A stretch of 32,106 nt of DNA from an uncultured Anaerocolumna sp. GTDB taxonomy: Bacteria > Bacillota > Clostridia > Lachnospirales > Lachnospiraceae. Positions 1 through 32,106 of the stretch are shown piece by piece. Each line of letters starts with the position of its first letter. Within the stretch, counting starts at the first letter, position 1. Made by a program: the position numbers and the translations under genes. The stretch is from positions 1-32,106 of the forward strand of contig CALDJN010000389.1 in the NCBI GenBank assembly GCA_937901695.1, read 5' to 3'. The notes under the pieces were generated by a model. That model was not told the origin of the DNA, made no database searches, and was given only the letters and a program-made list of their open reading frames with translations.

Positions 1-397
1 AATCATCTTTATACCCTTTCCCTATGTATTTTTTTCAACATTGCCGTTACCAAAATTCTATAAATCTTTAATAATAGATATTTTAAAGATATACCAGACT
101 TTTCCTTATGTCAATATTTGAAAACAATTCTTAATATAAACTTAAACAATATTTATTGCTAAACCAGCTATATACAAAATATCTTTACAAAAAACCATAA
201 ATATTTTATTAAAATATTGTCGTAACTGTCCTTTTATTATCCGATATTCTGTGCTATACTATTGATAATTGTGGGTAATTATATTGCCCTTTTTACTTAT
301 GCCATTTTTGCAAAAGCAACATGACAATTTGAACCAATAAACTCTGTCTGACTTTCAAACAGATTGCATAATAAATATTACAAAGGAGTAATATCAT

Positions 398-1903
398 ATG
401 AAACTAGGATTTGATCCTCAAAAATACATTGAAGAACAATCTAAATTTATTCTGGAGCGGGTAAATAATTATGACAAGCTTTATTTAGAGTTTGGTGGTA
501 AATTAATAGGCGATAAACATGCTAAGAGAGTTCTTCCAGGATTTGATGAAGATGCAAAGATTAAGCTTCTTCAAAAATTAAAGGATAAAGCAGAAATTAT
601 TATCTGTGTATATGCGGGAGATATTGAAAGAAATAAAGTACGTGGGGATTTTGGTATTACTTATGATATGGATGTATTAAGATTAATTGATGATCTTAGA
701 ACCTTTGACTTGGAAGTAAATAGTGTAGTCATTACCCGTTATAGCGGACAACCAGCTACTACTGTATTTATAAACAAATTAGAGCGCAGAAATATAAAAG
801 TTTATACCCATATAGCAATTGAAGGTTACCCAACTGATGTTGATACTATTGTAAGCGAAGAAGGTTATGGTAAAAATCCTTACATTACAACTACAAAACC
901 TATTGTAGTCGTAACTGCACCAGGTCCGGGAAGTGGTAAACTGGCAACTTGTTTAAATCAGCTTTATCATGAATATAAGAGAGGAAATTTTTCTGGATAT
1001 TCCAAGTTTGAAACTTTCCCAGTATGGAATGTTCCACTAAAGCATCCTCTTAATGTGGCTTATGAAGCAGCAACGGTTGATTTAAAAGATGTTAATATGC
1101 TGGATTATTTTCATTTTGAAAAATATAACCAGGTAGCAGTAAATTATAACAGAGACTTGGAAATGTTCCCAGTTATAAAAAGAATTATTGAAAAAATTAC
1201 AGGAGAAGAATCCATTTACCAATCCCCTACCGATATGGGTGTAAATCGTGTAGGCTTTGGAATAATAGATGATAATGTGGTTGCAGAAGCTTCCAAACAG
1301 GAAATCATCCGCAGATACTTTACCACTGCCTGTGACTTCAAAAAAGGATTAATTGATGAAGAAGGTTTAAATCGAATGAAAGTCATTATGGAGGAAGTAG
1401 GCTTAAAGCAAGAAGATAGAGGGCCGGTGCTTCCTGCAAGAGAATATATGTCAAAACTAAAAACAGGCTCTTCAGATTCAGAAAGGACTCCTGTTATTGC
1501 TTTCCAATTACCAGATGGTACAATGATTACCGGAAAAGGATCCTCCTTAATGGATTGTTGTTCTGCCGCCATTTTGAATGCAATTAAGTATATGGCTGGG
1601 ATTGCAGATGAAATATATCTGCTTTCACCGTTAATCTTAAATACCATTCAGGACTTAAAAAACAAGAAATTAAAGAATAAAATTGCTTCACTAAACGCAG
1701 ATGAAATATTAATTGCTTTAAGCATCTCCGCTGTTACCAATCCAACTGCTCAATTAGCTTATGATAAGTTAACCGAACTTAAAGGTGTACAAGCCCACGC
1801 CACTGTAATGTTAAACAGGCGCAGTGAACAATTACTCCGGGACCTGGAAATAGACGTTACCAGCGATCCATATTATCCATCGGAGAATTTGTACTATATC
1901 TAA
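398..1903 (+). CDS. DUF1846 (UPF0371) family protein
   Basis: 501 aa; N-terminal [10 protein letters not shown]...[10 protein letters not shown]-loop-like [20 protein letters not shown] and SPTDMGVN motifs of this family; AAGGAG RBS upstream. Confidence 0.85.
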
Positions 1904-1929
1904 GAGGGTGCTTTACTACACTTATATTT

Positions 1930-1992
1930 GATTTGCATGCCAAAACTCTAATATAGTTTTTGAATGAATATAAGAGTTTTGACTCACAAATC
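1930..1992. repeat. Small palindromic repeat, family 2, copy 1
   Basis: GATTTGCATGCCAAAACTCT...AGAGTTTTGACTCACAAATC; arms and loop resemble 12717-12780. Confidence 0.8.
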
Positions 1993-2034
1993 ATATTTTC
2001 CTTTAAACACAATGTTTGATTCTTCCTATATATT

Positions 2035-2083
2035 AAAAGGCTATAAAATAAATGGATTTTGCCAATTTATTTTATAGCCTTTT
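2035..2083. terminator. Probable bidirectional intrinsic terminator
   Basis: 19-bp perfect inverted repeat AAAAGGCTATAAAATAAAT / ATTTATTTTATAGCCTTTT between convergent genes, with T-tracts on both strands. Confidence 0.7.
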
Positions 2084-2132
2084 TCTTATTGTCTTTAAAA
2101 TTCCTATCTCTTACTACCTTTAAAATTCCTAA

Positions 2133-3365
2133 TTATTTATTGCTATCTGGGGTTTTTTCCTTCGTTGTATCTGCCGGGGTATCTCCTTTAGTATCTCCCG
2201 TAGTTTCACCAGCCGTTTTTCCTGCTTCCTTCTTTTGGGAAGCTGCTTCCTTTTCTTTGGAAGCTGCGTTCTTTTCCTCAGCAGCTTTTTCTTCTGCTTT
2301 CGCTTTTGCTTCTTCTGATACAAAAGTGAAGGAATCCCATAATTCATCATTTACTTTTACTTTTACTTCTTTTTGCCATTCCGTGTATAGTTTTTGGAAA
2401 GCATCAGATTGCCTTTGTTTTATAATATCTTCTTTCTTCGCTTGAGTTGCATCTTCATTAAAATCACTTACACAATATAGAATGTGATATCCATAATCGG
2501 TTTCAACAATATCACTTACTTCACCTGGTTTCATTGCAAAAGCTGCTTCTTCAAATGGTTTTACCATCTGACCTTTACCAAAAGTATATTCTACGTTAGA
2601 ATCTTCTGTATTGTCTTCCGCTAATTTTTTAAAATCTTTCGTCTTTTTTGCTTCTTTTAATAACTTCTCTGCCTTTTCACGAGCTGCTGCTTTTTCTTCC
2701 GGGGAAAATTCTACCGTTTTACCGTCTTTATCAGTCTTTTGAGTCTTGATTAATAGATGTTGAATTGTAATTTGTTTTGCTTCTTCGTCAGAAACTTCAG
2801 TATTTACATCTAAAGTTGCTGCTTCATAAACTTTTTGCTTTAATAAATCATCTCTGAATATATTGGTTACAATCTCTTCTGTAATACCATACTTAGCTTT
2901 ATCTTCATCTGTTATACCGGCTAAAAATTTAGTTGTATTTTCTTTAATTTGCGCTTCTTCATCTTCTGAAATAGAAACATTATATTTATCTGCTTTTTGA
3001 CCAATAATCTTGTTTTGAACCATCATATTCATAATATCTTGTTTTGCCAATGCTTCAAAAGTCTGACCGCCGCCAAAATCATATCCCCATACATCCGGGC
3101 CATATTGCTTTTCTACCTGAGCTTGAAATGACTTAAAGTATGCCATTGCTTCACTATACGAAACTTTTTTATCTCCAACAGAAACAACTTCTTTTTCAAA
3201 TAATTTATTATCTGCCTCTGTTCCTTTCTCATCTGTTCCTTTTTCTTCTTGTTTTGTACTTGTTTCGTTATTCTTTTTATCGTCAGACTTTGAACAACCT
3301 ACAGCAAAAACCATAATTGATGATAAAAGTCCTAAGTACACTAATTTCTTTGTTATTTTCTTCAT
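2133..3365 (-). CDS. prsA: PrsA-like parvulin peptidyl-prolyl isomerase, lipoprotein foldase
   Basis: Signal peptide with lipobox AVGC; SurA-like N-domain; parvulin motifs HLLI, GQMVKPFEEAAF, VETDYGYHI; directly downstream of mfd. Start moved to ATG 3365 (MKKITKK), which has an AAAGAGG RBS. Confidence 0.85.
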   Translation of the reverse strand: MKKITKKLVYLGLLSSIMVFAVGCSKSDDKKNNETSTKQEEKGTDEKGTEADNKLFEKEVVSVGDKKVSYSEAMAYFKSFQAQVEKQYGPDVWGYDFGGGQTFEALAKQDIMNMMVQNKIIGQKADKYNVSISEDEEAQIKENTTKFLAGITDEDKAKYGITEEIVTNIFRDDLLKQKVYEAATLDVNTEVSDEEAKQITIQHLLIKTQKTDKDGKTVEFSPEEKAAAREKAEKLLKEAKKTKDFKKLAEDNTEDSNVEYTFGKGQMVKPFEEAAFAMKPGEVSDIVETDYGYHILYCVSDFNEDATQAKKEDIIKQRQSDAFQKLYTEWQKEVKVKVNDELWDSFTFVSEEAKAKAEEKAAEEKNAASKEKEAASQKKEAGKTAGETTGDTKGDTPADTTKEKTPDSNK

Positions 3366-3457
3366 TCTTTCCTCTTTCTTGCCCAATTCAGTCTATTTTT
3401 AAGAAAGTTACAGGCACAAATTATGTTTGTACTACACAACATAAGTTTCATTATAAT

Positions 3458-6400
3458 TTAATTCTCCCCATCAAGCAATAGTTTTAAGTCATTTAATAGT
3501 TTTTTCACATTTTCAAAAATACTTAAAGTATCTATTTTTCCTTTTAATACTTTCTTTAAATCATAAGTAAAATAGGGGTTTGCTTCCATGGTTAGTTTTA
3601 AAGCAGGCTGATATTTCTCAATTAATTGAGGAAACTGATCCACTTTTAGTTTTGCCTTATTATACATAACCAGCTTAACCTGATCGTTTTTGTGTACCAG
3701 GGAAGAGATGTATACGCTATGACACATAGCTTTTATAAGGGCAATATTTAATAAATTATTAACAGAAGAAGGCATATCCCCAAAACGGTCCAGTAATTCC
3801 TCCTGCATGTCAAGTAAATCTTCTTCATTACCAATCTCTGCAATTCGTTTGTATACATCCAGTTTTTGAAACTCACTCTTAATATAAGTAGCAGGAATAA
3901 ATGCATCAATATCTATATCCACAGTGGTATCAAAAGTTTCTTCCTCTACCGAGTCGCCTTTCATAGCCTGTACTGCATCATTTAGCATCTTACAGTACAA
4001 ATCATATCCTACTGCTTCCATATGTCCGCTTTGCTGTGCACCAAGGAGATTTCCTGCACCACGGATTTCTAAGTCCCTCATGGCAATCTTAAAACCAGAA
4101 CCAAGTTCAGTAAATTCTTTAATGGCTTGGAGACGTTTTTCCGCTATCTCCTTTAGCATCTTATCTCTTTTATACATTAGAAATGCATAAGCGGTTCGAT
4201 TGGACCTTCCAACACGTCCTCTTAATTGATATAACTGTGATAAGCCCAGTCGGTCTGCATCATCAATAATCATGGTATTTACGTTGGAGATATCAAGTCC
4301 GGTTTCAATAATGGTTGTAGAAACCAGTACATCGATTTCTCCATTAATAAAATCAAACATAATACGCTCCAGTTCCCTTTCGCTCATCTGACCATGGGCA
4401 AATGATACATTGGCCTCTGGTACTAATTTTGCAATCCTTGCTGTAACCTCATCAATGCCATTAACACGGTTGTACACGTAATATACCTGTCCACCTCTTG
4501 TTAATTCCCTGATAATGGCTTCCCTTATAATTTCATCATTATGCTCTAATACATAAGTTTGAATTGGCATTCTGTCTACTGGAGGTTCATCCAAAACACT
4601 CATATCCCGAATTCCAATTAAGCTCATATGCAGAGTTCTTGGTATTGGAGTAGCGGTTAAGGTTAGCACATCTACTTCACCTTTTAACTTTTTAATTTTC
4701 TCTTTGTGAGTTACACCAAATCTTTGCTCTTCATCAACGATTAATAAGCCTAAATTTTTAAATTGTATATCCTTTGACAAAACCCGGTGAGTACCAATTA
4801 TAATGTCCAGGCTTCCTTTCTTTAACTTCTCAATAATCTTCTTTTGCTGGGCAGGTGTACGAAAGCGGGATAGCATATCAATGCTGATTGGAAAATCCAT
4901 CATTCTTTGTACAAACGTGTTGTAATGCTGTTGAGCCAATATAGTAGTAGGTACTAGGATAACTACCTGTTTCCCATCCGAAACCGCTTTAAATGCAGCA
5001 CGAATGGCAATCTCGGTTTTACCATAGCCAACGTCTCCGCAGATTAAACGATCCATAATCTTCTTACTTTCCATATCCCGTTTTGTCTCTTCTATAGCCC
5101 GAAGCTGGTCATCTGTCTCTTCATAAGGAAACATTTCCTCAAATTCATTTTGCCATACCGTATCCGGACCAAACTGATAGCCTTCTTTTGACTGTCTTGC
5201 AGCATAAAGTTCTACTAATTCCTTAGCAATCTCTTTTACTTCACCTTTGACTTTTGCTTTCGTTCTCTTCCATTCCGGAGAGCTTAACTTATTTAATTTT
5301 GGTTTTCTTGTATCTGCACCGGCATACTTTTGTATTACATCAAGACCTGTTGCAAGTATATATAATATGCCGCCTCCGGCATATTCAATTTTAATATAAT
5401 CTTTCGTTACATTATCCACTTCAATCTTTTCGATACCTTTATAGATACCTAATCCATGGTTTTCATGAACTACATAATCACCAATATTTAAATCCGTAAA
5501 GTTTTGAATCTTCTTACCATCATATTCTTTAATTTTACGTTTCTTCTTTTTCTCAGCACCGAAAATATCACTTTCTGATATGATTACAAACTTAATAAGT
5601 GGATATTCAAAACCTTTGTGAATACTTCCATAAGCAGTCATAATCTCACCTTTTTGAATGACGCGGTCCATATCTTCACTATAAAAGGCAGTTAAATCAT
5701 GCTCTCTTAAATCTTCGCTAAGTCTTTTTGCCCTGGTTCTGGAACCGGATAGTAGGAGAATACGATAACCGTTTTTCTTCCACTTTGCTAAATCCTTTAT
5801 CAGGACATCAAAATTATTATTATATGGATTTACAGACCGAACAGTAAAGTCATATTTACATTTGGTAGTAAAAAAGGTTGTCTTATAATCCATAGTGCTT
5901 AGTAATATAGTATTCTTGCGGTTTATATTGGCAAGAAGTTCTTTGTAGCTATAGATAACGTCACTTTGTCCGGGAAGAATATAACCTTTTTCAATTCTGC
6001 CAATCATACCCTCTCTAAACTCTGTTTCCACAGCTTCCCCTTTTTCAATAATTCTTGTAGGTTCATCCAAAAACACAATGGAATTGTCTTCCTGAAAGTA
6101 GTCAAATAAAGAAACCGTTTTTTCATAAAAATAATTGATATAACTATCAATACCTACGGAACCTTGGAAATTAACTATGTTTTCTTTAAATTCTTCAATA
6201 ATACTTTTAATACGTGCAGCTTCTTCTGTTTTAAATTGTTCACGTAGCTTTGTTACATATTGTTTTGTCTCATCATCTATTTTTTTTATACCTTGTATCA
6301 TTCTATCCCTGCTCAGAATCATTTCTGCCGCTGGGTAGACTTTAAGGCTCTTTACATTCTCAATGGAGCGTTGACTGTTCACATCAAAGGAACGAATGGA

Positions 6401-6997
6401 ATCAACTTCATCCCCCCATAGTTCTATACGAAATGGGCAGTCTTCCGTAGGAGGATAAATATCTAAAATACCTCCTCTGACTGCAAATTCTCCAGGACCT
6501 TCCACCTGTCCCAGTCTTTCATAACCCAGATGTATCAGTTTCTCCTGAAGCTTAGTAAAATCAATGGTACTGGCTTCCTCTATGGTAATTACTGATTCTT
6601 TCAGAAAATCCAGAGGAAGAATTTTATCCATACCACCATCTAATGTTGTAATAATAGTTACCGGTTCTTTTTCAATGAGCTTTCTTAAAATCTTAAGCCG
6701 GTCCTTTACAAGGGCATTACCATGAATATCAACACTGTAGAATATAATGTCCTTGGCCGGATATATATAAACGTTTTTATCGTAAAGCCTATAATCTTCA
6801 TATATTTCCCTGGCTTTCAAATCGCTGTAAGTTATGATTAATTTCCACAGATAGCCTTCACCTAAACCACTGATGATATGACATTTCTGTGAATCAATAC
6901 AACCTGTAACTTGCACCGGCGTGTTTTTTAATTTTAAGTTGTCTCTAATGTCATTAAATTCTTTTAATTCCTTCAGAGGGGAAGTAAAGGTTTTCAA
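3458..6997 (-). CDS. mfd: Transcription-repair coupling factor
   Basis: 1179 aa; GEFAVRGGILD, CarD-like GDYVVHENHG, GDVGYGKTE, DEEQRFG, TATPIPRT, QLRGRVGRS, DLEIRGAGNLLG; TTG start with AAGGAGG RBS. Confidence 0.97.
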   Translation of the reverse strand: MKTFTSPLKELKEFNDIRDNLKLKNTPVQVTGCIDSQKCHIISGLGEGYLWKLIITYSDLKAREIYEDYRLYDKNVYIYPAKDIIFYSVDIHGNALVKDRLKILRKLIEKEPVTIITTLDGGMDKILPLDFLKESVITIEEASTIDFTKLQEKLIHLGYERLGQVEGPGEFAVRGGILDIYPPTEDCPFRIELWGDEVDSIRSFDVNSQRSIENVKSLKVYPAAEMILSRDRMIQGIKKIDDETKQYVTKLREQFKTEEAARIKSIIEEFKENIVNFQGSVGIDSYINYFYEKTVSLFDYFQEDNSIVFLDEPTRIIEKGEAVETEFREGMIGRIEKGYILPGQSDVIYSYKELLANINRKNTILLSTMDYKTTFFTTKCKYDFTVRSVNPYNNNFDVLIKDLAKWKKNGYRILLLSGSRTRAKRLSEDLREHDLTAFYSEDMDRVIQKGEIMTAYGSIHKGFEYPLIKFVIISESDIFGAEKKKKRKIKEYDGKKIQNFTDLNIGDYVVHENHGLGIYKGIEKIEVDNVTKDYIKIEYAGGGILYILATGLDVIQKYAGADTRKPKLNKLSSPEWKRTKAKVKGEVKEIAKELVELYAARQSKEGYQFGPDTVWQNEFEEMFPYEETDDQLRAIEETKRDMESKKIMDRLICGDVGYGKTEIAIRAAFKAVSDGKQVVILVPTTILAQQHYNTFVQRMMDFPISIDMLSRFRTPAQQKKIIEKLKKGSLDIIIGTHRVLSKDIQFKNLGLLIVDEEQRFGVTHKEKIKKLKGEVDVLTLTATPIPRTLHMSLIGIRDMSVLDEPPVDRMPIQTYVLEHNDEIIREAIIRELTRGGQVYYVYNRVNGIDEVTARIAKLVPEANVSFAHGQMSERELERIMFDFINGEIDVLVSTTIIETGLDISNVNTMIIDDADRLGLSQLYQLRGRVGRSNRTAYAFLMYKRDKMLKEIAEKRLQAIKEFTELGSGFKIAMRDLEIRGAGNLLGAQQSGHMEAVGYDLYCKMLNDAVQAMKGDSVEEETFDTTVDIDIDAFIPATYIKSEFQKLDVYKRIAEIGNEEDLLDMQEELLDRFGDMPSSVNNLLNIALIKAMCHSVYISSLVHKNDQVKLVMYNKAKLKVDQFPQLIEKYQPALKLTMEANPYFTYDLKKVLKGKIDTLSIFENVKKLLNDLKLLLDGEN

Positions 6998-7112
6998 ATT
7001 GCTGCCTCCTTTATAGACACCTATTCCTGAGATTTTCTAATCAAATATGCAAAATTCCATGCTAAATCAAGGATAATATTAAAATCAATTTATCCCTTTC
7101 ATTGTATCTTAT

Positions 7113-7676
7113 TTATTTTCTATTATATATATTCATTGCGGCAGACATTCCATCTGTAATAATTGACTTTACTGCTTCTGAAGTTCTTTTTAAAGCATCA
7201 CGAATAACGGGCTCTTCTTCTTTTGGAAAACGTGCCAGTACATAATCTGCCAGGTCCCAATCCTTGGGTTTATCGCCTACTCCTACTTTGATTCTTGGGA
7301 ATTCTTCCGTACCCAGATGGCTGATAATATTCTTAATTCCGTTATGCCCCCCTGCACTTCCTTTACTTCGAAGACGAAGTTTGCCAACATCTAAACTAAT
7401 ATCATCATAGATTACTATAATTTCTTCATTGGATACTTTGTAAAAGTCTACAAGTTCCCTTACGCTTTCTCCTCTTAAATTCATGAAAGGCTGAGGCATG
7501 GCAAGTACAACCTTTTCACCGTCAATGTATCCTTTTCCACATAAAGCTTTATGTTTTTTAAAATCCAAAGGAATATCATAATCATCTGATATTCGCGTTA
7601 ATGCATCAAATCCAATATTATGCCTGGTTGCTGCATATCTTTGATCCGGATTTCCCAATCCTATAATAATGTGCAT
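7113..7676 (-). CDS. pth: Peptidyl-tRNA hydrolase
   Basis: IIGLGNP...Y..TRHNIGF, DDISL, GSAGGHNG, RIKVGVG; upstream of mfd. Start moved to ATG 7676 (MHIIIGLGNP). Confidence 0.95.
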   Translation of the reverse strand: MHIIIGLGNPDQRYAATRHNIGFDALTRISDDYDIPLDFKKHKALCGKGYIDGEKVVLAMPQPFMNLRGESVRELVDFYKVSNEEIIVIYDDISLDVGKLRLRSKGSAGGHNGIKNIISHLGTEEFPRIKVGVGDKPKDWDLADYVLARFPKEEEPVIRDALKRTSEAVKSIITDGMSAAMNIYNRK

Positions 7677-7928
7677 AATTACACCCACTGCATATCGCAA
7701 GTTTCTTTGCGATACTGCCCTTCATATATAGTGTGAAAGAATTTCTTTCGTGGCATCCTTTCATTCTTAATTTTTCATTCACACTTCCAGCTATGATGCC
7801 GCTTTATGGCATCTCAAATAATGACAAAGTAGTTCAAAATGAAAATGAATCTCTTCCTAAGTTCATTTTAAAATTCTTTCCAATAGAAAACTTGGTCTTA
7901 CATTTGTGAAAATACCTTTTCTTCCTAT

Positions 7929-8930
7929 TTAATCACTATAGGAAGATGCTGCCGATGCAGCAGAGGCACTGGATATGGCAATAATCATAGCCGTTTGTTC
8001 TGCAATAATTAAATTGGTTATACTGTTAGTCAGAGTCATGGTAAGGGAATTCTTCTTTATGTCTTTTAGATATTCATCCACTACCAGTACCGAGCTGAAT
8101 AAAGTTCGATCCTGCTTCGAAATGGACCATCTTCCGAAACCTTTTTTCTCTAACAAATACTGATTCACCTCTGCGATTTCATCGGTTATCTTCTCCACGT
8201 CTTCACTAATCAATACTAGTATACCAAGATTGGAAAGATTATGATATTTTGAAATCTTGCACCCTTTTCTATTCAGGCTTTCAAATACTTTTAATACTCT
8301 ATCACATTTGCTTTCAGCCTGTTCCTCACCCATAGCAAGAACATGGGTTAAAGACTGAAGTTCATTACCTGCGCCAAAGCTTTTCTTTAATAACTCATAG
8401 CAAAACTCCATATCTTTTATTGCCTCAGCAACTTCCAAATCTGTGGCAGCTAACATTGCTGCATATCCATAGTCATCAGAGGAGGTTAAAAATTTATGTT
8501 CTCTTTTCATTGAATCATAGAATTCTTTTGCTCTGTTAATAACTGCTGGCACATTCTCATCTTCTGTTTGTTTTGCCACAGAAAATGCTGCTAAAGTCAA
8601 ATAAGGCGAAGAGTGAAAACCGATTTTTTTCATTTCTTCATACACTCTTTTTGTTTTTAAAAACATACTTTCCGGATTCTGTTCCAGTGAAAATAAAGTT
8701 GATAAAACAAAAAATGATATATCCTTAAAATTTGAGAATATCCCTGTATTATTCTTAATAATTTTTTTTGCATTTCTAATAGCTTCTGTATCTGCCTTTA
8801 AACCGGCATTGGTACAAATAATACCGGATAGCCGTAACATCATAGAATATTCCCATTTAAAATTATCCTTTAATATCTGATAGTTTTCTGTAAATAAATC
8901 ACATTTGTATTGTAGATTGTCACTTAACAT
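7929..8930 (-). CDS. DUF4003-like protein
   Basis: IIKNNTGIFSNF, MKREHKFLTSSDD and NELQSLTHVL motifs and an Ala/Ser-rich C-terminus, recognised from memory of this family; start ATG 8930 preceded by GGAGGAG. Confidence 0.7.
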   Translation of the reverse strand: MLSDNLQYKCDLFTENYQILKDNFKWEYSMMLRLSGIICTNAGLKADTEAIRNAKKIIKNNTGIFSNFKDISFFVLSTLFSLEQNPESMFLKTKRVYEEMKKIGFHSSPYLTLAAFSVAKQTEDENVPAVINRAKEFYDSMKREHKFLTSSDDYGYAAMLAATDLEVAEAIKDMEFCYELLKKSFGAGNELQSLTHVLAMGEEQAESKCDRVLKVFESLNRKGCKISKYHNLSNLGILVLISEDVEKITDEIAEVNQYLLEKKGFGRWSISKQDRTLFSSVLVVDEYLKDIKKNSLTMTLTNSITNLIIAEQTAMIIAISSASAASAASSYSD

Positions 8931-9047
8931 ATCTAACTCCTCCTCTTCCATAAGAAAAGACCACATTAGCAATACCTCAAAAATATGCACACAACAACGC
9001 TACACCTATACCAAAATATATGTGCAGCGTCGTTTCATATAGTTATC

Positions 9048-9076
9048 ATTATAAATCATTGATATTTTTATCGCAA
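9048..9076 (-). promoter_or_regulatory. SigA-type promoter for the DUF4003-like gene
   Basis: Minus strand TTGCGA-17 nt-TATAAT. Confidence 0.6.
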
Positions 9077-9305
9077 TAGTTTTTCTAACATTGGGAAAAG
9101 CCGAATAAATTGGATATTATAAGCTAAATTGCAACAATTAGATAAATCTTTAGATAAATCTTTTACTCAAAAAAAGACAATCTAACCTTGTTAAACTTAA
9201 TATTTTATGTTTTACTTATAATAGTTGATTAAGTCAGGAGCTTTAACGCCCTAATTGTAGTATTTATTATATGAACATAGCAGTTTTATAAAATAATGAG
9301 GTGAT

Positions 9306-10130
9306 ATGATGGCTGCTGAAATTACATTAGAAGGAATTTTAAAAGAACTATATAATATATCCGGCTTTCGAATCAGTATCTACGATACCGAATTTAACGA
9401 GGTGATTGCCTATCCCAAAAACTTAAGTTGCTTTTGCAGTCTTGTTCAAAAGTCTTTGGAAGGAAAGCAAAAATGCGTACAAAATGACATCAATGCTTTT
9501 GAAAAAGTACAATCATTAAAAGATGTTTATATATACAAATGTCACTTTGGTTTGTGTGAAGCAGTTACCCCCCTTTATAGCTTTGGAACTTTAACTGGTT
9601 ACCTGATGATGGGCCAGTACTTAGACGATTATTCCGAATCCAAAAACAATTCCTTTTTTGCTGCATTGCCATATGTAGAAGATAAGAATGATTTATCGGA
9701 AGCCTTAAAACAAGTCCCTGTCAGTTCCAAAGAAACCATTCAATCAGTAATTACAATAATGAATGTTTGTGCTCAATATATTACTTTAAGCAATCGGCTA
9801 AATCTTCAAAAACAAGATTTGGCAATGGAGATAAAAAGATATCTTGACCTTAACTATAGCAAAAAAATCACCATTGATTTACTCTGCTCACACTTTTTCT
9901 GCTCAAAATCAACATTGCATACCCATTTTAAACTAAAGTTTAATCAAGGTATCAATCAATACTTAACAAAAATTCGTATTCAACATGCAGAAAATTATCT
10001 AAGAAATAGTAAGAAAACCATTGGGGAGATTACCTCATTATGTGGATTTTCCGACCAAAACTATTTTACGAAAGCATTTACAAAACATAAAAATATGTCT
10101 CCTACTGATTTTCGAAAAAGCTGCGAGTAA
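9306..10130 (+). CDS. AraC-family regulator with N-terminal PocR sensor domain
   Basis: PocR cysteine pattern FC..V...C...D...YIYKCHFGL...LMMGQ; C-terminal AraC HTH (CGFSDQNYFTKAF...SPTDFRK); GAGGTG RBS. Confidence 0.9.
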   Translation: MMAAEITLEGILKELYNISGFRISIYDTEFNEVIAYPKNLSCFCSLVQKSLEGKQKCVQNDINAFEKVQSLKDVYIYKCHFGLCEAVTPLYSFGTLTGYLMMGQYLDDYSESKNNSFFAALPYVEDKNDLSEALKQVPVSSKETIQSVITIMNVCAQYITLSNRLNLQKQDLAMEIKRYLDLNYSKKITIDLLCSHFFCSKSTLHTHFKLKFNQGINQYLTKIRIQHAENYLRNSKKTIGEITSLCGFSDQNYFTKAFTKHKNMSPTDFRKSCE

Positions 10131-10169
10131 TGGGAGTAAGAAGATAGATTGTTGTTATATTATCTTATA

Positions 10170-10228
10170 TTTACCTTTGTAAACTTATATCAATCATATG
10201 TTTACTAAAGTAAACATTATGGTATAAT
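10170..10228 (+). promoter_or_regulatory. Promoter of the HTH-Fic gene with two TTTAC-N4-GTAAA palindromes
   Basis: TTTACT-16 nt-TATAAT with extended TG; perfect palindrome ATGTTTACT-AA-AGTAAACAT (10198-10217) covers the -35; second TTTACCTTTGTAAA at 10170-10183. Confidence 0.65.
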
Positions 10229-10251
10229 AAGTAGCAAAGGAGGGTTTTGCT

Positions 10252-11193
10252 ATGAGTATAAAATATGGCGGATTATTTAATTTATTAAAAGATAAAGGAA
10301 TATCGAAAGTTCAGTTAAAAAATAAAATCGGACTTTCTTCTAAAACCCTGGCAAAGTTATCAAAAAATGAGTATGTGTCTATGAAAGTAATTGATGATAT
10401 TTGCAGAGAATTACACTGCCAACCCGGAGATATATTAAACTACGAAAGTGAAAAGCCTATGAGTAATATACTAAAACAGTTAAAAGAAGAAAAAGCCATG
10501 AAATTAAAAGGTGGACTATATCACCTTACTCAGATTAAAATGGCTTATAACACCAATCGTATAGAAGGAAGTAAGTTATCTGAAGACCAAACCCGCTATA
10601 TTTATGAAACAAATACCATAGCACTTGAGGAACAGGAAACTGCAAATATTGACGATATTATAGAAACTCTAAATCACTTCCAATGCTTTGACTTTATGAT
10701 TGATTGCGCAGAAGACCCTCTCTCTGAAACCATAATCAAGAAGTTCCATGAAATACTAAAGAATAATACCTCTGATAGCCGCAAAGACTGGTTTATGGCA
10801 GGTGAATATAAAAAGAAACCAAACATGATAGGAGACAGTAAAACAACACCTTCCTCTAAAGTCAGCACAGAAATGGCATATTTAATAAAAGAATATACCA
10901 GCAAATCAAATATCACCCTAAATGATATTATAGAATTTCATCATACATTTGAAACCATTCATCCTTTTCAGGATGGAAATGGACGCGTAGGAAGATTGAT
11001 TATGTTCAAAGAATGCTTAAACTATGGAATTCTCCCATTCATTATAGAAGAAGAACATAAATTATTCTATTATCGAGGGCTTAAAGAATATAAAAACGAA
11101 AAAGGCTATCTGACGGATACTTGTCTATCTGCCCAGGATAGATATGAGAAAATAGTTGATTATTTCATGAACCAAGAATCAGTGGGGATTTAA
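10252..11193 (+). CDS. Cro/C1-type HTH fused to a Fic domain
   Basis: N-terminal ~65 aa HTH (LSSKTLAKLSKNEYVS...IC..L.CQPGDI); canonical Fic motif HPFQDGNGRVGR; inhibitory-type motif TNRIEG; AAGGAGG RBS. Confidence 0.9.
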   Translation: MSIKYGGLFNLLKDKGISKVQLKNKIGLSSKTLAKLSKNEYVSMKVIDDICRELHCQPGDILNYESEKPMSNILKQLKEEKAMKLKGGLYHLTQIKMAYNTNRIEGSKLSEDQTRYIYETNTIALEEQETANIDDIIETLNHFQCFDFMIDCAEDPLSETIIKKFHEILKNNTSDSRKDWFMAGEYKKKPNMIGDSKTTPSSKVSTEMAYLIKEYTSKSNITLNDIIEFHHTFETIHPFQDGNGRVGRLIMFKECLNYGILPFIIEEEHKLFYYRGLKEYKNEKGYLTDTCLSAQDRYEKIVDYFMNQESVGI

Positions 11194-11322
11194 TTTACTC
11201 TTATAGATATAAAAAACCCCAAAAGTGAAATAGCATTTCGGAGTTTAACTTATTTACAATTTCATTTCTATCTATTTTATTTGTCCATAAAACCATTATG
11301 TAAGTTAATTAATGAATAAACA

Positions 11323-11622
11323 GCTTTGCCCCCATAAACTTAAATTGACCTTCGAGGGTGTGGGACGCTATATGTTTCATGTGACTTTGGGAGAATTCCC
11401 AATGGTTCTTATACCATAGAAATCGCGCCAATCAGTGAAAATGGGGCTGTCTGAGGTGGCAACGCCACCGAGTTCTCCATTTTCACTGATGTTATAAGCG
11501 ATTCCTATGGTATTAGAACCATGGAATTCTCCAAGTGGAACATGAAACATATAGCGTCCCATACCCTTGAAGGTCTCTAAAAATTACATCGGGCAAAGCG
11601 TCCTTAGCGTCCTTAGCGTCCT
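11323..11622. repeat. 277-nt imperfect inverted repeat followed by three tandem 9-mers
   Basis: Arms GCTTTGCCC...GGTGGC (11323-11460) and GCCACC...GGGCAAAGC (11464-11599); AGCGTCCT(T) x3 at 11597-11622. Confidence 0.9.
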
Positions 11623-11635
11623 ATATATTATTTAA

Positions 11636-12649
11636 TTACTGTCTATACCCATCCGGATTATGACTCTGCCAATTCCATGCGTCCTGGCACATCTTTTCAA
11701 TGTCGTATTTTGCCTCCCAGCCTAATTCCCTCTTTGCTTTCTCAGGATTGGAATAACATGCTGCTACATCTCCTGGACGACGGTCAACAATTTGATAAGG
11801 AAGCTCTTTTCCACATGCCTTTTCAAAAGCATGAATCATCTCTAATACAGAATAACCTCTACCAGTTCCTAAATTATAAATGTATACACCAGGATTACCA
11901 GCCTTTTTCTCAATCGCTTTTAGATGGCCAAGGCTTAAATCAACTACATGGATATAATCTCTTACACCAGTACCATCAATAGTAGGATAATCATTACCAT
12001 ATACACTTACTTGCTTTAATTTACCTGTAGCAACTTGTGCAATGTAAGGCAGAAGATTATTAGGGATTCCGCTTGGATCTTCTCCAATACGTCCGCTTTC
12101 ATGGGCTCCAATTGGATTAAAGTAACGAAGAATTACAATGGAGAATCTGGAGTCAGACACATATAAGTCTTGTAAAATCTGTTCAATCATTAACTTAGTA
12201 GTTCCATATGGATTGGTTGTAGATAGCGGGAAATCTTCTGTAATAGGTAATTTCTCAGGTGTTCCATAAACCGTCGCAGATGAGGAAAATACAAGATTAA
12301 ACACTTCATGCTTTTGCATACAATCAAGTAAATTGAAAGTACCTGTTAGATTATTATGGTAATATCTTAAAGGAATATGGACAGATTCTCCAACAGCTTT
12401 TAAACCTGCAAAATGTATTACTGCATCCACCTTATTTTTATCAAATATCTCATCCAATGCACTATAATCTAATAAATCCACCTGATAAAATAATATACTT
12501 TTTCCTGTTAATTCTTCTACACGCTTGAGAGATTCTTCGCTGGAATTGGATAAATTATCAACAACAATAACATCATGTCCTGCATTTAATAGCTCCAGGC
12601 AAGTATGGCTTCCAATAAAACCTGCTCCGCCAGTTACCAATATATTCAT
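11636..12649 (-). CDS. galE: UDP-glucose 4-epimerase
   Basis: [38 protein letters not shown] (YxxxK), LRYFNP, RDYIHV. Confidence 0.97.
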
Positions 12650-12716
12650 AACAACACCTATACCTTTCCTTTTAATTTTGCCTCACAGGGCTTTTTAAAC
12701 AATAGGTTCATATTTT

Positions 12717-12780
12717 GATTTGCGTATCAAAACTCTAGCATAGTTTATTGAATGAGTATAAGAGTTTTGACACGCAAATC
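12717..12780. repeat. Small palindromic repeat, family 2, copy 2
   Basis: GATTTGCGTATCAAAACTCT...AGAGTTTTGACACGCAAATC (19 of 20 positions complementary); similar to 1930-1992. Confidence 0.85.
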
Positions 12781-12860
12781 TATATTAAAATGAAATATTT
12801 TCTATATATTCATTCTAATATAGTATACTATATTGTTCTATTTATTTCCATTGTTTTTTT

Positions 12861-13059
12861 AGGGGCTGTTACAAAATGAAAAATGTCATTCTGAGAACCT
12901 TAGTTTGAAGAATCCCACGTTAAACTATCATTCTGAGAACCTTAGTTCGAAGAATCTCACGTTAAACTGTCATTCTGAGAACCTTAGTTCGAAGAATCTC
13001 ACATTAAAATGGGATTCTTCGCCACCTGGGCTCAGAATGACAGTTTTGCGACAACCCCT
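12861..13059. repeat. TGTC-tagged palindromic element, copy A, with three 42-nt tandem units
   Basis: Outer IR AGGGGCTGTTACAAAA / TTTTGCGACAACCCCT; units start at 12884, 12926 and 12968; right arm GATTCTTCGCC...GGCTCAGAATGACA. Confidence 0.92.
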
Positions 13060-13081
13060 TTTTTAAATAAATCTCTTTTAA

Positions 13082-14203
13082 TTATTTGCAATGGCTTCTT
13101 ACTATCTCATTCATCATATCCATCTTTTCTTCCATATCAGCAACCAATTTAAATTGAGTTCTTGCACGGTCCAAATTATGATGTTCCCTGTGAATTTTAA
13201 AATAAGTATCTCCTTCAAGGTAATCAGTAAGGAATCGTATACCACACTCTAAAGTTAAAAGTTTTGCAGAAAAAGCAAGTAATTCATATTCTTTCTTTGT
13301 TAATGTTTCCCCTGCCTCACTTAGGAAACCATCTGTATATTCTTCAAATAAATTAATATCCATATAAACTTTAGATAAATCTGTTTCATCTTCTGCTGCA
13401 GAGCTTGCACCAAAACGGATACTGTCACCAAAGTCATAGAAAACAGAACCGGGCATTACTGTATCAAGGTCTATAACGCAGATACCTTCATTGGTTTCAT
13501 TATCCATCATAATATTATTTAGCTTTGTATCATTATGGGTTACACGTAAAGGAATCTCTTTCTTTTCAATTAAGTCCACTACAATACTACAGTCATCTTT
13601 TCTGGATTTAACAAATTCAATTTCTTTCAGAACGTCTTTTACTCTTCCCATCTTATCTTCTGCCACTGCAATCTCAAAGTTTTTATAACGGTTTGCAGTA
13701 TTATGGAATTTTTCAATGGTTTCTGATAAAGTCTCTGCCGGATAGTCAGATAATAGCTTCTGAAATCTGCCAAATGCTTTAGCAGAATTATAGAAAAGCC
13801 CTGGTTTTTCGGCAGACTGGTAACAAGTTGCATCTTCAATAAATAGATAAGCTCTCCAACATTCCTTATCCGTATCCTCATAGAATAACTTTCCGTCTTT
13901 AGTTTTTACAATGGTCAGCGTTTCCCTTTCTGGATTACCACCGGCTTCTATAATTTTTTTACGTAAATGATTGGTTACACCTTCAATATTTTTCATTAAT
14001 GCTAAAGGATCTTTTAAAATGCTTGTATTAATACGTTGCAAAACATAGCGAATTGGAGGTTCCGTCTCTCTTCTAAAATATACTGCATAGGTTGAATTAA
14101 TATGACCCTGTCCAAGTGGCTCAATGTAAATAAACTCACCTGCAAAGTCAAATTTGTCCACAATTTCTGCTGTTATTTTAGCCTTCATTGTTCTGTTTTC
14201 CAT
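13082..14203 (-). CDS. APH-fold phosphotransferase, N-acetylhexosamine 1-kinase (NahK/LnpB)-like
   Basis: GQGHINSTY, YVLQRIN, RVTHNDTKLNN, VIDLDTVMPG, DFGDSIR, RFLTDYLEGDTYF, HNLDRARTQ; start moved to ATG 14203 (AAAGGA RBS). Confidence 0.8.
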   Translation of the reverse strand: MENRTMKAKITAEIVDKFDFAGEFIYIEPLGQGHINSTYAVYFRRETEPPIRYVLQRINTSILKDPLALMKNIEGVTNHLRKKIIEAGGNPERETLTIVKTKDGKLFYEDTDKECWRAYLFIEDATCYQSAEKPGLFYNSAKAFGRFQKLLSDYPAETLSETIEKFHNTANRYKNFEIAVAEDKMGRVKDVLKEIEFVKSRKDDCSIVVDLIEKKEIPLRVTHNDTKLNNIMMDNETNEGICVIDLDTVMPGSVFYDFGDSIRFGASSAAEDETDLSKVYMDINLFEEYTDGFLSEAGETLTKKEYELLAFSAKLLTLECGIRFLTDYLEGDTYFKIHREHHNLDRARTQFKLVADMEEKMDMMNEIVRSHCK

Positions 14204-14254
14204 ATCATATTCCTTTCTTTTGGTTTTGGTGCCTGGCACCATTTATTCCATTTA

Positions 14255-15181
14255 TTAATTCCACAAATTTTCCGGGTAGACACCATTTTCAATTTGTTTA
14301 CTGATAAATTTCACGATTTCTTCTTTATCCTCATGATAAGTTACGCCATACCATTTTGCAGTTGTATGAAGTACTTTAACATCACATTTCCCGTTATCAA
14401 TTAAATTTTGTACGACAGATGGTAAAAAGAATTCCGCTTTACTTAAAGTGCTTACATCTTGTTTAAAGAAATCCTTCATCTGTTTTTCTATTTCTACAAA
14501 AATATCCGGTGTAAAGCCCCAGCAGTTCATAGATACGGTGCTGTCAGAATCTATTGTCGTCCAGCCATCACCTTCCTCATAAAATTGAACTTTTCCGCCA
14601 TTGTATTGTATCTTAGTTCTTTCTATTACATTCTTAAGGTAATTGTTTTCATCAGTTGTACATACACCTCTGGCAACATGGCCATTTTCTGTTAAAGTAT
14701 TCTTTAAGATAAAACCAGCCATTGCAAAATGATATTTATTGCCGGCTTCTCCCTTTTCTTTTAGGAAGTCAGCTAACTGTATAAAAGAATCTCTTCCATA
14801 GAAATCATCTGCATTAATAACAGCAAAGTTTTCATTTACCAAATCCTTGCAGCTATAAACAGCATGTGCAGTTCCCCATGGTTTCGTTCTTCCTTCTGGT
14901 GTAACTGTTCCTTCTGGAATTGTATCTATTTTTTGAAATGCATATTTAACATCTACTAATTTCTCAACACGTTTACCTACAGTGTCGCGAAATACATCAT
15001 AGTTCTCTTCTTTTATAATAAATACAACCTTATTAAAACCTGCTTTAATAGCATCATAAATGGAATAATCAATAATGAATTCACCATGTTTACCAACAGG
15101 ATCAATTTGTTTTAAGCCGCCATATCTGCTTCCCATTCCTGCTGCCATAATCACTAACGTTAAATTATTTGTTTTACTCAT
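14255..15181 (-). CDS. Sugar-phosphate nucleotidyltransferase (GT-A fold)
   Basis: LVIMAAGMGSRYGGLKQ, KPWGTAHA, FAVINADDFYG, WYGVTY; GAAGGAGG RBS. Confidence 0.85.
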   Translation of the reverse strand: MSKTNNLTLVIMAAGMGSRYGGLKQIDPVGKHGEFIIDYSIYDAIKAGFNKVVFIIKEENYDVFRDTVGKRVEKLVDVKYAFQKIDTIPEGTVTPEGRTKPWGTAHAVYSCKDLVNENFAVINADDFYGRDSFIQLADFLKEKGEAGNKYHFAMAGFILKNTLTENGHVARGVCTTDENNYLKNVIERTKIQYNGGKVQFYEEGDGWTTIDSDSTVSMNCWGFTPDIFVEIEKQMKDFFKQDVSTLSKAEFFLPSVVQNLIDNGKCDVKVLHTTAKWYGVTYHEDKEEIVKFISKQIENGVYPENLWN

Positions 15182-15400
15182 AGTATCCTCCTTCTAAATG
15201 TACAATAACTAGGCTTATCTATGTGTTCGTCTATATTTTAAGTATTTCTCTTATATACTATTTTATTTAATAAGAAGAAAAATTGCTATGAAATATAGTA
15301 TGATTATTAGTAAATTTGTTTGATGTTATATTATTTTACGGTTTTAATTGATTTCACTAACATCTTTTCTTACTTCCTATCATACATGGCAAATGGCAAT

Positions 15401-15441
15401 AAAAAGCCAAGGATAGGTATTGAAATACAAATTCTTGGCTT
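15401..15441 (-). terminator. Probable intrinsic terminator after the transglutaminase-like gene
   Basis: AAGCCAAGGAT / ATTCTTGGCTT stem (one mismatch on minus strand) ending in a U-tract on the minus strand. Confidence 0.5.
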
Positions 15442-15490
15442 GTTTAGCTTATTCTTTTTAATTGACCTTCAAGATTAATGTCAGCACTTG

Positions 15491-16354
15491 TTACTTTTTA
15501 TAACTTTCTTTACTCATAACATATTCCTTATTAAATTCCTCTATTTGAAACTCCTCATCCCTTACATGACCCGGAAAATCTTTCTCTGCCTTTAAGAAAA
15601 AATCATATGTCAATATATCTTCTCCATTCCAAGTCAGAGGATCATCCCAGGTACTATCAAAATTATACCATTTACCATCTAAATATACGATATTCCATCC
15701 ATGAGCTTCCCCATTTCCGGTTCCCGTTATAACTCTGCAGGGAATTCCTGCTTCGGTAAGCATTTTATAAGCCAAGGTCATGTAACCCTGACAGGTAGAG
15801 GTTTTTTCAAATAAGTTATCATAAGCAGAATATTTTTTCATATTAGTATCATAAGATGCATTTTCTACAATAAAATCATGTATTTTCTTTATCTTATCAT
15901 AATCACTAAGTTTTTCTATATTCCACTTATTAAAAAGTTTCTTAATCTTATCATCTACTTTTTTAGTTTCATCAGCAGTTTCATTATATTTAAACTGATA
16001 AGTAACAGTTAGAATTTTCCCCAACCCGCTAACTTGGGCATATATGCTTTCTACCTTATACTTAAGATAATCATAGTCACTGGAGGTTTTTTGGTCATCT
16101 ATAGAATAGGCCAAGTTTATAGCCTCCTCTGTAAACCAATCTATACTATCGAATTCGCCAATATACTGAATTACAAATTCTTCTTTTCCCTCTAACAGTG
16201 CCTGTCGAATCTCACTAATAAAGTCTTCTTCATGGGTTCTTTCTGTTGTCACCACATCATATACCCATTCAATTACTTTATATCTATCTTCAAGTTTATA
16301 TATTAATATAGCTAATAAAGCTATGGTGATAACGGTTTTTATAAATTTTTTCAC
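15491..16354 (-). CDS. Membrane-anchored transglutaminase-like (Cys-His-Asp) protein
   Basis: N-terminal hydrophobic segment; KIHDFI...YD, TCQGY, HGWNIV, DSTWDD; GTG 16354 preceded by AGGGGAG is preferred over ATG 16372. Confidence 0.8.
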   Translation of the reverse strand: MKKFIKTVITIALLAILIYKLEDRYKVIEWVYDVVTTERTHEEDFISEIRQALLEGKEEFVIQYIGEFDSIDWFTEEAINLAYSIDDQKTSSDYDYLKYKVESIYAQVSGLGKILTVTYQFKYNETADETKKVDDKIKKLFNKWNIEKLSDYDKIKKIHDFIVENASYDTNMKKYSAYDNLFEKTSTCQGYMTLAYKMLTEAGIPCRVITGTGNGEAHGWNIVYLDGKWYNFDSTWDDPLTWNGEDILTYDFFLKAEKDFPGHVRDEEFQIEEFNKEYVMSKESYKK

Positions 16355-16506
16355 AAAAGGCTCCCCTATCATTTTTATATAAATATCTGGCTTTCATTAT
16401 ATCTTATTTTTGATTCAATAACCATAAGAAAATAAAGTTATAGTTACAGTTCCGCCTGCGGGATGCCATATCTGAACTGTGGCAGATAATAAGTAAACTA
16501 CAAAAT

Positions 16507-16541
16507 AAAAGGAAGAATTACTTTACAGCATTCTTCCTTTT
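16507..16541. terminator. Terminator-like hairpin
   Basis: AAAAGGAAGAAT-11 nt-ATTCTTCCTTTT perfect 12-bp inverted repeat. Confidence 0.45.
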
Positions 16542-16574
16542 ACATATTATTGTTTAGAATAGCAGATACCATTA

Positions 16575-16909
16575 AGGTTTGTTTGCAAAATAAAAAATGT
16601 CATTCAGAGCAGACTTTACCACTCCGAGCAAGCTTTGTCATCCTGAGCAGACTTTGCCGCTCCGAGCAAGCTTTGTCATCCTGAGCAAGTTTTGTCATCC
16701 TAAGCAAGTTTTGCCATCCTGGGCAAGCTTTGTCATCCTGAGCAAGCTTTGTCATCCTGAGCAGACTTTACCGCTCCGAGCAAGCTTTGTCATTCTGAGC
16801 CGCAGGCGAAGAATCCCACTTTAAAATGAGATTCTTCGCCTTTTGGGCTCAGAATGACAGTTTTTGAAAGAAAGTAGCATTTAGAAGGTAGTGGAGTTTT
16901 TGCAACAAC
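16575..16909. repeat. TGTC-tagged palindromic element, copy B, with ten 19-nt tandem units
   Basis: Units of consensus TGTCATCCTGAGCAAGCTT at 16598-16787; core hairpin 16788-16859; outer ends AGGTTTGTTTGCAAAA and TTTTGCAACAAC. Confidence 0.92.
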
Positions 16910-16940
16910 TCCACTACCTTCTAAATGCTACTTTCTTTCA
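16865..16940. repeat. Perfect 34-bp inverted repeat with 8-nt loop, downstream of spoVG
   Basis: TGAAAGAAAGTAGCATTTAGAAGGTAGTGGAGTT-TTTGCAAC-exact reverse complement. Confidence 0.95.
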
Positions 16941-16965
16941 CTAGAAAATACTCTTATTATCTCTT

Positions 16966-17250
16966 TTATTCTACTGCAGCTTCTTCTACATTTACTTCAG
17001 CAGCTGCTTCATAGCTTTCTAAGATAATCTTTTGAATCTTATCCCTAGTTTCAGAATTGATTGGATGTGCGATGTCGCGGTATTCACCGTCTCCAGCTTT
17101 GCGGCTTGGCATTGCTATAAATAATCCCTTTTCACCTTCAATTACTTTAATATCATGAACAACAAATTCATTGTCCATGGTAATTGAAACAACCGCCTTC
17201 ATTTTTCCTTCTTTGCTTACTTTGCGAACTCGCACGTCAGTAATTTGCAT
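16966..17250 (-). CDS. spoVG: Septation regulator SpoVG
   Basis: [10 protein letters not shown]...[21 protein letters not shown]...[13 protein letters not shown]. Confidence 0.97.
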
Positions 17251-17344
17251 TTTGTAAGTCCCCCTTCTGAGTTTATCTTTGGTTTTTTATAGATAAAATT
17301 ATTTATCTTAACGAATTTAGGTACCTACAGGAATCTGTAGGATT

Positions 17345-18466
17345 TTATAAAACATATCTATTATTTTTCTCAACTACAATCTTAATTTCTCCATCTTCTC
17401 CCATGTAATTAGAGTTAGCACGAATGGTACATCGACTTTCTACAATACAATTTTCAATATGGGTATTGTTTCCTATATACACATCGTTCAAAATAATAGA
17501 ATTCTTAATAGTACAGTTATTGCCTATGTATACTTTTTTGTATAATATGGAATTTTCCACTTGACCATTAATAATACAGCCGCTTGAAATTAAGCTGTTT
17601 TTCACATTGGAACCCTGATTGTATTTGGCAGGAGGTAAATCCTCCACTTTTGAATATATATCCGGATACTGTCTAAAGAAATAATTCCTAATATCTTTCT
17701 TCAAAAAATCCAGGTTTGTCCTATAAAAAGCTTCTACAGTGGAGATATTATTCCAATAAGTATCCATGGTATAAGCATATACTTTCTTAACATCCTTATA
17801 TCGGATTAGAATATCCTTTACAAAATCAAATCGCACTTCGTCTGCTGCTTTTTCTAACAGCTCAATTAATTGGCGCCTGCGTATAATATATATTCCAGTA
17901 GACACAGTATTGGAATCTGTAACAATGGGTTTCTCATCAAACTGTATGATTCGTCCATCTTCCTCTGCTTTAATAACACCAAATCTACTGGCATCTTCCT
18001 CCTCAGGAAGTTTCGTACATACTACCGTAATATCTGCTCTTTTATTAATATGATATTCCAGCACTTTATTATAATCTAACTTATATATACCATCTCCTGA
18101 TGCAATAACTACATAAGGTTCATGGCTCTTTTTTAAGAAACTGATATTCTGATACATGGCATCTGCTGTTCCACGATACCAGAAGCTGTTTCTTGCTGTT
18201 ATAGTAGGTGTAAAAACGAATAAGCCCCCTTGTTTTCTTCCAAAATCCCACCATTTTGAAGAATTTAAATGTTCATTTAAAGATTTTGCATTATATTGTG
18301 TAATTACTGCAACTTTATGAATGTGGGAATTGGACATATTGCTTAATACAAAGTCGATTGCACGATAGCTTCCGGCGATAGGCATGCCTGCAATCGCTCT
18401 TTTGTTGGATAGTTCTCTCATCTTATTGCTATTCCCACCTGCTAAAACTAAGCCTATTGCTTTCAT
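17345..18466 (-). CDS. glgD: Glucose-1-phosphate adenylyltransferase subunit GlgD
   Basis: GlgC paralogue with degenerate nucleotide loop (LAGGNSNK), [20 protein letters not shown]; overlaps the glgC stop (ATGA). Confidence 0.92.
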
Positions 18467-19737
18467 AGTCTGTCACCTGCCTTAATCAAAGTTTCTCCGC
18501 TTTCAAGAATTCCGTTTGGATAATCTTCCGGCAGGGTAACCCCTTCAATAGCTGTATTTTTACCAATCTTTACACCGGATGGTATCTTTGTATTTTCAGC
18601 CACTGTGACGAGACCAAAGGAATAAATATTAGGATATAATTTATTCGGCACTTCTTCCCCTACACCTAATTGTGTGTTGGCTCCAATCACTGCCCCTTCA
18701 GCAATGATGGATTTATTAATGATCACGCCATCTTCAATTACTGCTGCCTTCATAATAATAGAATCTCGAATAATAGCGCCCTGTCCAATTGTGACTCCGG
18801 AGCCGATTACAGAATTATATACTTCTCCATAGATTTCAGTTCCTTCGCCTATGATTGCTTTATCAATGATAGCAGTATCTGCAATAAATTGAGGTGGTAT
18901 GGTATCAGCTTTGGTATAGATTTTCCAGAACTCTTCATATAAATTGAATTCGGGAATCAAATCTATCAGCTCCATATTGGATTCCCAGTATGAACCTAAG
19001 GTACCAACATCCTTCCAATATCCGTTATATTCATAAGCAAATACTCCATCACCTTTTTGATGACAATAAGGAATAATGTGTTTACCAAAATCACACCCCT
19101 TTTGTTCTGATAAGGCAATTAACGCATCCTTTAGTACATTCCATGAAAAAATATAGATTCCCATGGAAGCTAAATTACTTCGAGGTTGTGGTGGTTTCTC
19201 TTCAAATTCAATAATCCTCTTATTCTCATCAGTAATAACTACTCCGAATCTACTGGCTTCCTCCATTGGCACTGGTATGGTCGCTAATGTAATATCTGCA
19301 TTCTTAGATTTATGATATTCCAGCATAATCTCATAATCCATCTTATAAATATGATCCCCGCCAAGAATCAGAACATAATCAGGATTATAATATTCCATAT
19401 ATTCTAAGTTTTGATATATGGCATTGGCTGTTCCAGTATACCACTCACTGCAGGTACTCTTTTCATAAGGAGGAAGAATAGATACACCGCCAATATTTCG
19501 GTCCAAATCCCAAGGTATACCAATTCCTATATGTGTGTTTAAGCGCAAGGGCTGATACTGAGTCAATACTCCAACCGTATCTACACCTGAATTGATACAA
19601 TTACTAAGAGGGAAGTCAATGATTCTATATTTTCCCCCGAATGCAACTGCTGGCTTAGCTATATGGGATGTTAAAACTCCAAGTCTGGAGCCTTGTCCAC
19701 CAGCAAGAAGCATAGCTATCATTTCTTTTTTAATCAT
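18463..19737 (-). CDS. glgC: Glucose-1-phosphate adenylyltransferase
   Basis: [60 protein letters not shown]; ATG 19737 with GAGGTG RBS. Confidence 0.96.
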
Positions 19738-19765
19738 CAAATCACCTCTTATTCAGTATGAGACT

Positions 19766-19794
19766 ATTATACCATATATTTCTATTGTTGTGAA
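19766..19794 (-). promoter_or_regulatory. SigA-type promoter for glgC-glgD
   Basis: Minus strand TTCACA-17 nt-TATAAT with extended TG. Confidence 0.6.
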
Positions 19795-20062
19795 TGAATT
19801 TTACAATAATTTTCGAATTATTTAAATCTTTTACTACATATTGTATATTGTAATTATTACAAATATAAAATTTCTATAAAACATTAACATAATTACTTTG
19901 CTATTATCATTAATTATAATATTCCATATATTATAGGAATACTATAATTCTAACCGGTTTTTAATTATTACAGTTTTGCAGAATGAAAAAGCAATAAAGT
20001 GGAATACTTTTTAATTATCAGAACTTTTGTAAGTATGGGCTTCCCCATTGTTTAAATTTTAA

Positions 20063-20090
20063 TTGTATTTTTATAGGAAACGGTTATAAT
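20063..20090 (+). promoter_or_regulatory. SigA-type promoter for murC
   Basis: TTGTAT-16 nt-TATAAT. Confidence 0.5.
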
Positions 20091-20159
20091 AACACTATGT
20101 AATTATATCTGACACATAAATCAGATATAAATCAATTAATTAAGAATAGGAAGTGTCTT

Positions 20160-21563
20160 ATGTATCAAATCGATTTTAGCAAACCAAATAACGTACATTT
20201 TATTGGTATCGGCGGTATTAGTATGAGTGGTCTGGCCGAACTTTTACATACGATGGGTTTTCGTGTCAGTGGATCTGATTCAAAAATAAGTAAAATTGCA
20301 AAGCACTTAGAAAGTATCGGTATCAATATAATATATGGACAAAGGGCTTCAAATATTACACCTGATATGGAATTTGTCGTTTATACTTCTGCCGTTAAGG
20401 AAGATAACCCTGAATATCAGGCTGTTATACAGGCAGGTATCCCAATTATGGATCGTGCAGAACTTCTGGGTCAGGTAATGCTTCATTACACGGACTCCAT
20501 TGCCATCGCCGGAACTCATGGTAAGACTACAACAACTTCCATGTTGTCTCTTATCCTATTAAAAGCAAATTTAGATCCAACTATTTCAGTAGGTGGAATA
20601 TTGGATAATATCGGTGGAAATATCCGCATTGGGCATTCTGAACTTTTCATTACAGAAGCCTGTGAATATACCAACAGTTTCCTAAAATTTAATCCTGCAA
20701 GAAGTATTATATTAAATGTAGAAGCAGAACACCTGGATTTCTTTAAGGATTTAAATGATATCCGTAATTCCTTCCGCGAATTTGCAAAACGTCTTCCAAA
20801 GAATGGATTATTAATTATCAATGGGGATATTGAGAATGTAAGTTACTTTACAAAAGATTTACCTTGTAACGTGATAACCTACAGTGTAAATCACGAAAAG
20901 AGTCCTGTAGCAAATGCCTTAACTCACTATAGTGCAGCTAACGTAGACTTCGATGGCAAAGGCCACGGACATTATGATTTAATGGAAAATGGTAAACTGC
21001 TAACCCATATAGATTTAAATATTATCGGTATTCATAATGTTTCCAACTCCTTACCTGCTATTGCTCTGGCAAGAAGTTTGAATATATCTTTGGAGGTAAT
21101 TAAAGAAGCTTTGTTATCTTTTGAAGGTACAGAACGTCGCTTTGAATATAAGGGTGAAGTAGGTGGAGTTACCATTATTGATGATTATGCACATCATCCT
21201 ACCGAAGTAAGGGCAACCTTAGCCGCAGCTAAGAATTATCCTCATAAAACAACTTGGTGCGTATTCCAGCCACACACTTATACCAGAACAAAATCTTTCT
21301 TAAAGGATTTTGCAAAAGCTTTATCATTAGCTGATAAAGTTGTATTAGCTGATATCTATGCCGCCAGAGAAGTCAATCCTGGGGATATTTCATCAAAAGA
21401 CTTACAGAATGAATTACAAAAATTAGGGGTAGAAGCCCACTATTTTCCAAGCTTTGGCGAAATCGAAAATTTTTTATTACAAAATTGTACTAACGGCGAC
21501 TTGTTGATAACTATGGGCGCCGGAGACGTTGTAAACATTGGAGAGGCTCTCCTTGGTAAATAG
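20160..21563 (+). CDS. murC: UDP-N-acetylmuramate--L-alanine ligase
   Basis: HFIGIGGISMSGLA, GTHGKTTTT, EACEY, DDYAHHPTE, FQPHTYTRT, TMGAGDV. Confidence 0.97.
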   Translation: MYQIDFSKPNNVHFIGIGGISMSGLAELLHTMGFRVSGSDSKISKIAKHLESIGINIIYGQRASNITPDMEFVVYTSAVKEDNPEYQAVIQAGIPIMDRAELLGQVMLHYTDSIAIAGTHGKTTTTSMLSLILLKANLDPTISVGGILDNIGGNIRIGHSELFITEACEYTNSFLKFNPARSIILNVEAEHLDFFKDLNDIRNSFREFAKRLPKNGLLIINGDIENVSYFTKDLPCNVITYSVNHEKSPVANALTHYSAANVDFDGKGHGHYDLMENGKLLTHIDLNIIGIHNVSNSLPAIALARSLNISLEVIKEALLSFEGTERRFEYKGEVGGVTIIDDYAHHPTEVRATLAAAKNYPHKTTWCVFQPHTYTRTKSFLKDFAKALSLADKVVLADIYAAREVNPGDISSKDLQNELQKLGVEAHYFPSFGEIENFLLQNCTNGDLLITMGAGDVVNIGEALLGK

Positions 21564-21767
21564 TTATCCACATTATCCACAACCTTATCAACAATTTCAT
21601 TGTGATATGGTTGTGGATTTTTTAGTTCACATAATAAATTTTATCCTCAACCAAATAAATAATCAAAACTTTAACGATTTCCTTTAAAACTAGCCATTTC
21701 CTCATATTACAACATTAATTAACATATTTCTTACACAGACTTATCCACATTATCCACAATGTCCACA
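21502..21767. promoter_or_regulatory. DnaA-box cluster
   Basis: Perfect TTATCCACA at 21564, 21573, 21741 and 21750; near matches TTATCAACA (21585, and reverse at 21502), TTATCCTCA (21641), reverse AAATCCACA (21612), ATGTCCACA (21759). Confidence 0.88.
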
Positions 21768-21824
21768 AATGCCTTATGGGGAAGCTCTAACCCCACTTCA
21801 CCTATTTCAATCTTTTGAAACCTA

Positions 21825-21940
21825 TGATATAATGAGGCGGAATGAGGATAGTGCGAGACAAAGCACTCGCACGGCAAGCTAGTTTGCAAATTCCGATTGG
21901 AGCTATATATCATGAACACGTTTTTTGTTCATGATATAAT
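21825..21940 (+). promoter_or_regulatory. Two extended -10 elements and a structured leader upstream of the dnaD-like gene
   Basis: TGATATAAT at 21825-21833 and 21932-21940, with several hairpins between them. Confidence 0.5.
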
Positions 21941-22020
21941 GACCGTGACAAAGGTAAAATACGTGTTAATAGCAGAAGTTTTATAGTATGTATTCTGCAT
22001 AGAAAGGCTTGGTATAAGAA

Positions 22021-23145
22021 ATGAACACAATAACTTTACAATCCAATGGTACCTCTGAGAGTACTGTTATACCAAATATTTTTATAGACAGCTATATGCC
22101 CTCTGCAAATGGAGCTTATGTGAAGGTTTATATTTATTTACTACGTTGTATGGCCTCCGCAGACATGGAGATTACCATCTCTTCCATTGCTGATCATTTA
22201 GATGATACCGAAAAAGACATAATTCGAGCATTATGTTATTGGGAGAAGGTAAATTTACTTTCCCTGGTGAGAGATACTAATAATCAAATTGTATCCATTA
22301 TCATTAGCGATTTATCTGCGACTAAAGATAATCAAAATACAGAAGAATTTGCAACTACATCTACAATTTCACCTGCAATCTCACCTATAACCCCGCCATC
22401 CGTTCCAGAAGAGATTGAGGCAGCTCCTATTCCGCCAAATCATATCTTTGACAAACCGACTTACTCGGAGGCGCAGATTAAACAGCTGACTGGCAATGAT
22501 GAGGTGAAATGGTTACTAAATATTATTGAAATATACTTAGATCGTTTAATAAAGCCCATGGATCTCCAATTAATTTTATATTTGTATGAAAGTCTTGGAT
22601 TCTCAGCTGAACTGATTATGTACCTTTATGAATACTGTGTATCCAAAAACAAGAAAAATCCATCTTACATAGAAGCAGTTGCCTTATCCTGGGCAGAAGA
22701 GGGTATTGATACCGTAGAAAAAGCGGAGGCAGCTACTGTCCTTTATAACAGTAATTACAACGCAGTAAATAAAGCATTTGGATTAAACAGGGCACCTGGT
22801 AATGTTGAAAAACAGTTTATTAATAAATGGCTGAACAAATTTGGCTTCTCCATTGACATTATTGTAGAAGCCTGCAACCGTACTATTCTTATGACGCAAA
22901 AACCAGATTTTAAATATGCGGATAAGATATTAGAGAACTGGTTTAAAAAAGGCGTGAAGGATTTAAGCCAAGTTGCTAAATTAGACGAAGAGCATGCTAA
23001 GAATGTAAACTCTAAGGCAAATTCAGCTAAAGTAATTCCAGTAACCAAACCATCCCAATCTAACCGCTTTAATGCATTTCCACAAAGGACTTATACTGAC
23101 GAAGATTATTCTTCTATGGAGCAAAGGCTGCTAAATAAACAGTAG
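22021..23145 (+). CDS. dnaD: DnaD/DnaB-type replication initiation protein
   Basis: IPNIFIDSYMPSANGAYVKVYIYLL winged-helix N-terminus; two DnaB_2-like domains (YIEAVALSW, YADKILENW); upstream of the helicase loader ATPase. Confidence 0.82.
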   Translation: MNTITLQSNGTSESTVIPNIFIDSYMPSANGAYVKVYIYLLRCMASADMEITISSIADHLDDTEKDIIRALCYWEKVNLLSLVRDTNNQIVSIIISDLSATKDNQNTEEFATTSTISPAISPITPPSVPEEIEAAPIPPNHIFDKPTYSEAQIKQLTGNDEVKWLLNIIEIYLDRLIKPMDLQLILYLYESLGFSAELIMYLYEYCVSKNKKNPSYIEAVALSWAEEGIDTVEKAEAATVLYNSNYNAVNKAFGLNRAPGNVEKQFINKWLNKFGFSIDIIVEACNRTILMTQKPDFKYADKILENWFKKGVKDLSQVAKLDEEHAKNVNSKANSAKVIPVTKPSQSNRFNAFPQRTYTDEDYSSMEQRLLNKQ

Positions 23146-23154
23146 GAAATAGCC

Positions 23155-23283
23155 TGTCATTCTGAGCGTAGCGAAGAATCCCCACCATTCATAGTGGTGC
23201 TATTTGGCATTATAATTCAGTGCAATTTACTGCGAATAATCCCTTAAAAATAGATTCTTCGCAATAAATTGCTCAGAATGACA
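23155..23283. repeat. TGTC-tagged palindromic element, copy C, without outer IR
   Basis: TGTCATTCTGAGCGTAGCGAAGAATC...GATTCTTCGCAATAAATTGCTCAGAATGACA. Confidence 0.9.
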
Positions 23284-23313
23284 TAATTCAATCATCATAA
23301 GAAAGGAATAAAT

Positions 23314-24300
23314 ATGCCATTAAAAAATTTTCAATATAATAAAATATTGCGAGATTATGATGCAAAGCAGCTGGAGAGTAAGCACAATTTAGACCTTCGT
23401 ACGGAAGAGATATATAAAACCATTCCAGAGATGAAGGAAATTGACGATAAAGTCATAAGTAGTTCCATTGAAAGTGCAAGGCTTCTTTTATATGGTGATG
23501 AGGATGCCTTAAATTCATTGAAAAAAATCACCAAAGATGCCTCTAAGAAAAGGGCTCAGTTGTTAGAACAATATGGTTATCCAAAGGATTTTCTTCAGCC
23601 AGCCTATCATTGTCCGGATTGCAAAGATACTGGCTATATTGGTAAGGAAAAATGTCATTGCTTTAAGCAGGCTATCGTGGATATCGTTTATTCCCAGTCT
23701 AATATAAAAACTGCCATTGCTGTAGAAAACTTTTCCGCTTTCTCTTATGAATTTTATTCTGATGATTATGTGGAACCAAGTATAAAAATGACACCAAGAC
23801 AAAATATTAAAAAAGCTGTACAAGCATGTAAACATTTTATTGAAAACTTTGATCATGAATATAATAACCTTTTACTTTATGGTAATACTGGTGTTGGAAA
23901 GACATTTTTAGCAAACTGTGTTGCCAAAGAACTATTGGACAGCGCTCATACTGTCATTTATTTAACAGCATTTCAGTTATTCGATATACTGGAGAAAAAT
24001 AAATTTGGTAAAAATGAAGATAATTTTGAATCACAAAATCAATTCGAATATATTTTAGATTGTGACTTGCTAATCGTAGACGACTTAGGTACAGAATTAA
24101 ATAACACTTTTGTTTCCTCACAATTATACTTATGTATTAACGAGCGTTTCTTACGACGTAAAGCCACTATTATTTCTACTAATTTGTCTTTAGATAATAT
24201 AAATGCTAATTATAGCGAAAGGGTTTTTTCCCGTATCGCAAGTAATTATACCCTGTTGAAAATTGTCGGTGATGATATTCGACTAAAAAAACTATTTTAA
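23314..24300 (+). CDS. dnaC: DnaC/DnaI-like helicase loader ATPase
   Basis: Zn motif CPDCKDTG...CHC, Walker A GNTGVGKT, Walker B LLIVDDLGTE, IISTNL, ERVFSRI. Confidence 0.85.
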   Translation: MPLKNFQYNKILRDYDAKQLESKHNLDLRTEEIYKTIPEMKEIDDKVISSSIESARLLLYGDEDALNSLKKITKDASKKRAQLLEQYGYPKDFLQPAYHCPDCKDTGYIGKEKCHCFKQAIVDIVYSQSNIKTAIAVENFSAFSYEFYSDDYVEPSIKMTPRQNIKKAVQACKHFIENFDHEYNNLLLYGNTGVGKTFLANCVAKELLDSAHTVIYLTAFQLFDILEKNKFGKNEDNFESQNQFEYILDCDLLIVDDLGTELNNTFVSSQLYLCINERFLRRKATIISTNLSLDNINANYSERVFSRIASNYTLLKIVGDDIRLKKLF

Positions 24301-24320
24301 AAGTTTATTTGAGTTTCGCC

Positions 24321-24349
24321 TTGACTTACCATATTGATAATGGTATAAC
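24321..24349 (+). promoter_or_regulatory. SigA-type promoter for prs
   Basis: TTGACT-17 nt-TATAAC with extended TG. Confidence 0.7.
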
Positions 24350-24402
24350 GTTAATGGACATTTTCCCATTAACAATCAAACTTTATTGGAGGACGAATAA
24401 AA

Positions 24403-25572
24403 ATGCCACAGCAAGAAAAAATAATTGAAACCATTCCAGTGGGGCCTTTAGGAATAATCGCCTTAGAAAGTAGTAAGGCTCTTGGTCAAAAAGTAAATAA
24501 CTACATTGTAAGCTGGCGTAATGAAGTGAACAGTGAGCATACTTCCACCATTGCCTTTTCTGGTTATCAAAGAGATTCCTATTTAATCAGCGCTTCCTGC
24601 CCGAGATTTGGCAGCGGTGAAGCAAAAGGCATCATTAAAGAAACTGTACGTGGTGATGATTTATACCTGCTTGTAGACGTATGTAATTATAGTTTAACTT
24701 ATACAGTATGCGGACAAGTTAATCATATGTCTCCAGATGACCATTACCAAGACTTAAAAAGGATTATAGCAGCTGTTGGCGGCAAAGCTAGAAGAATAAC
24801 TGTAATCATGCCATTCTTATATGAAAGCAGGCAACATAAAAGAAGTTCCAGAGAATCTTTAGATTGCGCTTTGGCTTTACAGGAGTTAACCAACATGGGT
24901 GTAGAAAGTATCCTTACTTTTGATGCTCATGATCCCCGTGTTCAAAATGCGATTCCTTTAAAGGGCTTTGAAACAGTTCAGCCAACTTATCAGTTTATCA
25001 AAGCTTTACTTAAGAATGTACCGGACTTAGTTTTAGATCCAGATCATATGATGGTAATCAGTCCCGATGAAGGTGGTATGAGCCGTGCCGTTTATTTCGC
25101 AAGCGTACTTGGTATTGACCTTGGTATGTTTTACAAACGCCGTGATTATACTACAGTCGTTCACGGACGTAATCCTATTGTTGCTCATGAATTCCTTGGT
25201 GATGATATTGAAGGAAAAGATGTGTTAATTATTGATGACATGATTTCCTCAGGGGAAAGTATGATAGACGTTGCCATGGAATTAAGGAAGAGAAAAGCAG
25301 GAAGAATCTTTGTATGTGCAACCTTCGGATTGTTCACCAATGGTCTTGATAAATTTGATGAGGCTTATGAACAAGGATTAATCTATCGTGTATTGACTAC
25401 AAACTTAGTGTATCAACCATCTGAATTACTTTCCAAACCTTATTATATTAGTGTAGACATGAGTAAGTACATTGCTTTATTAATTGATACTCTAAATCAT
25501 GATGAATCCATCAGCGAATTCTTAAGCCCAACAGAACGTATCCAAAAAGTAGTAAACAAATACAAGAAGTGA
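24403..25572 (+). CDS. prs: Ribose-phosphate pyrophosphokinase (long form)
   Basis: RFGSGE, MPFLYESRQ, FDAH, SPDEGG, PRPP-binding IIDDMISSGES; GGAGG RBS. Confidence 0.93.
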   Translation: MPQQEKIIETIPVGPLGIIALESSKALGQKVNNYIVSWRNEVNSEHTSTIAFSGYQRDSYLISASCPRFGSGEAKGIIKETVRGDDLYLLVDVCNYSLTYTVCGQVNHMSPDDHYQDLKRIIAAVGGKARRITVIMPFLYESRQHKRSSRESLDCALALQELTNMGVESILTFDAHDPRVQNAIPLKGFETVQPTYQFIKALLKNVPDLVLDPDHMMVISPDEGGMSRAVYFASVLGIDLGMFYKRRDYTTVVHGRNPIVAHEFLGDDIEGKDVLIIDDMISSGESMIDVAMELRKRKAGRIFVCATFGLFTNGLDKFDEAYEQGLIYRVLTTNLVYQPSELLSKPYYISVDMSKYIALLIDTLNHDESISEFLSPTERIQKVVNKYKK

Positions 25573-25680
25573 TAGGAGTAGCCAAAGGGTATATTCCCAC
25601 TTGCCTATTGGTAAGTTTATCCCCCTTACGCTGCTTACTCATAACCTAATTTTCACTATGTGGCATTTCTATGAAAGAAT

Positions 25681-25960
25681 AGGCTGTTGCAAAGCTGTCA
25701 TTCTGAGCCTGAAAGGCGAAGAATCTCATTTTAAGGTGGGATTCTTCGCCTTTGGCTCAGAATGACAAAGCTTACTCAGAGTGACAAAGCCTGCCCAGAA
25801 TGACAAAGCTTGCTCAGTGTGGCAAAACCTGCTCAGAGTGACAAAGCTTGCTCAGTGTGGCAAAACCTGCTCAGGGTGGCCAAAGCCAGCTCAGTGTGGC
25901 AAAGCCTGCTCAGAGTGACAAAGCCAGCTCAAAATGACATTTTTGTTTTGCAGCAACCCT
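25681..25960. repeat. TGTC-tagged palindromic element, copy D (inverted relative to A and B), with nine ~19-nt tandem units
   Basis: Outer IR AGGCTGTTGCAAA / TTTGCAGCAACCCT; core hairpin 25696-25767; AAGCYTGCTCAGWGTGRCA-like units at 25768-25939. Confidence 0.92.
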
Positions 25961-28487
25961 ACTTTTTTGCTCCAATATCTGTGGCAGGATTTTCATCGAC
26001 AGTTTCGTCATTACCATCTAAACCATCATTTACCTCCCCCTCAAGACCATTGCTTATATCACCATTAGCCCCTCCATCTATATCTGCATCACCTTTATTT
26101 ATATCCTCTATATCTAAGCCTGATTGGTTATCAGTATCTACTTCAGGTTCTGTATCCTCATAAAATCCATCATCATTAGGTTCATTCCATTGGTCCCCTG
26201 AATCAGGGTCTGTATTAAAGTCTTGATTTTCACTATTATCTATATTTTCCTGATTACTTCCTTTTCCTTTGTTATCCTGATTTTCAATAGTGTTCTGATT
26301 ATTAGAGTCTTCTAGATTATTAACCGAATCTTTCTCCGTTTCCTCCACTTCCTCCTTCACTTCTTCTTCCGGAGGTCGATTATCTACATAAGGTATAAAT
26401 TTTTTATATTCTAAGTCTTTATGTATTTTATCCATATAAGTTTTCCATATAGTACCTGGGTAGTTAGAACCATATAGGTTGCCCAGAGACTTTGGAATGT
26501 CATACCCAACCCATACTCCTGTAGTGTAATAAGGGGTATACCCTACAAACCAGCCATCTTTGTTATCATTTGTTGTTCCGGTTTTACCGGCACTGGGCAT
26601 ATTCTCCAAAGCTAAACCTCTTCCTGTTCCCCTTGTTATGACACCCTCTAATACGTTTGTCATCATCCTTGCTGCATTGGTTTCATAGATTCGCTTTTGC
26701 TTATTGGTTTCACCTACAACTTCATTTCCTTCTGCATCTAATATCTTTATAATACAGGTAGGCTCGCGAAAGACTCCGTCATTTTCTAAGGCAGCATAAG
26801 CTGAGGTTAGTTCAACTGGGCTTGTTCCTATTGTAAAACCTCCTAAAGATGCTGCAGGTATATAATCTTTTTTATCAATTTTAGAAAAATTCATATTTAG
26901 TAAATAGGATAGTCCGGCTTTAGGAGTTAACTCTTCAAACATTTTCCAAGCTATGGTATTCTTTGATAATTCAATTGCCCTTCTTAATTCCATTTTACCG
27001 GAATAGCCTCCGCCGGCATTAGAAGGTCCATCTTTTATGGGTTCATCAACAACTATATTGTCGGGATAATACCCTTTCTCAAAGCTAGGCGTATATACGA
27101 TAAGTGGTTTTATGGCACTTCCCGGCTGCCTAAAGCTTTGATATCCTCTGTTTAAGGTATAACCGTTATATTCCTGGGACCTTCCTCCTACAATGGCAGC
27201 CACTTTACCGGTTGCGTTGTCTATACTAACGGCTGCTCCCTGCAATGTATAGATTCCTTCTTTATTCACTTCTTTATAATCTTTTAAAGTATCATCAACT
27301 GCTTGCTGTAGTTGTTTTTGTTTCTTTAAATCAATGGAGGTGTAGATACGATATCCTTTAAAATACAGAGACTTTTGAACCTTATTATATAAATCATAAT
27401 ACTGTTCCTCGTATCTTTCCTGTTGTTCTTTATTCTCAAACTGGTATTTGAATTCAAAACCCTGCTTTTCCATCAGAGCTCTTGTGGCACAATGATATAC
27501 ATAAGTATCTACATAATTGTTTTTTTTCTCTTTACTTAAAGAAAGTTTAATATCCTGGCTGGCAGCCTTATTGTATGCTTCCAGTCCTATCCGGCCATCA
27601 TTATACATCTGCCCCAGAATACGATTGCGCCTGCCTATGGTATTATCCATATGATTTAAAGGATTATAGAGGGTGGGATTATTGGGTATAGCACATAAAA
27701 ATGCGATTTCTGACAGGGTAAGGTCTTTGGATTTCTTACTAAAATATCCTTTACTTGCTGCTTCTATACCATAATAACCATTAGCGAAGTAAATATTATT
27801 CAAATAAAACTCCATAATATCTTCTTTGTTATATTTTTTCTCTAACTCAATAGCAATAAATATTTCTTTTAATTTTCTTTCATAGCTTACTTCATTGCTA
27901 AGGAATATATTTCTTGCCAGCTGCTGGGTAATAGTGCTGGCACCTTGGGTTATCTCACCTTCATTTTTAATAAGAGCTGTCATAGCCCTGATAATAGCCA
28001 GCAGGTCTACCCCCTCATGTGACATAAACTTTTTATCTTCAATAGAAATCATAGCGTCAATTACTGTGTCTGGAATATCTTTATACTCCAGGTAATATAC
28101 ATCTTTTTCTCCCTTTAGTACAGAGGATAGTTTTCCATTTACATCATATACTAAGCTGGTTTCTGTCTGGCGGAAAGTATCCCTGTCAGACATTCTGACT
28201 ACCTCCTGGGCTTCTTTTTGATATCGGATGATGGTATCACCGTATTTAAAATAAATGAACAAGCCTGCTATCAAAACACATAAAGATAGAATTAATAGCA
28301 TAATTAGAAAAGACCAGCCTATTGTTTTACCGAAAGAACGTTTTTCTTTTTTACTGGCTTGTTTCTTATTCTTATTCTGTTTCGATTTGTGATTCGTCTT
28401 TTTATTAGTATTCATGCTGTTTTTTTTATTTGTCCTCTTATTCTTTTGACTTGTATTTGTTCTTGAATTCGATGCTGATTTATTCAT
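25959..28487 (-). CDS. Class A penicillin-binding protein (PBP1A-type)
   Basis: TM anchor; transglycosylase motifs EDKKFMSHEG, GASTITQQL, RKLKE; transpeptidase motifs SAIK, SKN, KTGT; acidic C-terminal tail. Confidence 0.93.
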   Translation of the reverse strand: MNKSASNSRTNTSQKNKRTNKKNSMNTNKKTNHKSKQNKNKKQASKKEKRSFGKTIGWSFLIMLLILSLCVLIAGLFIYFKYGDTIIRYQKEAQEVVRMSDRDTFRQTETSLVYDVNGKLSSVLKGEKDVYYLEYKDIPDTVIDAMISIEDKKFMSHEGVDLLAIIRAMTALIKNEGEITQGASTITQQLARNIFLSNEVSYERKLKEIFIAIELEKKYNKEDIMEFYLNNIYFANGYYGIEAASKGYFSKKSKDLTLSEIAFLCAIPNNPTLYNPLNHMDNTIGRRNRILGQMYNDGRIGLEAYNKAASQDIKLSLSKEKKNNYVDTYVYHCATRALMEKQGFEFKYQFENKEQQERYEEQYYDLYNKVQKSLYFKGYRIYTSIDLKKQKQLQQAVDDTLKDYKEVNKEGIYTLQGAAVSIDNATGKVAAIVGGRSQEYNGYTLNRGYQSFRQPGSAIKPLIVYTPSFEKGYYPDNIVVDEPIKDGPSNAGGGYSGKMELRRAIELSKNTIAWKMFEELTPKAGLSYLLNMNFSKIDKKDYIPAASLGGFTIGTSPVELTSAYAALENDGVFREPTCIIKILDAEGNEVVGETNKQKRIYETNAARMMTNVLEGVITRGTGRGLALENMPSAGKTGTTNDNKDGWFVGYTPYYTTGVWVGYDIPKSLGNLYGSNYPGTIWKTYMDKIHKDLEYKKFIPYVDNRPPEEEVKEEVEETEKDSVNNLEDSNNQNTIENQDNKGKGSNQENIDNSENQDFNTDPDSGDQWNEPNDDGFYEDTEPEVDTDNQSGLDIEDINKGDADIDGGANGDISNGLEGEVNDGLDGNDETVDENPATDIGAKK

Positions 28488-28600
28488 AAGACCTTGGGAC
28501 TATGTACTTTTATTAGCCATAATATTATAATCCTCTATGCTTTTTCCATGGATGACTTCTTAATAATGTCGAATATGCTCCTGCCACTTATTCGATAAAT

Positions 28601-30757
28601 TTAGATGTTGAGATTTATATAATTATAATCCACTTGCATCTGGTCAAGAAAAGACTTTTCTCTTTTATGACAGGTAAATAATATGATTTGCCCATTTTCA
28701 CTTTGTGCAAGTGATTCCAAAGCAGCTTTTGTCCGCTTATCATCATATAGGGCAAAGCAATCATCTAACAAGATTGGCATTGCTCCTTTTCCATACACTA
28801 AATCAGATATGGCTAGTCGAAGTGCCAGATATAATTGGCATATGGTTCCTGCACTTAGCTTGTCTAATAATATGTAGTTGTCTTGCCCCTCTACTTTAAT
28901 GTTCATTTTCTCATCTACTTTAACATTGGAATACTTTCCATTGGTTATGGATTCTGCAAGTTTCGAAACCAGCTCATTTAATTTCCATCCGAAACTGTCA
29001 TGAATATCTACAGAAAGATTTTCAATGGTTTCTATGGCTAAATTGATTGCAGATAATTCCACTTCATTATTCTTAGCTTGTTCCTCTGCTTCCTGAAGCT
29101 GCCTGGTCAGCTGCATTAGTCTTTCTTCATTGTCTTCTAAAGCTTTTAATTCCCACTTTATCTTTTCTTTTTTCAGTTTAATTTCTTCGTACTCTTTGGC
29201 TCTATTGTCCTTTAAATGGGCAATGGACTGCTTTTCATTTCTAATGTACTCCTCCAATAATGAGAAACTGCTATTACCTGCTTCAAAGACTGGCAATCCT
29301 TCTTTATGATATAAATTGGAGAAGGCACTAAAATACCCAATCAATTCTTCTTCTGTTATGTGAATTTTATTACTAGTATTCATTATTTGTTCTTCATAGT
29401 CCTCTATTTGGTTTTGAAGGTGCCCAAGAGACATCTCTGATTTTAAATGATATTCATACTGACTCTTTAATTCTTGTTCACTGGCAACATGATTTCTATC
29501 TAAAATACTTTGCCTCTTACTATTTAATTTTTTTAGATTCTCTTCTAAAATCCGATACCACTCTTCTGTATTATGCTGCTTTGCTTTCCATTGTTTTACT
29601 AAATATAAAAATCCAATAAAAGCTGCAGCTCCAATGGCTGCAATGGCTAACAAAAAGGGGCTCTTATGCTTCATAAAAAAGAGAATACCAATAATACACG
29701 CAATCACCGGTATAAGTCCAATAAATAGATTACCCATTCTTTCTTTTTTCATCTTATCCCAATAATCTTCTGTAAAAGTAGATTTCTTTTCCTCATATTG
29801 AACTATGTTATAATTAATATTCTCAAGTTCTTTCAGCTGTTCCAGAAGATAACTGCTCCCTTTCGTACTGCCTAATAGATTGCTTTGCTCTTCCTTTAAT
29901 CTATTTTGCTTCTCTTTCAGACTTTGTTTTAGATTCCTATCCTGGCAGTAACTATTATACTTTTCTCTTATAACAGGAAAATAATCCAGATGTTCCTCGT
30001 ATTTTACCATTGAGCCAAAGCCCTTTTCCTCTGGATTCATTGCTCCAAAACTTTGAGAAGTACCTTCATTTTTACTAAATTGCAGTTTTTCCTTTTGTTC
30101 TAATTCTTTTAATTGTAAGGTTAATTCATCTATTTTATCTTCTTTTTGAATACATTCCTCCAGTTCTTCTTTTATCATTTTAATTTTATTGTCTAACTGA
30201 AGGTTCTCCAGTTCTTTTCGCTTATCCTTTAAAATATTCTGTGCTCTGGTTACATCTACTTCATTACTTTTTGACATAGATAGATTAGCAAGATAATTTC
30301 GTACTTCTTCTACCAGTTCCTTATCCGTTTTTGCTCTTAGCTGCTCAACACTGATTGTATTACGATAGCCCGATTCCGTAAGTCCGCCATAAAGCTCCAC
30401 AAGCTCCTCAGGTTTTAAGTTTATCTCCCTTCCAGTATTAATATCTATAATAGTACAGTTCTTTGTATTCTTATCAAAATTGCGAAGGATACGATATGCC
30501 TTACCATCCGCTTCTATATCCATACTTCCGTTATAAGCACCAGGTGTATCCCAAGGCTGGTACTTTAAATAGGTATCGTCTTTGGAGGCTCTTCCTCTTT
30601 GCTTTTCTATTCCAAATAACATTCCTTTAATAAAGGTATGAATGGTAGATTTACCTGCTTCATTTTCTCCATAAATTAGGTTTATGCCACTTTTTAAAGT
30701 AATTGTTTTATTATGAAATTTTCCAAAATGATTTAATCTTAATTCTTTGATTTCCAA
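28601..30757 (-). CDS. YhaN/SbcE-like SMC/Rad50-type ATPase
   Basis: Walker A GENEAGKST, long coiled coils, signature LSAGT, Walker B ILLDD, H-loop FTCH; central hydrophobic hairpin; TTG start with GGGAG RBS. Confidence 0.82.
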   Translation of the reverse strand: MEIKELRLNHFGKFHNKTITLKSGINLIYGENEAGKSTIHTFIKGMLFGIEKQRGRASKDDTYLKYQPWDTPGAYNGSMDIEADGKAYRILRNFDKNTKNCTIIDINTGREINLKPEELVELYGGLTESGYRNTISVEQLRAKTDKELVEEVRNYLANLSMSKSNEVDVTRAQNILKDKRKELENLQLDNKIKMIKEELEECIQKEDKIDELTLQLKELEQKEKLQFSKNEGTSQSFGAMNPEEKGFGSMVKYEEHLDYFPVIREKYNSYCQDRNLKQSLKEKQNRLKEEQSNLLGSTKGSSYLLEQLKELENINYNIVQYEEKKSTFTEDYWDKMKKERMGNLFIGLIPVIACIIGILFFMKHKSPFLLAIAAIGAAAFIGFLYLVKQWKAKQHNTEEWYRILEENLKKLNSKRQSILDRNHVASEQELKSQYEYHLKSEMSLGHLQNQIEDYEEQIMNTSNKIHITEEELIGYFSAFSNLYHKEGLPVFEAGNSSFSLLEEYIRNEKQSIAHLKDNRAKEYEEIKLKKEKIKWELKALEDNEERLMQLTRQLQEAEEQAKNNEVELSAINLAIETIENLSVDIHDSFGWKLNELVSKLAESITNGKYSNVKVDEKMNIKVEGQDNYILLDKLSAGTICQLYLALRLAISDLVYGKGAMPILLDDCFALYDDKRTKAALESLAQSENGQIILFTCHKREKSFLDQMQVDYNYINLNI

Positions 30758-30835
30758 GATTTCTTCTCCCTATTACCTTACTTTTGCTCTAGTAATGAAA
30801 TCATACTCTGTAATATTTTCGTTATCAGCATCTTA

Positions 30836-31915
30836 TTATCTTACTTTTGCTCCCAGTAATGCCTCCAGCCCGTAGTATAATGCCTTCTTTCCAACTACTT
30901 CCTGATTTTTTACCTTTTCGCTTTGAACTTTTATACCTTTTATATACAAACCTATCATATTATCCTGATTTTCTTGGTAGAGAGCTTCAAAATCATAATC
31001 GGGAACCGTATCATCAATTACCTCAATTACATTTCCTAGACTATAGATATCTTCCTTTTGAAAGGAAATATCTGCATCACGAAATCCTGTAATTTGGAAT
31101 ATATATATATTCTGCTCTCCATATTCTTTTATTTTAGCTTTTGCCATATCCATTAACGCTCCATTGGTGAAGCTTGGCTGAATCGGCAATTCTACTTTCA
31201 CATATTCTCTTACAGAATGAGGGATAAAATCTAAATGAATATGGGAAATGACTTCTTCTTTTATTATTTCCCCCATAATATACCCTCTTGGACCTGTTTC
31301 ATTTTTATCTAATGGCTCCAGAGAGCCTGCATATGCCATTCTTTCACCAAATAATTCCGGTTTATGAATATGTCCTAATGCCACATAGTCGAATCCATTA
31401 TTAAGAACAGCCTTTTTATCTATGGGTATATTTTTCTCATCACCACCATGGGCAAGTAATATATTGATTCGTTCCTCACATCCCGGCCTTACTTTATTAT
31501 ACATTGGCTTTGTAATGTCTCTTGTATGATAACTAAAACCATAAACTTCCGTATTAATGTCTTCTAAGTATATACTGTCCATATCCTCTTCCATTAACAT
31601 ATGAACCCCATTACACCAGTCAAAACCAACATAGTTTGATCTGGCACCTATATAATCGTGATTACCTGCTATTATAATAACTTTAGTCTTAATTAATTTT
31701 TCAAAACTATAGTTTACTTCTTTTAATTCTCTTATTAAAGGCTGTTTATGAAATAAATCACCTGAAATTAGTAATAAATCTATTTCTTTCTCATTGCATA
31801 TATCTATGATTCTGTTAAAACTGGATAAAATCTCTTTTTCTCTCATAACGCCCCAAGGATAATTAGAGTCTGGCTTTGCGCCTATATGTATATCTGATAT
31901 ATGAATAAATTTCAT
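30836..31915 (-). CDS. YhaO/SbcD-like metallophosphoesterase nuclease
   Basis: SDIHIG, GDLFH, GNHD, AHG, ALGHIH, YAGS motifs; GAGGAG RBS; upstream of the ATPase. Confidence 0.88.
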   Translation of the reverse strand: MKFIHISDIHIGAKPDSNYPWGVMREKEILSSFNRIIDICNEKEIDLLLISGDLFHKQPLIRELKEVNYSFEKLIKTKVIIIAGNHDYIGARSNYVGFDWCNGVHMLMEEDMDSIYLEDINTEVYGFSYHTRDITKPMYNKVRPGCEERINILLAHGGDEKNIPIDKKAVLNNGFDYVALGHIHKPELFGERMAYAGSLEPLDKNETGPRGYIMGEIIKEEVISHIHLDFIPHSVREYVKVELPIQPSFTNGALMDMAKAKIKEYGEQNIYIFQITGFRDADISFQKEDIYSLGNVIEVIDDTVPDYDFEALYQENQDNMIGLYIKGIKVQSEKVKNQEVVGKKALYYGLEALLGAKVR

Positions 31916-31968
31916 AGGACCACTCCTCGTATACTGATTTAAAATGAAATCGAATATTTGTTTTCATT

Positions 31969-31997
31969 ATTGTACCATTATTTTAATTTCATGACAA
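31969..31997 (-). promoter_or_regulatory. SigA-type promoter for the nuclease-ATPase operon
   Basis: Minus strand TTGTCA-17 nt-TACAAT with extended TG. Confidence 0.65.
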
Positions 31998-32106
31998 CCA
32001 AAGGAATTCTTAAGAATTACTATATAAAATAAAAAGTTGGCTTATTAAATAAGGACGCTTTGCCTGAGGGGGTGTTGAGAACTCAGAAAGTGTTGTCAGG
32101 GTCTTC

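What the first reader, a model, noticed from the sequence alone, without database searches (positions are those of the whole stretch)
12861..25960. Composite palindromic element family that grows tandem arrays on one fixed side
Seen: copies A (12861-13059), B (16575-16909) and D (25681-25960, inverted) share one layout: outer IR GG..TG(T/C)T(G/A)CAAAA, an A-rich linker, a tandem array, a core hairpin TGTCATTCTGAG..GAAGAATC-loop(TTAAAATG)-GATTCTTC..CTCAGAATGACA, then G(T/C)TTT and the outer IR. In all three the array is on the same side and each unit starts at the TGTC tag, but unit length differs: 42 nt (whole left arm plus loop) in A and 19 nt (13 nt of arm plus 6 nt) in B (x10) and D (x9). 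Established, from memory: the core resembles CGTC/TGTC-tagged REP-like palindromes. Inference: polarised expansion registered at one position suggests repeated nicking and re-synthesis by an enzyme encoded elsewhere rather than random slippage; the outer IR may be IS-derived. This is my best candidate for an undescribed system in the window.
Basis: partly seen in the sequence, partly recalled or inferred. Interest (0 to 1): 0.75.

Follow-up and report, generated by a model that had tools for sequence, protein, structure and literature searches.

The report
Nuclease-target hairpins wrapped in transposon ends
The repeats are real: hundreds of copies of a known class of bacterial DNA hairpin, some wrapped in the ends of an IS1182-type transposon, carry strain-variable tandem duplications across the hairpin's tagged end, likely as repair scars left by a small single-strand nuclease whose gene lies elsewhere in this genome between two of the same hairpins.

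Summary
A, B and D are real, with the stated units (2x42, 10x19, 9x19 nt). The 'core hairpin' is two inverted TGTC-tagged REP monomers; the genome holds 653 (shuffles 1-2). A 97-aa Ssn-type GIY-YIG gene on another contig is bracketed by these REPs. It was found in 1 of 61 genomes searched, the only one with hundreds of the repeat. The outer IR matches IS1182 ends; the four sites are empty in the two closest congeners.

Arrays cross a tag end (73) rather than lie inside the dimer (3; about 44 expected) and are rare at other hairpins (5/125). Copy number at B and D differs in other strains. Two claims fail: arrays occur at either end of the composite (14 of 26 use the short-linker side), and unit ends are not pinned to one position (0-68 nt upstream of the tag).

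Best reading: Ssn cuts just 5' of the tag and microhomology repair duplicates across it (inferred, 0.6); rival is hairpin-stalled slippage. The system is known (2013 REPs, 2025 Ssn). Arrays and IS1182 wrapper were not found in print. This scan had already noted the one-sided arrays on other DNA.

The parts
12862..12876 (+). Copy A, left outer IR (IS1182-type end), followed by 7-nt A-rich linker
   Evidence: same motif as IS1182 remnant end in L201
12884..12967 (+). Copy A, two 42-nt units (whole left REP plus spacer plus 1 upstream nt)
   Evidence: near-identical array at C16
12968..13042 (.). Copy A, head-to-head REP dimer, tags outward
13044..13058 (-). Copy A, right outer IR with 1-nt linker
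16576..16590 (+). Copy B, left outer IR (degenerate), 7-nt linker follows
16598..16787 (+). Copy B, ten 19-nt units; one more unit in run X6
16788..16859 (.). Copy B, REP dimer
16860..16894 (.). Copy B, about 36-nt insertion that is an inverted copy of the outer flank, joined just 5' of the right tag; absent in run X6 (joint ambiguous by 8 nt)
   Evidence: (I20), table 5
16895..16911 (-). Copy B, right outer IR
23155..23283 (.). Copy C, REP dimer with long spacer, no outer IR, no array
   Evidence: empty site in G004 and G025
25682..25694 (+). Copy D, outer IR on the short-linker side
25696..25767 (.). Copy D, REP dimer
25768..25939 (-). Copy D, nine 19-nt units; 38 nt more in runs X6 and X11
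25946..25959 (-). Copy D, outer IR on the long-linker side; its first base is the last base of the stop codon of ORF 25959-28487

Best explanation
These are head-to-head pairs of TGTC-tagged REP hairpins, a subfamily of which sits between IS1182-type ends and likely spread as a miniature non-autonomous element, and their tandem arrays are short duplications that cross the tag and are likely scars from repair of cuts made by the genome's Ssn-type nuclease just 5' of that tag. Shown: the anatomy, 653 monomers, the REP-bracketed nuclease gene, the match to IS1182 ends, empty orthologous sites, the tag-side bias, strain variation. Inferred steps: (1) the nuclease binds a REP hairpin exposed as single-stranded DNA and cuts a few nt 5' of TGTC, as shown in vitro for four homologs (PMC11893778); (2) the free 3' end is extended into the REP, stalls, and re-anneals upstream at a microhomology, so the unit is a variable piece of flank plus tag plus a variable piece of REP; (3) ordinary slippage or unequal recombination then changes copy number; (4) whole elements, arrays included, are copied to new sites. 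Either end of a dimer can do this because each strand carries one correctly oriented REP. The arrays are probably functionless; the dimers probably act as terminators or mRNA stabilisers.
For: Nuclease: 97 aa, Pfam GIY-YIG only, Y9/Y20/E67 spaced like SsnA Y6/Y17/E64 and conserved in 137, 148 and 150 of 150 relatives, bracketed by tag-outward REPs. Of 80 metagenome homolog loci, 42 have this REP and 53 a REP of the class on both sides; 0 of 73 control windows. Gene in 1 of 61 genomes, which has 475 exact REPs against 9, 9, 1 and 0 in the other 57. Polarity: 73 end-crossing against 3 internal arrays on 166 dimers, 43.6 internal expected; solo REPs 15 tag-side against 2 tail-side of 74; other intergenic hairpins 5 of 125, and 3 of 53 strong ones, against 59 of 166 dimers; relic dimers in G004 and G025, where no Ssn was found, 0 of 16 against 47 of 147. 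Tag-side arrays also lie beside Ssn homologs in other organisms. The fold-back at B places a free 3' end at about -1 from the tag. Wrapper: 16-nt identity to an IS1182 remnant end (L201), related ends on 8 of 8 examined full-length IS1182-like copies in G023 with similar A|T flanks; spacer family shared by 18 of 27 two-ended composites against 18 of 87 bare dimers.
Against: Upstream unit ends scatter (0-68 nt, median 9); no enrichment near the tag over all 65 families (43 seen, 41 simulated, P 0.32) and weak for periods of 30 or more (19 of 35, P 0.04). No age gradient once the outermost unit is dropped (18 against 9, P 0.25). The relic control is small, older, less stable (median -23 and -18.5 against -27.6 kcal/mol), phylogenetically non-independent, and one relic (L245) shows a degenerate extra unit by eye. 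Counts include inherited units. The fold-back is one clear case and can arise by template switching alone. The published SRM pattern matches 0 of 653 monomers. No intact IS1182 transposase was found in G000 (81% complete). No cleavage by this protein was tested.
Confidence: 0.6

Rival explanations
1. No nuclease is needed: the polymerase stalls at the foot of the long dimer hairpin, which coincides with the tag, and slips back to a microhomology; the nuclease only explains why the repeat is abundant.
For: Dimers are very stable hairpins whose base is the tag; unit ends scatter; A-type units end at a near-repeat between the tag and the inner end of the partner REP; deletion products between short repeats exist; intergenic minisatellites without tags are common in this genome (0.42-0.66 per kb against 0.10 and 0.34 in G004 and G025).
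Against: Other hairpins rarely have such arrays (5/125); solo REPs, whose weak hairpin does not include the tag, are biased 15 to 2; relic dimers lack arrays (0/16); no replication-strand bias (22 against 17).
Confidence: 0.25
2. A transposase makes the arrays: the REP-associated tyrosine transposase on C440 by cut and re-ligation (as modelled for BIMEs), or an IS1182 transposase acting at the outer ends.
For: A RAYT is present; tandem BIME amplification by TnpA-REP has been modelled (PMC3333891, passages).
Against: The RAYT is flanked by a different repeat, GGTGCCWGGCACC; most array-bearing dimer ends have no IS end nearby (55 of 73); arrays cross the tag, not the IS tip.
Confidence: 0.08
3. 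The arrays are selected working parts, such as tunable regulators of readthrough or decoy sites that titrate the nuclease.
For: Dimers are enriched between convergent genes (43 of 128 against 170 of 1325 intergenic regions); some 19-nt units recur at many loci.
Against: 65 unrelated unit families of 13-91 nt with no helical phasing; units degenerate, do not fold and vary between strains; most dimers have none.
Confidence: 0.05
4. The arrays are assembly artefacts of a fragmented metagenome assembly.
For: 462 contigs; contig C150 is an inverted self-duplicate.
Against: Units differ from each other; contigs of independent studies anchored in unique flank run into arrays B and D.
Confidence: 0.02

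Closest known systems
Ssn GIY-YIG single-strand nucleases with NTS / Ssn-related motifs (Chenal et al. 2025, PMC11893778)
   Same: Small single-domain GIY-YIG gene bracketed by oriented hairpins; hundreds of intergenic copies; tag 5' of the stem, where the enzyme cuts.
   Different: Stem class TGTCATTCTGAG..GAAGAATC is missed by the published SRM pattern (0/653); low-GC Gram-positive host by gene content; tag-crossing arrays and IS1182 wrapper not mentioned ('tandem' occurs 0 times in the main text).
CGTC/TGTC-tagged REPs (Di Nocera et al. 2013, PMC3733652)
   Same: Unpaired TGTC tag, stem opening with AT, short tail, head-to-head heterodimers, intergenic; some dimers enclosed in a larger palindrome (H. 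neapolitanus, A. variabilis); clusters reiterated in tandem with flanking DNA described for GTAG families.
   Different: Long branched loops; 'Firmicutes' and 'Clostridi' occur 0 times in that text; enclosing palindrome traced here to IS1182 ends; partial-REP units. Its Figure 2 consensus could not be seen.
REPINs / BIMEs with RAYT (PMC3116915, PMC3333891)
   Same: REP doublet as the unit; local tandem amplification attributed to a nick-primed process.
   Different: GTAG tag and HUH transposase there; whole REPs are amplified, not partial ones; the RAYT here has its own repeat.
IS1182-family MITEs
   Same: Ends match IS1182 terminal repeats; no coding capacity; sites empty in congeners.
   Different: Interior is an Ssn-type REP dimer; no target duplication; no cognate transposase found in this assembly.
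Neisseria NIME arrays of dRS3 (PMC1797815)
   Same: Same repeat superfamily; arrays vary in length between strains.
   Different: NIMEs alternate whole dRS3 with varied spacers; here head-to-tail copies of a tag-crossing fragment.

Membership tests
Ssn / SRM | Single-domain GIY-YIG protein under 150 aa in the genome | tested here: met
   97 aa, PF01541 E 1e-16
Ssn / SRM | Catalytic Tyr, Tyr, Glu as in SsnA (Y6, Y17, E64) | tested here: met
   Y9, Y20, E67, same spacing, conserved; no direct alignment to SsnA was made
Ssn / SRM | Gene flanked on both sides by the hairpin | tested here: met
   42-53 of 80 homolog loci
Ssn / SRM | Repeat matches the published SRM pattern | tested here: not met
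   0 of 653; 2 of 80 homolog loci, with proteins 64-65% identical to this one, carry matching motifs
Ssn / SRM | Protein assigned to CDD cd10448 | not testable with these tools
   no CDD library
Ssn / SRM | Strand-specific ssDNA cleavage 5' of the hairpin | not testable with these tools
   needs biochemistry
CGTC/TGTC REP | Unpaired 4-nt tag, stem starting AT, short unpaired tail | tested here: met
   monomer folds
CGTC/TGTC REP | 8-9 bp stem with 4-5 nt loop | tested here: inconclusive
   5 bp plus bulge plus 3 bp in short forms; many long-loop forms
CGTC/TGTC REP | Head-to-head dimers, intergenic | tested here: met
   166 dimers; 290 intergenic regions hold a REP
IS1182-derived MITE | Terminal repeats match an autonomous IS1182 | tested here: met
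   L201 identical over 16 nt; related ends in G023, G004 and L269
IS1182-derived MITE | Empty orthologous sites | tested here: met
   A, B, C, D absent in G004 and G025; flanks too diverged to read the exact target
IS1182-derived MITE | Target-site duplication | tested here: not met
   2-nt duplication in 5 of 45, complementary first flank bases in 32 of 45; G023 IS copies also show aa|tt flanks
IS1182-derived MITE | Cognate transposase in the genome | tested here: inconclusive
   only a 27-bit fragment in an 81% complete assembly
REPIN/BIME with RAYT | GTAG tag and RAYT gene flanked by the same REP | tested here: not met
   tag is TGTC; RAYT flanked by another repeat

The most novel reading that the evidence does not exclude
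Ssn nucleases cut their own host chromosome in vivo and act as site-directed generators of minisatellites at hundreds of loci; and Ssn-target hairpin pairs have been captured between IS1182 ends in several phyla, forming hybrid elements moved by one enzyme and remodelled by another.
Probability: 0.45. Interest if true: 0.6.

Novelty: new variant of a known kind. Interest (0 to 1): 0.4.

Why it matters
The role of Ssn nucleases outside Neisseria, and how a plain nuclease relates to the spread of its repeats, are open (PMC11893778, discussion). This genome has one Ssn gene, hundreds of targets and dozens of independent duplication scars, while its closest congeners keep the hairpins but no detected gene, so the link can be tested directly. 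It also adds a stem class that the published search pattern misses, a candidate ssDNA cutter with a new specificity, and a source of strain-typing loci.

Tried and rejected
Published SRM pattern: 0/653, 2/80 homolog loci. Fixed register of unit ends: rejected; a looser first pass was contaminated by chance tags and array members and was not used. Polarised growth: apparent gradient (22 against 5) vanished without the outermost unit. Replication-strand bias by GC skew: none (22 against 17). Helical phasing of periods: none. Tag-free minisatellites near REPs: only 0.66 against 0.42 per kb, inconsistent across length bins. Ssn genes inside IS1182 ends: 0 of 80 loci. IS1182 origin of the wrapper outside Bacillota: 14 transposase loci checked, only L269 clear and L281 weak. 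'Empty' wrappers in G000 (C28, C414, C418, probably C448) read as deletion products; short stand-alone GGCTGTTGCA palindromes occur in 20 of 31 congeners, so insertion of dimers into existing mini-elements is not excluded. Rfam: no match in the window. PDB sequence search: none. Single-sequence fold was low confidence, pLDDT 46, unused. The record around L034 was not held. RNA run X11 is contigs only and cannot show strand or unit-length RNAs. A joint skipping copy C in X10 (depth 6, side 30) may come from a relative and was not counted. That some IS1182 members target palindromes is recalled; one search found no paper.
Full report
Observation. A fourth copy, C, at 23155-23283 has no outer IR or array. 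The window is contig C389 of a 3.2-Mb, 462-contig, 34% GC assembly, 81% complete.

Anatomy. The core is two inverted monomers, each TGTC tag, ATTCT stem, variable loop, AGAAT, tail; the monomer leaves the tag unpaired and the dimer folds into one long hairpin. The genome has 653 monomers (1-2 in shuffles) and 166 head-to-head dimers, enriched between convergent genes (43 of 128 against 170 of 1325). This is the CGTC/TGTC REP class (PMC3733652: passages, section 6 and part 1 of section 17 read; figures not held).

The enzyme. A GIY-YIG search gave UvrC-sized and 97-aa hits. The small gene (C18:568-861, minus) is bracketed by two of these REPs with tags outward. It has the SsnA catalytic spacing. 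Of 80 metagenome loci of homologs, 42 have this REP and 53 a REP of the class on both sides, against 0 of 73 control windows. Among 61 genomes only G000 has the gene and only G000 has hundreds of exact repeats (475; G004 9, G025 9, G027 1, others 0). SsnA and three homologs cut ssDNA a few nt upstream of their hairpin on one strand (PMC11893778: parts 1-5 of 11, passages, supplement 12, and a term search of 12 of 14 supplements, which did not hold this motif). The published SRM pattern matches 0 of 653 monomers, so this works like SRM/Ssn but is a separate stem class. A RAYT on C440 has its own repeat.

The outer IR. It is identical over 16 nt to the left end of an IS1182 remnant (L201) and related to the ends of IS1182-like elements in G023 (8 of 12 full-length copies examined), G004 and L269. 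Composites and the G023 copies share A|T flanks without a clear target duplication. Two-ended composites mostly share one 14-nt spacer family (18 of 27, against 18 of 87 bare dimers), which suggests spread from a founder. Sites A-D are empty in G004 and G025, which keep decayed dimers elsewhere, some with IR remnants. The same wrapper joined to a TGTC tag was found at 29 loci of the species collection, 16 closed by a second tag and IR, in Bacillota, an Uhrbacteria genome and deltaproteobacterial genomes, around different REP types; 9 of 17 such genomes searched have an Ssn homolog and 12 an IS1182-like match. It is rare: 1 of 400 other genomes of the phylum. No intact transposase was found in G000.

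The arrays. With a detector blind to the tag, 73 arrays cross a dimer end and 3 lie inside, where uniform placement predicts 43.6. Solo REPs show 15 tag-side and 2 tail-side arrays. Other intergenic hairpins show 5 of 125; relic dimers in the two congeners 0 of 16 against 47 of 147 (P 0.006, not independent). So the bias is relative to the tag. It is not a fixed side of the composite: 14 dimers have arrays at both ends, and 14 of 26 array-bearing composites use the short-linker side (by eye; one duplicate on the self-inverted contig C150 dropped). Nor is there one register: 101 arrays fall into 65 unit families of 13-91 nt, each with 0-68 nt of non-REP sequence before the tag (mutation inflates this figure). 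There is no strand bias and no robust age gradient.

Strain variation. Contigs of run X6 anchored in unique flank have one more unit at B and lack B's 36-nt inverted insertion; X6 and X11, from different studies, have 38 nt more at D. Eight runs were laid in two calls (seven distinct), all contigs. The insertion at B reads as a fold-back of a 3' end at about -1 from the tag; it is the only clear case found.

Mechanism. Most likely (0.6, inferred): the nuclease cuts 5' of the tag, the 3' end is extended into the REP and re-anneals upstream at a microhomology, giving a tag-crossing duplication; slippage then varies the count; composites are copied with their arrays, probably by an IS1182 transposase. 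The main rival (0.25) is polymerase stalling at the hairpin foot with no cut; scattered unit ends fit it, the three controls do not. A nick-primed model exists for BIMEs (PMC3333891, passages), tandem REPIN clusters are known (PMC3116915, passages), and NIME arrays vary between strains (PMC1797815, passages); PMC3184786 (passages) added nothing specific.

Novelty. Ten literature searches found no description of tag-crossing arrays at Ssn repeats or of IS1182-ended REP dimers; subscription papers, ISfinder and two supplements were not seen. REP dimers inside larger palindromes are described in PMC3733652. Earlier notes of this scan report the same one-sided arrays in other genomes; none was returned for the IS1182 wrapper. 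Verdict: new variant of a known kind, interest 0.4.

Noticed in passing
window 11316-11605: A second MITE-like element of about 290 nt with 77-nt inverted arms, between a Fic-like gene and galE; BLAST finds about 32 loci in the genome.
   Followed up: partly
window 1927-1996 and 12714-12780: A third dispersed palindrome of about 70 nt, 17-19 loci; the copy beside A is absent in G004 and G025.
   Followed up: partly
L003 1190-2090 (G000 C440): REP-associated tyrosine transposase (NF047646, above cut-off) flanked by GGTGCCWGGCACC palindromes; 57 exact copies in the genome, so a second REP-enzyme system coexists.
   Followed up: partly
L001 about 870-1070: Degenerate array of about 30-nt units between the upstream REP and the nuclease start; also present by position in L034.
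   Followed up: no
G000 intergenic DNA: Tag-free minisatellites are frequent (0.42-0.66 per kb against 0.10 in G004 and 0.34 in G025 samples), many within 60 nt of a REP.
   Followed up: partly
G000, e.g. C83:1508, C440, C379:1728: A second TGTC class beginning TGTCATTGCTATGAAAG supplies a 19-nt unit shared by many arrays; arrays often mix unit types.
   Followed up: partly
window 21742-21768: Three tandem TATCCACAA (DnaA-box-like, recalled) upstream of DnaD-like and DnaC-like genes; also in G004 and G025.
   Followed up: no
G000 C150: The contig is 99.99% identical to its own reverse complement, an assembly artefact.
   Followed up: yes
window 25959-25961: The stop codon of the penicillin-binding-protein-like ORF overlaps the first base of copy D's outer IR.
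   Followed up: no
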